DNA from: a bacterium
GTDB taxonomy: Bacteria > Chloroflexota > Dormibacteria > Aeolococcales > Bog-877
DNA: 64,000 nt
Direction: 5' to 3'
Assembly (NCBI GenBank): GCA_021816695.1
Contig: JAKAXE010000003.1
Span: 1,573-65,572, forward strand
The translations under genes were made by a program, and so were the position numbers. The notes beneath the pieces were generated by a model, which saw nothing but the letters and a program-made list of their open reading frames with translations, was not told the origin of the DNA and ran no database searches. Positions 1 to 64,000 of the stretch are shown piece by piece. Positions within the stretch are counted from its first letter, which is position 1, and each line of letters starts with the position of its first letter.

Positions 1-127
1 GGTCCCCGCGGACGACCTGGTGTCCTCCGACGTGGTCCTGCCGTCAGAGGACATGACTCTGGAGGAGGCCACCGCGCTCCTGTCCGAGGACGGCAACGTG
101 GTGGACGCCCCCGCCAGCCCCGCCTGA
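1..127 (+). CDS. 3' end of PspA-associated protein PspAA-like (partial, runs off left edge)
   Basis: Frame 2 reads VPADDLVSSDVVLPSEDMTLEEATALLSEDG...*, resembling the PspAA C-terminus (SDxxLPxxDxxLEEA); lies next to pspAB/htpX/pspA. Confidence 0.6.
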   Translation, partial: VPADDLVSSDVVLPSEDMTLEEATALLSEDGNVVDAPASPA

Positions 128-129
128 GT

Positions 130-705
130 TCAGACCGGAACTCCCCAGAGGGCGTACCAGCGCTCCAGGTCCGGCTCCACCGGCAGGTCCTCCTTGGCCA
201 CCGCCGCCAAGCGCATCTCGGTGGCATTGTCCCGGCGCCGGTCGCCGGTGGGAACGAAGGGGTAGAAGGTGGCCTCCTTGTACCCGTAGATCCAGTAGAC
301 CGGCCCCGAGGCCGAGGTGAAGGGGAAGACCGCCGCCAGAAGGCAGTCTCCCAGGCCCTCGTCCAGAAGTCCGGTGGCAACCGCGTGCAGGGCGGCCAGG
401 GTGGTATCGAACTGCTTGCCCTCCACCAGAAGCCACTCGAACCCGAGGTCGTCCTTGACCTCACTGACCGTGAGGGCGTCCTCGGGTGCTGCCTTGTCCT
501 GCAACCCGAGCATGGCCACCGTGTCCTGGGTCAGCTGCTGGAATCGTCCGCTGGGCAGGGAGCGGAACACCACCCCCACCCGTCCTGTGGGCTGGAGCCC
601 GGCCGCGGTCTCCAGGGTGAGCATGGCGGTGCTCATGGCGAAGATCTTGTCCTCGTTGGACTTGGGGAGCTTGGTCCGGCCGAGTATGGAGTCGAGGAAG
701 CCCAC
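130..705 (-). CDS. PspA-associated protein PspAB-like
   Basis: MGFLDSILGR N-terminus, YWIYGYKxxTFYPFVP, RDNxxEMRL, EPDLERWYALW; directly downstream of htpX. Confidence 0.8.
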   Translation of the reverse strand: MGFLDSILGRTKLPKSNEDKIFAMSTAMLTLETAAGLQPTGRVGVVFRSLPSGRFQQLTQDTVAMLGLQDKAAPEDALTVSEVKDDLGFEWLLVEGKQFDTTLAALHAVATGLLDEGLGDCLLAAVFPFTSASGPVYWIYGYKEATFYPFVPTGDRRRDNATEMRLAAVAKEDLPVEPDLERWYALWGVPV

Positions 706-714
706 ACCCCAACT

Positions 715-1638
715 CTAACCGGAAATCTTCGCCTCCAGCTCGCGGAGCTTGGCCAGCCGATGCTCCAGGGAGGGGTGGGTGGAGAACACCTCTGCCAGGC
801 TCCCCTTGCCGGCGGTGATCGCGGGGAAGATCATGAAGGCGTTGGCCGACTGCACCTGGCGGAGGTCCCGGCTGGGGATCCTGGTCATGGCGCCGCTGAT
901 CTTCTGCAGCGCCGAGGCGAGTTGCGATGGCTCCTGGGTGATGATCGCCGATCCCCGGTCGGCGGCGTATTCCCGGTAGCGGGAGAGGGCCCTGATCAGG
1001 ACGAAGCTGATGGCCCAGACGACCGCCGCCACCAGGATGATGACGATCATCCCCTCACCCTCATCCGAGCCCCGCCCGCGGCCGTAGCCGCCACCGTAGC
1101 CAAAGCCGCCAAACATGCCAAACCACATCCCGGACTGCACGATGAGGGAGGCAACAGTGGCGAAGAACCCGGCCATGGCCATGACCTTCACATCCCGGTG
1201 GATCACGTGGCTGAACTCGTGCGCCAGCACCGCCTCCAACTCCTTGGGCTCCAGCTGGTCAAGGATGCCCGTGGTGACGGCCACCACGGCGTTCTTGGGG
1301 TTGCGGCCGGTGGCCAACGCGTTGGGGACCCGGGACGGGATCACCGCCACCTTGGGCATGGGCATTCCGGTGAGCTGGGCCAGCCGACCCACGATGTCGT
1401 GCAGCTGGGGGTACTGCTGGGGCGTGACGATCTGGGCATGGAGCGCGGAGAGCACCATGCGGTCCGAGAAGTAGTACTGGGCCACCAACAACACGGCCAC
1501 CACCACCACGATGGTGACGATTCCGGTGTGCAGCAGCAGCAGAACCCCGACGAAGGCGAGGTAGACCACCGCCAGCAGGAAAAGCGTGAGGAACATCCGG
1601 GCCGTGAGCCCGACGTCGGTGCCCAATTTGCGTTGCAT
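715..1638 (-). CDS. htpX: Zinc metalloprotease HtpX (peptidase M48)
   Basis: PNALATGRNP, AVLAHEFSH (HExxH), SRYREYAAD, FSTHP; start moved to ATG at 1638 (MQRKLG). Confidence 0.93.
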   Translation of the reverse strand: MQRKLGTDVGLTARMFLTLFLLAVVYLAFVGVLLLLHTGIVTIVVVVAVLLVAQYYFSDRMVLSALHAQIVTPQQYPQLHDIVGRLAQLTGMPMPKVAVIPSRVPNALATGRNPKNAVVAVTTGILDQLEPKELEAVLAHEFSHVIHRDVKVMAMAGFFATVASLIVQSGMWFGMFGGFGYGGGYGRGRGSDEGEGMIVIILVAAVVWAISFVLIRALSRYREYAADRGSAIITQEPSQLASALQKISGAMTRIPSRDLRQVQSANAFMIFPAITAGKGSLAEVFSTHPSLEHRLAKLRELEAKISG

Positions 1639-1731
1639 GCACCCTCTATATACCCGTTTCCTGGGAACTGACGCAGAGGGACATCTTGGGGACCGCCCCG
1701 CCAACCGCGCTAGGATGGGCCGGAGCAGGTC

Positions 1732-2577
1732 GTGGAGGTGGTTCAGCCCTTGTTTGTCGATGCCCTGGTCGGCGGCTTCATCCTCGCCCTCATGGGTCTG
1801 GGGCTGCGCACCAGTGTGGGTCGTCGCCTCACTCGTCTCTTCTCCCAGCGCTCCCACGCCCTCCGGGGACGGACCGCGGATCCCCTCGAGGCCCTGGACG
1901 TCGCCTACCGCCGCCAGGCCGAGGTCCTTCAGCAAGCGAGGCGAGGGATCGCCGAGGTGGTGACCTCCCACAAGCGGCTAGAGCTCCAGGCCAAGAGGTT
2001 TCGTGAGAGCCAGGTTCGGCTCCGCGATGAGGCCCGCCAGGCTCTCCTCTCCGGGCGCGAGGACCTAGCCAGAGTCGCCCTGACAAGGGCCCATGCCACC
2101 GCCTCCCAGCTGGCCTCCCTAGAGCTGCAGGTTGCTGAGCTGCGAGATCAGGGGGCCCGGCTGGAGCTGGCCACGGAGCGCCTGAAGACAAGAGTGGAGG
2201 GATTCCGAAGTCAGAAGGAGGTGTTCCGGGCGCAGTACTCGGCGGCCCAGGCTTCGGCGCGCATCGCCGAGTTGATCACCGGCATCTCGGGGGAGATGGG
2301 GGACGTCAGCCGGATGCTGGAGGCTGCTCGGGAGCGCACGCGGCAGATGGAGGCTCGGGCGGCAGCCACGAGCGACCTCGTGACCACCCACCACCCCGCT
2401 ACCATTGGCGGAGACGAGACTGGCCGCCAGCCGGGAGCCACGGACGGAAACGCGGTCGCCGGAGCGCAGCCCAAGACGCTGCGGCCCGAGCCCCCGCACC
2501 ATCCCGAAGGGGTCGCTCTGCTAAATTCCAGTTCCGCATCCACGTCAGAGCCGTCTTCACTGCCAGAGGGAGGTTGA
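1732..2577 (+). CDS. PspA/IM30 (bacterial ESCRT-III) family protein with hydrophobic N-terminal extension
   Basis: DPLEALDVAY..RRGIAEVVTSHKRLELQ, AL..GREDLAR.AL, AQYSAAQA, MEARAAA coiled-coil pattern. Confidence 0.8.
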   Translation: MEVVQPLFVDALVGGFILALMGLGLRTSVGRRLTRLFSQRSHALRGRTADPLEALDVAYRRQAEVLQQARRGIAEVVTSHKRLELQAKRFRESQVRLRDEARQALLSGREDLARVALTRAHATASQLASLELQVAELRDQGARLELATERLKTRVEGFRSQKEVFRAQYSAAQASARIAELITGISGEMGDVSRMLEAARERTRQMEARAAATSDLVTTHHPATIGGDETGRQPGATDGNAVAGAQPKTLRPEPPHHPEGVALLNSSSASTSEPSSLPEGG

Positions 2578-2837
2578 ACCAAGTGCTCCACGTCATCGCT
2601 TTCATCGTCATCGGGGTGGTCATCGGGGCCCTCTACATTCGCCAGTCGCGCGGAGCGGCCGCGACGATCCGGGTCATCGCAGGGCTGGCCGGTAGCCTCA
2701 TCGGTGGCTTTGTCACCCTGGCGGTCCTAGGCAGTGGCCACACGTCCGGGAAGTACGGGAGCATTCTGGTGGCGATCGTGCTGGCGGTGATCCTCTCCGC
2801 CCTGGCGACCGCGGGCACCCGGCCCCGGACCGCCTGA
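2574..2837 (+). CDS. Small membrane protein, GlsB/YeaQ/YmgE (transglycosylase-associated)-like
   Basis: 87 aa, three hydrophobic helices, IAGLAGSLIGG; 4-nt overlap with pspA-like stop. Confidence 0.6.
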   Translation: MNQVLHVIAFIVIGVVIGALYIRQSRGAAATIRVIAGLAGSLIGGFVTLAVLGSGHTSGKYGSILVAIVLAVILSALATAGTRPRTA

Positions 2838-2849
2838 TTTCGGTCCCCC

Positions 2850-3809
2850 CTAGGGACCTACCGAGAAGAACTCCTCCGCTCGACGTCGGTCCTTGGCCAT
2901 CTGGGCCACCAGCTCCGCGTCGGAGCGGAACGTCTCCTGGCCCCGGATCCGCTCCAGGACCTCGGCGATCAGCTCCTGGCCGTAGAGGTCCGGGGTAGGG
3001 CCGAGGCCATGGACCTCGAACCGCCGGTCGCGCCCGGAGAAGTGGGGACGTGTGCCGACGCTTCCCACCGCCGGCCTCGGCTCTCCGCCGGAGGCCGGCC
3101 TCCAGGTCATGACGTAGACGCCGTCGGGAGGCAGGAGCTGCGCCGGGAGGGTCCTGAGGTTGGCGGTGGGAAAGCCGAGGACTCGACCCAACCCCTCTCC
3201 CCTCACCACCTCCCCCATCACCTGAAAGGGGTGGCCCGCCAGGTGCGGATACTCCGAGACCCGGCCCTCCTGGAGCAGGCGCCGCAGTTCGGAGCTGCTC
3301 ACAGCCACGGTCCCGACCACCACCTGGTCGACAACCTCGAGGCCGAGCTGGTGTTCTCTGGCGTAAGCACGCACGAAGTCCACCCCCCCGCTGCCATCAC
3401 GACCCAGGGAGAGCCGAGGACCGGCTGCCAGGCCGACGACCGCCAGCTGGTGGCGCAGGCGCGAGAGGAACTCCCCCGGGTCCTGCGCCCGCAGCCGGTC
3501 ATTGAAAGGGATGACCAGCACCTGGTCCACACCAGCCTCCGCCAGCAGGCGGCGGCGAAACCTGAGCGGTGTGAGAAGGCCCGGCACCGACTGCGGACGC
3601 AGGAGGTGCGCCGGATGAGGTTCGAAGGTCACCGCCACGACCATCCCCTGTGGGCCCGCCATTTGGCGCGCTGCCCGCAGGAGTCGCTGGTGGCCCAGAT
3701 GCACCCCGTCGAAATTGCCCACCGCCACCACTGCCGGCGGGCCATCATTGGGCGGGCCGTTGAGAGGGATCCCAAAGACAGCCGGGACCCCGACCCCCAA
3801 GTCAGCCAC
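2850..3809 (-). CDS. ribF: Bifunctional riboflavin kinase/FAD synthetase
   Basis: GNFDGVHLGH, TFEPHP, SSS, LGFPTANL, P.DGVY, GTRP; follows truB. Confidence 0.93.
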   Translation of the reverse strand: MADLGVGVPAVFGIPLNGPPNDGPPAVVAVGNFDGVHLGHQRLLRAARQMAGPQGMVVAVTFEPHPAHLLRPQSVPGLLTPLRFRRRLLAEAGVDQVLVIPFNDRLRAQDPGEFLSRLRHQLAVVGLAAGPRLSLGRDGSGGVDFVRAYAREHQLGLEVVDQVVVGTVAVSSSELRRLLQEGRVSEYPHLAGHPFQVMGEVVRGEGLGRVLGFPTANLRTLPAQLLPPDGVYVMTWRPASGGEPRPAVGSVGTRPHFSGRDRRFEVHGLGPTPDLYGQELIAEVLERIRGQETFRSDAELVAQMAKDRRRAEEFFSVGP

Positions 3810-4758
3810 CGACGGGGGCGATCACCTTGAGGGGCTGGAATCGCAGGCCGGCCAGGGTACCGACCGCCAGCAGCCTACCGTCCGGGCCGTGGGCTCTCAC
3901 CTCCCCTCCTGCCTGCTCTCCCTGGGGGCCGCGCTGGAGCCAGGCCCCCTGGCCGCGCTGGACGGCTGCGGCGGCTCCGGGCAGGAGGTCGACCCGGGGC
4001 ATCCCCTGAACAGCGGCCTCCGGAGGCAGGAGCAGCGAACGCGGGTCGTCCGCCTCCAGCAGTTGCGAGACTGACACCGCCTGCTCCAGATGAAAGGGCC
4101 CGTAGGCGGTGCGTTCCAACCACCCCAGCACTCCCCCCACGGACAACCGCTCCCCCAAATCGGTCGCCAACACCCGGAGGTAGGTGCCCTTGCCACAGAC
4201 GACCTCGACCTCCGCCTCGGCCACCTCCCCCGGAGTGAAAGAAAGCACCCGGATGCTGTGGATCTCGGCTACCCTCGGCTTGCGCTCGACGGTCACCCCC
4301 TGCCGGGCCAGCTCGTACAGGTGGCGCCCCTGATGACGCACGGCGGAATGCATCGGTGGGACCTGCTCGATCCTCCCCACGAACTCCTTCAGCGCCTTCT
4401 CCACCACGGTTCGATCCAGAGCCGCGGCCGAGGAGCCAGGCCGCACCTCCCCCTCGAGATCGCCGGTGTCAGATGTCTCCCCCAGCCTGAGGCGTGCTCT
4501 GTAGGTCTTGGGTTCGCGCAGGATGTACTCCACCAGCCGGGTGGCCCGCCCGACACAGAGCGGCAGCACCCCGGTGGCCGCCGGGTCCAAGGTCCCAGCG
4601 TGCCCGATGTGCCGTTCCCCGAGCGCCCGGCGGGCGTCCCTGATGGCGGCGAAAGAGGTGATCCCGGCGGGCTTGGCCAGGTTGAGAACCCCAGTCACCC
4701 CCGGTGGCCGGCCGGTCCGACGGAGCGGGTTGGGGATCACGTCTACCGGAGCCGTCAT
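3802..4758 (-). CDS. truB: tRNA pseudouridine(55) synthase
   Basis: KPAGITS, GHAGTLDP.ATGVL, QVPPMHSAV, GTYLR; start ATG at 4758 overlaps nrnA stop. Confidence 0.95.
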   Translation of the reverse strand: MTAPVDVIPNPLRRTGRPPGVTGVLNLAKPAGITSFAAIRDARRALGERHIGHAGTLDPAATGVLPLCVGRATRLVEYILREPKTYRARLRLGETSDTGDLEGEVRPGSSAAALDRTVVEKALKEFVGRIEQVPPMHSAVRHQGRHLYELARQGVTVERKPRVAEIHSIRVLSFTPGEVAEAEVEVVCGKGTYLRVLATDLGERLSVGGVLGWLERTAYGPFHLEQAVSVSQLLEADDPRSLLLPPEAAVQGMPRVDLLPGAAAAVQRGQGAWLQRGPQGEQAGGEVRAHGPDGRLLAVGTLAGLRFQPLKVIAPVGG

Positions 4759-5729
4759 CCCTCGCCCTCCTCCAATACTGCAGCCCGCGCGCGCCGCAGC
4801 ACCGCCTCCTCGGCCTCCAACAGGCCGGAGCGGAGCTCGGCGCCTGCTGCCCGGAAGTGGCCTCCACCGCCGAGGTCGGCCACCAGCTCGTGCGCCGCCA
4901 GCCTGCCCCGAGTCCTCAGGCTCACCTTGGTCAGCCCCTCCCCCGCCTCCTTGAACAGGACTGCGCACAGCATGGTGTCCAGAGTCTGGAGGAGGTCGAT
5001 GATCCCCTCGGTCTCCTCCAGCTCCGCTCCGGCCTCGTGGAGCATCCGCTGCGTCACGGCTGTCCAGATCAGCCGGCCACCCAGCTCGTAGTGGGCGGCG
5101 CTGGCGGCCAACGCCTGGAGGCGCAGGGTGGTGGCGGGCCTCCACTTGTACGAGCGCAACGCCACGAATGCCGGGTCTGCGCCCAAGTCCACCAACTCGG
5201 CCGCAGCATGCAGGACCGGGCCTGAGGTGTTGTCGTGCCGGAACCCACCGGTGTCCGTGAAGATGGCCGCATACAGGTTAGTCGCCATGTCCGGCGTGAT
5301 CTCCGCCCCCCACTGACGCAGAAGGGACAGCACCACCATCCCGGTGGCGGCGGCCTGGCGGTCGACCACCCCGAGATCGCCGAAGCCGTCGTTGCTGATG
5401 TGGTGGTCGAAGAGGATGGTGAGAGGAGCTTCGGCGATGCGCGACCCCAGGGCACCGAAGCGCGATGGACTGCCGGCGTCGAAGGCGATCACCGTGGAGC
5501 CCGGGGACATGTCATCCCGGTTCACACGCGGGAACCCGGGTAGGTAGGCGAGCCCCTGAGGAACCGGCTTGGGGGCCAGGACGGCTACCCGCTTTCCCCG
5601 CTGGTCCAGATACTCAGCGAAGGCGAGGGCTGATCCCAAGGAATCCGCGTCTGCATCTTGGTGGGCGACCAGCGCGAAGTCGTCCTTCTCGTCCAGAGCC
5701 GCGGTGATCGCCCCCAGGCTCTCAATCAT
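4755..5729 (-). CDS. nrnA: DHH/DHHA1 nanoRNase / pAp phosphatase
   Basis: HxDADxDS, DHH, TDTGGF, SLR, GGGGH..AAG; between rbfA and truB. Confidence 0.88.
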   Translation of the reverse strand: MIESLGAITAALDEKDDFALVAHQDADADSLGSALAFAEYLDQRGKRVAVLAPKPVPQGLAYLPGFPRVNRDDMSPGSTVIAFDAGSPSRFGALGSRIAEAPLTILFDHHISNDGFGDLGVVDRQAAATGMVVLSLLRQWGAEITPDMATNLYAAIFTDTGGFRHDNTSGPVLHAAAELVDLGADPAFVALRSYKWRPATTLRLQALAASAAHYELGGRLIWTAVTQRMLHEAGAELEETEGIIDLLQTLDTMLCAVLFKEAGEGLTKVSLRTRGRLAAHELVADLGGGGHFRAAGAELRSGLLEAEEAVLRRARAAVLEEGEG

Positions 5730-6102
5730 CGGTGACAGCTCCGGGCTCGGACGCCAGGGAGGTGAGCAGCTGGTTCACCCGGGTGCCGCGGACGATCGAG
5801 TCGTCCAGCCGAAACTCGAGCCGGGGGACCCGCCTGAGGTTTTCCAGCCGGTCACCAAGAAGGTGCCGGAGGTATCCGGTCATCCCCTTGAGGGCGGCCA
5901 GGTTGCGCCGCCGCTCGGCGTCGTCTCCCAGAGAGCTCACCCGTACCACCGCCACCGACAGGTCAGGGGCGCAGTCCACCTCAAGCACTGACACCAGGTT
6001 CAGCCGGGGATCCTTCACGTCTTGGGCGAGCGCCAACGCCAGCTCCTGGCGCAGCTGAGCGTTCAGCCGCTCTCGCCGGTGGCCCGGGGAGGCAGGGCTC
6101 AT
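5722..6102 (-). CDS. rbfA: 30S ribosome-binding factor A
   Basis: R.ERL, KDPRL, PDLS.A.V, LRRVPRLEF.LD.SI. Confidence 0.93.
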   Translation of the reverse strand: MSPASPGHRRERLNAQLRQELALALAQDVKDPRLNLVSVLEVDCAPDLSVAVVRVSSLGDDAERRRNLAALKGMTGYLRHLLGDRLENLRRVPRLEFRLDDSIVRGTRVNQLLTSLASEPGAVTDD

Positions 6103-6123
6103 GTGCCGACCCCGCCACCGCCA

Positions 6124-7908
6124 TCAGCGATTGCGCTGCTGCACCACATAGGACTCCAGAACGTCACCCTCAGCGAAGTCCTGGTAGGCGCCCAGGTCGA
6201 TGCCGCACTCATACCCGGCGGCCACCTCGCGCACGTCGTCCTTGAACCGGCGCAGGGACTCGATCCGGGCCCGCTGCACCTCCTTGCCATCCCGCTTGAC
6301 CACCACGGTTGAGCCTCTGGTGAGCTTGCCCTCGGTCACCTGGGAACCGGCGATCATGCCGCTCCGGGGCACCCGGATACGCATCTTGACCTCGGCTCGG
6401 CCCTCGAACACCTCCTCGAAGGTGGGCTCGTGCATACCCTGGATGGCCCTCTCGATGTCATCGGTGATCTGGTAGACCACGTCGTAGGTGCGGACGTCGA
6501 TTCCCTGCCGCTCGGCGGCGGCCCGGGCGCCCACATCGGGCCGGACGTTGAAGCCGACCACGATCGCGTTGGCGGCCGCCGCCAGATCGACATCGGCCTC
6601 GCTTATCGGGCCAACCCCCTCATACACCAGCCGGAGTCGGACCGTCGGATCAGAGAACTTCACCAGAGTGGAGCGGAGCGCCTCCAGGGCTCCGTGGGTG
6701 TCCGCCTTCACGACCAGGTCCAGGTCGCGAAGCTGTTCCTCGCCCTGGCGGCTGAGCTCCGCCAGGCTCACCCGACGGGCGTCCACTCGCCCTTGGCGGA
6801 CGGCGGCCATGGCAGCCTCGGCCCGGGCCTTCGCCTCCTTTTCGCTTGCCACCACCAGCAGCCGATCCCCCGCGACAGCCACCTCGGGCAGGCCCGCCAC
6901 CTGAGCGGGCAGCCCCGGAGAGCAGCCGTCGATGCGCTGTCCGGTGTCGTCTATGAGGTCCCGGACCCGGCCGGCGACCGCCCCCACCACGAAGTGATCC
7001 TGGCGACGCAGTGTGCCCTCCTGCACCAGGACCGAGGCCACCGGCCCCCGCCCCCGGTCCATCTGCGAGTCGATCACCACGGCCTCCGCAGGGGCATTCG
7101 GATCGGCCATGGGAGGATTCAGGTCGGTCACCAGAAGGATCATCTCCAGGAGGTGGTCCAGCCCCTCGCCGGTCTTGGCTGAGACCGGGACGCTGACCAC
7201 GTCCCCCCCGAAGTCCTCCACCACCACCCCGTGCTCGGCGAGCTGTTGCTTCACCCGGTCGGGATGGGCGTCCTCCAGGTCGATCTTGTTGATGGCCACC
7301 AGGATGGGAACCCCCGAATTGCGCACGTGCTGGATGGCCTCCTCGGTCTGGGGCATCACCCCGTCGTTGGCAGCCACCACCAGCACCGCCAGATCGGTGA
7401 TGTTCGCGCCTCGTGCCCGCATGGCTGTGAAAGCGGCGTGGCCCGGGGTGTCGATGAAGGTGATCAGCCTCCCCTCCCGCCGCACCACCGAGGCACCGAT
7501 CCGTTGGGTGATGCCACCGGCCTCCCGCGCCGCCACGTTGGACTCGCGGATGGCGTCCAGCAGGCTGGTCTTGCCGTGGTCCACATGCCCCAGAACGGTC
7601 ACCACCGGGGGCCGGGGCGAAAGCCCCTTCCGGCTGTCGTCCCGCAGGACCCGCCCAGAGGCCGGCGCCTCCCGAGCGGCGGCTTCGGACAACTCGATCT
7701 CCAGGGACTCTGCCACCAGCCGAGCCGTGCCCAGATCGAGGGACTGGTTGATAGTGGCCAGGATCCCCCGCTGCAGCAGGGCCTTCGACACATCAGCGGA
7801 GGAAACCCCAAGAGCCTCGGCCAGTGACTTGACCGTGAGATTGTCCGGGAGTTCCACCCTCTTCAGCTTCGCGATAGCACTTCCTCCTGCCCCTGGACGG
7901 GGCCCCAT
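6124..7908 (-). CDS. infB: Translation initiation factor IF-2 (short form; start either ATG 7908 or ATC 7875)
   Basis: [51 protein letters not shown]. Confidence 0.96.
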
Positions 7909-8213
7909 CCAGTCTCCGGGGTTGAATGGGAGATCATACCGGCCACCAGGCCAGCCACACGGTCCGGAACTGGCACTCCGGCCGGAAGGCGCAGCGCCCT
8001 TTGCAACGCCCGCCTACGTCTGGCCGCCTCCCAGCACTCCATCTTGGCACAGATGTATGCCCCCCGTCCGGCGGCCCGCCCGCTGGTGTCCACTTCCAGC
8101 GTCTCGCCAGTCCGGCACAGCCGGATCAGCACCCACTTCGAGTGCCGCTCTCGACAGCCCACGCAGGTCCTCAGCGGCAGATGCCCCTGGGGCTCCCGCG
8201 ATGACGCGGTCAC
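7863..8213 (-). CDS. ylxR: YlxR/RnpM family RNA-binding protein
   Basis: [16 protein letters not shown]....C, RAL.RAL; between nusA and infB; GTG start estimated. Confidence 0.85.
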
Positions 8214-8295
8214 CGGCGCCGGCTGGGGGCTCAGATCCGCCCCCAGCCGGCACGGCGGACGGAAGGCACGATCACTGCTGGCTCCGCTCCCTGGA

Positions 8296-9273
8296 TCACG
8301 GAGCCGCCTCCGGCACCCGGATGTCGATTCGCCACCCCGTGAGCCGGGCCGCCAGACGAGCGTTCCGGCCCTCCTTGCCGATCGCCAGGGAGAGCAGTTC
8401 GGGAGCCACCTCGACCACTGCCCGGTGCCCCTCCTCGTCCAGCCGGACGCCGACCACCGGTGCTGGGGCCAGGGCGCGAGCCACGAAGGTGGCGGCATCG
8501 TCGGCCCACTCGACGATGTCGACCTCCTCCCCCGCCAGCTCCCCCACCACGGCTCGGATCCGGGTGCTCTTGGGCCCGATGCACGCACCCTTGGGATCGA
8601 GGCCTGGCCTCAGTGATTCCACGGCGACCTTGGACCGCACACCGGGCTCGCGGGTGACCGCCCTTATTACGACCTCGCCGGACGCGATCTCCGGAACCTC
8701 TATCTCCAGGAGGCGTCGCAGGAGGAGTGGAGAGGTGCGCGAGGCGCGAACCTCGATCATCTCCGGTCCCCCGCGGCGGGACTCCAGCAGGACAACCTTG
8801 AGGTGGCGCCCGAGCGCCAGGCGCTCACCAGGGATCTGCTCGGCGGGGCCGAGCACCGCCTGCAGATGGCCGGCCCGCAGAAACCAGGTGCCGCCGGCCT
8901 GGCGCTCCACCACTCCGTCCACCAGCTGCCCGCGATGCTCGACTGCCTCTGCGGCCAGACGGTCACGCCTTGTTTCGTCCAGCTGCCGAGCGAGTCGTAC
9001 CCGAGCAAGCCGCGCCGCCCGAGCCACCACCTGGGGCGCCAAGGAGATAGGCTCCGCCTCCCCGCCACCGACGGACACCACCTCCACCTCACCTCCCGCG
9101 GCCAACCTCACCGCCACCTGGCCGGCGACTGGGCTGCCCGCCTCCGCCAGCGCCTCGGAGAGGGCGAGGGACACCTCCTCCATGAGCCGCGCGGGGTCCA
9201 CCCCCAGTTCCTCCCAGACCGCCGCGAGCGCCGAGTCCAGCCCCCCCGAAGAGCCGCCCCTCTGGGCCGTCAA
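8296..9273 (-). CDS. nusA: Transcription elongation factor NusA
   Basis: S1 plus KH domains: [51 protein letters not shown]. Confidence 0.95.
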
Positions 9274-9764
9274 AGGTCCACCACCACCTGGACCGAAACC
9301 AGGTCGGACCGCTCCAGTTCGATCCGCTGGGGCCTGCCGCTCCGGCGCCGAGCCTCCAGCTCCAGCAGCCGGTCCGAAATCGCCGTGAGCCGCCCCTCGA
9401 TGACTGCCTCCTGGCCGGAACGCGCCACGATCACCCGGAGGCGGCGCCCAAGGCTCGCCCGCAACTCTTCCTCGGTGGCCAGCATCCGCTCAGCCCCTGG
9501 GGAGCTGACCTCCAGCGAGTAGGACTCCGGGAGCACGGCCTCGTGCACGTCGAGCACATCGGAGATGGCCAGGCTGGCGGCACCGCACTCGTCCACGGTT
9601 ACCCCGCCAGGCCGGTCCACGGTCACCCGCAGGACCGCACCGCGCCGCCCACCGGCCCAGGAGAGCCCGAGCAGGGTCAGCCCGAGCTCCGAAACCGGCC
9701 CCTGCACCAGACTCCTGAGCCGGTCGGGGTCAATCTGGGAACCCGACGAGCCTTTCACCACCAA
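9270..9764 (-). CDS. rimP: Ribosome maturation factor RimP
   Basis: [28 protein letters not shown]. Confidence 0.93.
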
Positions 9765-9782
9765 CCCACGGGGGGCCGGCCC

Positions 9783-12350
9783 TCAGCGCCGGGTGGCGGG
9801 GATCGCCGCTACCCGGGACCCGCCGCCCCGGCGCACCACCGCCTGGCGGTCGAGCTGCCGCCAGGCGGTGAGCAGGGTGGCGGCGTTGAAGATCGAAGAG
9901 TAGGTGCCCGAGAAGATGCCGATCAGCAGGGCGAGGACAAACCCCTGCACCGAGGCTCCTCCCAGGAGCACCAGGGTGAGCAGCACGAAGAGAACTGTCA
10001 GCGAGGTGTTCAGGGAGCGGGACATGGTCTGCGCGATCGAGAGGTTGACCACCTGATCGAAGGTCATCCGCGGCCCCTGGACCCTGAGGTTCTCCCGGAT
10101 CCGGTCAAACACCACGATGGTGTCGTGGACTGAGAATCCGACCACGGTGAGCACCGCGCTAACGAAGAGGGCATCGACCGAACCCAGCTGGCTGAAGTGC
10201 CCCAGGATGGCCCACAACCCGACCAGCACGAAGACGTCGTGCAGCAGGGCTGCCATGGCACAGAGGGCGAACCGGCGGGCGCTGATCATGGTCTGGGAGA
10301 AGCGGAAGCCCAGGTAGACCGAGATGAGGGCGGCCGCCACCACCACCAGCAGCACCGAACTGACCACCAGGCTGCTGGCTATGGTGGGGCCCACCGTGCT
10401 CTCACTGAGGTTGAGCGACCCCGTGTGGTCCTTGGTGATCCCGAAGTGCTGGTCGAGAGCCTGGTTGATCCTCGTGAGCTCGCTGGCCGCGATCGGCTGG
10501 GTGGTGATCGAGTAGTAGTGGTTCGACTCGGCCAGCACCTGAGGATGGCTGGGCCGGTAGGTGTCGGTCACCACCTTCTGGACGGCTGCCGCGGTGGTCG
10601 GCTGGTGCAGCTGCACGCTGATGGAGTCGCCCCCGGTGAAGTCGATGCCGAGGTTGAAGCCGGCGAACAGGATGGTGATGATCCCGGGCACGATCACGAT
10701 CAGGGAGGCCGCGAAGTACCAGTTTCGGTGGGTGACGACGTCGAAGCGGCTCCCCGAGCTGAAAGTGGCCTTAAGGCGGTCGGTGGGCACGATCCGGGTG
10801 TAGAGCGTGGGACGGCGGGCGAAGGCAAACCAGCGCTGGACGTAGTGCAGCAGCGAATGGGTGATCACGATGGCCGAGAACATGCTCACGGCCACCCCGA
10901 TGAACAGGGTGAGGGCGAAACCCTGCACGTCCGCGGCCCCGAAGAAGTACAGGACGGTGCAGGTGATCATGGTGGCGATGTTGGAGTCCCGGATCGCCGG
11001 CCAGGCCCGGCGGAAACCGTACTCGACCGCCAGCTCCAGGGGCCTCCCCTGGCGCAGTTCCTCCTTGGTTCTCTCGAATATCAGCACGTTGGCATCCACG
11101 GCCATGCCCACGCTGAGGATGAAACCGGCCAGGCCGGGCAGGGTGATGACCACCGGTATGAGTTCGTAGACAGCCAGGACGATGAGGGCGTAGCAGACCA
11201 GGGCCACGCTGGCCAGGAAGCCAGGGAAGCGGTAGTAGGCGATCATGAAGATGATCACCAGGGCCAGCCCCAAGGCCCCCGCCCGAAGGCTCTGGGCGAC
11301 CGACTGCCGGCCCAGGGTCGCCGACACCGTCGTCGACTGCAGGACCCCAATCTGGGCCGGTAGCGCCCCGGCGTTGATGTCGTTGACCAGCGCCTGAGCC
11401 GAGTTGAAGGTGAAGTTCCCGGTGATCTCAGTCTGGTTGCTGCTCGGCCCCTCGACGCAGGGCGCGGTCAGAACCTCGTTGTCCAGGAAGATCGCCACCT
11501 GCGCGGAAGGGGGGGGCGGGGTCGAACACGAGCCGCCCGTCCCGGTCGTGCTGCAGAGCGGGTTGTTGGCACAGGCCTTGGTGGTGACCTGGCTCCAGAC
11601 CGACGCCCCCTGGCTGTCGAAGGTGATGTCCACGGCGTAGCCGCCACCCGGATTCTGGCCCACCGCCGCCGAGGCCACCGCCGAGGCGGGAAGGTTCTTG
11701 ATGATCTTCCAGTGGTAGGCGGCTCCGGTCGCCGACACCGGGTAGTAGGTGGTGCTATTGAACTGGCAGTTGGCCTGGGCATGCCCCTGGGGGAAGCAGG
11801 TGCTGGGGACGAGCTGGTTCTGGTCGATGCAGGTCTGGGTGGTGCAGGTCCCGGGTTGACCGTTGACCGTGGGCTTTCCCGGCACCGCCACGGCGAAATG
11901 CAGCTGAGCGGTGGACCCCAGGGTCTTGAGGGCCTGGCCTATGCCCACTCCAGGGAGCTGGACCAGGATCTGATTGCTCCCTTGGGCCTGAACCTGGGTG
12001 TCGGCGACCCCCAAGGAGTTCACCCGCCGCTGGATGATGGTGAGGCTGGCCGACTGCGCCTCGGCCAGAGTCTTCCCCTTGGGGAGGCCGGTGCGGCAGC
12101 CGATCCCCGGAGGGTTGTTGGGTCCAAGGCAGATGGCGAGGGTGAGCGAGGTGCCACCCTGCAGGTCCAGACCCCTGTGGATATAGGGCTGGGCCCCCAG
12201 CAAGGCCGGGTGCTGGTTCGCCGGATAGGAGGCAGTAACTGCCTTGTGGCGCACCAAGAGGTTGTAGATCTGGGGGTAGGCGTCCACCACGATGGCCCCC
12301 ACGACCAGCACGAACACGAGGCCCAGCCACCACCGGTTGATCCGGATCAA
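9783..12350 (-). CDS. secDF: Fused protein translocase subunit SecDF
   Basis: GLDLQGG, RRVNSLGV, GMAVDANVLIFER.KEE, LGIDFTGG, LLHD, GFSVHDTIVVFDRIRE, GTYSSIF.A. Confidence 0.95.
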   Translation of the reverse strand: MIRINRWWLGLVFVLVVGAIVVDAYPQIYNLLVRHKAVTASYPANQHPALLGAQPYIHRGLDLQGGTSLTLAICLGPNNPPGIGCRTGLPKGKTLAEAQSASLTIIQRRVNSLGVADTQVQAQGSNQILVQLPGVGIGQALKTLGSTAQLHFAVAVPGKPTVNGQPGTCTTQTCIDQNQLVPSTCFPQGHAQANCQFNSTTYYPVSATGAAYHWKIIKNLPASAVASAAVGQNPGGGYAVDITFDSQGASVWSQVTTKACANNPLCSTTGTGGSCSTPPPPSAQVAIFLDNEVLTAPCVEGPSSNQTEITGNFTFNSAQALVNDINAGALPAQIGVLQSTTVSATLGRQSVAQSLRAGALGLALVIIFMIAYYRFPGFLASVALVCYALIVLAVYELIPVVITLPGLAGFILSVGMAVDANVLIFERTKEELRQGRPLELAVEYGFRRAWPAIRDSNIATMITCTVLYFFGAADVQGFALTLFIGVAVSMFSAIVITHSLLHYVQRWFAFARRPTLYTRIVPTDRLKATFSSGSRFDVVTHRNWYFAASLIVIVPGIITILFAGFNLGIDFTGGDSISVQLHQPTTAAAVQKVVTDTYRPSHPQVLAESNHYYSITTQPIAASELTRINQALDQHFGITKDHTGSLNLSESTVGPTIASSLVVSSVLLVVVAAALISVYLGFRFSQTMISARRFALCAMAALLHDVFVLVGLWAILGHFSQLGSVDALFVSAVLTVVGFSVHDTIVVFDRIRENLRVQGPRMTFDQVVNLSIAQTMSRSLNTSLTVLFVLLTLVLLGGASVQGFVLALLIGIFSGTYSSIFNAATLLTAWRQLDRQAVVRRGGGSRVAAIPATRR

Positions 12351-12449
12351 GTCTTCTGAGTCCGCCGGAGTGAGTTGCTGGTCATCGCGAGTTCTAGATT
12401 CTAGCCGTCCGGGCTCGCCACTCCCGCCCGGGCCACGGGCGCCTGGCCC

Positions 12450-13499
12450 TCAATCCCCGGGGAAGAGAGGGGGCTCCGGCGGCGGAGCGACCAGATGTGG
12501 AGGTGGCGCCATCCCCAGATGGCGGTAGGCGCCGGCCGTGGCCATCCGGCCGCGGGGGGTCCGCTGCAGCAGGCCGAGCTGGAGGAGGTAGGGCTCCACC
12601 ACCTCCTCCAAAGTGTGCGGCTCTTCGGAGAGAGCAGCCCCCAGGGTGCCGAGCCCCACGGGCCCGCCGCCGAAGCTCGTGCAGATGAGCCGAAGGAGGC
12701 GTCGGTCCGAGTCCTGAAGCCCCAGTGAGTCGACCTCCAAGAGCTCGAGTGCCGACTCCGTGGCCGCCCTCGTGACCGAGCCGCCGCCCCGCACCAGGGC
12801 GAAGTCGCGCACCCGGCGCAGCAGCCGGTTGGCGATCCTCGGGGTTCCCCGGGACCGGGCAGCGATCAGGGCCAGGGCCTCCTGGTCGGCCTCCAACTGG
12901 AGGAGCCGCGCGGAGCGTGAAACGATGGCCAGGAGCTGCTCTGGGGTGTAGAAGTCAAGCCGGAAGGTCGCGCCGAAGCGGTCCCGCAGCGGTGCCGACA
13001 GCATCCCCTCACGCGTGGTGGCCCCGACTACCGTGAAGCGCTGCAGCGCCAGGCGCAGCGTCTGAGCCCCCGCCCCCTTCCCCGAAACGAAGTCGAACGC
13101 GAACTCCTCCATGGCCGGGTACAGGCTTTCCTCCACCGCCCGCTGGAGCCGGTGGACCTCGTCGACGAAGAGGATGTCACGCTCTCCCAGGCTGGTTAAC
13201 AGGCTCGCCAGGGCGCCCTGATGCTCCAGGGCCGGCCCGCTGGTGACCCTGAGGTTCACCCCCATCTCGAGGGCCACGATGTTGGCTAGAGTCGTCTTCC
13301 CCAGCCCCGGCGGTCCACAGAGCAGCAGGTGCTCCACCGACTCCCCCCGCATGCGAGCAGCCTCCAGGAGGATGGCCAGCTGGTCCTTGACCTGCTCCTG
13401 GCCCACGAACTCGGAGAGTCGCTGCGGCCGCAGCTGGCGGTCGAGTTCCGGCTCGTCGGGACCGACCTCCGGCTCGTAGATTCCGTCCGGTTCGCTCAC
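12450..13499 (-). CDS. ruvB: Holliday junction branch migration helicase RuvB
   Basis: [51 protein letters not shown]. Confidence 0.97.
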
Positions 13500-14113
13500 C
13501 GGCGCACCTCCCTGGGGCCGAGCCGCTGCAAGGCGTCCCGCACCAGGTCTTCGACGGTCTGTGCCCCCTCACCCGGGGCGGCGGCCAGGGCCGCCCGGAC
13601 CGCCTCCCGCGCTTGCGGGGCGGAGAAGCCCAGCTGGACCAACGCGTCGACGGCGCGCTCCATGGGAGCCCCGTCGGCTGGTGGCCTCCCGGGAGGCGGG
13701 ACGATCCCCATCTGGTCGACCGTTCCCTTCAGCTCCAGCACGATCCGCCTCGCGGTCTTGACCCCGATCCCAGGGACCGCTGCCAGCACGCCGTGGTCCT
13801 CGGCGGAGATGGCCTCGGCGAGAACTCCCCACTCGGTGCGCGAGAGGATGGCCAGCGCGGCCTTGGGACCGATGCGCTCCACCCCCAGCAGGTGGCGAAA
13901 GAACACCAGCTCTTGGGGGTCGAGGAAGCCGTATAGGGAGATGGCGTCATCCCGGACCACGGTATGGACGTCGAGTCTGACCTCCCCCACCGCGGCGCGC
14001 AGCTGGGCAGCCGTCCGCTGATGGACGAACACCAGGTAGCCGACGCCTGCCACCTCGATCACCGCAGACTCCTCGTCGACCCGGCCCACCGAGCCCCGGA
14101 GCGAGGCGATCAA
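13496..14113 (-). CDS. ruvA: Holliday junction branch migration protein RuvA
   Basis: MIASLRG, GVGY, LYGF, IGPKAAL, VPGIG.KTA.RI.LEL, AL..LGF. Confidence 0.95.
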
Positions 14114-14610
14114 GCCCGGCTCGCGGCGAGCGCCAAGCGGAGCCCGCTGGCGTGCTGGTGGCAGATCCCCACGGCGCAGGCATCGGTGACATCGTCCGGT
14201 GAGCTCGGCACCTTGGCCCCAAGAATCAGCTGGACCATACGGGCCACCTGGCGCTTATCCGCCGATCCGGACCCGGTGACCGCCCGCTTCACCTCGCCCG
14301 GGGTGTACTCGGCCACAGGTAGCCCGTGGCGCGCGGCGGCGCAGAGCAGGACGCCCCGGGCCTGGCTGACCGCCATCGCCGTGGAGACGTTCCGCTGGAA
14401 GAACAGCCTCTCGACCGCCACCACCTCGGCACCGGCCATCGCCACCAACTCCTCCGCCTGTTGGAACAGCGCCAGCAGACGCTGCGGCTCGCCCTGCTGG
14501 GCCTCGGTGGTGAGGCAGCCGGACCCTCGCAACCGCAGCCGCCCTCCCCCACCGTCCACCAGCGCCCAGCCGGTCAGGGCCAGGCCGGGGTCAAGCCCCA
14601 GAACCAGCAA
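14110..14610 (-). CDS. ruvC: Crossover junction endodeoxyribonuclease RuvC
   Basis: LGLDPG, E.LFF..N, QARG, VK.AVTG.G.ADK.QV, DD..DA. Confidence 0.96.
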   Translation of the reverse strand: MLVLGLDPGLALTGWALVDGGGGRLRLRGSGCLTTEAQQGEPQRLLALFQQAEELVAMAGAEVVAVERLFFQRNVSTAMAVSQARGVLLCAAARHGLPVAEYTPGEVKRAVTGSGSADKRQVARMVQLILGAKVPSSPDDVTDACAVGICHQHASGLRLALAASRA

Positions 14611-14636
14611 CTTCCCGCCTCCGAGCGCCCGGCAGG

Positions 14637-15380
14637 TCAGACCTCGGCCAGGACGTCGTCGGGAAGGATGGCGTTGCAGTGGACCTCGCGCACGTCGTCG
14701 TGCTCCTCCAGCGCCTCCAGCAGCCTGACCACCGCCGCGGCATGTTTGGCCTCCACCTCGACGGGGTTGGTGGCCTGCATCGTCACTTCGGCCCGCTCTA
14801 CCACTCGCCCGGCATCCAGCAAGGCCTGGCGGAGCTCCTCCAGCCGCTCGGGGGCCACGTAGACCTCCACCAGGTCCCCCTCCACCTGGACGTCATCGGC
14901 CCCCAGTTCGATCGCCTCCAGCGCCAGCTGCTCAGGGTCCTGGCCCTTGGGCTCGACCACTATCAGCCCGGTACGGTTGAACATCCAAGCCACGGAATTG
15001 GTCTCGCCAAGGCTACCCCCGGAGCGGGTGAACAGGTTGCGCAGCCCGGCCACCGTCCGGTTGCGGTTGTCGGTCAGGGCGTCAACCAAGATCGCGACCC
15101 CGCCGGGGCCGTAGCCCTCGTAGCGGATCTCCTCGATGGCCGCGCCCTGGAGCTCACCGGTGCCGCGCTTGATGGCCCGCTCGATGTTGTCGGCGGGCAT
15201 GTTGACCTCTCGGGCCTTCTGGATGGCCAGGCGCAGGCGGAAGTTACCGGCCGGGTCACCGCCCCCTTCCCGAGCGGCCACTGTGATCTCACTGGCCACC
15301 TTGGTGAAGGTCTGCCCCTTCCGGGCGTCGACCACCGCCTTCTTGTGCTTGATCCCCGCCCACTTGGAGTGCCCTGACAC
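14637..15380 (-). CDS. yebC: YebC/PmpR family protein
   Basis: MSGHSKW..IK, NMP.DNIERAI, YEGYGPGG, TDNRNRT. Confidence 0.96.
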   Translation of the reverse strand: MSGHSKWAGIKHKKAVVDARKGQTFTKVASEITVAAREGGGDPAGNFRLRLAIQKAREVNMPADNIERAIKRGTGELQGAAIEEIRYEGYGPGGVAILVDALTDNRNRTVAGLRNLFTRSGGSLGETNSVAWMFNRTGLIVVEPKGQDPEQLALEAIELGADDVQVEGDLVEVYVAPERLEELRQALLDAGRVVERAEVTMQATNPVEVEAKHAAAVVRLLEALEEHDDVREVHCNAILPDDVLAEV

Positions 15381-15481
15381 CGCCTACCTCCGTCGCCTGC
15401 CCCGCCCGGGGCGGCTGGCGCGAACATGCATTCCCTGAAGTGTACCGCTGCCCTCAAGCCTAGCAGTCCGCGGAGCAGACT

Positions 15482-16702
15482 TCAGGGCCGGCCCGCCTCC
15501 GGAAGAACGAGCCTCACGACCCGCCTCGGGCCCACCCTAAGGATGGTTCCCGAGGAGAACTCCACGGGCTCCGGAGCTGCGGGGAGCCGGTGGTCTCCCA
15601 GCCTCACCGCGCCCTGGCTGAGAAGCCGCAACCCCGCGCTGCGAGAACTCGCCATCCCCGCCCGGACCAGCAGATCCCGGGGGTCCACGGGGCCAGGTGG
15701 TACCACCACCTCGACGATCTCCGAGGGCAGCTCCTTGAAACGGAAGCGCCGGAGAAACTCCTGGGCCGCCTGCTCAGCGGCCTCCTCACCGTGAAACTCG
15801 GCCACCACCCGTCTCGCCATCAGCTCCTTCAGGTCGCGGGGAAGGACCGTACCGGTGCCCAGCTTCCGGGCCAACTCCCGCGACTCGACCAGCGGAGTTG
15901 AGGTCGCCAGCTCCAGGTAGGGAACGATCTGGGCGTCGGGTATCGACATCAGGCGACCAAACTGGTCGTCCGCGGGGTCGGCCACACCCACGGCGTTGCC
16001 CAGTGACTTGCTCATCTTGCGCTGGCCGTCAATGCCCACCAGGAGGGGCACGGTGACCACATCCTGGGGGGCCATCCCGTAGGCCAGCTGCACCTCCCGC
16101 CCCCGCAGGAGGTTGAAGAGCTGGTCGGTCCCTCCCAACTCCACGTCGGCCGCCACCGCCACCGAGTCGTACCCCTGGAGCAGCGGGTAAAGCAACTCGT
16201 GGAGTCCGATCGGCCGCTCCTCTGCCATCCGCTGGCCGAAGTCAGATCGCTGCAGGAGCTGGGCCACAGTAGCCGTACCTGCCAGGCGCAGGACGTCTGC
16301 GAGACCGAACTGGCCGAACCACTCGCTCTGCCAGCGCACCTCCGCTCCCACCTGGTCCACCACCGTGAAGAGCTGCTCCAGGTAGGTCCTGGCGTTGGCC
16401 GCCACCTCCTCCGCAGTGAGCTGGGGTCGGGTGGCGGAGCGCCCGGTGGGGTCGCCGATGCGGGCGGTGACGTCGCCGATGATCAGGACCGGGGTGTGCC
16501 CCTGAGCCTGCCAGCGCCTCAAGAGGCGCATGGGTACGGTGTGGCCCAGGTGGATGTCCGGGGCACTGGGGTCGATTCCAAACTTTACCCTGAGGTGGTC
16601 GCCCCGCTCCACCCTTTCCCGGAGGTGGGCGGCGTCCACGCAGTCGACCACCCCCTGGAGAAGGACATCCCACTTGGCAGCGGAGGGATCGGTGGCGTCC
16701 AC
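15482..16702 (-). CDS. tyrS: Tyrosine--tRNA ligase
   Basis: KFGIDPSAPDIHLGH, IGDPTGR, YPLLQGYD, GGTDQ.FN, KMSKS, C-terminal S4 domain; GTG start 7 nt after TAACGT. Confidence 0.95.
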   Translation of the reverse strand: MDATDPSAAKWDVLLQGVVDCVDAAHLRERVERGDHLRVKFGIDPSAPDIHLGHTVPMRLLRRWQAQGHTPVLIIGDVTARIGDPTGRSATRPQLTAEEVAANARTYLEQLFTVVDQVGAEVRWQSEWFGQFGLADVLRLAGTATVAQLLQRSDFGQRMAEERPIGLHELLYPLLQGYDSVAVAADVELGGTDQLFNLLRGREVQLAYGMAPQDVVTVPLLVGIDGQRKMSKSLGNAVGVADPADDQFGRLMSIPDAQIVPYLELATSTPLVESRELARKLGTGTVLPRDLKELMARRVVAEFHGEEAAEQAAQEFLRRFRFKELPSEIVEVVVPPGPVDPRDLLVRAGMASSRSAGLRLLSQGAVRLGDHRLPAAPEPVEFSSGTILRVGPRRVVRLVLPEAGRP

Positions 16703-16846
16703 GCAGGGAACGTTACCGAACCGGCCACCGGTCCAGCCGCCACCTCTCAGGACGCCACCAGCTTGGTGATCCCCGGGCGCCGGTAAACTCGCGCCCAGAC
16801 GGCGCGAGACGGCCCGGCCCCGGGCGGTTCTGGGTGGAGGTCTGGT

Positions 16847-18232
16847 GTGCAGATAGAGGTCCTGGAGACGCCTGAACTGGGCGATCGCAGCTACGTGGTC
16901 GCGGACGGCCGGGAGGCGGCGGTCATCGACCCCCAGCGCGACCTGCACCGGTTCATGGATCTCATCGAGCGTCGGGGGTGGCGGGTCCGGTTGGTCCTGG
17001 AGACTCACCTGCACAACGACTACGTCACGGGTGGGCTGGAACTCTCGCGGCGGACCGGGGCAACCTATGTCGTGGCCGGAGGGGAAGAGGCAACCTTCGA
17101 CTGCTGCCCAGCACGCGAGCAGGACACGTGGGAGCTGGGGCGGGCCCGGATCAAGGTCCTGGCCAGCCCGGGGCACACCCCTGGGCACTGCGCCTACCTC
17201 TTGCGAGGACCGGAGTCCGAGGATCTCGCGGTGTTCTCCGGCGGATCGATGCTCTTCGGTACGGTGGGCCGGACTGACCTGGTGGCACCGGACCGTACCG
17301 ATGAGCTGAGCCGGCTCCAGCACCGCTCGGTGCGGCGCCTGGCCTTCGAGCTCCCAGAGTCCGTGGAGGTCCACCCCACCCACGGCTTCGGAAGCTTCTG
17401 TGCCTCATCACCCGGCAGCGGTGGCCAGCGCAGCTGGGTCGGGGAGGAGCGGCTAACCAACCTAGCCTGTCGCATCGAGGACGAGGAGGAGTTCGTCCGC
17501 ACGCTCCGGTCCGGCCTCGGCGCCTATCCGAGCTACTACGCCCACATGGGGCTCCTCAACCGAGCTGGCCCGGCCGCCTTGGACCTCACCCCGCCGCTCC
17601 GGGTGACCCCGCAGGACGTTCCCTCCCGGATCACCGCCGGCGAATGGGTCGTGGATCTTCGGCCTCGCCGCGAATACGCCCGGGCGCACCTCCCCGGCAC
17701 CGTGGGTGTGGAACACGACCCCAGCTACTTCACGACCTATCTCGGGTGGGTGATCCCCTGGGGCACCCCCGTGACCCTGGCGGCGAGCTCCGAGTCGGAG
17801 CTGGCCGGCGCCCAGCGGGACCTCGCCCGCATTGGGATAGACCGACCCGCGGCCACGGTCCTCCTGCCGGCAGAGCTTGGCGACGCCGGACGCGGATTCC
17901 AGGTGGTCGGGTGGGAGGAGCTGGCAGCCGAACTGCGTTCCCCCCGGCCGCCGGCCATCCTGGACGTCCGCTCCGAGGAGGAATGGCGGGCCGGACACCT
18001 GCCCGGAGCCACCTGGATCCCCCTGGGAGACCTGGGCCGGCGCCTCGGCGACCTCCCCCAGGTACCCACCTGGGTGCATTGTCAAGCCGGCTACCGCGCC
18101 AGCGTGGCCGCCAGCCTGCTCGATCGAGCGGGCGTACCGGTGGTGCTGGTCGACGATGACTTCGGGCGGGCGGTCGCTGCAGGGCTCGCCGTGGTAGCGG
18201 GGCTCGCCCCAGATGGGAGCTCCACCGACTGA
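16847..18232 (+). CDS. MBL-fold metallohydrolase fused to two rhodanese domains (persulfide dioxygenase/CstB-like)
   Basis: ETHLHNDY, PGHTPGH, GRTDL, P.HG.GS.C, DLR/DVR...EW..GHLPGA, catalytic loop CQAGYR. Confidence 0.85.
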   Translation: MQIEVLETPELGDRSYVVADGREAAVIDPQRDLHRFMDLIERRGWRVRLVLETHLHNDYVTGGLELSRRTGATYVVAGGEEATFDCCPAREQDTWELGRARIKVLASPGHTPGHCAYLLRGPESEDLAVFSGGSMLFGTVGRTDLVAPDRTDELSRLQHRSVRRLAFELPESVEVHPTHGFGSFCASSPGSGGQRSWVGEERLTNLACRIEDEEEFVRTLRSGLGAYPSYYAHMGLLNRAGPAALDLTPPLRVTPQDVPSRITAGEWVVDLRPRREYARAHLPGTVGVEHDPSYFTTYLGWVIPWGTPVTLAASSESELAGAQRDLARIGIDRPAATVLLPAELGDAGRGFQVVGWEELAAELRSPRPPAILDVRSEEEWRAGHLPGATWIPLGDLGRRLGDLPQVPTWVHCQAGYRASVAASLLDRAGVPVVLVDDDFGRAVAAGLAVVAGLAPDGSSTD

Positions 18233-18256
18233 CGAGCTCCTCCGGTCGGCTGCCCC

Positions 18257-18284
18257 TTGACAGCGACGTACAACGTGCTATGTT
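18257..18284 (+). promoter_or_regulatory. Sigma70-type promoter driving a stand-alone transcript
   Basis: TTGACA (18257-62), 16-nt spacer, extended -10 TGcTATGTT (18276-84). Confidence 0.7.
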
Positions 18285-18290
18285 GGATTC

Positions 18291-18529
18291 AGGTATCCGG
18301 GTTCAGACGGAGGTGTCACGTAGTGCGTACCGTCTGGAGCATGCTGAGGCACACTAGGGCGGAGTGAGCGGCCCCCCGGGGCCATCCCGGCGGAAGGTTT
18401 CCGCTGCTTCGCGTTGGGCCCCGGCAGAGGGCGACTCGCCACGTATTTCGTTCCGGCTTATCCGCCGGACGCGGTGCCTACAGCACCGGTGACTTATGGG
18501 AGCGGGCCAAAGTGCCCGCTCCTCTTTTT
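18291..18529 (+). ncRNA. Unassigned structured RNA (~240 nt), possibly also encoding a 14-aa peptide
   Basis: Bounded by promoter and intrinsic terminator; long nested complementary segments; no large sense ORF. Confidence 0.6.
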
Positions 18530-19059
18530 GCCCTCAGCGCGTCGGCGAGGTAGTAGCGCAGGGAGGCAGGGTCCCTCACTCCTATCCGGGGTCCGGCCTC
18601 AACGGGTTGCCCCGGCATACCGGCCTCCAGCCACAGATCTGTGCTCCGGGAGCAGAGGTCCCGGCGATTGTCCGCCAGGGTAACCCCGAGGGCGCGGCAG
18701 AGGAGCGCCGGGCCGCCCACCACCTCCCCGGAGGGCCGGCGGCCGGCCCGGAGCAGGACCGCCTCGGCCTCCCCGACGGAGCCGGTCACCACGTTGAGGC
18801 AGTGATGCATCCCATAGATGAAATAGACGTAGGCGTGACCGGCCGGTCCGTACATGGGCAGGTTACGGGGGGTGGGGCCGCGGCGGGCATGCGAGGCCGG
18901 GTCCGATTCCCCAAGGTAGGCCTCCACCTCCAAGAGTTCCAGCCTTATTGGGCCCGTCGGATCCCGCCGGACCAGCCAGCACCCCACCAGCTCCTGGGCC
19001 ACCTCGGGGCTGGGGCGGGCGAAGAACTTTCGACCCAGGCGCGATCCCAGCGGGCTCAC
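18478..19059 (-). CDS. mpg: DNA-3-methyladenine glycosylase (MPG/AAG family)
   Basis: FF.R...VA..LVG, EVEAY.G..DPASH, G.AYVYFIYGMH.CLNVV, AVLLRA, GP..LCRALG, RIGV; GTG overlaps pheT stop. Confidence 0.9.
   Translation of the reverse strand: MSPLGSRLGRKFFARPSPEVAQELVGCWLVRRDPTGPIRLELLEVEAYLGESDPASHARRGPTPRNLPMYGPAGHAYVYFIYGMHHCLNVVTGSVGEAEAVLLRAGRRPSGEVVGGPALLCRALGVTLADNRRDLCSRSTDLWLEAGMPGQPVEAGPRIGVRDPASLRYYLADALRAKRGAGTLARSHKSPVL
18499..18529 (+). terminator. Intrinsic terminator
   Basis: GGAGCGGGC-CAAAGT-GCCCGCTCC hairpin followed by TCTTTTT. Confidence 0.8.
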
Positions 19060-21443
19060 CGGGCCTTCGCGCCGACCTCCAGCTCCAGCACGCGCAGCAC
19101 GGCCTGCCGGGCCGCGTCCCCTTCGGCGGTCGTCAGCGTCCGCTCCGGGTGACGAAGGCGAAGCCGGAGTGTCCAGCCCTTGAGCCCCGGCCCGAGCTGG
19201 TCCCCTAAATACTCGTCGATCGGCGTTACCTGCTCCAACCAGGGCAGCCCGAGCGCGGAGACCGCCCGCAGCGCCGGCCCCAGAAGGGCCCGGCTGGGGA
19301 CGGCCACCGAGAGGTCGAGCACGAGCGCCGGCGTGCGGGGGAGGGGCGCGGCGTGGCCCGGGCGGCCTCCGGGCTTGAGCCAGCCGTCCAGGCGCAGCTC
19401 GGCCACCTCCAAGCGCCCCCGGACATCGAAGGCATCCGCCACCGGCTGAGCCACCTCGCCCACGATCCCTCGGAGCTCCGCACCGGCCCAGACCTCGGCT
19501 GCCCGAGCGCGGTGCAGTGCCGGCCATGTGACCGGCCGGAATTCCACCGCCCCCCCGCCACCGACGTTGGAGAGGGAGGCGATGAGGGCCATGAGGTGGC
19601 GCAGCCGGCTCACCCCGTCCTCCGTGGAATCGTCCGCCAGGTCCAGGAGCGCCACCATCCAGGGCTCCTCCGGCCGCTCCTGGCCCCTCCCCCAGAAGAC
19701 GGCTCCCTGCTCGAAGAGTCGGACCCTGTCCTGGCCGCGCGCCTGGTTGTGATGGGCGCTCTGGAGCAGCCCCTGCAGCAGGCCTTGGCGCAGGCTCCCC
19801 AACTGGGCGGAGAGGGGATTGGCCAGCTCCAGGTGGGCGAGGTCTCCGATGAGGCGTGGGGCCAGCCCCTCCCTCTCGCCAGACACCAGGCTAAGGCTCA
19901 GAGCTTCACTGAAACCGGCCGCCCGACAGGTTGTGGAGGCCAGGTGGGCGACCGGCTCCGCCAGCGCCTCTAAGGGTGGCGCCTGGCGGATCGGGGGGAG
20001 TGTCCCAGGCACTTCCTGGTAACCGATGATCCGCCCGACCTCCTCAGCCAGGTCCACGGCGGTGGTGACGTCGGTGCGGTAGGGGGATGGGGTGACGAGC
20101 ATCTCAGCTCCATCCTCCTGCACCTCAAACTGGAGGCGACGAAGGGGGCTGGCAACCGCCTCCGAGCTGAGCTCCATACCCAGGATTGAGGAGATCCGCC
20201 CGGGGTCGCAGCGGATGGCAGAGGCTGGGGTTAGGGGCACGCCTCCCGCCGCCCCGGGGCCTAACGTAGCCCCCAGGTGCCGGACGGCCAGGTGGATGAA
20301 GCGATCCGCACCAGCTCTCGCCAGATGTGGCGACAGCTGGCGCTCGAATCGGCTGGAGGCCTCGGTCCTGAGACGGAGCCGCCGGGAGGTGGAGCGGAGC
20401 CTCGCCCAGTTGAAGTTGGCTGCTTCCAGAAGCACCTGACTGGTGTCCGCGCCCACCGCGGACGCCTCCCCCCCAATCAGGCCGGCCACCGCCTGGGGAG
20501 CATCGCCCACGGTGATCACCAGGGTCTCGGGGTCGAGGTCCCGCCTGACTCCGTCCAGGCAGGGGATCGACTCACCCTGCCGGCCTCGCCGCACCCCAAC
20601 CTCAAGCTCCTTCTCAGACGCTGGCAGCCGGCTCAGGTCGAAGGTGTGCAGGGGTTGCCCGACCTCGAACATGACGTAGTTGGCGACATCCACGATCCCA
20701 CCCAGCGATCGCTGCCCGATGGCTGCCAGGCGCCGTCGGACGAAGGCCGGCGCTGGAGTGTTGCCGAGCCCCGTCAGGACCTCAGCCAGGTAGACGGGGC
20801 AATCGGCGGACGAGTCGACGGTCACCCGGACCATGGGGCCTGAGCCTGAGCGCGCCGGCCGGCTCACATCTGGGTTCCGCAGGGCGCGCGAGAGCAGAGC
20901 CGACAGCTCCCGCGCCACGCCCCAGTGGGAGAGGCAGTCGGCGCGGTTGCTGAGAACCTCCAGCTCGTACAGGTGGTCTGCGGGATACACCCGGTCCAGC
21001 GGCATCCCGGCCTCGGCGTCGTCCGGGCTGAGTATCAGCACTCCGTCGTGCTCCGAGCCCAGCCCCAGCTCATCCGGAGCGCAGAGCATTCCCTCGCTCC
21101 AGATCCCCCGGAGCCGCTTGCGGCCGATCTCCACCCCGATCGGAAGGCGGGTGCCGGGACGGGCCCAAGGGACGAGCGCCCCCACGAAGAGGTTGTCGGC
21201 GCCGCAGATCACCTCCCGAGGCTCCTGCCCAGGGATCGCGACATGGGCTAGGAAGAGGTGATCGCTGCCCTCCACGCGGCGCAGCCCGAACACTTCGCCC
21301 ACCACCACCTGGTCCAGCCCCACCCCGTAGGCAGTGACCTTCTCTACTTCGGTGCCGCTCAGAGTGAGAAGCTCCGCGGCCCGTGCCGGCTCGACGCCCT
21401 CCAGGTCGACCATCTCCGACAGCCACTCGTGACTCACCCGCAC
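19056..21443 (-). CDS. pheT: Phenylalanine--tRNA ligase beta subunit
   Basis: ICGA.N, SEGMLC...ELG, NRADCLS..GVARE, VDVANYV..E.GQPLHTFD, RFER, DLAEEV.R..GY, RTLT. Confidence 0.95.
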   Translation of the reverse strand: MRVSHEWLSEMVDLEGVEPARAAELLTLSGTEVEKVTAYGVGLDQVVVGEVFGLRRVEGSDHLFLAHVAIPGQEPREVICGADNLFVGALVPWARPGTRLPIGVEIGRKRLRGIWSEGMLCAPDELGLGSEHDGVLILSPDDAEAGMPLDRVYPADHLYELEVLSNRADCLSHWGVARELSALLSRALRNPDVSRPARSGSGPMVRVTVDSSADCPVYLAEVLTGLGNTPAPAFVRRRLAAIGQRSLGGIVDVANYVMFEVGQPLHTFDLSRLPASEKELEVGVRRGRQGESIPCLDGVRRDLDPETLVITVGDAPQAVAGLIGGEASAVGADTSQVLLEAANFNWARLRSTSRRLRLRTEASSRFERQLSPHLARAGADRFIHLAVRHLGATLGPGAAGGVPLTPASAIRCDPGRISSILGMELSSEAVASPLRRLQFEVQEDGAEMLVTPSPYRTDVTTAVDLAEEVGRIIGYQEVPGTLPPIRQAPPLEALAEPVAHLASTTCRAAGFSEALSLSLVSGEREGLAPRLIGDLAHLELANPLSAQLGSLRQGLLQGLLQSAHHNQARGQDRVRLFEQGAVFWGRGQERPEEPWMVALLDLADDSTEDGVSRLRHLMALIASLSNVGGGGAVEFRPVTWPALHRARAAEVWAGAELRGIVGEVAQPVADAFDVRGRLEVAELRLDGWLKPGGRPGHAAPLPRTPALVLDLSVAVPSRALLGPALRAVSALGLPWLEQVTPIDEYLGDQLGPGLKGWTLRLRLRHPERTLTTAEGDAARQAVLRVLELEVGAKAR

Positions 21444-22478
21444 TCAGAAGCACTCCAAGAGGCGCAGGTCGTTCTCGTACAGGTCGCGCAGGTCGCTCAA
21501 TCCGTAGCGCAGGACGGCGATCCGATCGGGCCCCATGCCAAAGGCGAAGCCGCTGTAGCTCTCGGGGTCCACCCCGCCATTGCGCAGCACCTCGGGATGG
21601 ACCATCCCCGACCCCAGGATCTCTATCCAGCCCTTCTGCAAACAGGTCCGGCAACCGGCCCCCTGACATACGGCGCACGCTACGTCCGCCTCCAGGCTGG
21701 GCTCCGTGTAGGGGAAGAAGCTTGCCCGCAGCCGCACCCGACGCTCCCTGCCGAACAGCGCCCGGATGGCGTATTCCAAGGTGCCCTTCAGGTCCCCCAG
21801 TGTCACCCCCCGGTCGACGCACAGCCCCTCCACCTGGTGGAAAACGGGGGTGTGGGTGGGATCGGGATTGTCCCGGCGGGCCACCTTCCCCGGGACGATG
21901 ATCCGCAGCGGCGGCGGGGAAGCCAGCATCGCCCGCATCTGGACTGGGGAGGTGTGGGTCCGGTAGAGCCAGCCACCGGCGGGCGGGCTGAGGTAGAAGG
22001 TGTCGTGGGAGTCCCGCGCGGGGTGCTCCGGAGGCATGTTGAGCAGCTGGAAGTTGTGCTGGTCGTCCTCGAGCTCGGGACCCGCCACCGACTGATAGCC
22101 CAGGAAGGCGAAGATGTCTTCGATCTCTCGAATCAGGCCCGCCACCGGGTGGGAGTGGCCCTGGCCTGGCCCCCGAAATGGGTGGCTCATGTCCACCCAC
22201 TCCCCATCCTCCCGCTGCTCCTCCTCCCCGGCCGCCAACTGACGCTGCCGAGCCTCCATCGCCGAGCGCAACTGGCCGCTGGCTCGGTTGAACTCCTGGC
22301 CGAAAGCAGCACGCTCTTCAGGGGCAAGCTTCCGAAGACGCTGCCCAGCCAGGGTCACCAGACCATCTCGTCGGCCGAGGTAGCGCAGCCGCACCTCATC
22401 CAGCCGCTCCAGGCTGTCCGCCCTGGCGATCTCCTCCAGGGCCATCGCGGTGAGCTCCTGGAGGTCGACCGGGGTCAC
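21444..22478 (-). CDS. pheS: Phenylalanine--tRNA ligase alpha subunit
   Basis: HPARD.HDTFY, RTHTSPVQ, FHQVEGL, FPYTEPS, GFAFGMG.DR. Confidence 0.97.
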   Translation of the reverse strand: MTPVDLQELTAMALEEIARADSLERLDEVRLRYLGRRDGLVTLAGQRLRKLAPEERAAFGQEFNRASGQLRSAMEARQRQLAAGEEEQREDGEWVDMSHPFRGPGQGHSHPVAGLIREIEDIFAFLGYQSVAGPELEDDQHNFQLLNMPPEHPARDSHDTFYLSPPAGGWLYRTHTSPVQMRAMLASPPPLRIIVPGKVARRDNPDPTHTPVFHQVEGLCVDRGVTLGDLKGTLEYAIRALFGRERRVRLRASFFPYTEPSLEADVACAVCQGAGCRTCLQKGWIEILGSGMVHPEVLRNGGVDPESYSGFAFGMGPDRIAVLRYGLSDLRDLYENDLRLLECF

Positions 22479-22837
22479 TGCGGGGTGGTCCCCTCCTTGG
22501 CCAGCTCAACCAGCTTGGCAAAGGCCCCGGGGTCCCTGACCGCCAGCTCCGCCATCTCCTTGCGAGAGAGCATCACTCCGGCGGCACCGATGGCCGCCAT
22601 GAAGCGGCTGTAGGTGATCCCGCTCTGCCGCACGGCGGCGTTGATCCGAGCGATCCAGAGGCGGCGGAAGTCGCCTTTGCGACGGCGGCGGTCACGGTAC
22701 TGGTAGGCCAGCTTGTGCATGACCGCCTCATGCGCAGGCCTATAGAGGCGGTTGTGGGAGCCTGTGAGACCAGAGGCCTCCTCCAGGAGCCGCTTGTGGC
22801 GCTTGCGGGCGGTGACGCCCCGCTTCACCCGGGCCAT
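22475..22837 (-). CDS. rplT: 50S ribosomal protein L20
   Basis: MARVKRG, YRDRR.RK.DFRRLWIARINAA. Confidence 0.97.
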   Translation of the reverse strand: MARVKRGVTARKRHKRLLEEASGLTGSHNRLYRPAHEAVMHKLAYQYRDRRRRKGDFRRLWIARINAAVRQSGITYSRFMAAIGAAGVMLSRKEMAELAVRDPGAFAKLVELAKEGTTPQ

Positions 22838-22840
22838 CGC

Positions 22841-23044
22841 TCAACCCTCCAGGTAGGGCGCGTTGCGCCGCACCACCTTGGCGTCCCCGGCGTCGACCAC
22901 CTTCATCTGAGCGTAGCCCCGCTTGCGCTTGGCTGACTTGTGCTCCAGCAGATGGGACTGGAATGCTCCCCGGCGGAGCAGCTTGCCCCCGCCCGAGACC
23001 CGAAAGCGCTTCTGGGTCCCCTTATGGCTGCGGATCTTGGGCAT
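22841..23044 (-). CDS. rpmI: 50S ribosomal protein L35
   Basis: MPKIRSHKG..KRF, H.L..KS.KRKR; between infC and rplT. Confidence 0.95.
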   Translation of the reverse strand: MPKIRSHKGTQKRFRVSGGGKLLRRGAFQSHLLEHKSAKRKRGYAQMKVVDAGDAKVVRRNAPYLEG

Positions 23045-23588
23045 TGTGGTTCGTCTCTCCCCTACTGGGCTTCTTCTGCATCGGATTGAGGATCATGATC
23101 ATGTTGCGCCCCTCCAGGAGGGGCTGGCGCTCGACCTGGGCCACGTCCTTCACCTCTTCGGCCAGCCGCTGCAGCAGCGCCCGGCCGATTTCCTGGTGGA
23201 CCAGCTCGCGGCCCCTGAACATGATAGTGAGCTTGACCTTGTCACCATCCTCCAAGAAGTGACGCACGTACCCGTACTTGGTCTGGAAATCATGGTCGCT
23301 GATCTTGGGGCGGAGCTTCATCTCCTTGAGGCGGATGGCGTTGTGCTCGCGACGAGCTTCCTTCTCCCTCTTCAGGGCCTCGAACTTGAATCGCCCATAG
23401 TCCATGAGCCGACACACCGGAGGTTGGGCCTGGGGCGCCACCTCCACCAGGTCAAGCCCCCTCTCCTGGGCAAGCCGCTGGGCATCCGCCAGGGTCACGA
23501 TTCCCAGCGCCTCGTCGGTCGTGTCGTCGAAGAGCCGGACCTGCGGGGTCCGGATCTGGTCGTTGATGTGCAGCTCGCGAAACGCTAT
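23022..23588 (-). CDS. infC: Translation initiation factor IF-3 (non-canonical ATA start)
   Basis: INDQIR..QVRL extends upstream of the ORF-track start to ATA at 23588 after AAAGGAGG; LDLVEV, PPVCRLMDYG, FRGRE. Confidence 0.95.
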   Translation of the reverse strand: MAFRELHINDQIRTPQVRLFDDTTDEALGIVTLADAQRLAQERGLDLVEVAPQAQPPVCRLMDYGRFKFEALKREKEARREHNAIRLKEMKLRPKISDHDFQTKYGYVRHFLEDGDKVKLTIMFRGRELVHQEIGRALLQRLAEEVKDVAQVERQPLLEGRNMIMILNPMQKKPSRGETNHNAQDPQP

Positions 23589-23659
23589 GGACGCATCCTC
23601 CTTTGCTCAGGCCAGAGGGGCCGATGCTAACACGAACAGGGCGATGCGCCCAGTGCCAT

Positions 23660-25402
23660 TCAACCCTGGTCCTTCTCCTCGACCAGCCGCGCGACCAGCT
23701 CCTCGATCCCGAGGACGGTCTTGCTCCCGCGCCGGGTATCGCGGAGGTTGACCTGGCGTGACTCCACCTCCCGGCGTCCAACCACGGCCAGGTACGGCAC
23801 CTTGGCCATCTCGCCGTCCCGGATCTGGGCCGGCATGGTCTCGCCGGAGCGCGGCGCAGAGCTCCTGATGCCCCTGGCCTCCAGAGCCGCCGCCACCTCG
23901 AGGGCGTACGGGAGCTGGTCGTCGCTCACCGTGACCAGGCGCACCTGCTCCGGGCTCAGCCAGAAGGGAAGGGCGCCCCCGTAATGCTCCAGAAGCACCC
24001 CGAAGAACCGCTCCAGTGAACCCAACAAGGCCCGGTGAACCATGATGGGCCGGTGGGCGGCACCGTCCGCGCCGATGTACTCAAGCTGGAAGCGCTCAGG
24101 CTCGTTGAAGTCGAACTGCACCGTGCTGCACTGCCAGCGGCGGCCCATCGCGTCCCGGATATGGATGTCCACCTTGGGGCCGTAGAAGGCGCCCTCCCCG
24201 GGGTTCACCTTGAACTCCATGCCCCGTCGCCGGAGCGCGCGGTCCAGGGCCGCCTCCGCCAGATCCCACATCCGATCCTCGCCCGCAGCCTTGGCCGGCT
24301 TGGTGCTGAGGTCCACCTCCAACTCTTTGAAGCCGAACCTGGAGAGCATCGCCGAGGCCAGTTCCAGGACCCCCACGATCTCCTCCTCGGCCTGCTCCTC
24401 GGTGCAAAAGATGTGGGCGTCGTCCTGGGTGATGCCCCGGACCCGCAGCAGCCCGTGCAGGGTCCCACTGCGCTGAAAGCGGTAGACCGAGGCGATCTCG
24501 GCCAGCCGCGAAGGCAACTCCCGGTAGCTGCGGGGACGGGAGCGGTAGATGAGGATGTGGAAGGGACAGCTCATCGGCTTCACCCGGTAGCGGTCTCCCT
24601 CCACGGCGATCGGCCCGTACATCTCGTCCGCGAAGAAGCCGAGATGGCCGCTCACCTCCCAGAGCCGCTCCCGAGCCAGGTGGGGCGTGTACACGAGCTG
24701 GTAGCCGGTGCGCTGGTGCTCACGCCGCCAGTAGTCCTCCATGACGGTGCGAACCACCGCGCCCCGGGGATGCCAGAGCACCAACCCTCCGCCCAGCTCC
24801 TCGGGCAGGGAGAACAGGTCCAGCTCCCGCCCCAACCGGCGGTGGTCACGCTGGCGGGCCATCTCAAGCCGCTCCAGGTACTGGTCCAACTCCGTGGAGC
24901 TGGGGAAGGCGGTGCCGTACACCCGCTGCAGCATGGGCTGGCTCTCGTCCCCGTGCCAGTAGGCGCCCGCTGTGTGGAGCAATCGGAAGGCCGGGATGTG
25001 AGAGGCACGCTCAACGTGGGGCCCACGGCAGAGGTCGAAGAAGTCGCCGGTCCGGTAGCAGGTTATGAGCTCCCCCTCGGGGATCCTCTCGATCAGCTCC
25101 ACCTTGAAGCGCTGGAAGCGGCGGCGGAACTCCGACAGGGCGGCATCGCGATCCACCTCCATCCGCTCGTAGGCGGGGTCACGAGCCTGGATCTCCCGCA
25201 TCCTTTGTTCGATGGTGGGAAGGTCGGAGTCGCTGATCCGGGCTCCCCCGGGCAACAGAAAGTCGTAGTAGAAGCCGTCCTCGATGGCCGGACCGATGGC
25301 GTACTCCGCCCCGGGGAACAGCTCGCAGACCGCGGCCGCCATGAGATGAGCGGCGCTGTGGCGCAGCACATCCAGATCTACTCCTTCCATCTGATCTCGC
25401 AT
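23660..25402 (-). CDS. thrS: Threonine--tRNA ligase (lacks N-terminal TGS domain)
   Basis: HSAAHL, GFYYDF, DLCRGPH, RDHRRLG, KPMSCP.H, TQDDAHIF, GAFYGPK, HRA..GS.ERF. Confidence 0.96.
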   Translation of the reverse strand: MRDQMEGVDLDVLRHSAAHLMAAAVCELFPGAEYAIGPAIEDGFYYDFLLPGGARISDSDLPTIEQRMREIQARDPAYERMEVDRDAALSEFRRRFQRFKVELIERIPEGELITCYRTGDFFDLCRGPHVERASHIPAFRLLHTAGAYWHGDESQPMLQRVYGTAFPSSTELDQYLERLEMARQRDHRRLGRELDLFSLPEELGGGLVLWHPRGAVVRTVMEDYWRREHQRTGYQLVYTPHLARERLWEVSGHLGFFADEMYGPIAVEGDRYRVKPMSCPFHILIYRSRPRSYRELPSRLAEIASVYRFQRSGTLHGLLRVRGITQDDAHIFCTEEQAEEEIVGVLELASAMLSRFGFKELEVDLSTKPAKAAGEDRMWDLAEAALDRALRRRGMEFKVNPGEGAFYGPKVDIHIRDAMGRRWQCSTVQFDFNEPERFQLEYIGADGAAHRPIMVHRALLGSLERFFGVLLEHYGGALPFWLSPEQVRLVTVSDDQLPYALEVAAALEARGIRSSAPRSGETMPAQIRDGEMAKVPYLAVVGRREVESRQVNLRDTRRGSKTVLGIEELVARLVEEKDQG

Positions 25403-25464
25403 TCTAGAGGGGGGGGCCCAATCTGGGGACGGACGAGCGGCGGCTATAATCCGAACCCTCCGGA

Positions 25465-25541
25465 GGGCGCATAGCTCAGGTGGTTAGAGCGCTACCCTGA
25501 CACGGTAGAGGCCCCAGGTTCGACTCCTGGTGCGCCCACCA
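25465..25541 (+). tRNA. tRNA-Val(GAC)
   Basis: Acceptor stem GGGCGCA/TGCGCCC, anticodon stem CTACC/GGTAG with loop CT-GAC-AC, GGTTCGACTCC T-arm, encoded CCA; TATAAT at 25445-50. Confidence 0.97.
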
Positions 25542-25795
25542 GACAGCGGCTCATGGCACCTGCCCTTCAAAGCGGTGGTTTGGCTTCCGGGGCCCGGTCC
25601 AGGGAACGAGCGCGCATATGCAGTGGTTCCGGGTGGCCAAACGCGTCCGGAACCCGGGGGCGCGAGACACTCCTGGAGAGATGGCGTCGCGCTCGGCGAC
25701 GCCCTCCGCTCCCCCGGGTGACGTGGTCGTTGCCCATTGGGGCCCCAGCCGGTTGTTCAAAACAGGTCGGCCAAGTCACCCCTACCGCTGGCGGT

Positions 25796-26335
25796 CTAGT
25801 CGACGCCAGTCGCCACGAGCCTGTATACGGCCATTGGACGGTCATGCGGCTCCGTGGCGAGCGCCCGAACGGACTCCAATCGAAAACCGTTCTTCTCCAG
25901 GATCCGCCGGGAAGGAATGTTGGCCGCCTCGGGCGCGATCACCAGCCCGGCGCCGGGATGGTGGCGCCGAACCTCGGCGACCAGGGCAGCGATCATCGCG
26001 GTTCCGAAGCCACGGCCCAGGAGGTCCGGGACGCCGATGGCGTAGTCGGCCCCCACCTCGCCGTCCCGGGCGTCCACCGCCTTTGCTTCATCCGGGTAGT
26101 CACCCCACCGATACCACTGGCACCAGCCCACGGCCTCGCCGGCAAGTAAGACCATGCACAACTTGGTCGCTGACTCCGCTCTCTCCTCGAATAGGTGCGC
26201 CCCAAGCGTCTCCAGCGCCTCCTCAGCCGTCGACTCAGGAGTCCACCAACGCGCAACGTGCGGCGCGCGAAGCCAAATCTCAACAGCAGTGAGGTCTACG
26301 AGTGTCATCGGTCGGAGAGTCACGAGCGGCTCCAC
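25796..26335 (-). CDS. GNAT N-acetyltransferase (AAC(6')-Ib/AlcB-like fold)
   Basis: WL..PHVARWW, VGWCQWY, D..IG.....GRGFGT, P...N..S.R.LEK.GF; GTG start 7 nt after TAGTCT. Confidence 0.8.
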   Translation of the reverse strand: MEPLVTLRPMTLVDLTAVEIWLRAPHVARWWTPESTAEEALETLGAHLFEERAESATKLCMVLLAGEAVGWCQWYRWGDYPDEAKAVDARDGEVGADYAIGVPDLLGRGFGTAMIAALVAEVRRHHPGAGLVIAPEAANIPSRRILEKNGFRLESVRALATEPHDRPMAVYRLVATGVD

Positions 26336-26843
26336 CGGCTCGAGACTAAAGGTTGCGGGTATCGCAAGTAGCCGATGACGGCGCTGGGAGGCAGCTGCAC
26401 CGTTCGCTTCACTGGCCGCCATCCCGCTTCTGGCTGCCGACGACGACCTGCGGATCGTGGTCTGGGAGGGGGAGCGGCACCAACCCCTCGGACCCTGCTC
26501 TGTGGAGTACGCCGCGAGGAAGATGGCTCATCCCCCACCTCTTCCGCGAGGTTCCGGGCCCAGAGGCCCAGGTCCCCGGGCCGCGACCAATGGCTGGCCA
26601 CAACGAGAGTCCAGGGTGCCGGAGCCATGCCTGGCACTCTTCGCCGACGGTCGCCCGGGGGTGGCCGAATGGGGCCGCCGGCGGAGACGTGAGCTTTCCC
26701 TGCCCCTGGCGCTATGTCCGGCACAGGTGTTCGTCGAGGCGCACGGGGCGGTTCCCCGCTGAGAAAGATGGCCCCTCCGCCAGGGGATTGTCCACACCCG
26801 AAGTGGGGAAAAAGAGGATAAGTGGATTGCCGACTCCGCAACC

Positions 26844-26905
26844 AAAATCCCTAAGTTTCTGAGGGTTTTCGCTATTGACAGCGGGCCTTAAGCAGGGCTT
26901 AACAT
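26844..26905 (+). promoter_or_regulatory. Promoter with upstream inverted repeat and CTTAA direct repeats
   Basis: AAAATCCCT-N9-AGGGTTTT (26844-69); TTGACA (26875-80), 19 nt, TAACAT (26900-05); CTTAA at 26887 and 26898. Confidence 0.5.
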
Positions 26906-26913
26906 AGGCCCCC

Positions 26914-27189
26914 GTGACTCCTCCCCGCAGCTCCCGTCCGCCCCGCCTCTGTGCCCGCGCCGGCTGCGGTGCCCCGGTCAAGAAGCCCACCGCCAGGTAC
27001 TGCAGCGTGGCCTGCTCGGCTCAGGACCCGGAGCGTCGGGCGCGGCTCCGGGAGCGGGCACGCTGCGGTCGGATACTCCCCCTGGCACGGCAACTTCCCT
27101 TGGACTTCGACGGCGAGGAGCAGAGGATTGCGGCCCTGGCCGGAGCCCGTGAGGAGGTCCCCCAAGGGCTCTCGCGCTGGGCTGTCTGA
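26914..27189 (+). CDS. Small treble-clef-type zinc-finger protein of unknown function
   Basis: C-x4-C-x11-C-x3-C (CARAGC...YCSVAC), QLPLDF motif; GTG 8 nt after a -10 box. Confidence 0.6.
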   Translation: MTPPRSSRPPRLCARAGCGAPVKKPTARYCSVACSAQDPERRARLRERARCGRILPLARQLPLDFDGEEQRIAALAGAREEVPQGLSRWAV

Positions 27190-27192
27190 GAC

Positions 27193-27375
27193 TCAGGAGA
27201 TCGGCGTCCGGGGGCGGACCATGGCCTCAGCGGTGCGGATGTCAGCGGCGGTGACGGTGACCCGCAGGCTCTGCTCGCAGTGGTGACAGATCAGATGGAA
27301 GGTGGTGGGCCGGGGGATGTCCCGCGCCACCTCCTGTCGGAAGCCACAGGCCTCGCAGCTGACCACCGCACGCAT
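27193..27375 (-). CDS. Small zinc-ribbon protein of unknown function (60 aa)
   Basis: MRAVVSCEACG...LICHHCE, two CxxC motifs; downstream of the MFS gene. Confidence 0.55.
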   Translation of the reverse strand: MRAVVSCEACGFRQEVARDIPRPTTFHLICHHCEQSLRVTVTAADIRTAEAMVRPRTPIS

Positions 27376-27436
27376 GGTGCCATTGAAGTCCGAGGAGCGG
27401 CGCTGAGAGCTGCCGCCAACGGACTGCCACACGCCG

Positions 27437-28765
27437 CTACCGAGCCGTAACCGGGCGCTGACCCCAAGAACGCCCCAGCGCCAGCCCCCCAGCGGCCACC
27501 AGGCAGACCCCGAGGAAGGCAATGACGTCGCTGGCCCCCACCACGTCCGCCACTGCCCCCGCGACCAGCAGCGGCAGGGCGATGGCGAGGTTGATGAGCA
27601 AAAAGGCGCCCCCAAAGATCCTCCCCCGGGTCGTCTCCTCGGTGCCTTCCTGGATCAGCACCAGGCAGGGGATGAGCACGGCACCGAGCCCCGCCCCGAA
27701 GATCACCGCCAGCCCGATGGCCAGGGGGACCAAGGCCCCATCCACCCCCAGCTGACGGAGGATGGGGGGAAGGACGCCCAGGACCAGCATGGCGGCCCCG
27801 GCCAGCGTCAGCCCCAGCGAAGCCCTCCTCGCCCCGCCGGCGATCCCCGGCCGCCGGCTGATGAGGGTCCCGGCCAACACCATGCCCACGGTGGCGGGCA
27901 CCAGAAGGATGTAGCTGTCCTGCGGTCGGCGCAGCAGGACGTGCTGCATATAGCCGGCGGAGAGGGCAAAGATGGTGAAGACGATCACCAGGGCCAGGGT
28001 CAGCATCCCGAAGGCGAAGGGCAGAATCGGGCTCTCCCGGATCACCACCAGCACCTCGCGCACCTCTTCCACGGTTCGGCCGATCCCGCGGGAGACGGAA
28101 CGGGACTCCGAGTGGGCGGCTGCCAGCCGGGCCCGGATCAGCCAGACAGCGCCCGACGCCAGGGCGAAGAGGCTGGCGCCGAAGTAGTAGGGGCCCTCCT
28201 GCCCCAGCAACCGCTGGGCCAGGGATGCCAGGGGGACGGAGACGACGATGGTCATGACGATGGTCACGGTGAACAGCGAGGTGGCCGCCGGCACGTCCTC
28301 GCGCCGCACCAAGGTGGGAATGCTGGCCGCCTCGGCGGGAGCGAAGAGCTGCCCGACACCGGCGAACACCAGGGTGATGGCATAGAGCGGCGCCGCCTGG
28401 TGCTGGGCCACTCCCGTCAATTCCAACAGGGGCACTCCCAGTACCAGGATCCCCCGGCTGAGGTTGGTCCACATCATGAGGACCTTCTTGTCGTAGCGGT
28501 CGGCGAAGATCCCGGCCGGCACCGATAGGAACACCGCGGGGATGGTGTAGGCCAGGAGGAGGGCAGCGTCGCTGAGGTACAGGTGGGTGAGCGAGTAAAT
28601 GGACAGCAGGAGCGAGAAGGCGAAGAACTTGTCCCCCAGCTGAGCCGCCACCTGCGCGCCCCAGAGGAGACGGAAATCCCTGCTGGCCAAGGCCTGACGG
28701 AAGCCGGCGGGGCCAGGAGAGGAGGGCCGCTGGGTCCCAGGGACCCTCTGGCCCACAGCCGTCAT
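27437..28765 (-). CDS. MFS transporter (DHA3/H+ antiporter-like)
   Basis: F.LLW.AQ..AQLGD, G..ADRYDKK, F.PAE.A.IP, RGRIFG; about 12 TM helices; ATG 7 nt after TATATT. Confidence 0.88.
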   Translation of the reverse strand: MTAVGQRVPGTQRPSSPGPAGFRQALASRDFRLLWGAQVAAQLGDKFFAFSLLLSIYSLTHLYLSDAALLLAYTIPAVFLSVPAGIFADRYDKKVLMMWTNLSRGILVLGVPLLELTGVAQHQAAPLYAITLVFAGVGQLFAPAEAASIPTLVRREDVPAATSLFTVTIVMTIVVSVPLASLAQRLLGQEGPYYFGASLFALASGAVWLIRARLAAAHSESRSVSRGIGRTVEEVREVLVVIRESPILPFAFGMLTLALVIVFTIFALSAGYMQHVLLRRPQDSYILLVPATVGMVLAGTLISRRPGIAGGARRASLGLTLAGAAMLVLGVLPPILRQLGVDGALVPLAIGLAVIFGAGLGAVLIPCLVLIQEGTEETTRGRIFGGAFLLINLAIALPLLVAGAVADVVGASDVIAFLGVCLVAAGGLALGRSWGQRPVTAR

Positions 28766-28778
28766 GGGGCGGAATATA

Positions 28779-29630
28779 TCACTGCCAGTCCCCTTCTCCC
28801 TCCCCCAGGACAGTGGCCAGCCTGACCCACTGCTCAAGGTCGATCGCCCCCGGGCGCTGGGCGGGGTCGATCTGGGCCATCTCCAACAGCCGACCGGCCC
28901 GCTGGGGGCTCACCCCCATGGCCAGGGCTACCCCGTGCCGCAACTGCTTGCGCCGCTGCTGGAAGATGGGGCGCGCCAGCTGCATAAGAGCCTCCCGCGC
29001 CCGGCGTTCGAGCGCCCTACGGGGAACCAGCTTGACCAGGGCGCTGCTCACCTTGGGGCGCGGCCAGAAGCTCTCCGGGCCCACCTGAAGCCGGACCTCG
29101 CAGCTGGCGGCAAGCTGGACCGCCAGCGTGGCCAGGGACCACCTGCCCACTGGCGCCGCCAGCCGCAGCGCCACCTCCCGTTGGAGCAGGACATGGCAGC
29201 TGAGCGGGGCGGGCTCCATGTCCAGCAGGTGACCGAGGAGCGCACCGGTGATGCTGTAGGGCAGGTTACCCACCACGATGTAGGGCGGGCTGAGCCCCAG
29301 CTCCGCCGGGCCGACACGCAGAGCGCTCTCCTCCACCACCCGGAGCTCGGGGTGGCGGACCCGAAGCAGCCCGAGGGCCACCACCGCGCGGTGGTCCACC
29401 TCAACCCCGACCACCGTACGGCCCGCCTCCAGCAGCCCCTGGGTCAGCGAACCAAGACCCGGCCCGATCTCCAGGACGAGCGGGGGGAGAGCTGGCAGGG
29501 ACGCCACGATGGCGTCCCGCACCTGCCGGTCGACCAGGAAGCTTTGTCCCCGGCCCCGCTCCGGGGAGAGGCCGAAGCGCCGGGCCACGGCCCTGGTGGT
29601 GGACTCCCGGCATAGGTCGAGCCCCCTCAC
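28779..29630 (-). CDS. rsmA: 16S rRNA dimethyladenosine transferase RsmA/KsgA
   Basis: GQSFLVD, EIGPGLGSLT, EVD, GNLPYSIT, F.P.PKV.S, F.QRRK.L. Confidence 0.95.
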   Translation of the reverse strand: MRGLDLCRESTTRAVARRFGLSPERGRGQSFLVDRQVRDAIVASLPALPPLVLEIGPGLGSLTQGLLEAGRTVVGVEVDHRAVVALGLLRVRHPELRVVEESALRVGPAELGLSPPYIVVGNLPYSITGALLGHLLDMEPAPLSCHVLLQREVALRLAAPVGRWSLATLAVQLAASCEVRLQVGPESFWPRPKVSSALVKLVPRRALERRAREALMQLARPIFQQRRKQLRHGVALAMGVSPQRAGRLLEMAQIDPAQRPGAIDLEQWVRLATVLGEGEGDWQ

Positions 29631-30421
29631 GGCGGGGGAAGCTGGAAGAAGGCCCGGGCCGCGGAACTGCTCCGCTTCGCCACCAACTCCAGCTCCATTC
29701 CAAGATGGCCGGCCAGCCAGGACGCCGTCAACCGAACCAGGGCCGGATGGCACAGGCGGCCGCGAAGCGGATGAGGCGCCAGGAACGGGGAGTCGGTCTC
29801 CAGGAGCAGCAGCTCAGGGGGCACCGCCAGCACCGCCTCCCGCAGCTCCGCGGCGGACCGAAAGGTGAGGTTGCCGGCGAACGAGCAGTGGAGCTTGCGG
29901 GATACCGCTGCCTGCGCGAACCCGGCGCCCCCGCTGAAGCAGTGGAGCATGGTCGGGACCCGCGGGGAGGCGTCCAGCACCTCCAGCAGCTCCCAGCCCG
30001 CGTCTCGCTGGTGGATTACCACCGGCTTGCCGACCTCCGCGGCCAGCTCCAACATCCCCCGCAGTAGGCTGCGCTGTTCTCCTGGGTCCCAGATGGTCCC
30101 CCCATCTCGCTGGTGATAGTCCAGGCCAACCTCACCCAGGGCCACGGCCCGCGGGTGGGCGAGGAGGTCCCGCAGTTCCCGCCTCTCCGCGCCCGAAGGG
30201 GCACGACCGTTGTTGGGGTGCCAGCCCGGGGTGAAGTAGACCCCCTGGTAGGTCTCGGCCAGCTCCCGGGCCCGGTGGTTCTCGGCCGGGGAGTCCCCAC
30301 TGGTGACCATCTGCAATACCCCGGCGGCGGCGGCCGCGGAGATCGCCTCTTCGGCGGGCATCCCTCGCCTCTCCAGCTCATCCAAGTGGCAGTGGGCGTC
30401 CACCAGCTGGATCTCACCCAT
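29627..30421 (-). CDS. tatD: TatD family nuclease
   Basis: DAHCHL, G.HP, GEVGLDY, PVVIH.R, HCFSG, ETDSPFL.P. Confidence 0.93.
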   Translation of the reverse strand: MGEIQLVDAHCHLDELERRGMPAEEAISAAAAAGVLQMVTSGDSPAENHRARELAETYQGVYFTPGWHPNNGRAPSGAERRELRDLLAHPRAVALGEVGLDYHQRDGGTIWDPGEQRSLLRGMLELAAEVGKPVVIHQRDAGWELLEVLDASPRVPTMLHCFSGGAGFAQAAVSRKLHCSFAGNLTFRSAAELREAVLAVPPELLLLETDSPFLAPHPLRGRLCHPALVRLTASWLAGHLGMELELVAKRSSSAARAFFQLPPP

Positions 30422-31094
30422 GGCGCGCGTCTCGGGGTGGGGCCTCCACCACCACCGTGCACTCCCCGCGCGCCGGTGCCGAGCGGAACTGCGCCGCCAG
30501 CTCAGCGGCGGTGCCGAGGTGCCAGCTCTCATGCAGCTTGGAGATCTCCCGAGCCACCGCCAGCTGCCGGTCCGGCAGCAGCTCAGCTAAGAGCGAGAGG
30601 GTCGCGGGCAAGCGCTGCGGGGCCTCGAAGAAGACCAGGGCCAGGTCGGGCGCCGAGCCCAGAACCCGCGCCATCCGACCGCGGGTTCGGGGCAAAAAGC
30701 CAAGGAAGGCGAAGCGGTCGGCGCGCAGCCCAGAAGCTGCCACAGCGGCCACCACCGCCGAGGGGCCGGGGATTGCCAGCACCTGGTGGCCTGCGGCCCG
30801 CACCGCGGCCACCAGCCTTCGGCCGGGGTCGCTGATCCCCGGGGTGCCGGCGTCCGAGATCAGGGCGACGTCAACGCGGTCCAGCGCCGCGAGAACCTTC
30901 TCGATGCGCTCCGCCTCCCGTGGCGCGGGCAGGGAGATCATCTGCGGCCTTAGCCCCAGGTGGTCGAGCAGGCGGCGGCTGTGCCTGGGGTCCTCTGCGA
31001 CCACCACCGGGGCGGAGCGCAGGACCTGTTCGGCGCGATGGGAGACGTCGCCCAGGTTGCCGATCGGAGTGGCCACCACGTGGAGGGTTCCCAT
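30414..31094 (-). CDS. rsmI: 16S rRNA C1402 2'-O-methyltransferase
   Basis: VATPIGNL.D, AED.R, SDAGTPGISDPG, PGPSA, F.GFLP, REISKLHE. Confidence 0.95.
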   Translation of the reverse strand: MGTLHVVATPIGNLGDVSHRAEQVLRSAPVVVAEDPRHSRRLLDHLGLRPQMISLPAPREAERIEKVLAALDRVDVALISDAGTPGISDPGRRLVAAVRAAGHQVLAIPGPSAVVAAVAASGLRADRFAFLGFLPRTRGRMARVLGSAPDLALVFFEAPQRLPATLSLLAELLPDRQLAVAREISKLHESWHLGTAAELAAQFRSAPARGECTVVVEAPPRDARHG

Positions 31095-31106
31095 CTGGAG
31101 GCGGCC

Positions 31107-33857
31107 TCAGGGGGTCGGCCGCGGCCCCCGCCGCGCCCGCACGAACTCCCCCACCAGCGTGCCGACCGCCTCCACCGGTTGGTCGGATATGGTCGCCCGG
31201 GGCAGGGCGTCGACGAAGCTCTGACCGTAGCGGCGCTGGTGGATCCGAGGGTCACAGACCACCACCGCGCCCCGGTCCTCCCGGCCCCGCACCAGCCGGC
31301 CGAACCCCTGCTTGAGGCGAAGCACGGCCTCCGGGAGGGAGAGCTGAGTGAAGGAGTCGGGGCGGCCCCGGGCCCGGGCCTGGAAGATGGGGTCGGAGGG
31401 CACCGGGAAGGGCAGCTTGTCGATGACGACACACTGGAGCAGATCGCCGGGCAGGTCGATCCCCTCCCAAAAGCTGCTGGTGCCCATGAGCACGGTGCGG
31501 GGGTGGTCGCGAAAGCCGCGCAGCAGCTGGTTGCGGGTCCCGTCCAGCCCCTGGGCCAGGAGGGCGATCCCCCGGCCCTGGAGGCGTGGGCGCAGCCGGG
31601 AGGCAACCTCTCTCAGGGCGGCGTACCCGGTGAAGAGGACCAGCGTGCGCCCGCCCAGGTCGGTGGCCACCTCGTCGACCAGCCGGGCCACCACCTCAGC
31701 GTGCCGGGGGTCGTCATGGGGCGGGATCCCCCTGGGGATGCAGAGAAGCGCTTGGCTCAGGAAGTCGAACGGCGAGTCCAGCACCAGCTCCTCCCCGCCG
31801 TCGAATCCCAGCCGGTCGCGCACGTAGCGAAACGAGCCCGCCACCGCCAGGGTGGCCGAGGTGAGCACCACCGTGTCCATCCGGGAGAAGAGCTGCTCGG
31901 ACAGGGTGGCTCCGATCTCATAGGGGGCGGAGCGCAGCACCGCGCGGCCCCTGGCCTCCAGCTCCGCCCAGACCACCCGCGGGCTCTCCGCCGGCTCGCC
32001 GGCCGCAGCTACCAGGGCGGAGCCCAGGAAGTCGGCGCAGCTCTGGAGGGCGTCCGCCGCCAACAGGCATTCCCGAGCGGCGTTGTCCGGTTGCGGCCAA
32101 AGCATCTCCTGCAAGGGCGCGGCTACCGCCGCCTGTCGCAGCCCTACCGCGGCCCGTTGAGCGGCCGCCTGGGCACGGCCCAGCGCGCGGGAACATCGGG
32201 TCCAGGCCGGGTCCCCGGCCAGCCGCGGGTCCAGCACCAGGGCCCCGCGGTCGCCGTCCTCGGCCCTCTTCTCCAGCAGCTGCCGCAGCTCCGCGAAGGC
32301 GCCCTGCGCCCCCTCGCGGGCCGAGCGCAGCCAGCCTCCCAGGGGAGCGTCGGCGAACCGGGGCAGCCTGTCGACCACCGCGGCGACTCTTCCTGGCCCC
32401 AGACGGTCCGACTGGGCCTGGGTGGCGGCCTCCTCGAGGTGGTGGGCCTCGTCCACCACGAGCCGCCGGGACTCGGGCAGGATGGATCCGCCGCTGTCGG
32501 CGTCGGCCAGGAGCAGGGCGTGGTTGACGATGACCAGGTCCGCCTCGCGAGCCTCCAACCGGGCTCGAGCCATGAAGCATCGCCGGTCCCGCCAGTTGTG
32601 GCAGGCCGGCCCCAGGCAGTCGTCCACCGCCGAGCCCACCTGCTCCCACAGCTCGGGGTCGCGGCCCGCCAGCCTAAGCTCCCCCCGATCCCCGGTCTCG
32701 GTCTGCTCCGCCCAGACCACCAGGCGCAGCTGGAAGCGGAGCTCGTCGAGGTCCCGGCGCCGCCCCCCAGAGGGAGCCGAGCGAAGCCATCTCTCCAGCC
32801 GCCTCAGGCTCACGTAGTTGCCCCGGCCCTTGAGCACCACGGCCCTCACCGGCAGGGGCCGCGCCGCCTCCAGCGCAGGCAGGTCCTTCCCCACCAGCTG
32901 CTCCTGGAGGGTGATGGTGTGGGTGGAGATGAGAACGCGGTCCCCGGTGCGGTTGGCCCACTCGCGCGCCGGGTGGAGGTAGGCGAGGGACTTGCCAACC
33001 CCGGTGCCGGCCTCAACCAGTAGCCGGAGCTCCCGGTTGAAGGCCTGGGTCACCGCCACCGCCATCTGCTGCTGCTCCTCGCGAAGCTCAAAGGAGGGAT
33101 CGGCCGCCGCCAGCACTCCACCCTCAGCGAAGTCCGCGGCCACCTCGGAAGGGTCGAGCCGACCCCCGGGGTGCGGGCTGGGCGGCGCGGGACGGGACGG
33201 CGGCCGGACCGTGAGCCGGTCTTCGACGCCCGGCCCTGTGGGCTGAAGCTGGCTGGCCATGAACTCGCCCGTCGCCCATCCGCTCCCAGTGGCCATCGCC
33301 GCCAGGCGGGCCCTCAAGCCGGGTGTCAGATTGCGCATCTCCTCCACCAGCCGCCAGAGGAGAAGCCTGGTGGTATCCGCATCCGACAGCGCTCGGTGGG
33401 GACGGTCGTGGACCAGGCCCAATGCTTGGCCGAGCTGCTCCAGGCTGTGGCTGGGCGCGCGGGGCAAGATGATCCGGGCCAGCTCCGAGGTGTCCACGGC
33501 CGGGCGCTGGGCGAATTCGGAGGGCAGGATAGCGGAGCAGAAGGCGAGGTCGAAGGAGACCCCGTGGCCGACCAGGACGGCTCCGCGGGCGAAATCCGCT
33601 AGCTGGGCCACCACCTCCGCAGGGCTCGGCTGACCGGCCAGGTCGTGGTCAGATAGCCCACAGAGACGCTGGATGGCGAGAGGGAGCGGCTGGCCCGGAT
33701 CGGCCAGAGAGGTCAGCTGGCCCACAGGACCCTCAGCTGTGAAGCGTACAGCCCCCACCTCGATGATCCGGTCGGACCGCGGCGATAGTCCAGTCGTCTC
33801 CAGATCGAACGCCACGTACTCAGTCCCGGGACCGAACTCCAACACTGGGACTCCCAC
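31107..33857 (-). CDS. dinG: DEDDh 3'-5' exonuclease fused to DinG-family helicase
   Basis: FDLETTG, HRALSDA; EAGTGVGKS, LKGR.NY, VDEAHHL, TSATL, FWEGID.PG, QGFGRL.R. Confidence 0.9.
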   Translation of the reverse strand: MGVPVLEFGPGTEYVAFDLETTGLSPRSDRIIEVGAVRFTAEGPVGQLTSLADPGQPLPLAIQRLCGLSDHDLAGQPSPAEVVAQLADFARGAVLVGHGVSFDLAFCSAILPSEFAQRPAVDTSELARIILPRAPSHSLEQLGQALGLVHDRPHRALSDADTTRLLLWRLVEEMRNLTPGLRARLAAMATGSGWATGEFMASQLQPTGPGVEDRLTVRPPSRPAPPSPHPGGRLDPSEVAADFAEGGVLAAADPSFELREEQQQMAVAVTQAFNRELRLLVEAGTGVGKSLAYLHPAREWANRTGDRVLISTHTITLQEQLVGKDLPALEAARPLPVRAVVLKGRGNYVSLRRLERWLRSAPSGGRRRDLDELRFQLRLVVWAEQTETGDRGELRLAGRDPELWEQVGSAVDDCLGPACHNWRDRRCFMARARLEAREADLVIVNHALLLADADSGGSILPESRRLVVDEAHHLEEAATQAQSDRLGPGRVAAVVDRLPRFADAPLGGWLRSAREGAQGAFAELRQLLEKRAEDGDRGALVLDPRLAGDPAWTRCSRALGRAQAAAQRAAVGLRQAAVAAPLQEMLWPQPDNAARECLLAADALQSCADFLGSALVAAAGEPAESPRVVWAELEARGRAVLRSAPYEIGATLSEQLFSRMDTVVLTSATLAVAGSFRYVRDRLGFDGGEELVLDSPFDFLSQALLCIPRGIPPHDDPRHAEVVARLVDEVATDLGGRTLVLFTGYAALREVASRLRPRLQGRGIALLAQGLDGTRNQLLRGFRDHPRTVLMGTSSFWEGIDLPGDLLQCVVIDKLPFPVPSDPIFQARARGRPDSFTQLSLPEAVLRLKQGFGRLVRGREDRGAVVVCDPRIHQRRYGQSFVDALPRATISDQPVEAVGTLVGEFVRARRGPRPTP

Positions 33858-33858
33858 T

Positions 33859-34560
33859 TCAGTTGGGCCGGCTGGTCGAGGTTTCCACCCCAAGCTCGTG
33901 GCAGCGCCGCAGGATCAGGCGGGCCACCTCCTCGGCGTCGATCGGGGCCGTGTCGATCACCATCGCCCCCTCAGGGATGGCGAGCGGAGCTGCCTCCCGG
34001 GTGCGGTCGCGGTGGTCCCGCTCGGCCAGGTCCTCGCGTACCGCGACCTCCGCGCTGGCCAGGCCGAGCCGCTCCAGCTCCGATCGGCGGCGCTCCATCC
34101 TGACCTCGAACGGGGCGTCCAGATAGACCTTCACCTCCGCGTCAGGGAACACCGTCGAACCGGCGTCCCGGCCGACCGCCACCACGCCAGCGCCTCCCAG
34201 CCGGCGCTGCAGAGGAAGGAGGGCGGCACGGACCGCCGGCTCGGCGGCGATTCGGGCCAGCAGGACAGCGTTTCCCGGGGCCCACAGTTCGGCGCCCAGG
34301 TCACGGCCGCCGATGCGCACCCGCCACGCTCCTTCGGGAGCCATCGGGTCCAGGTTGACCACCAGATCGAGCCCTCTGACCAGCTCCGCAGCGCCCTCGG
34401 GCCCGACCGCGCGCTCGGCCGCCACCAGCGCGAGGGCCCGGTAGAGGAGCCCGGTGTCGAGGAACGGCAGCTGCAATTCGCGGGCCACCCTCCTCCCCAC
34501 CGTGGACTTCCCCACCCCGGCCGGCCCGTCGATGGTCACGGAGATGGGTGCGGACTTCAC
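33859..34560 (-). CDS. cmk: Cytidylate kinase
   Basis: IDGPAGVGKST, LDTG..YRA, GRD.G..VFPDA..K..L.A, RD..D..R. Confidence 0.93.
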   Translation of the reverse strand: MKSAPISVTIDGPAGVGKSTVGRRVARELQLPFLDTGLLYRALALVAAERAVGPEGAAELVRGLDLVVNLDPMAPEGAWRVRIGGRDLGAELWAPGNAVLLARIAAEPAVRAALLPLQRRLGGAGVVAVGRDAGSTVFPDAEVKVYLDAPFEVRMERRRSELERLGLASAEVAVREDLAERDHRDRTREAAPLAIPEGAMVIDTAPIDAEEVARLILRRCHELGVETSTSRPN

Positions 34561-35276
34561 ACCAGTCCCGCCTCACGGCGCAGCCGGGTCACCTCGGCCC
34601 GGCTCAGTTCGCGCACCGCCCCCGGCGGGAGGGTGCCCAGCCGGATGCCCGCGAACTCCACCCTCTCCAGGTCGAGGACGGTGGACCCCACCTGCTCCAG
34701 GATGCGCCGCAGCTCACGGTTCCGGCCTTCCCGCAGGGTGACGAAGAGAACCTCCCCCCGGGCCTCGGGCCGGACCGCTGTGGGGTGGGTGGGGCCGTCC
34801 TCAAGCACCGGGCCCTCCCGCAGCTCCTGCAGCTGGCGGCGGGAGATCGGCTGTCCCAGGCGCACCCGGTAGGTCTTGGAGGCACCGTACCTGGGGTGGG
34901 TCAGCCTCTGCGACAGCTCGCCATCGTCGGTGAGGAAGAGAAGGCCCCGGGAGTCCCGGTCCAGACGCCCCACGGGAAAGAGACCGGCCCCGTCCGGGAC
35001 CAGGTCAAGGACGGTCGGGCGGCCCTCGGGGTCCCGAACCGTGGAGACCACCCCCACGGGCTTGTTGAGCGCCAGGTACCGCCGGGGCCTCTGTTCGGAC
35101 GCGACTGGCCGGCCGTCCACCTCGATCAGGTCGCGGTCCGGCTCTATCAGCTGGCCGCTCGGAGAAGCCGTGACCCGGTTCACCATGACCCGGCCCTGGC
35201 GCAAGAGTTCGTCCGCGCCCCTTCGGGAGGCGATGCCCTGACGGGCCAGCCAGCGTCCAAGCCGCTCAGCCGGCAT
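34557..35276 (-). CDS. rluB: rRNA pseudouridine synthase (RluB/RsuA family)
   Basis: S4 domain ASRR.AD, NKP.G, PVGRLD.DS.GLL.LTDDG, EGRNRE.RR; follows scpB. Confidence 0.88.
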   Translation of the reverse strand: MPAERLGRWLARQGIASRRGADELLRQGRVMVNRVTASPSGQLIEPDRDLIEVDGRPVASEQRPRRYLALNKPVGVVSTVRDPEGRPTVLDLVPDGAGLFPVGRLDRDSRGLLFLTDDGELSQRLTHPRYGASKTYRVRLGQPISRRQLQELREGPVLEDGPTHPTAVRPEARGEVLFVTLREGRNRELRRILEQVGSTVLDLERVEFAGIRLGTLPPGAVRELSRAEVTRLRREAGLV

Positions 35277-35838
35277 CCGCCCTCCCCACGGCCCGGCGCA
35301 ACCAATCGTTGCCTCCGGCAGGCTCGAGTGGGGGAAGCTCGTCGATCGACGACAGCCCCACGACCTGCAGGAACCTCAGGGTGGTGGCGAAGAGGCGCGG
35401 GCGACCCGGCCCCTCTCCCCTCCCGACCTCGGTTATTAGGTCGTGAGCCTGAAGCCGCTCCAGCACCGCATCGCAGTTGACCCCCCGGATGGCCTCCACG
35501 CTGGCCCTGGATACCGGCTGGCGGTAGGCGACGATGGCCAGCGTCTCCAGGGCAGGGCGGGAAAGACGTCCGGCCACCTCAGGTTGAAGCGCCCTCTGAA
35601 CGGCCCAGACCGCGTCCGGGTGGCTCACCAGCTGGAGCTGATCGAGGTTGCGTTGCAGCAGAAGTCCCGTGCCCTCGAGGAGCACAGCGGCCAGCTCGGC
35701 AGCCCGCCTCACCGCCTGCCTGTCGGCCCCCAAGGCCGTCGCCAGCTCCGCCACGGCGAGCGGCTCGGCGCGGACGAAGAGGATCGCGACCAGCGCTCCG
35801 GCCAGCGCCTCCGGCTCTGACCTCGGCTCAGCCGCCAA
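35266..35838 (-). CDS. scpB: SMC-Scp complex subunit ScpB
   Basis: AILF....P, LS.PALETLAIVAY.QP, IRGV, PGRP.LF.TT..FL...GL....LP. Confidence 0.93.
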   Translation of the reverse strand: MAAEPRSEPEALAGALVAILFVRAEPLAVAELATALGADRQAVRRAAELAAVLLEGTGLLLQRNLDQLQLVSHPDAVWAVQRALQPEVAGRLSRPALETLAIVAYRQPVSRASVEAIRGVNCDAVLERLQAHDLITEVGRGEGPGRPRLFATTLRFLQVVGLSSIDELPPLEPAGGNDWLRRAVGRADAG

Positions 35839-36529
35839 CGGGGAGCTCCACCCTGATCGGCCCGCCACCTCGCTGCTCGCAGATCGCCAGCCCGCGGTTG
35901 AGAAGGTCAAGCAGGGCCATGAAGAGAACCACCGCCTCCAGCCGGTCGGCGGCCGCGGCGAAGACCTGGTCGAATATGAGCTCTCCGCGGGCTCGCAGTT
36001 CCTCCAGCAGGTGAGCCGATCGGACCTCAATCGAGTAGCGCGGTGAGGTGGCCTCCATGGTCACCTGGGGAGGCAGGCGGGAGAGCACCTCTCCAAAGGC
36101 TGCCGCGAGCGCCTCTGGCTTCAGACGGATGGTGGGACGCGGCTCCACGGGCACCCCGAGGACGCGCAGAAATGCCTTGGGGCCGGTGGCGGCGTCCGCC
36201 AGCAGCACCTCGGCGGCGGCTTTGAACAGCCGGTACTCCTCCAGGCGAAGCGCGGGGTCGGGCTCAGGGTCGGCGAGGCTGGGCAGGGGAATCTCCGCCT
36301 CCTCGGGGTCGAACCGGCCCAGCTTCAGCTCCACCAGGCGGGTCAGCTCTCGGAGCGACTCCGCCGCCCACAGCAGGTCCAGGTTGTCTCCGTCCGCCTC
36401 CACCCTAGCCCGGAGTCGGGAGCTGAGCTCCGCCAGGGAGACCTCGGTCGGGTCGAGCTCCCGCCGCTGGAGGGCTGCGGCCAGAGTGGTGAGCTCCTCC
36501 AACTGGCTAGTCTGCCCAGGGTCAGCCAT
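35828..36529 (-). CDS. scpA: Segregation and condensation protein A (divergent kleisin)
   Basis: L.ELK, L.EYR.FK.AA, VV.F.ALLDL...G; directly upstream of scpB. Confidence 0.78.
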   Translation of the reverse strand: MADPGQTSQLEELTTLAAALQRRELDPTEVSLAELSSRLRARVEADGDNLDLLWAAESLRELTRLVELKLGRFDPEEAEIPLPSLADPEPDPALRLEEYRLFKAAAEVLLADAATGPKAFLRVLGVPVEPRPTIRLKPEALAAAFGEVLSRLPPQVTMEATSPRYSIEVRSAHLLEELRARGELIFDQVFAAAADRLEAVVLFMALLDLLNRGLAICEQRGGGPIRVELPVGG

Positions 36530-38255
36530 CTCTTACCCCCGAGGCTGCCACCCCGGCCCCCACCGCCGCCAGCAGTTCGGCAGCATGGTTTCGCGCCGCT
36601 GCCGGGGTCGCCTCCCCGGCCAGCAGCCGCGCCAGCTCGTCGACCCGTTCCTCGCCCTCCACCGGCTCGAGATGGCTCATCGACCTCCCCTGCGACTCGG
36701 TCTTACGCACCCTGAGGTGGCGCCTGCCCCGAGCGGCGATGGTGGCCAGATGAGTGACGCAGATCACCTGGCGCTGTCCGGCCACCTGGAGCAGCAGATC
36801 ACCCACCCGGTTCGCCGCCTCCCCTCCGAGCCCCTCATCAATCTCGTCAAAGACGACCGTCCCCGCCTCGGCCCGGATCGACAGCCGCGCCAGCACCGCC
36901 AGCACCACCCGGGATAGCTCGCCTCCGGAGGCGGCCTCGGTGAGCGGCCGAAAAGGATCACCACGGTTGGCCGCGAGCAGAAACTGAACTCGGTCCCAGC
37001 CGTCCGCGGCGACCCTGTAGCGGACCCCGCCCGGCCCAGTCACCCCGTTAGGATCCTCGTCCCGCCAGAGCCGGACCCGGAGCTCGGCGGCGGGCATGAG
37101 CATCTGGTGCAGGTCTCGGGTCACCTCCGCCGCTAGCTGCGCCGCGGCCCCACTTCTGATCTCGGTCAACTCCTGACAGGAGGCCGCAAGGCGTCCCCCC
37201 AACTCCTCAAGCTGGGCCCCGAGCTCACGCAGGTCGAGGCCCGCCGTCCCCTCGACCGTGAGCAGCTGGCGGGCCGCCTCCAGGCGGCGGATGGCCTCCT
37301 CCAGAGTGCCCCCGTGGCGCCGGGCCACCCGCTCCAACAGCTCCAGCCGCTCCTCCACCTCCTCCAGCCGGCCCTGGTCAGGGGGGAGTCGCTCGAGGTA
37401 GGACCCGAGCTGGAGCCCGAGATCGCGCAGGATGGCGAGAGCGTCCTCCGCCTGGACCCGTGAGCGGTCCAGCTCGGGGTCGATGGCGAATGCGGGCCGG
37501 CCAGCCTGCAGCTCGGCCGCGATGGCGTCCGCGGCTCCGGGGTCGGCATCGGAACCGGCCACCGCTCCGCGAAGCCGCTCCGCCGCCTCGCGGAGCCGCA
37601 CCAGGTGCAGGAGCCGCTCGCGCTCCTCGCGCAGCCGATGGTCCTCCCCGGGAACCAGCCGCGCGGCCTCCAGCTCGGCCAGGTCGGAGCGGGCTGCGGC
37701 CAGGTGCGATGCTTCGGCAAGGGTGCGGTCTCGAGCGGCGGCGAGTTTCTGAGCCACCATTCGGTGGCTGCGCTCGAGTTCCGCCACCGCGGCCCGGAGC
37801 TCCAGCGCCGTCGCGCCAGCGTATCCGTCCAGCCCGGCCCTCTGGTCTGACTCGCGGAGCCAGCGGCTGGCGGTCCCCTGGCCGTGCCGCTCCACCAGCC
37901 GCTCCCCCAACTCGCGCAGCTGTGACGCCGGCACCAACCCGCCATTGATGCGGGCGGGGCTTCTCGGCCCCAGCTCCCGGGTGAGCACCAGGACCTCGGC
38001 CGGGGCCACCCCCAGGCCGGCCAGCTGCTCGGTCTGGTCGTCGGGCCAGCTGAACGTCGCCGAGACCAGCGCGCTCTCCGCCCCCTGGCGCACCATCTGT
38101 GGGTCCCCGCGGTCCCCGAGGGCCAGCCCAAGCGCCGCCAGCAGGACCGACTTGCCGGAGCCGGTCTCGCCGGTCAGCACGTTGAGCCCACCACCGAAAG
38201 CGCACTGCGCGGATTCGATGACCGCCAGCCCCCGGACGCGCAGCTCCAGCAGCAC
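36522..38255 (-). CDS. recN: DNA repair protein RecN
   Basis: LTGETGSGKS, HGQ, coiled coils, ASGGELSR, FDEID.G.GG, QVICVTHL. Confidence 0.95.
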   Translation of the reverse strand: MLLELRVRGLAVIESAQCAFGGGLNVLTGETGSGKSVLLAALGLALGDRGDPQMVRQGAESALVSATFSWPDDQTEQLAGLGVAPAEVLVLTRELGPRSPARINGGLVPASQLRELGERLVERHGQGTASRWLRESDQRAGLDGYAGATALELRAAVAELERSHRMVAQKLAAARDRTLAEASHLAAARSDLAELEAARLVPGEDHRLREERERLLHLVRLREAAERLRGAVAGSDADPGAADAIAAELQAGRPAFAIDPELDRSRVQAEDALAILRDLGLQLGSYLERLPPDQGRLEEVEERLELLERVARRHGGTLEEAIRRLEAARQLLTVEGTAGLDLRELGAQLEELGGRLAASCQELTEIRSGAAAQLAAEVTRDLHQMLMPAAELRVRLWRDEDPNGVTGPGGVRYRVAADGWDRVQFLLAANRGDPFRPLTEAASGGELSRVVLAVLARLSIRAEAGTVVFDEIDEGLGGEAANRVGDLLLQVAGQRQVICVTHLATIAARGRRHLRVRKTESQGRSMSHLEPVEGEERVDELARLLAGEATPAAARNHAAELLAAVGAGVAASGVRDG

Positions 38256-38256
38256 C

Positions 38257-39198
38257 TCAGCCGCCCGGGGTCGGGACCGAAGCTGGCTCCGCCGCTCCGG
38301 CTGGGCTCACCTCCCCGAGGTCGTCGACCTCCAGCTTCAGCACCGTCCCGAAGCCGGTCTTGGAGCGGAGGCGTTCGAAGAAGCCCGGAGTCCCCGGCGG
38401 CTGTACCAGCTGGAGTTGGGGGCCGCGGCCGACCACGAACCGCCCCCCCGCCAGGAGTGGGCGCCACACCCTACCGTCCGCCGCCAGGGTGCCCACCCCG
38501 CGCACCAGCTCCACGCTCACATCCAGAGTGTCCGGGATGACCAGCGAGCGATGGCCCAGCGAGTGGGGATTGAGAGGCGTGACCACCAGGGCCGGGACCG
38601 CCGGGTCCAGGCTGGGGCCGCCGGCGGAGAGGGAGTAGGCGGTGGAGCCCAGGCTGGAGGCGACGATGATCCCATCCCCGTCGAACTCCCCGACCAGCTG
38701 GTGGTCGGTCCGCACCCGCATCCGGATCACGTTGAAGGCATCCGCCCGAACCAGCACCTCGTTGACCGCCAGCGGCAGGGACGCCGTCAGCGTTCCGGCG
38801 CCGGTGAGCAGCGAGGCGGAGAGGGTGGGCCGGACGAGGGTGGCGCACCTCCCCTCGAAGTAGGCTGAGAGGGCCGCGGGCAACCCCTCCATCTCCACGC
38901 TGGTGAGGAAGCCCAGCTGGCCCCGGTTGACCCCCAGTACGGGGATCCCGAGGGGACCGGCCATCCTGGCGGCGTAGAGCAGGGTGCCGTCGCCCCCCAC
39001 GGAGACCAGTAGCCGAGTCCGCCCGGCGAGGGCACTGAGCTCCTCCTCCGGAGCCGACTGCACCACCACCGGCTCCACCCCGGCCGCCCGGCAGCGGCGC
39101 TCGGCCTCCGCCACCAGAGGCGAGCTGGCGGCCTCGCGGGGGTGGAGTAGGAAGGCGACCACCTGATCGGCCGGTGGCTCCGGATTCAGCATGGCCAT
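38257..39198 (-). CDS. nadK: NAD kinase
   Basis: GGDGTLL, GVN.G.LGFL, NE, DG.I.A...GSTAYSLSAGGP; start estimated. Confidence 0.93.
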   Translation of the reverse strand: MAMLNPEPPADQVVAFLLHPREAASSPLVAEAERRCRAAGVEPVVVQSAPEEELSALAGRTRLLVSVGGDGTLLYAARMAGPLGIPVLGVNRGQLGFLTSVEMEGLPAALSAYFEGRCATLVRPTLSASLLTGAGTLTASLPLAVNEVLVRADAFNVIRMRVRTDHQLVGEFDGDGIIVASSLGSTAYSLSAGGPSLDPAVPALVVTPLNPHSLGHRSLVIPDTLDVSVELVRGVGTLAADGRVWRPLLAGGRFVVGRGPQLQLVQPPGTPGFFERLRSKTGFGTVLKLEVDDLGEVSPAGAAEPASVPTPGG

Positions 39199-39238
39199 CG
39201 AGAATGAGATGTTAGGCACTGGGCCTCTGAGGTGGGCG

Positions 39239-39670
39239 TCAGAGCGTCATCCCCACCAGCACGCCGAGGGCTGCCCCCGCCAGGACCTCGTACGGAGTGT
39301 GGCCCAAAAGCTGGCGCACCCGATCGTACCTAAGCCCTAGGTGCTGCCGCAGGTCGTCGATCATCTGGTTCAGGATGACGCTCTGCTGCCCGGCGGCGCG
39401 CCGGACCCCGGTGGCGTCATAGACCACCACCATGGTGAGCACCGCAGCCGCGGCAAAGACCGGCGAGGTGGTCCCCAGCCGCCGCCCCAGGAGGGTGGTG
39501 AGGCAGACGGTAAGAGCGGTGTGGGAACTGGGCATCCCCCCGGAGGTGCCCAGCCGCCGGAGGCTTATCTGGCGCCGCTGCCAGGAGTCGGTGAGGATCT
39601 TGAGGAGCTGACCGAGAGCCCAGGCCAGCAGCGGAACCAGCAGAAATTGGTTGGAGAGCAGCCCAGCCAT
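39239..39670 (-). CDS. Divergent PAP2 family (DUF212) membrane protein
   Basis: GGMPSSH, VVYDA.GVRRAAG.Q...LN, LGHTP.EV..G. Confidence 0.9.
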   Translation of the reverse strand: MAGLLSNQFLLVPLLAWALGQLLKILTDSWQRRQISLRRLGTSGGMPSSHTALTVCLTTLLGRRLGTTSPVFAAAAVLTMVVVYDATGVRRAAGQQSVILNQMIDDLRQHLGLRYDRVRQLLGHTPYEVLAGAALGVLVGMTL

Positions 39671-39676
39671 CCGCGG

Positions 39677-39958
39677 TCAGGCTCCGCCCGCGGGCCCCTC
39701 CTCCGCGGACAGCTGGAAGGGCTGCTCGACCAGCCCCCCCCCAGGGCTCTGCGAGAGCTGGGTGATCCGCCGCTCGGCCCCGGCCAGCAGCATGGAGCAG
39801 CGCCGCACCAGCTTCACCCCGCGTTCGTACAGGGCGATCGCCTCCTCCAGCGCGACCTTGCCATCCTCCAGGGCCCGGAGGACCTCGTCCAGCCTGGCCA
39901 GGGCCGCCTCGTAGTCAAGCAGGTCCTCGTCGGACGCGGGACTCGGCTCATCGGTCAT
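39677..39958 (-). CDS. xseB: Exodeoxyribonuclease VII small subunit
   Basis: YEAAL.RL...L..LE.G...LEE....YERG..L...C...L..AE. Confidence 0.92.
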   Translation of the reverse strand: MTDEPSPASDEDLLDYEAALARLDEVLRALEDGKVALEEAIALYERGVKLVRRCSMLLAGAERRITQLSQSPGGGLVEQPFQLSAEEGPAGGA

Positions 39959-41267
39959 CGGGCACCTCCTTGCTTGGCTCCACCCCTGTCACCTGGCTGC
40001 GCACCCGGCCCAGGGCCAGCTGGGTCACCAGCCGGTCGCCGGGATTGAGCTCCCGCGGGTCGCGGACCAGCCTCCCGCCCTCCTCCTGCCAGGTTATCGA
40101 GTAGCCACGCTCTAAGACAGCGAGCGGTGAAAGCGCCAACAGCCGCCCACCCCTCCCCCGCAGCTCCTCCTGCAACCGGCCGAGCCGGGGTGCCGGACCG
40201 CGGGCAGCCAGGAGCTGGCGCCGGGACAAGAGCTGGTCCGAAAGGCGGCCGAGATGGCGGGCGGCCGCGCCCGCCAGCCGCTGGGCGGCGCGGTCCAGGT
40301 CCTGCTGGCCCTCCATGAGCCGCCGCCGCGGGGCCAGGCGCTCCAGGCGGGCGAAGGCACCGGCGAGCTGCTCAGTCCGCCCCACCAGGAAGGCGGTGCC
40401 TGCCCTCCCGAGTCGCAGGTGCCTCGCCCCCAACTCGTGGCGCAGGCTGTCTCGGTCTGGGACAGCCAGCTCGGCGGCGGCCGAGGGGGTGGGGGCGCGG
40501 CGGTCCGCCACGAAGTCGACCACCGTGGTGTCGGTCTCGTGCCCCACCCCGGTCATGACCGGGACCGGACAGCTGGCCACCGCCCGCGCCAGCTCCTCAG
40601 AGTTGAAGGCGGAGAGGTCCTCAAGGCTCCCTCCGCCCCGAACCAGCAGGACCAGCTGCGCACCCGAACGTCCGGCCACGGCCATCGCCGCCACCAGCTC
40701 GGCCACACTCCCCTCCCCCTGCACCAGGGAGGGGACGATCACCAGCTCGGTGATCGGGCAGCGGCGGCTGACCACGTGGATCACGTCCCGGACGGCCGCG
40801 CCTCGCGGGGATGTGACCACCGCGATCCGCCGGGGCAGGAATGGGAGCTTCCGCTTGCGCTCTGGGTTGAAGAGTCCCTCGGCCTCCAGGCGGGCCACCA
40901 GCTGCTGATAGGCAAGCGCCAGGGCCCCCACGCCCGCCGGCTCCAGCTGATCCAGATACAGCTGGACTTCCCCCTTGGCCGGATAGACCGAGATGCGTCC
41001 GTGGGCGATGACTCGCTGGCCAGTTTCCGGCTCGAAGGCAAGGGAGGAGCCAGCGCCGCGGAAGAGCACCGCCCGGATCGAGGCCTGGTCGGCGCGCCCC
41101 TCGCGACAGTCCTTCAGCGTGAGGTAGCGATGACCGGCCGCGGACTTGGTGCAGGTGCCGATCTCGGCCTCAACGTACACGTCCTGGAGCGCTGGGTCCT
41201 CCTCCAGGTCCGCCCGGATCAAGCTGTTGAGCTCCGCCACCTGCAGGACGCGGCGCGCCAGCATCAC
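39948..41267 (-). CDS. xseA: Exodeoxyribonuclease VII large subunit
   Basis: GH.Y.TLKD, EGLF...RK, VVTS..GAA..D, RGGGS.EDL..FN, GVGHETD, RAPTPSAAAE, L.RGYSI. Confidence 0.95.
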   Translation of the reverse strand: MMLARRVLQVAELNSLIRADLEEDPALQDVYVEAEIGTCTKSAAGHRYLTLKDCREGRADQASIRAVLFRGAGSSLAFEPETGQRVIAHGRISVYPAKGEVQLYLDQLEPAGVGALALAYQQLVARLEAEGLFNPERKRKLPFLPRRIAVVTSPRGAAVRDVIHVVSRRCPITELVIVPSLVQGEGSVAELVAAMAVAGRSGAQLVLLVRGGGSLEDLSAFNSEELARAVASCPVPVMTGVGHETDTTVVDFVADRRAPTPSAAAELAVPDRDSLRHELGARHLRLGRAGTAFLVGRTEQLAGAFARLERLAPRRRLMEGQQDLDRAAQRLAGAAARHLGRLSDQLLSRRQLLAARGPAPRLGRLQEELRGRGGRLLALSPLAVLERGYSITWQEEGGRLVRDPRELNPGDRLVTQLALGRVRSQVTGVEPSKEVPDDR

Positions 41268-41668
41268 ACCGCCTCCCTCGCCAGTCGGCCCAGAACCCCG
41301 TTGACGAAGCGGGCGGCATCCTCCCCACCGAGCTCCTTGGCCAGCCCCACCGCCTCGTCCAGGGTCACCGCCTGGGGATCTCTGCGGCGCCAGATCAGCT
41401 CGGCGGCCCCCAGGCGGAGGACTCCTCGCTCCACCCGCCCCATCTGTTCCAACTTCCAATGGGTGGCCGCCGCCTCCAGCGCCGCATCGATCTCGACGCG
41501 GTGCTCCTGAACCAGCGCCACCAGCTCCTCCGCGAAGACTGCCGACTCGGGCGGCAGGTCATCCTCGGCGAGCTGGTAGGCGAATGCCGGACGCCAGTCC
41601 CCCCGGTCCTGATCGAGCTGGAAGACCACCCGGAGGGCGAGCTGGCGAGCGCGGTGGCGAGGCCTCAA
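41264..41668 (-). CDS. nusB: Transcription antitermination factor NusB
   Basis: R..AR..AL...FQ, W...MG.VER..LR.G..E, EAV.LAK, FVNGVL. Confidence 0.93.
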   Translation of the reverse strand: MRPRHRARQLALRVVFQLDQDRGDWRPAFAYQLAEDDLPPESAVFAEELVALVQEHRVEIDAALEAAATHWKLEQMGRVERGVLRLGAAELIWRRRDPQAVTLDEAVGLAKELGGEDAARFVNGVLGRLAREAV

Positions 41669-42027
41669 CCGCCGGCCAGCTCACGGACCAAGACGTTGAC
41701 CTCGACGACCTCGAGCCCAAGCATCCTTTCGATGTCCCGAGACACCCGCCGCTGCAGCTCCTGCACCAGCTCCGGCAGGGTGGCCCCGGCCTCGATCGCG
41801 ATGCCCAGCTCGAGCCGGATGGCCGCGCTCCCAATCATCTCCAGACGGACGCCGCGGTGCCCCGCCTGGCGGCGCAGCGGACGGGGCACGGGCACTCCCT
41901 GGAGCTCGCACATGTGGGCCACCCCCGGGGTGTCCAGCGCTGCCAGGGAGGCGATCGCGCCCACCACCTCGCTCGCCACCCGGACGCGTCCTGGGGGCTG
42001 CTCCCGGAGGGTGGGGGCGGTGGTCAC
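41665..42027 (-). CDS. Asp23/Gls24 family envelope stress protein
   Basis: G.V.VA.EV...IA..AA...PGV, GV.L, Q..V...IE.M.GL.V.EVNV; efp-asp23-nusB synteny. Confidence 0.88.
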   Translation of the reverse strand: MTTAPTLREQPPGRVRVASEVVGAIASLAALDTPGVAHMCELQGVPVPRPLRRQAGHRGVRLEMIGSAAIRLELGIAIEAGATLPELVQELQRRVSRDIERMLGLEVVEVNVLVRELAGG

Positions 42028-42584
42028 GAGGCGCGCTCCAGGTAGCGGGCGCTTCGGGTGTCCACCTTGACTCGGTCTCCGACGTTCACGAAGAGCGGCA
42101 CGTCGATCACCAGCCCGGTCTCCAGGGTGGCGGGCTTGAAGGTTCCCGTGGCTGTGTCCCCCTTGAAGCCGGGGTCGGTGGCGGTGACCTCCAGCACGAC
42201 GGTGATCGGGACCTCGACTCCGAGGATCCGATCTTCGTGCCGGAGCAGAAAGAGAGTGTCGGACTCCCGCACATAGCGCGCGGCGGCCTCGAACAACTCC
42301 TGGCTGATCGGGAACTGCTCGTAGGTGCTGGTGTCCATGAGCACATGCTGGTCCCCGTCCCGATACAGGTATTGCACCTCCACCTTCTCGATCCGGACCC
42401 TCGGGAAGCGCTCCTCGGGACGGAACGTCTCCTCGGTCACGGCTCCGGTGTCGACATTGCGCAGTCGGGTGCGCACCACCGCGGTGCCCCGTCCCAGCTT
42501 GATGTGCTCGAAGGAGAGGACCTCCAGCAGCTGGCCGTTGCGCTCCACGGTGGTGCCGGCCCGAAGCTCTCCGGCGTTGATCAT
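42024..42584 (-). CDS. efp: Elongation factor P (KLGRG loop)
   Basis: HIKLGRG.A.VR, QYLY.D, PG.KGDT, KPA.LETG, VPLFV..GD...VDTR. Confidence 0.95.
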   Translation of the reverse strand: MINAGELRAGTTVERNGQLLEVLSFEHIKLGRGTAVVRTRLRNVDTGAVTEETFRPEERFPRVRIEKVEVQYLYRDGDQHVLMDTSTYEQFPISQELFEAAARYVRESDTLFLLRHEDRILGVEVPITVVLEVTATDPGFKGDTATGTFKPATLETGLVIDVPLFVNVGDRVKVDTRSARYLERAS

Positions 42585-42774
42585 CAGCAAGGCTCCAAAA
42601 ATTGCGGTGGCCAGGGTGGCGCCGGGGCGGACCATCCCGCTCCCCACAGCCCCTGATGATCGCAGCTTAGGGGCCTTCGGTCGACAGCCCCGCCCCACCG
42701 CTCGCTACACGGTCTTCAAACACCGCAGCAGATCCTTCACCGGCGCGGCAGAGGCCTCGCCCTAGCCTTCACTC

Positions 42775-44181
42775 ATGAGCGCCACCACCCTGCGGGCCAA
42801 CGTCGCCACTGAGGCCGGCGGTTCGATGCCTTCCTCGCTCGTGATCGCCTCGCTGTCCCGGGCGCTGGATCTGGCCGAGGGGGAGCCGATGGGCCACGCC
42901 CTGCGGACCTGCTGGCTGGGAATGCGGCTGGCCGACTGGGTGGGCCTCAGCCCGGATGAGCGTCAGGACCTCTTCTATGCTCTGCTCCTCAAGGATGCCG
43001 GCTGTTCGGCCAATGCCTACAGCGTGACCCGCTGGTTCGGCGCCGACGACCTCAGCACCAAGGCCCAGTTCAAGGTTTCCGACTGGAGCAGCCAGTGGCG
43101 CTCGCTCCTGTTCGCCATCCGCCAGACGGCGCCCACTGCCCCCATCACCCGGCGCATGGCCCAGCTGGTGGCCCTGGGGGCCAAGGGGCCGGGCCTGGCC
43201 AGCGAGCTGGTGGAGGCCCGCTGCACGCGGGGAGCCGAGCTGGTGCGCCAGCTGGGCTGGGCCGAGCCTTCGGCAGAGGCCGTCTACTGCCTCGACGAGC
43301 ATTGGAACGGCTCGGGTAGCCCCCGGGGCCTCAAGGGCGACGAGATCCCGGTGCTCTCCCGGATCGCCCTCCTCTGCCAGACCGCCGAGATCTTCTGGCG
43401 CCACGGCGGACGCCGCAGTGTTGAGACCGTCCTCCGCCGGCGGCGGGGAACCTGGTTCGACCCTCAGCTGGTGGATGCGGTCCTGGCCCACGCCCGCAGC
43501 GACCGCCTCTGGGAGCGTTTCGGCACCATCAACCATCCCGAGCAGGTGGCTCCCCTGGACCCCCGCCCGCGGCGGATCTCCGGCACCTCAGTGGACGACA
43601 TGTTGCGCATCGGCCAGGTGTTCGCCGGGGTGGTGGACGCCAAGTCACCATGGACGGCCACCCACTCCACCCGGACCGCTGCCCTGGCTCGACGGATGGC
43701 CGAGGTCATGGGGATGAGCCCCGAGGAGAATGACCGCATCGGGCTGGCGGCACTAGTTCACGATCTGGGCAAGCTGGCGGTCAGCAACGCCATCCTGGAC
43801 AAGGCGGGGCCGCTGGACGCCGGCGAGATGGCTCAGATGCAGAGTCACACCGCCATCACCCACCAGATCCTCTCGCCGCTCTGGCTGCTCAGCGATGTGG
43901 CCGAGATGGCCGCAGCCCACCACGAGCGGCTCGACGGCTCTGGCTACCACCGCCACCTGAGGGGTCCCGACCTCCCCTTCGGCGCCCACGTGGTGGCAGC
44001 GGCGGACGTCTTCGAAGCCCTCACTGCCGACCGGCCCTATCGGCGCGGGCTCGACAACGATGAGGCGGTCCGGCGGATGCGTCGGGAGGAGGGCCGGACC
44101 CTGGCCGCCGAGCCGGTCGCCGCCCTGGCGGAGATGGTGGAGTCAACCAGGAGCCTCCCGCCCGCCGACCCCGTCACATAA
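42775..44181 (+). CDS. Tandem HD/HD-GYP-type phosphohydrolase (putative cyclic dinucleotide phosphodiesterase)
   Basis: Degenerate first domain (KDAGC..EHWNG.G.P.G..G..IP); second domain HS, HDLGK, HHERLDGSGY, D.FEAL...RPYR. Confidence 0.82.
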   Translation: MSATTLRANVATEAGGSMPSSLVIASLSRALDLAEGEPMGHALRTCWLGMRLADWVGLSPDERQDLFYALLLKDAGCSANAYSVTRWFGADDLSTKAQFKVSDWSSQWRSLLFAIRQTAPTAPITRRMAQLVALGAKGPGLASELVEARCTRGAELVRQLGWAEPSAEAVYCLDEHWNGSGSPRGLKGDEIPVLSRIALLCQTAEIFWRHGGRRSVETVLRRRRGTWFDPQLVDAVLAHARSDRLWERFGTINHPEQVAPLDPRPRRISGTSVDDMLRIGQVFAGVVDAKSPWTATHSTRTAALARRMAEVMGMSPEENDRIGLAALVHDLGKLAVSNAILDKAGPLDAGEMAQMQSHTAITHQILSPLWLLSDVAEMAAAHHERLDGSGYHRHLRGPDLPFGAHVVAAADVFEALTADRPYRRGLDNDEAVRRMRREEGRTLAAEPVAALAEMVESTRSLPPADPVT

Positions 44182-44839
44182 AGAAGAGCACCAGCCCGCA
44201 GCCGATCACCAGAAACGGCCCGTATGGCAGGGTGTCCCGCAGCCCCAGCCGGCGGGTGGCCAGCAGGGCGATGGTCACCACCCCGCCGATGAGCGCCCCG
44301 GCGATGAGGGCCCAGAGGGTGTAGAGCGCCGTGGCGCTGAGATTCATCCCGGTGACCGCACCGATCAGCATCCCCAGCTTGACGTCCCCCCACCCGAACC
44401 CCGCCCCGCCTTGGAAGAGCGAGCTGATGAGGGCGAAGGGGAGCAGGACTCCCCCGCCGATCAGGATCCCGAAGAGCGCGGCGAAGATGCTCAGATGGGG
44501 GCTGAAGCTGGCCAGCGCCACCGCCAGGACGATCGCCGGGAGGCTGACCACGTCCAGGATGAGGCGGTGTTTCAGGTCGAAGCCCAGGATCTGCACCAGA
44601 ACCACGATCCAGAGGCTGTGGATCAAAAGGCCTGTCCCCATGGCCTCGCTCTTGGCGAAGAAGAAGAAACCGATGAGCCCCAGGAGGGGTAGCAGGATCC
44701 GCTCGATCCGGTGGTCCTGGTCACCTGGGGTCCCGTCCACGAGACCCGCGGCCCGCTCCAGGCGGAGGGAGGCCTCGCCGGTGACCACGCCGCAGGCGAG
44801 GCCGACGGCGCCCCAGCCCAGGGCCAGGGCGGTGGTCAC
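44174..44839 (-). CDS. Prepilin peptidase (A24), lacking the N-terminal Cys domain
   Basis: FDL.H..I.D, GFGWGDVKL, PYGPFL; multi-pass hydrophobic. Confidence 0.85.
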   Translation of the reverse strand: MTTALALGWGAVGLACGVVTGEASLRLERAAGLVDGTPGDQDHRIERILLPLLGLIGFFFFAKSEAMGTGLLIHSLWIVVLVQILGFDLKHRLILDVVSLPAIVLAVALASFSPHLSIFAALFGILIGGGVLLPFALISSLFQGGAGFGWGDVKLGMLIGAVTGMNLSATALYTLWALIAGALIGGVVTIALLATRRLGLRDTLPYGPFLVIGCGLVLFFM

Positions 44840-44854
44840 GGGCGGGCCTGCAGG

Positions 44855-45880
44855 TCAGCCAAGGCCAGCCTCCTGAACCTGCTGCTGGTGCTGCGCTGCG
44901 GTGACGGCGAAGAGCATCTTGCCGTTGGGCAGTGAGACGAAGTACAGGTAGTCACTCTGGGTTGGGTGGAGCACGGCGTCCACGGCCCCCACCCCGGGGC
45001 TGTCTATCGGCCCCGGGGGCAGGCCCTGGTGGAGGTAGGTGTTGTAGGGCGAGGGGAACTGGGTGCTGAACTTCGCACCGGACTGGCCGGCGCGCGCCAT
45101 CGCGTACAGGATCGTCACGTCACTCTGGAGCGGCATGCCCAGGCGCAGCCGGTTCAGGAACACTCCGGCGACGAGCGCCCGGTCCTGGCTGGTGGTGGCC
45201 TCGGCGGAGACGATCGAGGCCAGGGTGAGGGCCTGATAGGGCGTGAGGCCGATCCGGCTCGCCCCGGCGGACAGGGCGGGCGCCACCCGACGCTGGAAGT
45301 CCTGGAGCTGGAGGAGCAGGAATTGGTGGGGCGTGATGCGAGGGCTCACCTCATAGGTGTCCCCGAAGGCCATCCCCTCCCATCCCGAACCCGCGGGCGC
45401 CCCCGCCGGAGGCGAGATCCCGGAGAAGGTCCCCGAGCTCACCTGCCCCAGATAGCCGGCGGCGGAAAAGAGGCCATCCGAGGCCAGCAGGGCCGACTCC
45501 TGAAGCGCCGAGAGCCCATCCTGGACCCGCACCTCGATGGGTAGCTGGGAAGGTGGGCCCTCAAGGACCGCCACCAGCTCTGAGGGGCCCATGCCCCGGT
45601 CCAATATGAATTTGCCGGGGTGGAGCTTGAAGCCCAGCCCGCGGAGGTCCGCGTAGAGCCCGAAGAAGAATTGCGAGCGGACCACGTGGTGGCTGCCGAG
45701 GTCCTCCACCAGCCGCTGCAGGGACTCGCCGTGGCTCACAGTTATCAACACCTGCTGGCGGTGGTTGCTCTGCAGCGGCTCTAGTTCGCGCCGCCCCACC
45801 AGCGCCAGCGCTGCCAGGCCCCCCACCAGCGCCAGAAGCACAAGGATCCCCACCAGCCTCCAGGGGTGCCGCGCCATCAC
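44855..45880 (-). CDS. mltG: Endolytic transglycosylase MltG
   Basis: N-terminal TM, EG..F.DTY, LASIV..E, VF.NRL..GM.LQSD.T, SPYNTY...GLPPGPI.SPG, YLYFV. Confidence 0.93.
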   Translation of the reverse strand: MMARHPWRLVGILVLLALVGGLAALALVGRRELEPLQSNHRQQVLITVSHGESLQRLVEDLGSHHVVRSQFFFGLYADLRGLGFKLHPGKFILDRGMGPSELVAVLEGPPSQLPIEVRVQDGLSALQESALLASDGLFSAAGYLGQVSSGTFSGISPPAGAPAGSGWEGMAFGDTYEVSPRITPHQFLLLQLQDFQRRVAPALSAGASRIGLTPYQALTLASIVSAEATTSQDRALVAGVFLNRLRLGMPLQSDVTILYAMARAGQSGAKFSTQFPSPYNTYLHQGLPPGPIDSPGVGAVDAVLHPTQSDYLYFVSLPNGKMLFAVTAAQHQQQVQEAGLG

Positions 45881-46287
45881 GGCATGGTTCTGGCCCCGGC
45901 CAGAACCCCCTGTAAAAGGAGCGCCGCCGCGACCCGGTCTCCCACCTGCCGACGGCGCTCGCGCGAGTCGCCCTGGCGGATCATCTCGCGCTCCGCCTGG
46001 CGGGAGGTGAGCCGCTCGTCGGCGAAGCGGAGGGGGAGCCTGGTGGCCGCCGCCAAAAGGGCTCCCAAGCGGCGGGCCTCGGCCGCCTCCGGTCCCTCGG
46101 ACCCGTCCATCCGAAGTGGCAACCCCATCACCAGCTCTCCGACCTGGTTCTCGCAGGCCACCTCCACCAACCGGCGCACCAAGTCCTGGTCGCTCTTCCT
46201 GTTGATGGTCACGTGAGGCAGGGCGATAGTCCTGGTCTCATCACTCAGTGCCACCCCGAAACGGGCGGTACCGGGGTCGAGCGCCAT
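45877..46287 (-). CDS. ruvX: RuvX/YqgF pre-16S rRNA nuclease
   Basis: LD.G..R.GVA.SD, GLP..MDG, DER.TS, D..AA..LLQ. Confidence 0.92.
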   Translation of the reverse strand: MALDPGTARFGVALSDETRTIALPHVTINRKSDQDLVRRLVEVACENQVGELVMGLPLRMDGSEGPEAAEARRLGALLAAATRLPLRFADERLTSRQAEREMIRQGDSRERRRQVGDRVAAALLLQGVLAGARTMP

Positions 46288-46326
46288 CAGCCGCCCGGAG
46301 GTCGCAGGCCTGGTCGGAGCCAGCGC

Positions 46327-48048
46327 CTAGGCCCTCAGCGAGACCCGTTCGATCTGGATCCGTCCGGAGAGGAGCGGGAGCCAGGGAAGCGAGAACGGGG
46401 ATTGATGGATGGTCACCGAACTGGCTCCGGGCAGCTGGGCCAGAAGGTAGGTTCTGGCGCTGCCCGGGTTCATGAACGTGACCCGGGTGCGGTATGGCGC
46501 GAGATCCACCCTGGGCGCCCAGTACCCGACGGCGTTGGAGCTCAGGGTCAAAGTCCCGCCCGGGCCCGCGGCCACGACCACGATGGTGCCGAGGTTGGGG
46601 TGGGCGAGGAGCTCACCATCCGTGGGGACCTTGGACTTCAAGTCCTGGAGGACGGCTGCACGGGCGGTCGAGGGGCTGTAGGCAGAGGCCGCGGCGGTCA
46701 CCGAGACCGTGAGTGTCTGGGTCTGACCGGCCTGGCCCACCGTGGGCAGGGTGGGGTTGGTGACCGTGAGCTGGATCCCGTTGCCGCTGGAGTCCTGGGC
46801 GATCACATCGTGGCCGGCCATGGTCTTGAGGGTCTTCTCCACCTGGGATGTGAGGTTGGAGTCGATCGTCTGCTGCTGTTGCTGTGCTGAGGAGATGTCG
46901 GAGGAGGTGAACACCTGCTGGGTCTTGGAATCCTGGCCCCCACTCATGGCCGAGGGGTTAGCGAGGCTGAACGAGAAGGGGAAACTGCCGGAGAACGGCG
47001 GACAGATCCCATCTATGCATGCGGTCGAGCTGGCGTTTGTCCAATTCCACTGCTGTCCCGCACCAACGTTGCCTTGGGAGCCGAGGCTGTTGGAGTCAGC
47101 CTGCACAGGGAGGGGGGGTGTGGAAGTCTGGCTCGAAGCGCCCTGCCCACCTTGGCAGTGCTGAACGATGTATGTCCCGCTAGCACCGGAGGAGGTGGGC
47201 GTGAAGCCAACATTTCCAGATCCCCCGGAGACCTGGAATTCCGCTCCCGATCCTGCAAAGGAGAGGCTAATCTGACCGCCTCCCCCTCCGCCGCCCGTGT
47301 AGCAGAGGTAGAGGCTGCCGGTCGCCGGGGTGGGCGGCAGGACCTGGGTCCCGCTGGGGCTCACTGTGAAGGTCTGGGTGGCCGCTGGGGTGAGCAGGGC
47401 CTCGGTGGGGATCACGTCCAGGACCCCGGACGACTGTCCACTGAGGGTGCCCTGGATGGTCACGCTGTCGTTGATCCGGTGGGACTGCACTCCGACCAGG
47501 ATCGTGGCCGAGGGGAGCAGGAACAAGACGGCCAGCACCCCGATCACGAAAACCGCGGCCCCGGACCCGACCATCCAGTTCCGGCCCCGAGGGGAATGCC
47601 ACCAGGAGCTCCAGCGGCTCTGCCCTGAGGGCTCCTCCGGCCTGGCCACCAGCTGGGAAGGGGTGCGCCGTACCAGCCCCCTGTTCGGCGATGGGGCCGG
47701 GGGAGCCTCCGGAGGCGCGGCCGCCAGCGCCGTCCCCGCGGCCACCGCGGCCGCCGTCGGCGCCGACCGCAGGGATACACCCTGCTCCAGCTGCGAGAGG
47801 GTGGTGAAGGTGGGGAATCCAGCCCGGATAGCCAGGGCCTGGACCTGGGCGTCCCCGCTCACGATCGAGACGCGCTTCTGGAAGCCCCGGGTGTACTGGA
47901 GAAGGAGCTGCAGGTCCAGCGAAGACCGCAACGCCCGTCCGTCCGGGGGAACCACGAACACCAGGTCCCGGTCGCCCTCGGCGCGGCGGATCCGGTCCAC
48001 GAGGTCGGTGATCTCGTCGGTGGGCTCGACGTAGAGCAGCTTCGACAT
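46327..48048 (-). CDS. Single-pass membrane protein with extracytoplasmic baseplate-J/gp47-like barrel
   Basis: ~95-aa N-terminal alpha/beta domain, Pro/Ala linker, one TM, then PSATI, V.A...G..GNV.AG, N..AMSGG.D patterns recalled from baseplate-J-like proteins. Confidence 0.65.
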   Translation of the reverse strand: MSKLLYVEPTDEITDLVDRIRRAEGDRDLVFVVPPDGRALRSSLDLQLLLQYTRGFQKRVSIVSGDAQVQALAIRAGFPTFTTLSQLEQGVSLRSAPTAAAVAAGTALAAAPPEAPPAPSPNRGLVRRTPSQLVARPEEPSGQSRWSSWWHSPRGRNWMVGSGAAVFVIGVLAVLFLLPSATILVGVQSHRINDSVTIQGTLSGQSSGVLDVIPTEALLTPAATQTFTVSPSGTQVLPPTPATGSLYLCYTGGGGGGGQISLSFAGSGAEFQVSGGSGNVGFTPTSSGASGTYIVQHCQGGQGASSQTSTPPLPVQADSNSLGSQGNVGAGQQWNWTNASSTACIDGICPPFSGSFPFSFSLANPSAMSGGQDSKTQQVFTSSDISSAQQQQQTIDSNLTSQVEKTLKTMAGHDVIAQDSSGNGIQLTVTNPTLPTVGQAGQTQTLTVSVTAAASAYSPSTARAAVLQDLKSKVPTDGELLAHPNLGTIVVVAAGPGGTLTLSSNAVGYWAPRVDLAPYRTRVTFMNPGSARTYLLAQLPGASSVTIHQSPFSLPWLPLLSGRIQIERVSLRA

Positions 48049-48109
48049 CTGGTTCAGTGCCTCGTCGGCATCCGCCTACCGAGCCAGGCGGCTGCGCCGA
48101 TGTGCTGGC

Positions 48110-49378
48110 TCATCGGCGGATCAACCCCGTCACCCGCTGGACCATCTCCTCCCACGTCGGCCCGGGAGGCGGAGGCGCCTCGATCTCCGCCGCCGCCTGA
48201 TAGGCGAGCCCCATGGGGGTGACGTCGGCCGGTCCCTGCAGCAACCCGGTGGTGTCGTGGACCGCGGGGAGCTCCTCCGCAGAGAGACGGGAGAAGCGCG
48301 GCGGTTGCAGGAAGGGGAGGTAATCGGTCCACCGCAGCACGGAGAGCTGCTCCAGGATCTCGGGAAGATAGGAACCACCCCCGAACAAGCGCACCTGACC
48401 GGGAAGTGGTTGGCCCTTGGCAAGGTCGTGGAGCACCAGCGCCACGCCCTGTGCCAGCACCTCCGCGGACTCCCCCATCGCCCGCCGCACCCTGGCCTGC
48501 TCGTCCCCTCCGAGAAGGCCCGCGGTGTGGCGCAGCTTCAAGCTCTCGGCCAGCGGCAGGGTGAGATCCAGGTCGTGGGCGAGCTTGCGGGTGAAGGCCC
48601 GCCCGCCGAGCTCGAACATCCGGGCGGACTCCAGGACCCCTCCCCGCACCAGGGTCACCGTGGTGGTCCGGGCACCGATGTCGACCAGGACGGCACCCTG
48701 CTCTACCACCTGCGGAGTCGAGGCCAGCCGGGCGGCGGCGTAGGGTTCGGCGACCGTCTCCAAGAGCTCCAGGTCCAGCGCCTGGGCGATCTCCTCCACG
48801 GCCGCCACGTGCTGCTCGGTGGTGAAGGTGTTGAAGACGGTCAGCTCCAGCTTCTGCCCCTGGAAGCGCAGCGGATCGACCACCGCCTGTCCATCGACCT
48901 TGGCGGCGGTGATCGATGAGTGCACCAGACGGAGCTGCTCGCCCCCGTAGGTGGCCTCCTCCTGAAGTCTGCCCTGGGCCTCCCGCAGGGCACGGCGCTG
49001 GGTCGACTCCACCAGCTCCTCCAGCTCCCGCTTGGAGACCCGCTCCTGAGCCCGACCTCGGACCTTGGACCCCTGGGTGGTCACCACTCGCACCTGGGAT
49101 CCTCCGATGCCCATCACCAGCCTCGTGGGGATGACCTCGGCCATGTCCTCGGCCGCCTCCAGGGCGGCGTGACAGCCCTCCACCACCGACTCCAAATCCG
49201 GTGGTGCCGCCGGGTCCAGCTCCCCCGGGCCCTGCTCGGCCCGGCCAACCCCCAGGACGATCGCCTCCCCGGCCTCCTTCTTCACCACCAGGGCCTTGAT
49301 CACCTGGGTGCCCACGTCCAGGGCGGTGACGTGGTAGCGCTGCTGGCGGCGAGCGGTGGGCGCGGACGACGGCGGCAT
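48110..49378 (-). CDS. FtsA-family actin-like ATPase (paralogue outside the dcw cluster)
   Basis: LDVGT, 1C-like VDG..V.DP...G..LE, EPYAAA, VDIGARTT, GG..FT..LA, AE.LK, GGGS.L; amphipathic C-terminal WEEMVQRVTGLIRR. Confidence 0.85.
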   Translation of the reverse strand: MPPSSAPTARRQQRYHVTALDVGTQVIKALVVKKEAGEAIVLGVGRAEQGPGELDPAAPPDLESVVEGCHAALEAAEDMAEVIPTRLVMGIGGSQVRVVTTQGSKVRGRAQERVSKRELEELVESTQRRALREAQGRLQEEATYGGEQLRLVHSSITAAKVDGQAVVDPLRFQGQKLELTVFNTFTTEQHVAAVEEIAQALDLELLETVAEPYAAARLASTPQVVEQGAVLVDIGARTTTVTLVRGGVLESARMFELGGRAFTRKLAHDLDLTLPLAESLKLRHTAGLLGGDEQARVRRAMGESAEVLAQGVALVLHDLAKGQPLPGQVRLFGGGSYLPEILEQLSVLRWTDYLPFLQPPRFSRLSAEELPAVHDTTGLLQGPADVTPMGLAYQAAAEIEAPPPPGPTWEEMVQRVTGLIRR

Positions 49379-49379
49379 C

Positions 49380-51926
49380 TCAGGCTTCCTCCGGGAGCTT
49401 TTCCAGGATGTTACGCAACTCCCGAAGGGCGGCGGCGTGCTCACCCTCTGGCAGGGTGCCCTGACCGAGCTCGGGCCTCCCACCACCGGCACCTCCGAGC
49501 GCCGAGCAAACCATCTTGGCCAGCTCACCGGCGGCCAGACCCCGGCCGGTCAGCTGGGGCCCCAGCAGAATCAGCAGAGTCCCGCCGGCCAGGACCACCG
49601 CGCTCCCACTGGGAGCCCGCTCCGCCAGCCGCTCGCCCAGCCGACGCATCTCAGCGCGCTCCATCGGTAACGGTGAGTCGTGCGCCGGCAACTCGCCCCC
49701 CGGGAAGGGCAGGGAGATATCCCCGCCTCCGCGGCCCTGGGAGGCCTCCCGCAGTGCCCGCTCCAGCCCCCTCGCGCGGTCGCGCAGGGTCGCCACCCGG
49801 CCGGGAACCTCGGCAGGCGGGCTGCCCAGGGCGAGAGCGGTCTGATGGAGCAGCTCCCGCTGGGCCTCCCACCACCGCTCGGCAGCCGGGCCAGCTCGGA
49901 GTTCGAGGCGGCGCAGGCCCTGCCCCACGCTTCTCTCCCCGGTGAGCACGACCGCCCCCAGCTGACCGCTGGCGGCGACGTGGGTGCCACCGCACAGCTC
50001 CCGGGAGAATCCCAGGAAGCTGACCACCCGGACCGGCTCCCGGTAGGTCTCCCCCTCGAGGGCGATGGCCCCGCTGCTCCTGGCCTCCTCCAGGGTGAGC
50101 AGCTCCACCCGCCGGGGCAGGTCCCGCCGGACAGCGTCGTTTACCCGCCTCTCCACCTGCAACACCTCCTCCGGGGTGAGCGGCCGGGACCAGCTGAAGT
50201 CGAAGGTGGCGTGGTCGGGGGTCACCAGCGACCCGCGCTGGGCCACCTCGGGACCAAGCACCAGCCTCAGCGCGGCGTTGACCAGGTGGGTGGCGGAGTG
50301 GTGCGCGGCACAGCCCAGGCGGTGGTCCGGGTCAACCTCAGCCCGGACCGCCAGCCCCGGCTTCAGCTGCCCTGAGGTGACCAGGCAGCTGAGCAGCTGA
50401 GACCGCTGCCCCCCAGGCTGGGTGTCCTCGACCTCCGCCGAGCCCCCGGTCCAGGTCAGCCGGCCTCGGTCTCCCACCTGCCCTCCGCCCTCGGGGTAGA
50501 AAGGGCTCCGATCCAGGACCACTGCTCCCCTCTCCCCCTGGTCCAGACCCTCCACTGGGCGTCCCCCGGAGAGCACCAGCTCCACTCGAGCTTCTACCTC
50601 CAGCTGCTCGTAGCCCACGAACTCGCTGGCTGGAAGGGCCGGCAGGTCGGTTCCCACGGGCCCCCGCCCCCGCTGGCGCTGCTCCTCCAGGAGCCGCTCG
50701 AAGCCCACGGTGTCGACCTCCAGCCCGCGCGAAGCCGCCAGGTCTCGGGTCAACTCGATGGGGAAGCCGAAAGTGTCGTGGAGGCGGAAGGCATCTTCCG
50801 CCGTGATCCCGGACCCCTCGGCCGCCAAGCGCAGGAACAGCCCCAGACCCCGATCGAGCACCTCGGCGAACCTGGCCTCCTCCTCAAGGAGCACTGACTC
50901 GATCTCGCCCACCTGCCCCAGGAGCTGGGGCATGGGACCCGCCAGGATCTGAGCCACCACCCGAGCGGCCGGCGCCAGCCCGCCGGTCAACCCCAGGGCC
51001 TGGGCGCTCACCAAAGCTCGGCGGACGAGGCGGCGGAGGACGTACCCCCGGCCCTCGTTCGAGGGCCGCACCCCGTCGGAGACCAGGGCGCAGGCTCCGC
51101 GCGCGTGGTCGGCGAGGATCCACAAGTGGCGGCGTCCCGCGCCCTCTCCCAGCTGATCCCGGGCCTCAGATCTACTGCGGAAGTCCTGCACCAGGGGTGA
51201 GAAGAGGTCGGTGTCGAAGATGGATGACTTCCCCTGCACCACCCGGGTTATGCGTTCCAGCCCCATCCCGGTATCCACCCCAGGTCGGGGCAGGGGAACT
51301 GATGAGCCGTCTGGCAGGCGCTCGGAGTCCATGAACACGAGGTTCCAGATCTCCAGGTAGCGATCGCCCCGTCCCGGGGATTCCTGCGGGGCGCTGCCGA
51401 ATTCCGGGCCGAGGTCGTAGTAGATCTCGCTGTCAACCCCGAAGGGGCCAGTCGGCCCCGCCTGCCAGTAGTTGTCCTCCAGGGCGACGATCCGTTCCCG
51501 GCCCACCCCGGCCACCTCTCGCCACAGGCGCTCCGACAGCTCATCCGAGGGGTGGATGCTGAAGTGCAGCCGATCGGGGTCGAGTCCCATCTCCGCCGTC
51601 AGGAACTGGTAGGCGTAGCGGATCGCCTCCTCCTTGAAATAGGACCCGAAGCTGAAGTTACCGAGCATCTCGAAGAAGGTGTCGTGCCGGGTGCTGTTGC
51701 CCACCTCCTCGATGTCCACCGCCCGGAAGGCTCGTTGGCAGGAGGTGAGCCGGGGCGCCGGTGGTTGCTTTCGCCCCAGGAAGTAAGGCTTGAAGGGCAC
51801 CATGCCGGCGCCCACCAGGAGCAGGCTGGGATCGTCCTCCGGCACCAGCGAGGCGCTGGGCACCAGGAGGTGGTCCCGAGCCTGGAAGTACTCTAAAAAA
51901 TGCGTGCGGATCTGCGAACTGAGCAA
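49380..51926 (-). CDS. alaS: Alanine--tRNA ligase
   Basis: AGMVPFK, TFFEMLGNFSFG.YFK, EIWNLVF, DTGMGLER, DH.R, HSATHL, ELCGGTHV, GGGG; start TTG 51926 estimated. Confidence 0.96.
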   Translation of the reverse strand: MLSSQIRTHFLEYFQARDHLLVPSASLVPEDDPSLLLVGAGMVPFKPYFLGRKQPPAPRLTSCQRAFRAVDIEEVGNSTRHDTFFEMLGNFSFGSYFKEEAIRYAYQFLTAEMGLDPDRLHFSIHPSDELSERLWREVAGVGRERIVALEDNYWQAGPTGPFGVDSEIYYDLGPEFGSAPQESPGRGDRYLEIWNLVFMDSERLPDGSSVPLPRPGVDTGMGLERITRVVQGKSSIFDTDLFSPLVQDFRSRSEARDQLGEGAGRRHLWILADHARGACALVSDGVRPSNEGRGYVLRRLVRRALVSAQALGLTGGLAPAARVVAQILAGPMPQLLGQVGEIESVLLEEEARFAEVLDRGLGLFLRLAAEGSGITAEDAFRLHDTFGFPIELTRDLAASRGLEVDTVGFERLLEEQRQRGRGPVGTDLPALPASEFVGYEQLEVEARVELVLSGGRPVEGLDQGERGAVVLDRSPFYPEGGGQVGDRGRLTWTGGSAEVEDTQPGGQRSQLLSCLVTSGQLKPGLAVRAEVDPDHRLGCAAHHSATHLVNAALRLVLGPEVAQRGSLVTPDHATFDFSWSRPLTPEEVLQVERRVNDAVRRDLPRRVELLTLEEARSSGAIALEGETYREPVRVVSFLGFSRELCGGTHVAASGQLGAVVLTGERSVGQGLRRLELRAGPAAERWWEAQRELLHQTALALGSPPAEVPGRVATLRDRARGLERALREASQGRGGGDISLPFPGGELPAHDSPLPMERAEMRRLGERLAERAPSGSAVVLAGGTLLILLGPQLTGRGLAAGELAKMVCSALGGAGGGRPELGQGTLPEGEHAAALRELRNILEKLPEEA

Positions 51927-51976
51927 GTGGTCCCCATCCCTGGCAGGTCGGCTGGATTCTAACAGCCACCCGGGGC

Positions 51977-52753
51977 TCAACCCTCGAGGGGCATCTCCTG
52001 CCGCAGGCGGTCGAGGGCCGCCCGCTGCAGTCGGCTGACGTGCATCTGGCTGATCCCCAGGCGCCGGGCCACCTCGGTCTGCGGCAACTGGTCCACGAAG
52101 CGGAGGATCATGATCTCCTGCTCGCGAGGGGTCAGGTGGCGCAGCGCGGTCCCCAGGACGTTCTGGAGCTCTATCCGGTCCAGGTTCTGGTCCTCGACGC
52201 CCACCCGGTCGCCGACCTCCTGGTCCTCATCCGCCCCCTGGGCTGGCGCATCCAGGGAGACGGCACGGTGGGCCGGTCCCGCCTCCAGCGCCTGGAGCAC
52301 CTCGTCCGGCTCCAGCTCCAGCTCTTTGGCGATCTCCGCCACCGTGGGGATGCGGCCAAGCCGCTGCGCCATCTCCTGCTGCACCCGGACCACCTTGGCG
52401 TAGGTCTCCTGAAGACGACGAGGAACCCTGACCGCCCAGCTCTTGTCGCGGAAGTAGCGCTTAATCTCCCCCAAGATGGTGGGGGTGGCGAAGGTGGTGA
52501 ACTCCAACCCGAGGCTGGGGTCGAACCGCTCAATGGCCGAGATCAGCCCCAGGAAGCCCACCTGCTCCAGGTCCTCCAGCGGCTCGCCACGGCCAGCGAA
52601 GCGGCGGGCCAGGGAGCGCACCAGCGCCTGGTACTGGTCCACCAGCCGCTCCCGAACCTCAGGAGTGTGGTGGAGGCGGTAATCCTCGAAGAGGCGGTGC
52701 TGCAGGTCGCGGTCGTAGCGGGGGGGGCTGCTGCGGAACCCCGCCTCGGTCAC
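51977..52753 (-). CDS. SigB/SigF/SigG-family RNA polymerase sigma factor
   Basis: LARRF..RGE..EDL.QVG..GL..AI.RFDP, FATPTI.GEIKRYFRD..W..RVPRR, ISQMHVSRL. Confidence 0.93.
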   Translation of the reverse strand: MTEAGFRSSPPRYDRDLQHRLFEDYRLHHTPEVRERLVDQYQALVRSLARRFAGRGEPLEDLEQVGFLGLISAIERFDPSLGLEFTTFATPTILGEIKRYFRDKSWAVRVPRRLQETYAKVVRVQQEMAQRLGRIPTVAEIAKELELEPDEVLQALEAGPAHRAVSLDAPAQGADEDQEVGDRVGVEDQNLDRIELQNVLGTALRHLTPREQEIMILRFVDQLPQTEVARRLGISQMHVSRLQRAALDRLRQEMPLEG

Positions 52754-53178
52754 CGCAGTCGATACTTGGCCAGACGGACGTGCAGAAGCCCGCTCCCCAC
52801 CGCCTGGAAGTCAACATCGTCGGCAAAGCAGCGGAGCATGTGGATGGCGAGATCCAACGCCTCCCGCTGGTCCCGGGTCCCGGAGGCGGCCGGGACCGGC
52901 TCACCGCGGCTGTGCAGTAGGCGCACATCCACGCGCAGGGCATCCTCCTGGACGTCGAAGGCGATGCGCACCCGGGCATCCCTGAGGCCGGCGGCCAGCG
53001 CCACACCGATGGTGTGCTCGCAGGCCTCGGCGATGGCGATGTTGAGTTCCTCCAGCGCCTCCACCCCCAGTCCGGCCACGCTGGCCATGCCTGCCGCCGC
53101 CCGCTTGGCCACCACGATGTACTGAGGGTCGGCGGGAATCCGCAGCTCGCTCTGAGAGGCTGGCGCTGTACTCATCAC
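52750..53178 (-). CDS. RsbW/SpoIIAB-like anti-sigma factor with degenerate ATP-binding boxes
   Basis: L.IPA.P.Y..V.., E.LEEL.IAIAEAC, ..ADDV; 4-nt overlap with the sigma gene. Confidence 0.8.
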   Translation of the reverse strand: MMSTAPASQSELRIPADPQYIVVAKRAAAGMASVAGLGVEALEELNIAIAEACEHTIGVALAAGLRDARVRIAFDVQEDALRVDVRLLHSRGEPVPAASGTRDQREALDLAIHMLRCFADDVDFQAVGSGLLHVRLAKYRLR

Positions 53179-53186
53179 CTCAGTAC

Positions 53187-53213
53187 ATCCCCCATCGAGG
53201 GGCTCCCCAAACC
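53187..53213 (-). promoter_or_regulatory. Candidate SigB/SigF-type autoregulatory promoter
   Basis: GGTTT-N16-GGGGAT on the minus strand, 8 nt before the rsbW-like GTG. Confidence 0.45.
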
Positions 53214-53217
53214 CAAG

Positions 53218-53387
53218 GGCCCAGGGTAACCCGCCGGCCTGGTTCCGATCCCTACACCACCAGGTGGGTGCGCCGCACGCGGCTTTCCACTTCCCCTCAA
53301 GGAGGCTTGTGGGCCACCAGCTCTGTTGGCGCTCCCGGGAACTTCATCACTAGGGTCGGGCGCTGGCGTTCGGCGGGGCCCCGGGCC
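53218..53387 (-). ncRNA. ssrS: 6S RNA
   Basis: ~170-nt rod with paired ends (GCCCGGGG..CCCGCCG / CGGCGGG..CCCTGGGC); internal GGGAGCGCC / GGCGCACCCACCTG motif as in Bacillota 6S; TGcTACCTT -10 just upstream; aspS-ssrS synteny. Confidence 0.8.
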
Positions 53388-53415
53388 GCCTCCAAGGTAG
53401 CAGATGAGCGCGGGC

Positions 53416-55191
53416 TCAGCTGTGGGCCGGAGGCGCCGCCAGCCTCAGCCCCACCTCGGCCAGCTGCGCCTCCGCCACCCGGGTGGGGGCGCCCGTCATG
53501 GGGTCCGCCCCCGTCTGGGTCTTGGGGAAGGCGATCACCTCGCGGATGGAGCTCTCCCCCAGCCCCACCATCACCATCCGGTCGATGCCGGCGGCGAACC
53601 CCCCATGCGGCGGGGGCCCGTAGCGAAAGGCGTCGATGAGGAACCCGAACTTGGTCGCCACCTCGGCCTCGGTGAGGCCCAGGACCGAGAATATCTCCGC
53701 CTGCTGGCGGGGATCGGTAATGCGCAGGGATCCCGACCCCAGCTCCACCCCGTTGCAGACGATGTCATAGGCCCGCGACCGTACCTTCTCGGGCTGAGTG
53801 CGCAGCATCCCCCAGTCATCTGGGTGCGGCTGGGTGAAGGGGTGGTGCATGGGGGACACCTCACCAGTCCGAGGATCGCGCTCAAAGAGGGGAAACTCGG
53901 TCACCCACAGGAAGTCGAACCGCCCCTCGGGGATCCATCCCAGCCGCCGGGCCGCGTGCAGCCGCACCTGCCCCAGGGACACCAGCGCGGTCTGCCGCGG
54001 CCCGGCCGTGAACAGCACCAGATCCCCGGTGGTCAACCCCAACTCCCGCCGAAGGCGCTCCGCCTCCGCCTCGCTGAGGAACTTGGAGATACCGCCCTCC
54101 AGACCGGCGTCGCGCTGCCAGCAGTAGGCCATCCCCTGAGCGCCATAGGTACGCGCCACATCCAGGAAGGCGCCCTCCAGCTCCCCCCGGGTCAGCTGGG
54201 TGCCGCCGGGGACGCGCAGGGCCGCCACCGCTCCGCCCTGGTCCAGAGCCCTGCGGAACACTTGGAACTCGCTGGCGGTGAACACCTGGGATACCTCGAA
54301 GAGCTCGTGGCCGAAGCGGGTGTCTGGCTTGTCAGAGCCGTACCTGCGCATCGCCTCGGCGAAGGGGAGACGGGGCCAGGGGGTGGGGGGCGTCACCCGG
54401 AAGGCGGCCTCCCAAGCCGCTGACACCATCTCCTCGAGCACTGAGTAGACTTCCTCCTCCTCCACGAAGGACATCTCCAGGTCGAGCTGGGTGAACTCGA
54501 ACTGTCGGTCAGCCCGCAGGTCCTCGTCCCGCCAGCAACGGGCGATCTGCAAGTAGCGGTCGAAGCCGCCCACCATGGAAAGCTGCTTGTAGAGCTGGGG
54601 CGACTGCGGCAGCGCCCAGACATGGCCCGGCCAGAGCCGGCTGGGTATGAGGAAGTCGCGGGCCCCCTCGGGGGTGCTGGGGACCATGGTGGGGGTCTCG
54701 ATCTCCACGAACCCGAGGCGGTCCCCAGCGTCGCGCAGCGCCTTGATGAAGCGGTGGCGGGCGCGCAGGTTGCGCTGCATCCTCGGCCGGCGGAGGTCCA
54801 GGTAGCGGTACTGGAGGCGAACGCGCTCGTCCGCCTCCGCCTCGTCGCCAACCCCAAGCGGCATCGCCTGAGCCTGGGCCAGAACCTCGCAGAGATCCAC
54901 CCGCACCTCGACCGCACCGGTGGGGAGGTTGGGGTTCTCGCTTCCCTCGGGCCGCCGCGCCACCACCCCCTCGGCCCGGATCACCCATTCCAGGCGGCAG
55001 CGCTCGGCAACTTGTTTCGCCTCGGGGGCGATCTCGGGGTTGAAGGTGAGCTGGACCACCCCGGTGTGGTCCCGCAGGTCGATGAAGGTCAAGCCGCCAT
55101 GGTCGCGGCGGTGGTTGACCCAACCGGCCAGAATCACCCGGCGGCCCTCGTCGGCGGCCGAGGGGGCCCCGCACATCGTTCGACCCTTCAA
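53416..55191 (-). CDS. aspS: Aspartate--tRNA ligase
   Basis: GWV..RRDHGG..FIDLRD, RYLDLRR, TPEGARDF, LPQSPQLYKQ, RDEDLRADRQ.EFTQ.D.E, PPHGG.A.G.DR. Confidence 0.97.
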   Translation of the reverse strand: MKGRTMCGAPSAADEGRRVILAGWVNHRRDHGGLTFIDLRDHTGVVQLTFNPEIAPEAKQVAERCRLEWVIRAEGVVARRPEGSENPNLPTGAVEVRVDLCEVLAQAQAMPLGVGDEAEADERVRLQYRYLDLRRPRMQRNLRARHRFIKALRDAGDRLGFVEIETPTMVPSTPEGARDFLIPSRLWPGHVWALPQSPQLYKQLSMVGGFDRYLQIARCWRDEDLRADRQFEFTQLDLEMSFVEEEEVYSVLEEMVSAAWEAAFRVTPPTPWPRLPFAEAMRRYGSDKPDTRFGHELFEVSQVFTASEFQVFRRALDQGGAVAALRVPGGTQLTRGELEGAFLDVARTYGAQGMAYCWQRDAGLEGGISKFLSEAEAERLRRELGLTTGDLVLFTAGPRQTALVSLGQVRLHAARRLGWIPEGRFDFLWVTEFPLFERDPRTGEVSPMHHPFTQPHPDDWGMLRTQPEKVRSRAYDIVCNGVELGSGSLRITDPRQQAEIFSVLGLTEAEVATKFGFLIDAFRYGPPPHGGFAAGIDRMVMVGLGESSIREVIAFPKTQTGADPMTGAPTRVAEAQLAEVGLRLAAPPAHS

Positions 55192-56474
55192 CTCGCCCCC
55201 TCCTCGGCCGACTCACCACTGATCAGCAGGTCCCGGATGCGCACCTCAACCCCTTCCAGTGGAAGGCTCTCCTGAGTGTGACCGGCCATGCTCCGGACGG
55301 TGACCGTCCGCTCCCGAAGCTCCGATTCTCCCAGGATCAGCGCCATCCGCACCCCCGAGCGTTCGGCGAAGGAGAGCTTGGCCCGCAGCCCGCGGGACCC
55401 GGCGTCCGTCAACACCGACAGCCCGGCACCGCGAAGGCGGTCAGCGAGGGCCACGGCTGCCTTGCGGTCAGCAGGAGGTGCGCTGAGGACCGCCACCTCA
55501 GGTCCGCCCGGCTCCGGTACCGGAGCCGAGATCATGGCCACCCTCTCCAGCCCAGCGGCGAATCCCACCCCCGGGAGCGGTGGGTACCCCAGCAGCTCCG
55601 ACAGCCCGTCGTAGCGGCCCCCGCCGAAGAGCGCGTTCTGGGCCCCGGCCAGCTCCTGATGCCAGACCTCAAAGGCGGTCCGCGCGTAGTAATCCAGGCC
55701 ACGGACCAGGCGGTGGTTCACTGTGAAGGGGATTCCCAGCGCCGAGAGGGCCCCCTGGACTTGCTCAAAAGCCTGCCGGCACTCGGAGCAGAGGTAGTCG
55801 ATGGTCCTCGGGGCCCTGTCCAGGAGACCTTCTCCGGCCAGCTCCTTGCTGTCCAGGACCCGCAGCGGATTGCGGCGGAGGCGCTCGCGGTCCAGCTCCG
55901 GGAGAGCCGCCATCTGCGGCTCGAAGAACGACAGCAGCGCCGCCCGGTAGGCGGGGCGGCACTCGCGGTCTCCCAGCGAATTCAGCTGCAGGGTGGTTCC
56001 GCTGATCCCCAGCCGCTCCAGCCACCTCCAGGCCAGCCCGATGACCTCCGCGTCCACCTCCGGCTCGGAGTCCCCAAGGGCCTCGACGCCGAACTGATGG
56101 AACTGGCGGTAGCGCCCCTTGCCGGGCCGGTCGTAGCGGAACATCGGGCCGGAGTAGGAGATCCGCACCGGTAGCGGTTCCTGGCGCAGTGGGGATTCCC
56201 AGAAGGCCCGGACCACGGGAGCCGTGCCCTCCGGGCGGAGGGTCAGGGATCGCCCGCCCCGGTCGGGGAAGGTGTACATCTCGCGGGTGACGACATCAGT
56301 GGCCTCCCCGACACCCCGGACGAACAGGTCAGTCGACTCAAAGATGGGCGTCTCGATCTGCCGGTAACCGTGGGCCGCGGCCACCTGGAGCCCCGCCGCC
56401 AGCACCCGATTGAGGCGCGCCAGGGGCTCGGGCAGCAGGTCCTCCGTGCCCCGTGGTCGTGAGATTCCAGTCAC
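55188..56474 (-). CDS. hisS: Histidine--tRNA ligase
   Basis: PRGT.D, LRPEGTA, FRYDRP..GRYRQF.Q, LVRGLDYY, GGGRYD.L, G.ER. Confidence 0.97.
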   Translation of the reverse strand: MTGISRPRGTEDLLPEPLARLNRVLAAGLQVAAAHGYRQIETPIFESTDLFVRGVGEATDVVTREMYTFPDRGGRSLTLRPEGTAPVVRAFWESPLRQEPLPVRISYSGPMFRYDRPGKGRYRQFHQFGVEALGDSEPEVDAEVIGLAWRWLERLGISGTTLQLNSLGDRECRPAYRAALLSFFEPQMAALPELDRERLRRNPLRVLDSKELAGEGLLDRAPRTIDYLCSECRQAFEQVQGALSALGIPFTVNHRLVRGLDYYARTAFEVWHQELAGAQNALFGGGRYDGLSELLGYPPLPGVGFAAGLERVAMISAPVPEPGGPEVAVLSAPPADRKAAVALADRLRGAGLSVLTDAGSRGLRAKLSFAERSGVRMALILGESELRERTVTVRSMAGHTQESLPLEGVEVRIRDLLISGESAEEGAS

Positions 56475-56509
56475 TGCCTAGGTCAGTCTACCGAGCTTGC
56501 AGGTGGTGA

Positions 56510-58666
56510 TCACCCGGCCTCCCGGACCACCTGGACCACGTCGCGCACCCCCTCGAGCCTCTCCAGCAGCCGACTCAGCTCGGTGAGACTGGTGACCTCG
56601 ACCACCGTGGAGATCACTGCCTGGTTCCGTCCCTCCACCTCCACCGCCGCCCCGCTGAGGTTGACCTTGCTCTCAGCGATCGCGGTGGCTACGTCCCGGA
56701 GCAGCCCGGTCCGGTCCCGCCCCTCGATCCGCAGCCGGACGGGATACACCTGGCGGCTGTCCCGGTCCCACTCCACCTCCACCAGGCGCCGAGGGTCAGC
56801 GGCGTTGACCACGTTCACGCAGTCCGCGCGGTGCACCGAGACTCCCCGGCCCCGGGTCACGTAGCCGCGAATCGGCTCTCCGGGCACCGGCTTGCAGCAG
56901 CGGGCGACCGTGGTCAGGAGGTCGGTGAGCCCCGCCACCCGGACCCCGCCGCTGGGGCTGGGGCGCGACACCAGGGGGATGGTGGGGCCGGCGACGGGCT
57001 GGGTCGCCGCCTCCTCCCCGGCGGCCCAGCGCAGCACCACCTGCCGGGCCGACAGCTCACCGTACCCCAGGGCGGCGAAGAAGTCGGGAAGCTCCGGGAT
57101 CCGGAATTCGCGAGCCAGCTCCTGCAGGCGGGCCGCGGGAATGGACTGCAGCTGGGCACCGCGCATCCGCCGCAGCTCCCGATCCAGGAGCTCACGCCCT
57201 CGGGCGACGTTCTCCTCCCGCCGCTCCCGCTTGAACCACTGGCGGATCTTCTCCCGGGCGCTGCTGGTGCGGGCGAAGTTGAGCCAGTCTCGGCTGGGTC
57301 CGTGGCGCTCCGACCTGGTGGTCAGGACCTCCACGATGTCCCCGTTCTGGAGCCGGTAGTCCAGGGGCACCATGCGCGAGTTGGCCTTGGCTCCCAGGCA
57401 GCGGTGGCCCACATCGGTGTGGATCCGATAGGCGAAGTCTATGGCCGTGGAGCCGGCGGGCAGCGAGAGGACGTCGCCCTTGGGGGTGAAGACGAAGACC
57501 TCGTCCTGGAAGACGTCGAGCCGGACGTGCTCCACGAAGCGCTCGGCGTCCAGCACCTCCTTCTGCCACTCCAGCAGCGAGCGCAGCCAGCCGAACCCGG
57601 CGTCGAGGCGCTGATCGGCCGGGGTTCCCTCCTTGTAGTGCCAGTGGGCGGCGATCCCCTCCTCGGCGGTGCGGTGCATCTCGCGGGTGCGGATCTGGAT
57701 CTCCACCGGCTCACCGGCCTCCCCCACCACGGTGGTGTGCAGGGACTGGTAGCCATTGCCCTTGGGCATGGCGATGTAGTCCTTGAAACGCCCGGGAATC
57801 GGCTTCCAGAGTGAGTGCACCACCCCGAGGGCACCGTAGCAGGAGCGGACGTCCTCGCAGATGACCCGGAGGGCCACCAGGTCGTAGATCTCCCCGATGG
57901 AGCGGCCTCCCTGCTGCATCTTGCGGTAGACGCTGGTGATGTTCTTGGGCCGCCCGGCCACCTCGGCGACCAGCCCGTTGGCCCCCAGCTCCTGGAGCAG
58001 GCGCTCGCGGGCCAGTTCCAGGGCGGTCTCCCGCTGGCGGCGCTGGGAGAGGATCTCCTGGCGCACCCGCTCATAGTTGTCATGGTCGAGAACCGAGAAG
58101 GCGAGGTCTTCCAGCTCCGCCTTCACCTGTCCCATCCCCAGGCGGTGGGCCAGGGGGGCGTAGATGTCCATCGTCTCCTGGGCGATCCGGCGCCGACGCT
58201 CCTCGGGCAGGGGGGCGATGGTGCGCATGTTGTGCAGCCGGTCGGCCAGTTTGATCAGGACCACCCGCAGGTCCTCGGCCATGGCGATCAACATCTTGCG
58301 GATGTTCTCGGCCTGGACCTGGGCCTGCGAATGCAGTTTGATCCGCCCCAGCTTGGTGACCCCCTGCACCAGCCGCTCCACCGACTCCCCGAACTCCTCG
58401 CGGATCTGCTCCGAACTCACGGCGGTGTCCTCCACGACATCGTGGAGGAGGGCGGCGGCCAGGGCATCTGGGTCCAGATGCATCTCGGCGAGCTGGACCG
58501 CGACGGACAGGGGATGGGTGATGTAGGGCTCCCCCGAGAGCCGCAGCTGCCCCTCGTGGGCGCGCTCCGCCAAGAGGTAGGCGCGCTCCACCGTGGCCAC
58601 CTCGGCGTCCCCCAGGTAGTCCAGCCGGGCGGCGAGATCAGCGAACTGGGTGCTCAATTCAGCCAT
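56510..58666 (-). CDS. rel: Bifunctional (p)ppGpp synthetase/hydrolase Rel
   Basis: SGEPY..HP, LHDVVEDT, KLADRLHNMRT, APLAHRLG, RFKDYIA.PK.NGYQSLHT, TGS, CC.P and ACT domains; ORF-track N-terminal extension is spurious. Confidence 0.96.
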   Translation of the reverse strand: MAELSTQFADLAARLDYLGDAEVATVERAYLLAERAHEGQLRLSGEPYITHPLSVAVQLAEMHLDPDALAAALLHDVVEDTAVSSEQIREEFGESVERLVQGVTKLGRIKLHSQAQVQAENIRKMLIAMAEDLRVVLIKLADRLHNMRTIAPLPEERRRRIAQETMDIYAPLAHRLGMGQVKAELEDLAFSVLDHDNYERVRQEILSQRRQRETALELARERLLQELGANGLVAEVAGRPKNITSVYRKMQQGGRSIGEIYDLVALRVICEDVRSCYGALGVVHSLWKPIPGRFKDYIAMPKGNGYQSLHTTVVGEAGEPVEIQIRTREMHRTAEEGIAAHWHYKEGTPADQRLDAGFGWLRSLLEWQKEVLDAERFVEHVRLDVFQDEVFVFTPKGDVLSLPAGSTAIDFAYRIHTDVGHRCLGAKANSRMVPLDYRLQNGDIVEVLTTRSERHGPSRDWLNFARTSSAREKIRQWFKRERREENVARGRELLDRELRRMRGAQLQSIPAARLQELAREFRIPELPDFFAALGYGELSARQVVLRWAAGEEAATQPVAGPTIPLVSRPSPSGGVRVAGLTDLLTTVARCCKPVPGEPIRGYVTRGRGVSVHRADCVNVVNAADPRRLVEVEWDRDSRQVYPVRLRIEGRDRTGLLRDVATAIAESKVNLSGAAVEVEGRNQAVISTVVEVTSLTELSRLLERLEGVRDVVQVVREAG

Positions 58667-58715
58667 TTTAGGGTGGACCTGAGCGCCGAGCCGCCGCCGC
58701 CGCCCGGGCGCCGGC

Positions 58716-60140
58716 TCAGGCCGGCGGCGACGGGTCCACGGCTCGGAAGCGGAGAACCTGGACCCGGAGCGGGCGGGGTGGGGCCAGCCAGCACTCAACC
58801 TCAAGCTGCCCCCCCTCGCACCGGAGCCTCCAGGTGGCACGCAGCCGACCACTGAAAACTGGCGGTGCCACCTGGAGAACAGGGCCGAGGCGCTGGCGCA
58901 GGTCGCGCAGCTCCTCGGCCCGGCGCTCAGCCGGTCGGTCCAGCAGCAGGTTGTCCGCCGCCAGCTCGGCCCAGGCCCCGGAGCCTTCGCCCTCATACAG
59001 GGAGCTGACCCTCTGCTGTACCCAGGACCACTCCGGTGGTGTTTCCGGGGCGGCGGCCGGCACCGCCTCCGCCACCAGCTCGAGCGCCTCGAAGACCGGA
59101 CGGGAGAGGGGGGCGTAGGTGAGATTGCTGAAGGCGAACACCCCAACTCCGTGCTTGGGAAGCCACTGGACATGAGAGCCGAATCCGGGCAGGCCGCCGC
59201 CGTGGTAGACCACCCTCCCCAGACGGGCCGACTCCGCCACGAACAGCCCAAGACCGTACCCCGAGGGACCGCCGCCCGGCGCCGGATGGTCCCGAGGCGG
59301 AACCACGATGTGGCCCCTCTGCATCTCCCGCCGCGAGGACGCCCGGAGCAGCGGGGAGCCCAACTCCTCGCCCACCCACGCCGAGAGCTGAAAGCCAACG
59401 TACCTGGCGAAGTCCGCCACCGTGGTCCACAGCCCCCCCATGGCCCCGAAGGCACCGTCCCGCAATGGCGGCTCCTCCACGTACCCGGCGCCCTCCCGAC
59501 GGTATCCCCGCGCCCTCCTGGTCCCCGTAAGGCTGGCAAAGTCGAACACCGAGTCCTCCATCCCCAGCGGCCGCAGCAGCACCTCTCGAGCCAGGTCGGC
59601 CAGCGGCTTTCCCGAGACGCGCTGGGCGACCTGCCCCAGCAGCGCATACCCCAGGTTGGAGTACTCGAATGCCTCGCCGGGCCGCCGGGTGAGGGCCACA
59701 CCGCCGCCGAGGAGGCGGAGGAACTCCGCATCGGCTAGCGCCAGTTGGCGATCCGCCCACGGGTCGTCCTCCACGAGGCCCGCGGTCATCGTGAGCAGGT
59801 GCCTGAGAGTTATCGACGGGTCATCTGCACCCTCGGCGCTCAGCCCCGCAGCCTCCGGGAGGTGCCGCTCGAGCGGGTCCTCGAGCTGGAGCAGTCCGCG
59901 GTCACGGAGGGTGAGGATGCACACCGCGGTGAGGCTCTTGGTCATGGAGGCGATCCGAAAGGCGGTGCCATCCTGCACCGCCTGCCCGCCCGCATGATCC
60001 GCTAGTCCGATTTGACCCTGGTGCACCAGCCGGCCCCCGGCGACCACCCCGAAGGCCAACCCGGGGATCCCCGCCTCCTCGGCGAACCGCCGGAAGATCT
60101 CGTCCAGGCCAAGGGATGCCAGGCCCGTGGCCGCAGTCAT
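58716..60140 (-). CDS. Serine hydrolase, beta-lactamase/PBP class C-like fold
   Basis: FRIASMTK (SxxK), FEYSN (YxN), GGL, HGGG.PGF; no signal peptide evident. Confidence 0.88.
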   Translation of the reverse strand: MTAATGLASLGLDEIFRRFAEEAGIPGLAFGVVAGGRLVHQGQIGLADHAGGQAVQDGTAFRIASMTKSLTAVCILTLRDRGLLQLEDPLERHLPEAAGLSAEGADDPSITLRHLLTMTAGLVEDDPWADRQLALADAEFLRLLGGGVALTRRPGEAFEYSNLGYALLGQVAQRVSGKPLADLAREVLLRPLGMEDSVFDFASLTGTRRARGYRREGAGYVEEPPLRDGAFGAMGGLWTTVADFARYVGFQLSAWVGEELGSPLLRASSRREMQRGHIVVPPRDHPAPGGGPSGYGLGLFVAESARLGRVVYHGGGLPGFGSHVQWLPKHGVGVFAFSNLTYAPLSRPVFEALELVAEAVPAAAPETPPEWSWVQQRVSSLYEGEGSGAWAELAADNLLLDRPAERRAEELRDLRQRLGPVLQVAPPVFSGRLRATWRLRCEGGQLEVECWLAPPRPLRVQVLRFRAVDPSPPA

Positions 60141-60162
60141 CCTGGACCGGTGGAAGAGAGCC

Positions 60163-60606
60163 TCATCGGCCCACTCGGGCCTCCGGCGACTGTTGGGGGG
60201 CGTCTGGTTGGAGGAACTCCAGCCGGTTGCCGAATGGATCGTGAGCGTAGAAGCGCCGAAACCCGGGGAAGTCGGGGTCCCACAAGACCTCCACGCCCCC
60301 GGTGGTCAGGCTTCCGGCCAGCTCGTCCAGCTTGTTGGTGAGTATTCCCGGGTGGGCTTTGCGGACGGCCCGGAACTCCTGCTCGACCCCCAGGTGGACC
60401 TCCAGTGAGGGTCCGCGGAACCAGGCACCCCCCCGTGACCTCAGAACCGGAGGCTTCTCCACCTCAGTCAACTGGAGCAGACCCTGGTAGAAGCGCCGGG
60501 CATCATCCTCACCGCCGGCGGGCATCGCCAGCTGCACGTGGTGGAGGCGGAAGCCGAAGTCCTGGGCCACCGTGCGCACCTCTGGGGGTATCTCAGAATC
60601 CGGCAC
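60163..60606 (-). CDS. VOC/glyoxalase family protein
   Basis: LHHVQL.MP, ARRFY..LL, G.WF, HLG, HP, RFY..DPFGNRLE. Confidence 0.88.
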   Translation of the reverse strand: MPDSEIPPEVRTVAQDFGFRLHHVQLAMPAGGEDDARRFYQGLLQLTEVEKPPVLRSRGGAWFRGPSLEVHLGVEQEFRAVRKAHPGILTNKLDELAGSLTTGGVEVLWDPDFPGFRRFYAHDPFGNRLEFLQPDAPQQSPEARVGR

Positions 60607-60743
60607 CCGAAGAGTATGTCAGACCAGGATTTGACCTCAGACCGGCTGGGGGCTGCGACCCCCGGGTGGTCGCCCCGGGTCAGCCGTCAGAGTGCCGACG
60701 GGGCACCCGAAATTACGGGTTGGCGTGGCAGAATGGCGGGAGC

Positions 60744-61418
60744 ATGAGAGCCGACCCGTTCGACTCCCGCGCCGCCTCCCAGTTGGTGCCCCCGCGCACG
60801 TCGCAGCTGCCAGCCCTCCATGTGGAGGAGGTGGACAAATGGTTCGGCCGGAAGGTGGTCCTCCGCGGGATCGATCTCAACGTGTGGCCCGGAGAGGTGG
60901 TCGGGCTGGTGGGCGAGAACGGGTGCGGCAAGACCACGCTGCTGCGCATCTGCGCCGGGCTGGTGGCCCCGGACCGGGGCACCGTGCGGATCACGGGTCA
61001 ACTGGGCTACTGCCCTCAGCAGCCCGGCCTGTTCGACCGGCTCACGGCTGACGAGCATCTGGCCTACTTCGGGGCCGGCCGCGGCCTGGGCCGGGCGGAA
61101 GCGGTAGCCGAGGGGCGGCGGATCCTTGGTTCGTTCGGCTTCCCCGCCCGGGAGCGGGCCGTCGCCGGCCAGCTCTCGGGTGGCACCCGCCAGAAGCTCA
61201 ACCTGGCGCTGGCCCTCCTCGGGCGCCCGACCGTCCTCCTCCTTGACGAGCCGTACCAGGGATTCGACCACGGCGTGTACGTCAACTTCTGGGACCACGT
61301 GGACAGCTGGCGTCGCGCCGGTCAGGCCATCCTCGTGGTCACCCACATGCTGGCGGAGCAGGACCGGGTCGACAGGGTGGTCGACCTCAGCATGACCCGG
61401 GGGGACGGCGCGGGATGA
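60744..61418 (+). CDS. ABC transporter ATP-binding protein
   Basis: GENGCGKTT, Q-loop, LSGG, LLLDEP, VTH. Confidence 0.9.
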   Translation: MRADPFDSRAASQLVPPRTSQLPALHVEEVDKWFGRKVVLRGIDLNVWPGEVVGLVGENGCGKTTLLRICAGLVAPDRGTVRITGQLGYCPQQPGLFDRLTADEHLAYFGAGRGLGRAEAVAEGRRILGSFGFPARERAVAGQLSGGTRQKLNLALALLGRPTVLLLDEPYQGFDHGVYVNFWDHVDSWRRAGQAILVVTHMLAEQDRVDRVVDLSMTRGDGAG

Positions 61419-62116
61419 GCTTCTGGCATCACGTCCTTACCGCGGCGGAGATGCAGGGACGGCAACTGGGCCGGAGGCGCGTCTCCCTCCTCATCGTGGT
61501 GGCCCTTCCGGTGGCGCTGTATCTCAGCCAGGATGCCAGCAGCCCGGAGAACGCCATCGGCTTCGGGGCCCTGGGGGTGGCGTGGGCTCTGGCCACCACC
61601 GCCCTCTTCGCCGCCCTCTCGGCGCGCGAGTCAGAGCCCCGGCTGATCCTGTCCGGCTACCGTTCAGCGGAGCTGCTCCTGGGACGGCTGCTGGTCCTTC
61701 TCCTGGGTGGCTTCGTGCTGTGCGCGCTGGCGGCGGTGGCCATGGGACTCATCTCCAAACCGGTTTCCGAGGGCGACATGCTCGCCGCCTGCGCCCTGGT
61801 GGCGGTGATCAGCGTGCCGCTTGGCCTGGCGGTGGGAGCGGTCCTGCCCACGGATCTCGAGGGGACCCTGGTGATCATCGGAGCGGTGGGGGTTCAGCTC
61901 TCCCTGCCCCAGAACTCCGCCGCCAACCTGGCGTTGCCGCTGGACGCCCCCATCCAGTTCGCCTCACGCGCCGGAGGGTTCACGGGAAGCGCGCCTGGGC
62001 TGATGCTGCTGCAGGCCGGCCTCTACACGGCGGCGCTGATTCTCATCTCCATGGTGGCCTGGTCCCGAAGGGTGGGCCGGCGCGGTGAGGTGGTGATCCA
62101 GGCGGAGGGCGGGTGA
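61415..62116 (+). CDS. ABC transporter permease (ABC-2-like)
   Basis: About 6 hydrophobic helices; 4-nt overlap with the ATPase gene. Confidence 0.75.
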   Translation: MSFWHHVLTAAEMQGRQLGRRRVSLLIVVALPVALYLSQDASSPENAIGFGALGVAWALATTALFAALSARESEPRLILSGYRSAELLLGRLLVLLLGGFVLCALAAVAMGLISKPVSEGDMLAACALVAVISVPLGLAVGAVLPTDLEGTLVIIGAVGVQLSLPQNSAANLALPLDAPIQFASRAGGFTGSAPGLMLLQAGLYTAALILISMVAWSRRVGRRGEVVIQAEGG

Positions 62117-62151
62117 GCTAACCACGTCCCGTCTGGGTTCGGGCCTCTGCC

Positions 62152-62550
62152 TCAGTCCCGCTTGCGCAGCTGGGCTATCGCCAGGCCCAGCACGGTGACG
62201 CCGATCACCGCGACGATGCCCACGTCCAAGGGCAGGGGCAGGGTGTAGCTACCGATCGTCACCTGGGCGGCGTTGATGAAGGGGGCCGGGTAGCCCGAGT
62301 TGCTGAAGAGCGACACCCGGACGGGGGCGATGGCGTAGGTGACGGGATCGAAGCGGGTGAGGACCGCCATCCAGGTGGGCAGGCCCTTCAGGGGGAAGAG
62401 CGCCCCGCTCAGGAAGAGCATGGGCATCTTGAGGAAGTTCATCACCACCTGGAAGCCCTGCATGGACTTCATCCGGGAGGCGATGGCGATCCCGAAGGCG
62501 CTGAGGGAGACGGCCATGAGGAGAAGCAGCGCCAGCATCTCGAAGAACCC
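62152..62550 (-). pseudogene. C-terminal remnant of a DrrB-type ABC-2 permease
   Basis: PMLFLSGALFP...LP.W...L..FDP.TYA..R and a final TM are intact; upstream of ~62550 the frame loses membrane-protein character; no cognate ATPase. Confidence 0.65.
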
Positions 62551-62767
62551 GTTTGTCAGTCCAGGTGTGCCAGTCTCGGGGGCCAGGGTGGTGCCGGCTG
62601 GTACCCGATTCTCCCGGGCAGGAAGACAGTGCCCCGAGCCACCAACTCCTCGGCGGCCTTGCTCCACAGTCACGGTGATACAACAGGGCCCAGTGGCACC
62701 AGACAACGGCGTCGTCGCATGGTTCGCAGATGGCCCCGACGCACCTCACGCTCGCCCGGGCAACTAA

Positions 62768-62935
62768 GTGAATGGAAGGGGCCCTCTGGTCGCCTACGTG
62801 GCGCTGCTGGTGATAGTCGTGGTGGGCGTCGACGTCTTGTTCTTCCGGAACCGTTTCTGGGAACGGCTGCTGGCGAACGTCGGCATCGTTCTGGTGTTTG
62901 CGGCCTTCGCCCTGAGGGTCCTGAGGAAGCCATGA
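62768..62935 (+). CDS. Small two-helix membrane protein (55 aa; below ORF-track cutoff)
   Basis: MNGRGPLVAYVALLVIVVVGVDVLFFRNRFWERLLANVGIVLVFAAFALRVLRKP*. Confidence 0.65.
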   Translation: MNGRGPLVAYVALLVIVVVGVDVLFFRNRFWERLLANVGIVLVFAAFALRVLRKP

Positions 62936-63037
62936 ACTCGGTCCCACGCACCGCGACGGCGCACCCTTGCCCCTGTGAGTGAAGTCCCTGGGAGACGGTC
63001 GGCCGGTCAGTTTGGGCCCCGGCCCCAGCTGAGTCCC

Positions 63038-64000
63038 ATGGAACCCGCGATCCACTGGTTCCGGCGCGACCTGCGGCTGGCCGATCACCACGCCGTCGCC
63101 AAAGCGAACGACGGAGGCCGCCCGGTCGTTGGCCTCTTCGTCCTTGACCCCGCGATACTTCACGGCCCCGCCGTGGGGACGAGCCGGCTGCGGTACCTGC
63201 TGGAGGCTCTGGCCTCGCTGGACGAAGGGCTCCGGGGCCGCGGCTCGGCGCTGGTGATAAGGCGTGGCGCCCCGCGCGAAGTGGTGCCCAAGGTGGCAGC
63301 GGAAACAGGCGCTCGACTGGTCACCGCGGTCCGGGACTTCGGACCCTACGCCAGAACCCGAGACGAAGCGGTGGCCCATTTGCTCTCCCGGGCCGGGCGG
63401 TCACTTTGGCTGTCGGCGGAGCAGCTGGTGCTAGACCCAACGAGGCTCCCCCCGATGCGCACATTCAGTGCATGCCGGAGGCGCTTCCACTCCGCGCTTG
63501 CAGAGGGGCTGGCTCCAGCCCCACCCTCCGCCCACTTCCTAAGCGTCCCGGCGCTGCCTAGGAGCGAACCTTCACCTTCGCCCGCCGAGTTCGGGCTACC
63601 TCCGACGGATCAGGTTCTGGAGGCTGGCGAAGGAGCCGCGGCAAACCGTCTGCGCACGTTCGTGGACCGACGACTGGGCGGCTACGCAGCCGACCGAGAG
63701 GATCCCGGTGCCGACGCCACGTCCCGACTCTCTGCGGACCTGCACTTCGGCATCATTTCGGTGCGGACAGCGATCCGGGCGGCCCTGGAGGCAGCCCGTG
63801 ACTCCCCGCACGTTTCCACTGGGGTGAGCAGATGGCTCGACCAGCTGGCCTGGCGCGATTTCTTCGCCGCCACGCTCTGGCACTTCCCGGAAGTTGCCAC
63901 GCAGGAGTACAAGCCGGAGCTCCGCAACTTGCCGTGGCCGGGCACCATGGATGCGCTCCAGGCATGGAAGCAGGGCATGACGGGATACCCACTGGTGGAC
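63038..64000 (+). CDS. phrB: Deoxyribodipyrimidine photolyase/cryptochrome family (partial, runs off right edge)
   Basis: IHWFRRDLRL.DH, AGE..A..RL..F, TSRLS.DLHFG.IS, QL.WRDF, W.QG.TGYP.VD. Confidence 0.9.
   Translation, partial: MEPAIHWFRRDLRLADHHAVAKANDGGRPVVGLFVLDPAILHGPAVGTSRLRYLLEALASLDEGLRGRGSALVIRRGAPREVVPKVAAETGARLVTAVRDFGPYARTRDEAVAHLLSRAGRSLWLSAEQLVLDPTRLPPMRTFSACRRRFHSALAEGLAPAPPSAHFLSVPALPRSEPSPSPAEFGLPPTDQVLEAGEGAAANRLRTFVDRRLGGYAADREDPGADATSRLSADLHFGIISVRTAIRAALEAARDSPHVSTGVSRWLDQLAWRDFFAATLWHFPEVATQEYKPELRNLPWPGTMDALQAWKQGMTGYPLVD

Follow-up and report, generated by a model that had tools for sequence, protein, structure and literature searches.

A probable two-in-one regulator, peptide and RNA, in one order of Dormibacteria

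A product of 14 residues stands at the lower limit of the functional peptides known from bacteria. The 14-aa peTrpL/rnTrpL pair of Sinorhizobium is an example of a leader-peptide attenuator, and the other arrest peptides of the SecM/RAPP type are well over 100 residues long. Peptides with an arginine-rich motif bind RNA hairpins, as do the N proteins of phages lambda and phi21 with boxB and Rev and Tat of HIV, and type I toxins are hydrophobic membrane peptides, usually longer than 19 aa, that have an antisense RNA as partner. The dual-function small RNA Spot 42 of E. coli encodes the 15-aa SpfP (PMC8916003). For RAP/P arrest, PMC10951233 has the P site occupied by peptidyl-RAP-tRNA and the A site by Pro (or Gly) tRNA, with residue 133 of ApdP as the P-site Pro in the RAP motif; PMC7897499, PMC10951299, and PMC10987492 likewise treat SecM/RAPP-type arrest peptides.

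We analyzed a 64,000-nucleotide stretch of DNA from a member of the Dormibacteria, hereafter the window. Dormibacteria are an uncultured, globally distributed soil lineage, and our full-text literature search for Dormibacterota together with small RNA returned no paper, nor did we find a regulatory RNA or micropeptide described. The locus studied resembles the dual-function small RNAs (Spot 42/SpfP, AzuCR/AzuC, VcdRP/VcdP, and SgrS/SgrT) in that a promoter and an intrinsic terminator of its own would make it a short, separately transcribed unit, and it resembles Spot 42 in particular in placing a very small ORF (15 codons in Spot 42, 14–16 here) beside a conserved structured RNA. Its features and flanking genes are as follows.

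Ends at 18232, + strand: MBL-fold/rhodanese gene, upstream neighbor of the RNA unit
18257..18284, + strand: sigma-70-type promoter (−35 TTGACA, 16-nt spacer, extended −10, TATGTT)
18304..18336, + strand: hairpin P1 (CAGACGG 18304–10/CCGTCTG 18330–36), enclosing the Shine–Dalgarno sequence and start codon
18309..18313, + strand: Shine–Dalgarno sequence GGAGG, 9 nt before the start codon
18323..18367, + strand: small ORF (sORF) of 14 codons plus stop, GTG start at 18323, TGA at 18365–18367, predicted peptide MRTVWSMLRHTRAE
18358..18440, + strand: P2 domain, base helix GGCGGAGT 18358–65/ACTCGCC 18434–40
18452..18469, + strand: hairpin P3 (TCCGGC 18452–57, TTATCC loop, GCCGGA 18464–69)
18472..18488, + strand: hairpin P4 (CGGTGC-CTACA-GCACCG)
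18498..18529, + strand: intrinsic terminator (10-bp GC-rich stem at 18498–18523, 6-nt loop, CTTTTT)
18478..19080 (upper coordinate approximate), − strand: mpg, methylpurine-DNA glycosylase (PF02245, E 4.6e-48)

Transcription signals and gene neighborhood

The original prediction had assigned to this place an RNA with its own promoter (TTGACA-16-TATGTT, extended −10) and its own terminator followed by a T tract, and our scans recovered both. The promoter (TTGACA at 18257–18262, TG at 18276–18277, TATGTT at 18279–18284) scored 10/12, with one such site in positions 17500–19500 versus 0.1 expected from shuffles; the terminator stem measured 10 bp, and one terminator was found versus 0.5 expected. 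Judging from the promoter, the RNA would start at ~18291, giving a length of ~240 nt in the window (~18291–18529) and, as estimated from sequence, ~270–330 nt in the sister family. Among 80 distinct homologous 5′ regions, 48 carry a promoter-like site scoring at least 9/12 at the matching place, and the −10 element ends 23–25 nt before the Shine–Dalgarno sequence in 57. The terminator covaries in both families, one pair being AU 19 times and GC 13 times in the first family and another AU 16 times and GC 16 times in the second, where an A-rich tract lies upstream in addition to the T tract. The fold predicted for positions 18290–18530 reached −123.7 kcal/mol against a mean of −103.5 (sd 5.0, z −4.0) for shuffles, none of 200 of which folded as well, in genomes whose high G+C content inflates the pairing potential. 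These signals point to a discrete unit that has a promoter and a terminator to itself. Three metatranscriptome runs of the same study, with a word share of 0.00, placed no contig on 18100–18700, an outcome that has no bearing on expression.

The unit lies between two convergent genes, as first predicted, and our gene calls agree in placing the MBL-fold/rhodanese gene on the + strand and mpg on the − strand. The mpg stop codon occupies 18478–18480 on the − strand, as read from the ORF end, and the last ~52 nt of the RNA overlap the mpg ORF, bearing out the proposal that the two 3′ ends are antisense to each other. Across loci, the MBL/rhodanese gene, mpg, pheT, and tyrS occur as neighbors of the unit. 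A convergent mpg lies downstream in 54/56 loci found via the RNA and in 20/30 found via the sORF pattern; by a rough measure, its ORF runs into the RNA 3′ end in 42/63 distinct loci, while the length of the overlap varies from about −158 to +94 nt and the overlap is absent in 21/63. On the other side of the unit, tyrS is divergent in 18 of the 104 loci examined, many of which are too short to reach it, and the unit therefore often sits in the mpg–tyrS gap. In one genus, tyrS directly follows the unit on the same strand; the earlier statement that no sense gene lies downstream thus holds for the window and most relatives but fails for this genus. In one genus, the unit also stands at a site without mpg beside it, and paralogues of it occur elsewhere.

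The small ORF and its start-site hairpin

The GGAGG, the GTG start, and the 14-codon ORF had been overlooked in the original prediction. GGAGG is present in all 20 homologues that DNA similarity had located. The peptide follows the pattern M-R-T-V-[W/Y/F]-x-x-L-R-H-[T/G]-R-A-E, nearly all of its residues being conserved except 6 and 7. Its 14 residues include 3–4 Arg, His, and Glu, with one aromatic at position 5 and a variable position 7. The second-family sORF, which adjoins mpg (22/30 loci at E < 0.01 with an nhmmer profile), shows replacement of W by Y or F at residue 5. After R-A-E, the stop follows directly in one family and after one variable residue in the other, a few sequences carrying up to six more residues; over both families, the sORF spans 14–16 codons.

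Among 37 distinct first-family sequences, 20 of them located by plain DNA similarity without the coding pattern, codon 2 is represented by five Arg codons, codon 8 by four Leu codons, and codon 12 by three Arg codons, and the sORF ends in TGA, TAA, or TAG and starts with ATG, GTG, or TTG. The pN/pS ratio was 0.42 in frame versus 1.22 and 1.50 in the other frames (35 distinct ORFs). Judged by these substitutions, a Shine–Dalgarno sequence with a 14-codon ORF is under purifying selection across one order of Candidatus Dormibacteria, and the evolutionary signature points to a translated small ORF within the RNA. A 42-aa ORF at 18364–18492 was rejected, as a 1-nt indel falls inside it between the window and its nearest relative.

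Of 374 class genomes, 129 matched a degenerate pattern of Shine–Dalgarno sequence and sORF; every match belongs to one of two families within a single order, and the reversed-pattern control gave 0 matches. Leaving aside the window's own genome, the matches amount to 38/43 and 90/117 in these families and 0/213 in three others; in a sample of the phylum, all 16 matches fell in the same two families (0/379 elsewhere; one match for the control). In much of this wider sampling, of the class as well as the phylum, the pattern fixes several residues, and for the sequences so obtained conservation at these residues holds by construction. The window's genome contains one copy of the unit. One genus has whole-unit paralogues with all parts, and the hairpin array is complete in paralogues that do not adjoin mpg. 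In a third family, 30 mpg-anchored loci, one of them from an unpublished genome, showed no sORF that matched, and the lowest nhmmer E among them was 1.3. The RNA gene appears confined to one order of Dormibacteria.

The 3′ arm of P1 consists of codons 3–5 of the sORF, and the hairpin is 90.9% paired among 36 sequences of the window's family. In minimum free energy (MFE) structures, at least three of the five Shine–Dalgarno bases are paired in 71/80 sequences and at least two start-codon bases in 65/80. In other clades, coding changes in the 3′ arm are matched by changes in the 5′ arm: codon 3 ACC → ACG goes with ACGG → ACCG, and GTC TGG → GTG TAC goes with CAGAC → GTACAC. Over shuffles, the gain in stability of the local 5′ hairpins is modest (mean z −1.36). 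P1 is predicted to bury part of the Shine–Dalgarno sequence and usually the start codon, and, by the alignments, it is maintained through compensatory changes.

The hairpin array and known RNA classes

Sequence comparison puts the start of the P2 domain at the sORF stop codon or immediately behind it. In the window, its base helix takes in the last sORF codons and the stop, and it contains the inner helices GCCC/GGGC and CGGGGCC (18377–83)/GGCCCCG (18417–23) and a variable tip hairpin at 18390–18404 (GCGGAA 18390–95/TTCCGC 18399–404). The inner helix covaries and is 92.1% paired, three of its pairs having changed on both sides; in the window's family the base helix, with 69.8% pairing and no covariation, is weak. 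P2 is larger in the second family, with conserved internal motifs and a closing helix directly after the stop that is 95.8% paired, and the size and sequence of the domain differ greatly between the two families. P3 is 99.5% paired in the window's family, with three of six pairs changed on both sides and a nearly invariant loop, and has a matching hairpin in the second family. P4, which encloses the mpg stop codon (18478–18480, − strand), is 95.2% paired in the window's family, also with three of six pairs changed on both sides. Conservation was noted in loops and linkers too, one linker being A/U-rich.

For the first family as a whole, 89.2% of cells were paired, versus 37–46% with the partners slid; 12 pairs had changed on both sides versus 7.2 in shuffles (4/500 as high), and the covariation score was 0.151 versus 0.113 (0/500 as high). 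The second family gave 92.4% paired versus 31–51% with slid partners and 14 pairs changed on both sides versus 4.8 (0/500). Collecting homologues and testing covariation had been proposed with the original prediction, and in both families the hairpins covary relative to shuffles. All the helices that it listed are present in the sequence, including a long-range pairing of 18342–52 with 18474–85, which appears in the single-sequence MFE structure. We rejected this last helix as a conserved element, its covariation being 0.087 against 0.087 in shuffles (242/500 as high); it also competes with a local hairpin that covaries. What covariation supports is a string of local hairpins, and the suggested 6S-2/Ms1-like rod with a bubble, the helix of which does not covary, finds no counterpart in it.

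An alternative helix without covariation can form between codons 7–10 of the sORF and the P4 5′ arm, where 76.2% of cells are paired. RNAalifold also paired the end of the sORF with the 3′ arm of the terminator; this was discarded, as the alignment reads as not keeping it in other genera. Consensus folds contained no conserved alternative involving the terminator arms, which are G+C-rich and nearly palindromic and allow many pairings.

An Rfam search, likewise proposed at the outset, gave no family at its gathering score for this RNA. The best sub-threshold match reached 23.3 bits against a cut-off of 80 and covered the terminator only, at chance level, and 12 homologous loci searched at E ≤ 0.01 gave 0 matches. 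Conservation in two families, covarying helices, and the lack of an entry in Rfam 15 make the RNA a new family; of the new noncoding class originally put forward, the novelty stands, while the coding signature contradicts the noncoding part. The original prediction noted the lack of RNase P, SRP, tmRNA, and T-box signatures. The 6S model (RF00013) has no match in 18100–18700 even at E ≤ 10 and none at its gathering score anywhere in the window. A canonical 6S candidate had been placed at 53.2–53.4 kb, and a 6S match does lie there (53246–53358, − strand, E 1.7e-6), though at 39.8 bits it stays below the cut-off of 46.4. A tmRNA (RF00023) at the locus was dismissed, having neither a model nor an ARAGORN match, and so was a tmRNA substitute: 35/41 relatives have a canonical tmRNA above cut-off elsewhere, and the lack of an ARAGORN tmRNA in the window's 89%-complete assembly is an assembly gap. 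A T-box leader (RF00230) had no Rfam match at E ≤ 10 in 18100–18700, nor at E ≤ 0.01 in the 12 homologous loci. A type I toxin mRNA was also set aside, the peptide having 14 residues with 3–4 Arg, His, and Glu and only the occluded start being held in common.

Candidate functions and comparison with known systems

The explanation that we favor, with a probability of roughly 0.55, is an RNA of the dual-function type, in which an independently transcribed small RNA combines a gated gene of 14–16 codons with a conserved structured RNA domain. "Dual function" is meant as an analogy with the known dual-function small RNAs, and by that analogy the RNA gene is probably a two-in-one regulator acting through peptide and RNA. 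P1 would keep the ORF translationally shut until opened, possibly by heat, by ribosomes loading during transcription, or by the action of a helicase or protein. A ribosome at the stop codon would have to melt the base of P2, and translation and the fold of the RNA domain would therefore be coupled. The basic, aromatic-containing peptide, as the most conserved product, is the likely effector and could act free or bound to its own RNA, whereas the hairpin array would give stability and possibly a second, RNA-level activity.

Several other explanations compete with this one. The unit could be a cis-acting leader encoding a nascent arrest or attenuation peptide, where a paused ribosome holds P2 open and switches the downstream fold, with the RNA's own activity or terminator read-through (antisense into mpg or, in one genus, sense into tyrS) as the output. 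Near-full conservation of all residues but 6 and 7 is what is expected of a chain read inside the ribosome, and the aromatic nine positions and the R-A two and one positions before the last residue recall the RAG/P and RAP/P motifs, although the defining Pro or Gly after R-A-P/G is missing and the distance from R-A to the stop is not fixed (stop, one residue, or up to six more). The start of P2 at the stop codon and the pairing of codons 7–10 with the P4 5′ arm (76.2% of cells) would fit a translation-sensitive alternative fold, but that helix does not covary and no conserved antiterminator alternative to the terminator was found. Runs of a single amino acid as in classic attenuators are also lacking. 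One genus does have the unit directly upstream of a co-directional tyrS, but in 54/56 and 20/30 loci the terminator is followed by a convergent gene; we regard this explanation as unlikely. Similarly doubtful is a plain tiny mRNA whose sole product is the peptide and whose hairpins form a stabilizing 3′ UTR and a terminator shared with mpg, with no RNA-level function. The peptide is indeed the most conserved part and P2 differs greatly in size and sequence between families, mpg enters the RNA 3′ end in 42/63 distinct loci by the rough measure, and the second-family terminator has A-rich and T tracts as in bidirectional terminators. However, P3 and P4 covary, the P3 loop is nearly invariant within the family, the internal motifs of the second-family P2 indicate more constraint than is usual for a passive 3′ UTR, and paralogues away from mpg retain the whole hairpin array.

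An antisense or insulator element of the pheS-pheT-mpg/tyrS region, transcribed convergently against mpg and with the ORF as a secondary matter, might act by 3′-end overlap, by RNase III-type processing, or by blocking mpg read-through into tyrS. Tail-to-tail placement of mpg and the unit is widespread, the window shows the 3′ overlap, and tyrS is divergent on the other side in 18/104 loci, yet the overlap ranges between about −158 and +94 nt and 21/63 loci lack it, one genus has the unit apart from mpg, paralogues occur elsewhere, and purifying selection on the peptide would be left unexplained; we consider such a role quite improbable. Still further down we place the purely noncoding RNA of the original prediction, be it of a new class or a second 6S/Ms1-type RNA that binds RNA polymerase. 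A promoter and terminator belonging to the unit, a strong fold, and the lack of an Rfam match, together with a 6S candidate elsewhere in the genome, would suit it, but the ORF has a coding signature, 6S has no match at E ≤ 10 in 18100–18700, and the supported structure consists of local hairpins in a row instead of the bubbled rod, whose helix fails to covary. Finally, we consider it unlikely, though conceivable, that the peptide and its encoding RNA form one device, either a nascent-chain sensor or a self-encoded ribonucleopeptide. In one version, the nascent peptide on the ribosome, with the R-A motif near the peptidyl-transferase center and the aromatic near the tunnel constriction, would hold P2 open and switch the RNA fold, making an arrest-peptide sensor that has a trans-acting RNA, in place of a downstream gene, as its output; in the other, the released peptide would bind the conserved hairpins of its own transcript. 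To our knowledge, neither arrangement has been described previously.

The family is sharply defined, with one copy per genome in 129 of 374 genomes of the class and in one order, and it joins a covarying RNA to an ORF that is among the shortest conserved ones in bacteria. It offers a clean test case for the recognition of very small ORFs inside "non-coding" RNAs and for the questions of whether a start-site hairpin couples the gating of translation to the folding of the RNA and whether a peptide of 14 residues can serve as an effector. It also gives reason for caution, as a tool-free reading and Rfam-style thinking had classed the RNA as an ncRNA.

Among known systems, 6S/Ms1 RNAs are similar in having an abundant-looking housekeeping-type promoter, ~200 nt of structured RNA, and no adjacent sense gene, but the present RNA has no model match, no rod-and-bubble, a translated-looking ORF, and a separate sub-threshold 6S candidate in the same genome. 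Arginine-rich-motif peptides recall the short basic peptide with several Arg, one aromatic, and R-A-E beside small conserved hairpins; the predicted peptide here has only 14 residues and is not part of a larger protein, and the RNA shows no GNRA-like boxB loop. The attenuators trpL, pheL, and pheM share an ORF of ~14 codons followed by hairpins and an intrinsic terminator on a transcript of ~150–250 nt, and the neighbors here include aminoacyl-tRNA synthetase genes; in contrast to attenuators, the sORF has no regulatory codon run (one aromatic at position 5, no tandem runs), no antiterminator alternative was found, and in most genomes no sense gene follows the terminator. As in SecM/RAPP-type arrest peptides, R-A precedes the would-be P-site residue by two and one residues at the ORF end, and a conserved aromatic lies ~9–10 residues upstream. 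Here, however, no Pro or Gly follows R-A; next comes E and then either a stop or one variable residue. The spacing to the stop varies, the ORF is 14 codons long as opposed to well over 100 residues, and the unit does not lie upstream of a Sec/YidC gene; with R-A-E in place of R-A-P/G plus Pro/Gly, we rejected membership in that group. Compared with the dual-function small RNAs, the present family shows no relation in sequence or in Rfam and belongs to an uncultured lineage; its peptide is far more conserved than its RNA domain, its Shine–Dalgarno sequence and start codon lie in a covarying hairpin, and its RNA domain starts at the stop codon.

Locus, flanking genes and known RNA families

The candidate small RNA gene at 18257–18529 was confirmed as a folded stretch with its own promoter and terminator, as the original prediction had it, and all the helices listed there were found in the sequence. 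The promoter scored 10 out of 12 and was the single promoter-like site observed in 2 kb (0.1 in shuffles), the terminator scan gave one site (0.5 in shuffles), and the stretch between the two signals folded to −123.7 kcal/mol (z −4.0), with none of 200 shuffles as low.

Features of the locus
within 18257–18529, +, promoter: TTGACA, 16-nt spacer with TG at 18276–18277, TATGTT
18309–18313, +, SD sequence GGAGG (alignment)
18323–18367, +, 14-codon ORF with GTG start at 18323 and TGA stop at 18365–18367, peptide MRTVWSMLRHTRAE (alignment)
18498–18523, +, 10-bp stem of the intrinsic terminator, T tract to 18529 (scan)
end at 18232, +, flanking MBL-fold/rhodanese gene
stop at 18478–18480, −, mpg, methylpurine-DNA glycosylase gene (PF02245, E 4.6e-48)
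behind mpg, −, flanking pheT
further upstream, −, flanking class-I Tyr/Trp-type tRNA synthetase gene

The minus-strand order within 15482–21443 is pheT, mpg and the Tyr/Trp-type tRNA synthetase gene, with the RNA and the MBL/rhodanese gene on the plus strand between the last two; in the genus of the window, an insertion has put the MBL/rhodanese gene between the RNA and tyrS. At 18478–18540 (−), the mpg ORF ends in ~20 residues that lie outside the Pfam domain and run through the downstream hairpin P4 and the terminator to a chance stop, and tblastn alignments with most relatives beyond the window's genus stop short of this tail. On that account, the mpg/RNA overlap seems to be incidental to the genes being packed tail to tail.

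The predicted lack of a known family was borne out: the only Rfam match at gathering score in the whole window was a tRNA (25465–25538), a permissive scan of 18100–18700 gave weak terminator matches only (best 23.3 bits, where the cut-off is 80), and 12 homologous loci had no match at E values up to 0.01. The 6S candidate placed at 53.2–53.4 kb is present as a match to RF00013 at 53246–53358 on the minus strand (model positions 37–150 of 187, E 1.7e-6), but it is sub-threshold, its 39.8 bits falling short of the gathering score (46.4); the match probably marks the true 6S RNA of this genome, which would have drifted away from the Rfam seed. In the 142 contigs of the window's own genome, neither ARAGORN nor the Rfam model found a full tmRNA, giving only a 43.8-bit tRNA-like match. 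A tmRNA scored above the cut-off in 35 of 41 relatives; in this MAG, which is 89% complete, the gene was probably missed in assembly.

The reading frame and the hairpin over its start

The RNA had been taken as non-coding, which did not hold: the alignment shows an overlooked 14-codon frame, whose start codon follows GGAGG and a spacer. The window's family contributed 37 distinct sequences, 20 from plain DNA similarity and 17 from a pattern that fixes part of the sequence; in these, the start is ATG in 24, GTG in 12 and TTG in one, and the stop (TGA, TAA or TAG) ends 35 of the frames at codon 15 and the other two at codon 16. Arg2 is encoded by CGT, CGA, CGG, CGC or AGA, Val4 by GTC, GTT or GTG, Leu8 by CTG, CTT, TTG or TTA and Arg12 by AGG, CGG or CGA; residues 6 and 7 vary freely. 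For a sister family of the same Dormibacteria order, mpg loci were collected independently of the RNA, and an nhmmer profile of the window's-family RNA matched 22 of 30 at E < 0.01. The sister-family ORF reads M-R-T-V-[W/Y/F]-[Q/E]-x-[L/F/Y]-R-[H/R/A]-[G/T/S]-R-A-E-x-stop, the tail being longer in a few cases. Across 35 distinct ORFs from the two less biased sets, the ORF frame had a pN/pS of 0.42 and the two alternative frames 1.22 and 1.50, with a small bias from picking the frame by a loose peptide expression, and third codon positions were the most variable. On this comparative evidence, the ORF at 18323–18367 codes for a peptide under purifying selection. An overlapping 42-aa ORF (18364–18492) is not conserved and was rejected.

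A hairpin around the SD and start codon, P1, is present in every clade. Changes in its coding arm are matched in the non-coding arm, codon 3 ACC → ACG occurring with ACGG → ACCG, and codons GTC TGG (V W) → GTG TAC (V Y) with CAGAC → GTACAC; the register is shifted in one genus, and P1 is invariant within the window's family. In MFE folds of 80 distinct 5′ regions, at least three of the five SD bases were paired in 71 and at least two start-codon bases in 65, and the local folds were modestly better than shuffles (mean z −1.36).

Downstream structure, distribution and placement

The homologue alignment conserves promoter, terminator and hairpins, and counts over proposed base pairs gave covarying helices in both families. 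For 47 proposed pairs in 36 sequences of the window's family, 89.2% of cells were paired against 37–46% with slid partners, 12 pairs changed on both sides against 7.2 in shuffles (4 of 500 as high), and the covariation score was 0.151 against 0.113 (0 of 500); for 32 pairs in 36 sister-family sequences (a P2 closing helix directly after the stop, one additional hairpin, P3, P4 and the terminator), 92.4% were paired against 31–51%, and 14 pairs changed on both sides against 4.8 (0 of 500), the shuffle-based controls being inflated by kinship of the sequences, the genomes incomplete and G+C-rich, and part of the sampling pattern-biased. Covarying in the window's family are the inner helix of P2, the domain beginning at the ORF end, the hairpins P3 and P4, and the terminator; the P2 base, which takes in the last codons and the stop, is weak (69.8% paired). 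The long-range helix proposed between 18342–18352 and 18474–18485 has 76.2% of its cells paired in the family but covaries no more than shuffles do, and it competes with the covarying P4. The sister-family RNA is longer, about 270–330 nt, and its large P2 has motifs that are kept from genus to genus (GCGCC[A/G]CCGT, G[A/G]TCCGGCAGG, GGTTGGA and AAGAGCGC); the enlarged module had no Rfam match, and the data suggest a structured module that the window's family lacks.

DNA similarity found the RNA stretch in 21 of 24 further genomes from the window's family and, in the sister family, nothing but a 20-nt chance match in one of 16 genomes; the window's own genome has a single copy. Scanning the SD plus back-translated peptide across one genome per prokaryote species gave 36 loci, 19 duplicating loci already collected, titled Candidatus Dormiibacterota/Dormibacteria (24), 'bacterium' (7) or otherwise (5). 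The last five, titled Micrarchaeaceae/Micrarchaeia archaeon, Acidiferrales, Verrucomicrobiia and Nanopelagicaceae, carry the SD–sORF element and mpg context as in Dormibacteria MAGs, and one has an extracted stretch identical to a locus from a window's-family genome; their titles look like mislabels. A relaxed SD plus ORF pattern was positive in 129 of 374 class genomes, with 38 of 43 and 90 of 117 in the two families (window's genome left out) and 0 of 43, 0 of 11 and 0 of 159 in three others; read backwards, it matched none of the 374. A phylum sample of 401 genomes, by the tool's definition, gave 16 matches, all in the same two families (control, one match), and none in 379 genomes of about 80 families outside them. 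The element was not found at 30 mpg loci of a third family. These samples are incomplete MAGs, so absence means not found among the genomes searched; one matching and one non-matching genome are unpublished, and no statement rests on either alone.

Of 56 loci found through the RNA, 54 have a convergent mpg directly after it, one is truncated at a contig end and one lacks mpg within reach; among 30 found through the pattern, mpg is convergent at 20. By a rough terminator call, the mpg ORF overruns the RNA 3′ end at 42 of 63 distinct loci. Divergent tyrS lies upstream at 18 of 104 loci examined, duplicates and short loci counted. The usual home of the unit is the mpg–tyrS gap, in opposite orientation. 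Judged by placement, the unit is self-contained and movable, because in some genomes it lies away from mpg, duplicated or re-oriented: in one sister-family genus the unit immediately precedes a co-oriented tyrS, with mpg about 5.5 kb away, and a second complete unit lies between an FAD-oxidoreductase and an inositol-monophosphatase gene; in one genome the RNA follows mpg on the same strand. The peptides of the two copies in that genus differ slightly, residue 4 being V or I, and one tyrS-adjacent locus has TTGACA 3′ of the RNA's terminator.

Proposed working and related systems

Sequence comparison shows a conserved promoter and terminator, a coding frame under purifying selection, a maintained start hairpin, a structured domain starting at the stop codon and covarying hairpins downstream. 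We read the locus, with a probability of 0.55, as a dual-function-type small RNA combining a peptide gene with a structured RNA domain. P1 would gate translation, and a terminating ribosome would have to open the P2 base, so that peptide synthesis and RNA fold would be coupled. The basic peptide is the likely main effector; the hairpin array may give stability and perhaps a second activity. The peptide may also be akin to the arginine-rich peptides with which phage N proteins bind RNA.

The conserved frame speaks against a pure ncRNA of the 6S/Ms1 type, raised in the original prediction, which we consider very improbable. An antisense or insulator role for mpg/tyrS is improbable, and the unit also occurs away from mpg. 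We doubt that the RNA is simply a micro-mRNA whose 3′ UTR is passive; its downstream helices covary in both families. A cis-acting nascent-peptide leader is unlikely: R-A, two and one residues before the last, resembles the RAG/P and RAP/P arrest motifs as described in PMC10951233, but the defining Pro or Gly is absent and the distance from R-A to the stop varies.

A full-text literature search yielded no paper on Dormibacterota small RNAs. For the dual-function reading, the closest in kind are RNAs of the Spot 42/SpfP type. Spot 42 encodes the 15-aa SpfP (PMC8916003); the predicted architecture of this locus matches that of such RNAs, to which it has no homology. On this reading, the RNA would be a new family within a known kind, the dual-function RNAs.

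Follow-up and report, generated by a model that had tools for sequence, protein, structure and literature searches.

A conserved gene pair of Chloroflexota and Patescibacteria: an FtsA paralogue and a single-pass membrane protein with a partly baseplate-like ectodomain

Results

The window, a stretch of 64,000 nucleotides from a genome of the Dormibacteria (Chloroflexota), carries on its minus strand two adjacent genes in a housekeeping operon. The upstream gene (48110..49378, with its ATG at 49378 and its stop codon at 48110-48112) encodes an FtsA-family actin-fold protein of 422 amino acids, called FtsAL here. The downstream gene (46327..48048; ATG at 48048, stop codon at 46327-46329) encodes its partner, a single-pass membrane protein of 573 amino acids. 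The minus-strand spacer of 61 nucleotides between them (48049..48109) holds a stable stem-loop that overlaps the FtsAL stop codon; its predicted folding energy is -35.4 kcal/mol (z -2.64), a stability equalled by 2 of 200 shuffles, and no U-run follows the stem-loop on its 3' side. The operon neighbours lie on the same strand. Upstream is alaS (49380..51980; TIGR00344, 724.7 bits), whose stop codon (49380-49382) ends 1 nucleotide ahead of the FtsAL ATG, and downstream are ruvX (45877-46287; TIGR00250, 88.9 bits) and mltG (44855-45880; TIGR00247, 163.4 bits), which overlap by 4 nucleotides. The complete order is hisS, aspS, a gene for a SigB/F-type sigma factor, alaS, the FtsAL/partner pair, ruvX, mltG, an A24 prepilin peptidase gene, an HD-GYP regulator gene on the plus strand, and efp. 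Reading the sequence again gave the same coordinates, protein lengths and gap as the preliminary description, and inspection of the neighbours bore out its statement that phage genes are absent near the pair, as only housekeeping genes were seen on either side. Neither ftsZ nor other dcw genes are present beside FtsAL in its position between alaS and ruvX.

The sequence of FtsAL is closest to FtsA. Its best NCBIfam match is the ftsA model TIGR01174 (94.5 bits, E 6.9e-27, model positions 2 to 255), under the equivalog cut-off of 175.85, and it scores 43.2 bits against the Pfam FtsA model PF14450 (cut-off 31.8), with a weak match to SHS2_FTSA (E 0.083). The PilM model TIGR01175 gives 27.9 bits (E 1.1e-6), not reaching its cut-off of 133, and the MreB model gives 19.3 bits (E 4.7e-4). 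Among solved structures, the closest sequence matches are the FtsA entries 7q6f, 7q6d and 7q6g. The FtsA hallmark motifs that had been listed earlier can all be read in the translation (ALDVGT, KVDGQAVVDP, EPYAAA, DIGARTTT and GGGS). The description of FtsAL as an orphan paralogue of FtsA also held. A canonical ftsA (294.4 bits, over the cut-off) adjoins ftsZ on another contig (C82) of the same genome, and therefore FtsAL, which forms its own clade, is a true paralogue of the divisome protein rather than the only FtsA of this organism. Canonical FtsA (333 to 422 bits) and FtsAL (98 to 110 bits) also occur together in all five other carrier genomes tested. An IQ-TREE phylogeny of 29 rows resolved four clades, namely, MreB, PilM (100/100), FtsA (95/96) and FtsAL (99/98), so FtsAL does not group with canonical FtsA; the 29 rows give no firm order among the FtsA, PilM and FtsAL clades. 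Within the FtsAL clade the Saccharimonadia come first, followed by the Dormibacteria and Chloroflexota. The genome of the window holds a separate MreB-like gene and gave no match to PilM.

In FtsAL, phosphate-1 and GGGS are kept, but the phosphate-2 loop (residues 233 to 240; 48659..48682, minus strand) aligns as DIGARTTT instead of the family norm D[VI]GGGTTD. Among 193 family members this motif has the form GGG..D in 137, GA[RK]..T/A in 47, GAA..Q/K in 8 and GGG..N in 1, and all of the noncanonical forms belong to the Dormibacteria subclade of the window. At its C terminus FtsAL has a basic amphipathic tail (residues 409 to 422; 48113..48154, minus strand), a candidate membrane-targeting helix. 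The helical hydrophobic moment of this tail, WEEMVQRVTGLIRR, is 0.71, a value that 2.1% of shuffles reach, and a similar tail, RRVxxAMKV, is present across the FtsAL family.

The architecture of the partner was derived from AlphaFold2 models of the full-length protein and then of the ectodomain alone. An N-terminal cytoplasmic alpha/beta domain (residues 1 to 95; 47764..48048, pLDDT about 82 to 91) is the most conserved part in the alignment, with D11, E12, I13, T14, R21, L48 and L49 invariant across phyla. It is followed by a disordered, variable and poorly aligned Ala/Pro-rich linker (residues 96 to 153; 47590..47763, pLDDT below 50), which is about 300 residues longer in the large-genome Chloroflexota, and by a transmembrane helix (residues 154 to 177; 47518..47589) that is modelled as a helix and is a hydrophobic stretch in the translation. 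The extracytoplasmic domain (residues 178 to 573; 46330..47517, all minus strand), with a pLDDT of 94.9 and a pTM of 0.76 when modelled alone, is beta-rich and contains one 30-residue helix and two alpha/beta domains. The partner of the window matched no Pfam, NCBIfam or PHROG model, and its sequence profile matched no solved structure in the PDB. The profile search found 6,718 representatives at E<=1e-3, of which 991 were found at E<=1e-30, mostly over their full length. The partner family is thus very large, and its full architecture is without a name.

The preliminary description had presented the partner as a bitopic protein with a baseplate-J-related ectodomain. Bitopic it is, and the likeness is found in part of the ectodomain. 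The sequence of the window protein gave nothing against PF04865 (Baseplate_J) even at E<=1, so that the likeness is seen via relatives and by fold comparison only. PF04865 was passed by the relative P0201 (37.5 bits), by 5 of 10 representative relatives and by 7 of 8 fused forms described below, and PHROG_6, "baseplate wedge subunit," was matched by 3 of 3 relatives. These matches to PF04865 cover only profile positions of about 13 to 115 of 255, and the corresponding stretches of the five relatives map onto residues of about 240 to 377 of the window protein (46918..47331, minus strand), a subdomain that holds a conserved G-x-x-G-N-V motif. The sequence matches thus show the ectodomain relatives to be homologous to Baseplate_J. 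Foldseek gave local matches to the baseplates of phage Mu (9ki1_O; 141 columns, probability of 1.00) and phage Milano (8fqc_F1; 147 columns, probability of 0.98). With the high-confidence ectodomain model, only two matches passed in the viral library, including a Lactobacillus phage "Baseplate J-like protein" (142 columns, E 1.1e-3), and none was obtained in the PDB at E<=1e-3. The part in common with baseplate proteins amounts to about 140 of 396 ectodomain residues. The term "domesticated phage fold" used before fits this subdomain but is overstated for the rest of the ectodomain and for the direction of descent.

A complex of FtsAL with the N-terminal domain of the partner was predicted with a score of 0.77, versus 0.01 for the best of three controls. 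This score is the model's own confidence. Of 80 solved complexes 58 scored as high, as did 2 of 110 mismatched pairs, a calibration that is only rough here because custom alignments were used. At least 80% of the contacts were common to three runs, with a partner pLDDT of at least 83. Recall of a known complex by the predictor is unlikely, as no solved structure matched the partner profile. According to the model, the partner N-domain docks on a segment of FtsAL after phosphate-2 (residues 253 to 315; 48434..48622, minus strand), which is 2B-like by position and takes the label 2B from FtsA structures. The predicted interface consists of FtsAL residues 253, 255-257, 260-261, 264-265, 268, 303-304, 307-308, 310-311 and 314-315 and of partner residues 10, 12-15, 17-18, 21, 38, 41-45, 47-48, 51-52, 68 and 72. 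Invariant residues of both proteins fall within it; in the docking segment of FtsAL the invariant columns are G259, F262, T263, V307, G311 and L314.

In some CPR bacteria the two genes are replaced by a single gene of 699 to 804 amino acids, found between alaS and ruvX in all eight loci examined and followed by mltG as well in seven. Over 221 columns, hhalign matches the N-terminal part of these fused forms to FtsAL (97.9%, E 4.8e-13), but this part has no 1C insert, no 2B-like segment and no nucleotide motifs, and the partner N-domain is missing too. Covalent joining of the two proteins thus goes with the joint loss of both modules that are predicted to form the interface. The loss of nucleotide motifs in these forms and the degenerate phosphate-2 loop suggest that ATP turnover is probably not essential for FtsAL in the lineage of the window; in view of the same two features, the actin-like filament proposed before is conjectural.

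Adjacency of the two genes is strict. Of 80 named loci, 79 have FtsAL immediately ahead of the partner and in the same orientation, and the remaining locus has only 291 nucleotides of upstream sequence, which makes 79 of 79 testable loci. The same arrangement was found in 20 of 20 Patescibacteria loci picked across the score range and in all 10 additional loci from Chloroflexota, giving strict adjacency in 109 of 109 testable loci overall. Among the 80 loci, alaS is upstream in 72, and ruvX and mltG are downstream in 70 each. Prevalence was sampled in Chloroflexota and Patescibacteria genomes. Of 201 Patescibacteria genomes, 193 were matched by the partner profile and 146 by FtsAL at E<=1e-20. 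FtsAL also matched 7 of 7 genomes of the class of the window, the Dormibacteria, and 42 of 151 Chloroflexota genomes; it was not found in the other 109 and is therefore dispensable for many relatives. The preliminary description had mentioned similar pairs in annotations of these two phyla, and co-occurrence was indeed found in both. The gene tree follows the lineages, and inheritance of the pair across the two phyla looks vertical. A literature search found no description of the pair.

Discussion

We consider it probable that FtsAL and its partner form a transmembrane envelope scaffold, in which FtsAL at the inner membrane face holds the bitopic, baseplate-like partner. The two proteins would be the products of one conserved module, expressed from the alaS-ruvX-mltG housekeeping operon, and FtsAL would represent an ancient branch, the third, within the actin-fold proteins of the FtsA/PilM group. 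It would be attached to the membrane from the inside, probably via its C-terminal amphipathic tail, and grip the small cytoplasmic domain of the partner with its 2B-like subdomain. The partner would span the membrane once and place a rigid ectodomain, partly with the baseplate-wedge (J/gp47) fold, in the wall compartment. In this way the module would connect a cytoplasmic scaffold with a structure beyond the membrane, and its most likely role would be in envelope growth or in division. Membrane tethering, oligomerization and the envelope role are what we infer. The envelope role is suggested by the operon position, and this slot may say nothing about function, since the products of alaS, ruvX and mltG are functionally unrelated. 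A coupling to MltG, as was proposed before, would likewise follow from operon position only, and the alaS-ruvX-mltG order is itself without a functional explanation.

The pair resembles several known systems and is identical to none of them. Like FtsA (TIGR01174, PF14450; PDB 7q6f, 7q6d and 3wqt), FtsAL has an actin fold with an inserted 1C/SHS2-type segment, the phosphate-1, EPYA and GGGS motifs and a C-terminal amphipathic helix, and like FtsA with bitopic partners such as FtsN it is paired with a single-pass membrane protein. It differs from FtsA in scoring below the equivalog cut-off, in forming a separate clade away from ftsZ and the dcw genes, in coexisting with canonical FtsA and, in the lineage of the window, in its degenerate phosphate-2 loop. 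Whereas FtsN contacts FtsA by a short tail on 1C, the partner is predicted to dock on the 2B-like surface with a domain of 95 residues that is folded. PilM/PilN, too, consists of an actin-fold protein in the cytoplasm that the cytoplasmic end of its bitopic partner holds, and GspL, the fused counterpart of PilM plus PilN, parallels the lineages where our pair is one protein with an actin core lacking nucleotide motifs. The pair plausibly works, by analogy, like a platform of this kind. However, FtsAL is in a separate clade from PilM and coexists with true PilM in Saccharimonadia, the neighbours are alaS, ruvX and mltG and not pilNOPQ or secretion ATPase genes, and the partner ectodomain is baseplate-like, unlike the ferredoxin-like fold of PilN and GspL. 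MreB/RodZ offers a third parallel, as RodZ is a single-pass protein with a small folded MreB-binding cytoplasmic domain and an extracytoplasmic domain. Unlike MreB, FtsAL has the FtsA/PilM-type insert, scores low against the MreB model, falls in another clade and occurs beside the genome's own MreB-like gene, and the N-domain of the partner is not modelled by AlphaFold2 as the helix-turn-helix of RodZ. The Baseplate J/gp47/T4 gp6 wedge proteins (PF04865, PHROG_6) share the subdomain of about 140 residues with its G-x-x-G-N-V motif, by homology via relatives and by local similarity of fold. The partner differs from them in being cellular and membrane anchored, in being joined to a new cytoplasmic domain and in having no baseplate, tube or sheath neighbours.

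FtsAL could instead tether the Z-ring as a second protein beside FtsA, by binding the C-terminal peptide of FtsZ, with a partner of the late-divisome FtsN/FtsQ/DivIB kind in lineages without the usual ones. This is unlikely, although it is the alternative that deserves most attention. In its favour, FtsA is nearest by sequence and among PDB matches, the tail is FtsA-like and mltG is in the same operon. Against it, canonical FtsA is kept in every carrier genome tested, FtsAL lies outside the dcw cluster, and the 2B surface, by which FtsA holds FtsZ, is predicted to be occupied by the partner and does not exist in the fused forms. We give still less credit to an assembly platform for type IV filaments or secretion, PilM+PilN-like in two genes and GspL-like when fused, acting together with the prepilin peptidase encoded downstream of mltG. 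The parallel between two-gene and fused forms, the A24 gene a short way downstream of the pair in the window and the lack of a PilM match in the window's genome are consistent with it, but the A24 gene is a neighbour in only 22 of the 80 loci, which are all Dormibacteria-type, and in none of the other 57. Moreover, each of the two Saccharimonadia genomes tested carries two true PilM genes in addition to FtsAL, the T2SSE-family ATPases of the window's genome lie on contigs C77 and C99, away from the pair, and FtsAL falls far short of the PilM cut-off. In contrast to the peptide of PilN, the N-domain of the partner is globular, and the ectodomain is of a baseplate-like kind. The coupling to pilin processing that was put forward before is thus unlikely.

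That the two genes merely share a conserved operon order, their products being independent and not binding each other, seems very improbable. The slot does lie between housekeeping genes of unrelated function, and their order is likewise conserved; against this stand the adjacency in every testable locus, the single-gene fusions in all eight loci examined and the complex prediction that far exceeds its controls. Least credible of all is that the pair is left over from a prophage, tailocin or contractile injection system, or that it serves in anti-phage defence. The Baseplate_J and PHROG_6 matches of relatives are what such an origin would have in its favour, yet other phage genes are absent from the flanks, the position in a housekeeping operon is fixed across two phyla with a gene tree that follows the lineages, the partner is membrane anchored, and PADLOC matched neither protein.

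The scaffold that we favour leads to a much bolder proposal, which we regard as possible but doubtful. The pair or its fused form may be an envelope machine that belongs to the core of Patescibacteria and is almost universal there, inherited in common with part of the Chloroflexota, and the insertion between alaS and ruvX may be a rare genomic marker of the common ancestry of the two groups. The partner would then belong to a cellular baseplate-wedge lineage, by which some structure of the surface or wall is anchored to an actin-fold scaffold that works independently of nucleotide. With a predicted interface and natural fusions at hand, the idea of such a module lends itself to direct testing. 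Pairs of an actin-fold protein and a single-pass partner organize division (FtsA), pili and secretion (PilM/PilN and GspL) and wall growth (MreB/RodZ), and one more old branch, with a partner of a new type, would mean another such machine that has yet to be studied. It would also show the phage baseplate-wedge fold, whose role in phages is in assembly and not in catalysis, at work in a cellular, membrane-anchored setting. The cell biology of the ultra-small CPR/Patescibacteria is almost unknown and their genomes contain few nonessential genes, so the presence of the partner family in nearly all of the sampled genomes matters. As an insertion at a fixed place, between alaS and ruvX, that is common to Patescibacteria, Dormibacteria and other Chloroflexota, the pair bears on the debated kinship of these bacteria.

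Results

FtsAL, the FtsA-family protein of the window, and its bitopic partner are encoded side by side on the reverse strand. Read from the sequence, the FtsAL gene is a 422-aa open reading frame with its ATG at position 49378 and its end at 48110, and the partner gene is a 573-aa frame with its ATG at 48048 and its end at 46327, leaving a spacing of 61 nt. The ATG of FtsAL lies one base past the alaS stop codon. In the window annotation, the pair is preceded by hisS, aspS, a SigB/F-type sigma factor gene, and alaS and followed by ruvX and mltG, which overlap by 4 nt, and then by an A24 prepilin peptidase gene, beyond which lie an HD-GYP regulator on the forward strand and efp. The observation in the preliminary description that no phage genes are nearby is borne out by this annotation, in which the flanks hold only housekeeping genes. 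The G+C content is about 70% across the whole window, and the composition does not shift at the pair. A stable RNA stem-loop at 48040-48120 on the reverse strand (-35.4 kcal/mol, z of -2.64) extends over the stop codon of FtsAL and the spacer that leads to the partner start. There is no U-run after it in the window sequence, and it may tune the ratio of FtsAL to partner.

A scan with one genome per species gave 300 relatives, and the best 80 loci were kept (here called the named loci), with the labels Dormiibacterota, Chloroflexota (Limnocylindria and others), Saccharimonadia, and Berkelbacteria. In 79 of these best 80 loci, a frame recognized by the FtsAL-family HMM lies directly upstream on the same strand, and the one remaining locus has just 291 nt of upstream sequence. 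The upstream frames score 152 to 729 bits against the FtsAL HMM, compared to 85 bits for the canonical FtsA of the window's own genome. Starting from FtsAL, the partner is directly downstream in 20/20 further Patescibacteria loci, picked across the score range, and in 10/10 further Chloroflexota loci. The recurrence in Chloroflexota and Patescibacteria, mentioned in the preliminary description, is confirmed by the neighbourhood survey. The slot is conserved as well. Among the best 80 of the 300, alaS is upstream in 72 and ruvX and mltG are each downstream in 70; the upstream sequence is cut off in all eight loci that do not have alaS. In the 20 Patescibacteria loci, alaS precedes the pair in 15 and ruvX follows it in 14.

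Several further observations concern these loci. In the window (51977-52753) and in 20 of the 80 named loci, again the best 80 of 300, all of the Dormibacteria type (L006-L027), the gene immediately before alaS encodes a SigB/SigF-type sigma factor. A single 1013-aa frame in one Patescibacteria genome (L119:4998-8036) contains both alaS and FtsAL with no intervening stop, a putative fusion or read-through. In Patescibacteria the alaS genes are short, at about 570 to 700 aa (L111-L130 and L141-L148), and their products align to the 866-residue AlaS of the window as far as about residue 693, without the C-terminal part. Dormibacteria-type copies also occur under the labels Nanopelagicaceae, Verrucomicrobiia, a Micrarchaeia archaeon, Angelobacter, Acidoferrales, Saccharimonadales, and Binatia (loci L011, L017, L019, and L026; proteins P0029, P0037, P0038, P0136, P0189, and P0220); these taxon labels look mistaken.

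Prevalence was sampled in two phyla, Patescibacteria and Chloroflexota. The partner profile (E ≤ 1e-10) found 193 of 201 Patescibacteria genomes and the FtsAL profile (E ≤ 1e-20) found 146 of 201, both tallies counting one unpublished genome (G159); at 144 bits or more, FtsAL is present in 128 of the 201 by row count. The FtsAL profile matched 42 of 151 Chloroflexota genomes at E ≤ 1e-45 and 23 of 81 genomes of the window's own phylum, which for this sample is the phylum of the Chloroflexota genome G001. The 81 include seven other genomes of the window's class, all of which carry FtsAL. Among the families listed by name, FtsAL is present in all genomes or in none, except in one (f13, 5/6).

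FtsAL passes the Pfam FtsA model PF14450 with 43.2 bits. Of the NCBIfam models, the ftsA equivalog TIGR01174 matches it best, with 94.5 bits against a cut-off of 175.85, and it scores far lower against EutJ (28.3 bits), PilM (27.9 bits), and MreB (19.3 bits). FtsA chains are also the top matches among solved structures (7q6f, E of 2.8e-13), followed by PilM 2ych (1.4e-4). In the window's own genome (2.49 Mb, 89% complete), a canonical ftsA (294.4 bits) directly precedes ftsZ on contig C82, and therefore FtsAL is a true extra paralogue, as had been proposed when it was called an orphan. This genome also has an MreB-like gene and no PilM match. Both a canonical FtsA (333 to 422 bits) and FtsAL (98 to 110 bits) are present in all five further carriers tested, of which two are Chloroflexota, two are Saccharimonadia, and one bears the label Dormiibacterota. 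A maximum-likelihood tree of 29 sequences from these genomes has four clean clades, MreB, PilM (100/100), FtsA (95/96), and FtsAL (99/98), and does not settle the order of the last three. FtsAL thus lies outside canonical FtsA and, scoring below the levels of the FtsA equivalog and the PilM model, forms a clade apart from both. Within its clade the Saccharimonadia split first, followed by Dormibacteria and other Chloroflexota, which matches the expectation from vertical descent. Public annotation names FtsAL a 'cell division FtsA domain-containing protein'.

The partner of the window has no match in Pfam, NCBIfam, PHROG, or PADLOC, and partner proteins appear in public annotation as 'hypothetical' or 'baseplate J/gp47 family protein'. 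AlphaFold2 places an alpha/beta domain at residues 1-95 (the N-domain), a disordered linker at 96-153, a single transmembrane helix at 154-177, and an ectodomain at 178-573, which modelled alone with 103 sequences reached a pLDDT of 94.9 and a pTM of 0.76. The N-domain is the best-conserved region in the alignments, with D11, E12, I13, T14, R21, L48, and L49 invariant even across phyla. When a profile of 30 relatives was searched against 1.84 billion representative proteins, 6718 matched at E ≤ 1e-3 and 991 at E ≤ 1e-30, the majority aligned over their full length. Judged from these matches, the family is very large, and its full architecture is without a name. In Chloroflexota with large genomes (4.8 to 7.2 Mb) the partner reaches about 900 aa (L135:2176-4887, L136:6476-9193, L137:6480-9161, and L139:1971-4889), the extra 300 or so residues lengthening the linker that separates the N-domain from the membrane helix.

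The likeness of the ectodomain to baseplate J, as described before, is real but partial. Relatives pass PF04865, namely, P0201 (37.5 bits), 5 of 10 sampled representatives, and 7 of 8 of the fused forms described below. PHROG_6, 'baseplate wedge subunit', was matched by 3/3 relatives tested, NCBI names one relative a 'baseplate J/gp47 family protein', and the nearest atlas clusters are Baseplate_J clusters of Chloroflexota and Saccharimonadota. The matched stretches of the relatives fall on residues ~240-377 of the window partner. Chain 9ki1_O of the phage Mu baseplate (probability of 1.00) and 8fqc_F1 of phage Milano (0.98) match the fold locally over 141 to 147 columns, as does a 'Baseplate J-like protein' from a Lactobacillus phage (E of 1.1e-3). 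On the other side, the window partner itself falls below Baseplate_J assignment. Neither the whole-protein model nor the ectodomain model had a PDB fold match at E ≤ 1e-3, at which the ectodomain matched only 2 viral models, and the partner profile had 0 matches to PDB sequences at E ≤ 10.

The prediction of a complex between FtsAL and partner residues 1-100, a check proposed in the preliminary description, scored 0.77 (runs of 0.80, 0.77, and 0.77), the highest of three controls reaching 0.01. Most solved complexes (58 of 80) and few mismatched pairs (2 of 110) attain this mark, a calibration that is approximate here, custom alignments having been supplied for both proteins. The runs share at least 80% of contacts, and the partner pLDDT is at least 83. 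On FtsAL the predicted interface comprises residues 253-268 and 303-315, plus 94 and 140-143, and contains the family-invariant G259, F262, T263, V307, G311, and L314; on the partner it comprises the invariant DEIT motif and L48. We take the FtsAL segment, from its position, to be the 2B subdomain, which in FtsA is the site holding the FtsZ tail.

Some Patescibacteria have a single gene that combines an FtsAL-like part with the partner ectodomain. When such fused forms were first looked for, none of six relatives, long or two-stretch ones, had a Pfam FtsA domain, the two HMMs shared no hit among the stored proteins, and no FtsAL relative of 740 to 2110 aa was found at E ≤ 1e-10, which is weak evidence. 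The fused forms surfaced through the partner-profile search of Patescibacteria genomes. In 8/8 loci chosen for long open frames (L141-L148), a single gene of 699 to 804 aa lies between alaS and ruvX (for example, L141:3013-5205), and mltG comes next after ruvX in seven. The C-terminal part is a transmembrane helix with a baseplate-J-like ectodomain, and hhalign matches the N-terminal part to the FtsAL profile over 221 columns (probability of 97.9%, E of 4.8e-13). The actin core has neither the 1C insert nor the 2B-like segment (FtsAL residues 253-315), and the partner N-domain is missing too. With the two proteins covalently joined, both predicted docking modules are therefore gone, and the fused forms serve as an independent check on the predicted docking. 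Intermediate forms occur in Patescibacteria G006, G137, G151, G186, and G203, where the FtsAL match spans only about profile positions 108-392; in the same genomes the partner match begins past the N-domain.

Discussion

The phosphate loops bear on how FtsAL may work. The phosphate-2 loop (window 48659-48682, reverse strand; FtsAL residues 233-240) reads DIGARTTT instead of the usual D[VI]GGGTTD. Among 193 FtsAL sequences, 137 have the canonical GGG..D, 47 have GA[RK]..T/A, 8 have GAA..Q/K, and 1 has GGG..N; all 56 non-canonical sequences come from the window's Dormibacteria subclade, where the change is fixed. The phosphate-1 loop of the window protein has Q in place of the E found in most relatives. 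These changes suggest that ATP handling may be altered or lost. Because phosphate-2 is degenerate here and both phosphate loops are gone from the fused forms, a scaffold that would not need ATP turnover fits better than a dynamic filament.

The preliminary description had also considered coupling to pilin processing, and a pilus platform would be a related possibility. Both are disfavoured, as only 22 of the named loci, the best 80 of 300, have an A24 peptidase as a neighbour, all within L005-L027, and both Saccharimonadia genomes tested carry two true PilM genes each besides FtsAL. In addition, the T2SSE-family ATPases of the window's own genome are encoded elsewhere, on contigs C77 and C99. 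That the pair is a prophage remnant or a defence gene is close to excluded, since there are no phage neighbours, the tree is as under vertical descent, and PADLOC matches neither FtsAL nor the partner. On these grounds, the pilin-processing, prophage, and defence readings were rejected. In full texts without supplements, we found no paper describing the pair, nothing joining FtsA with baseplate J, and nothing joining 'Southlakia epibionticum' with FtsA or any three of alaS, ruvX, mltG, and FtsA. The passages of PMC10608941 that we consulted treat canonical dcw genes only.

In kind, the pair would work like PilM with PilN/GspL, FtsA with FtsN, and MreB with RodZ, but FtsAL falls outside FtsA and PilM, and the window partner itself outside Baseplate_J. 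The best-supported picture is that of a two-part transmembrane scaffold, in which an FtsA-family protein at the inner face of the membrane would bind a bitopic partner whose baseplate-wedge-like ectodomain would lie in the wall compartment. The module would be inherited vertically and expressed together with alaS, ruvX, and mltG. From its architecture and the mltG neighbour, the latter a weak argument, we infer that the module may have a role in the envelope or in division.
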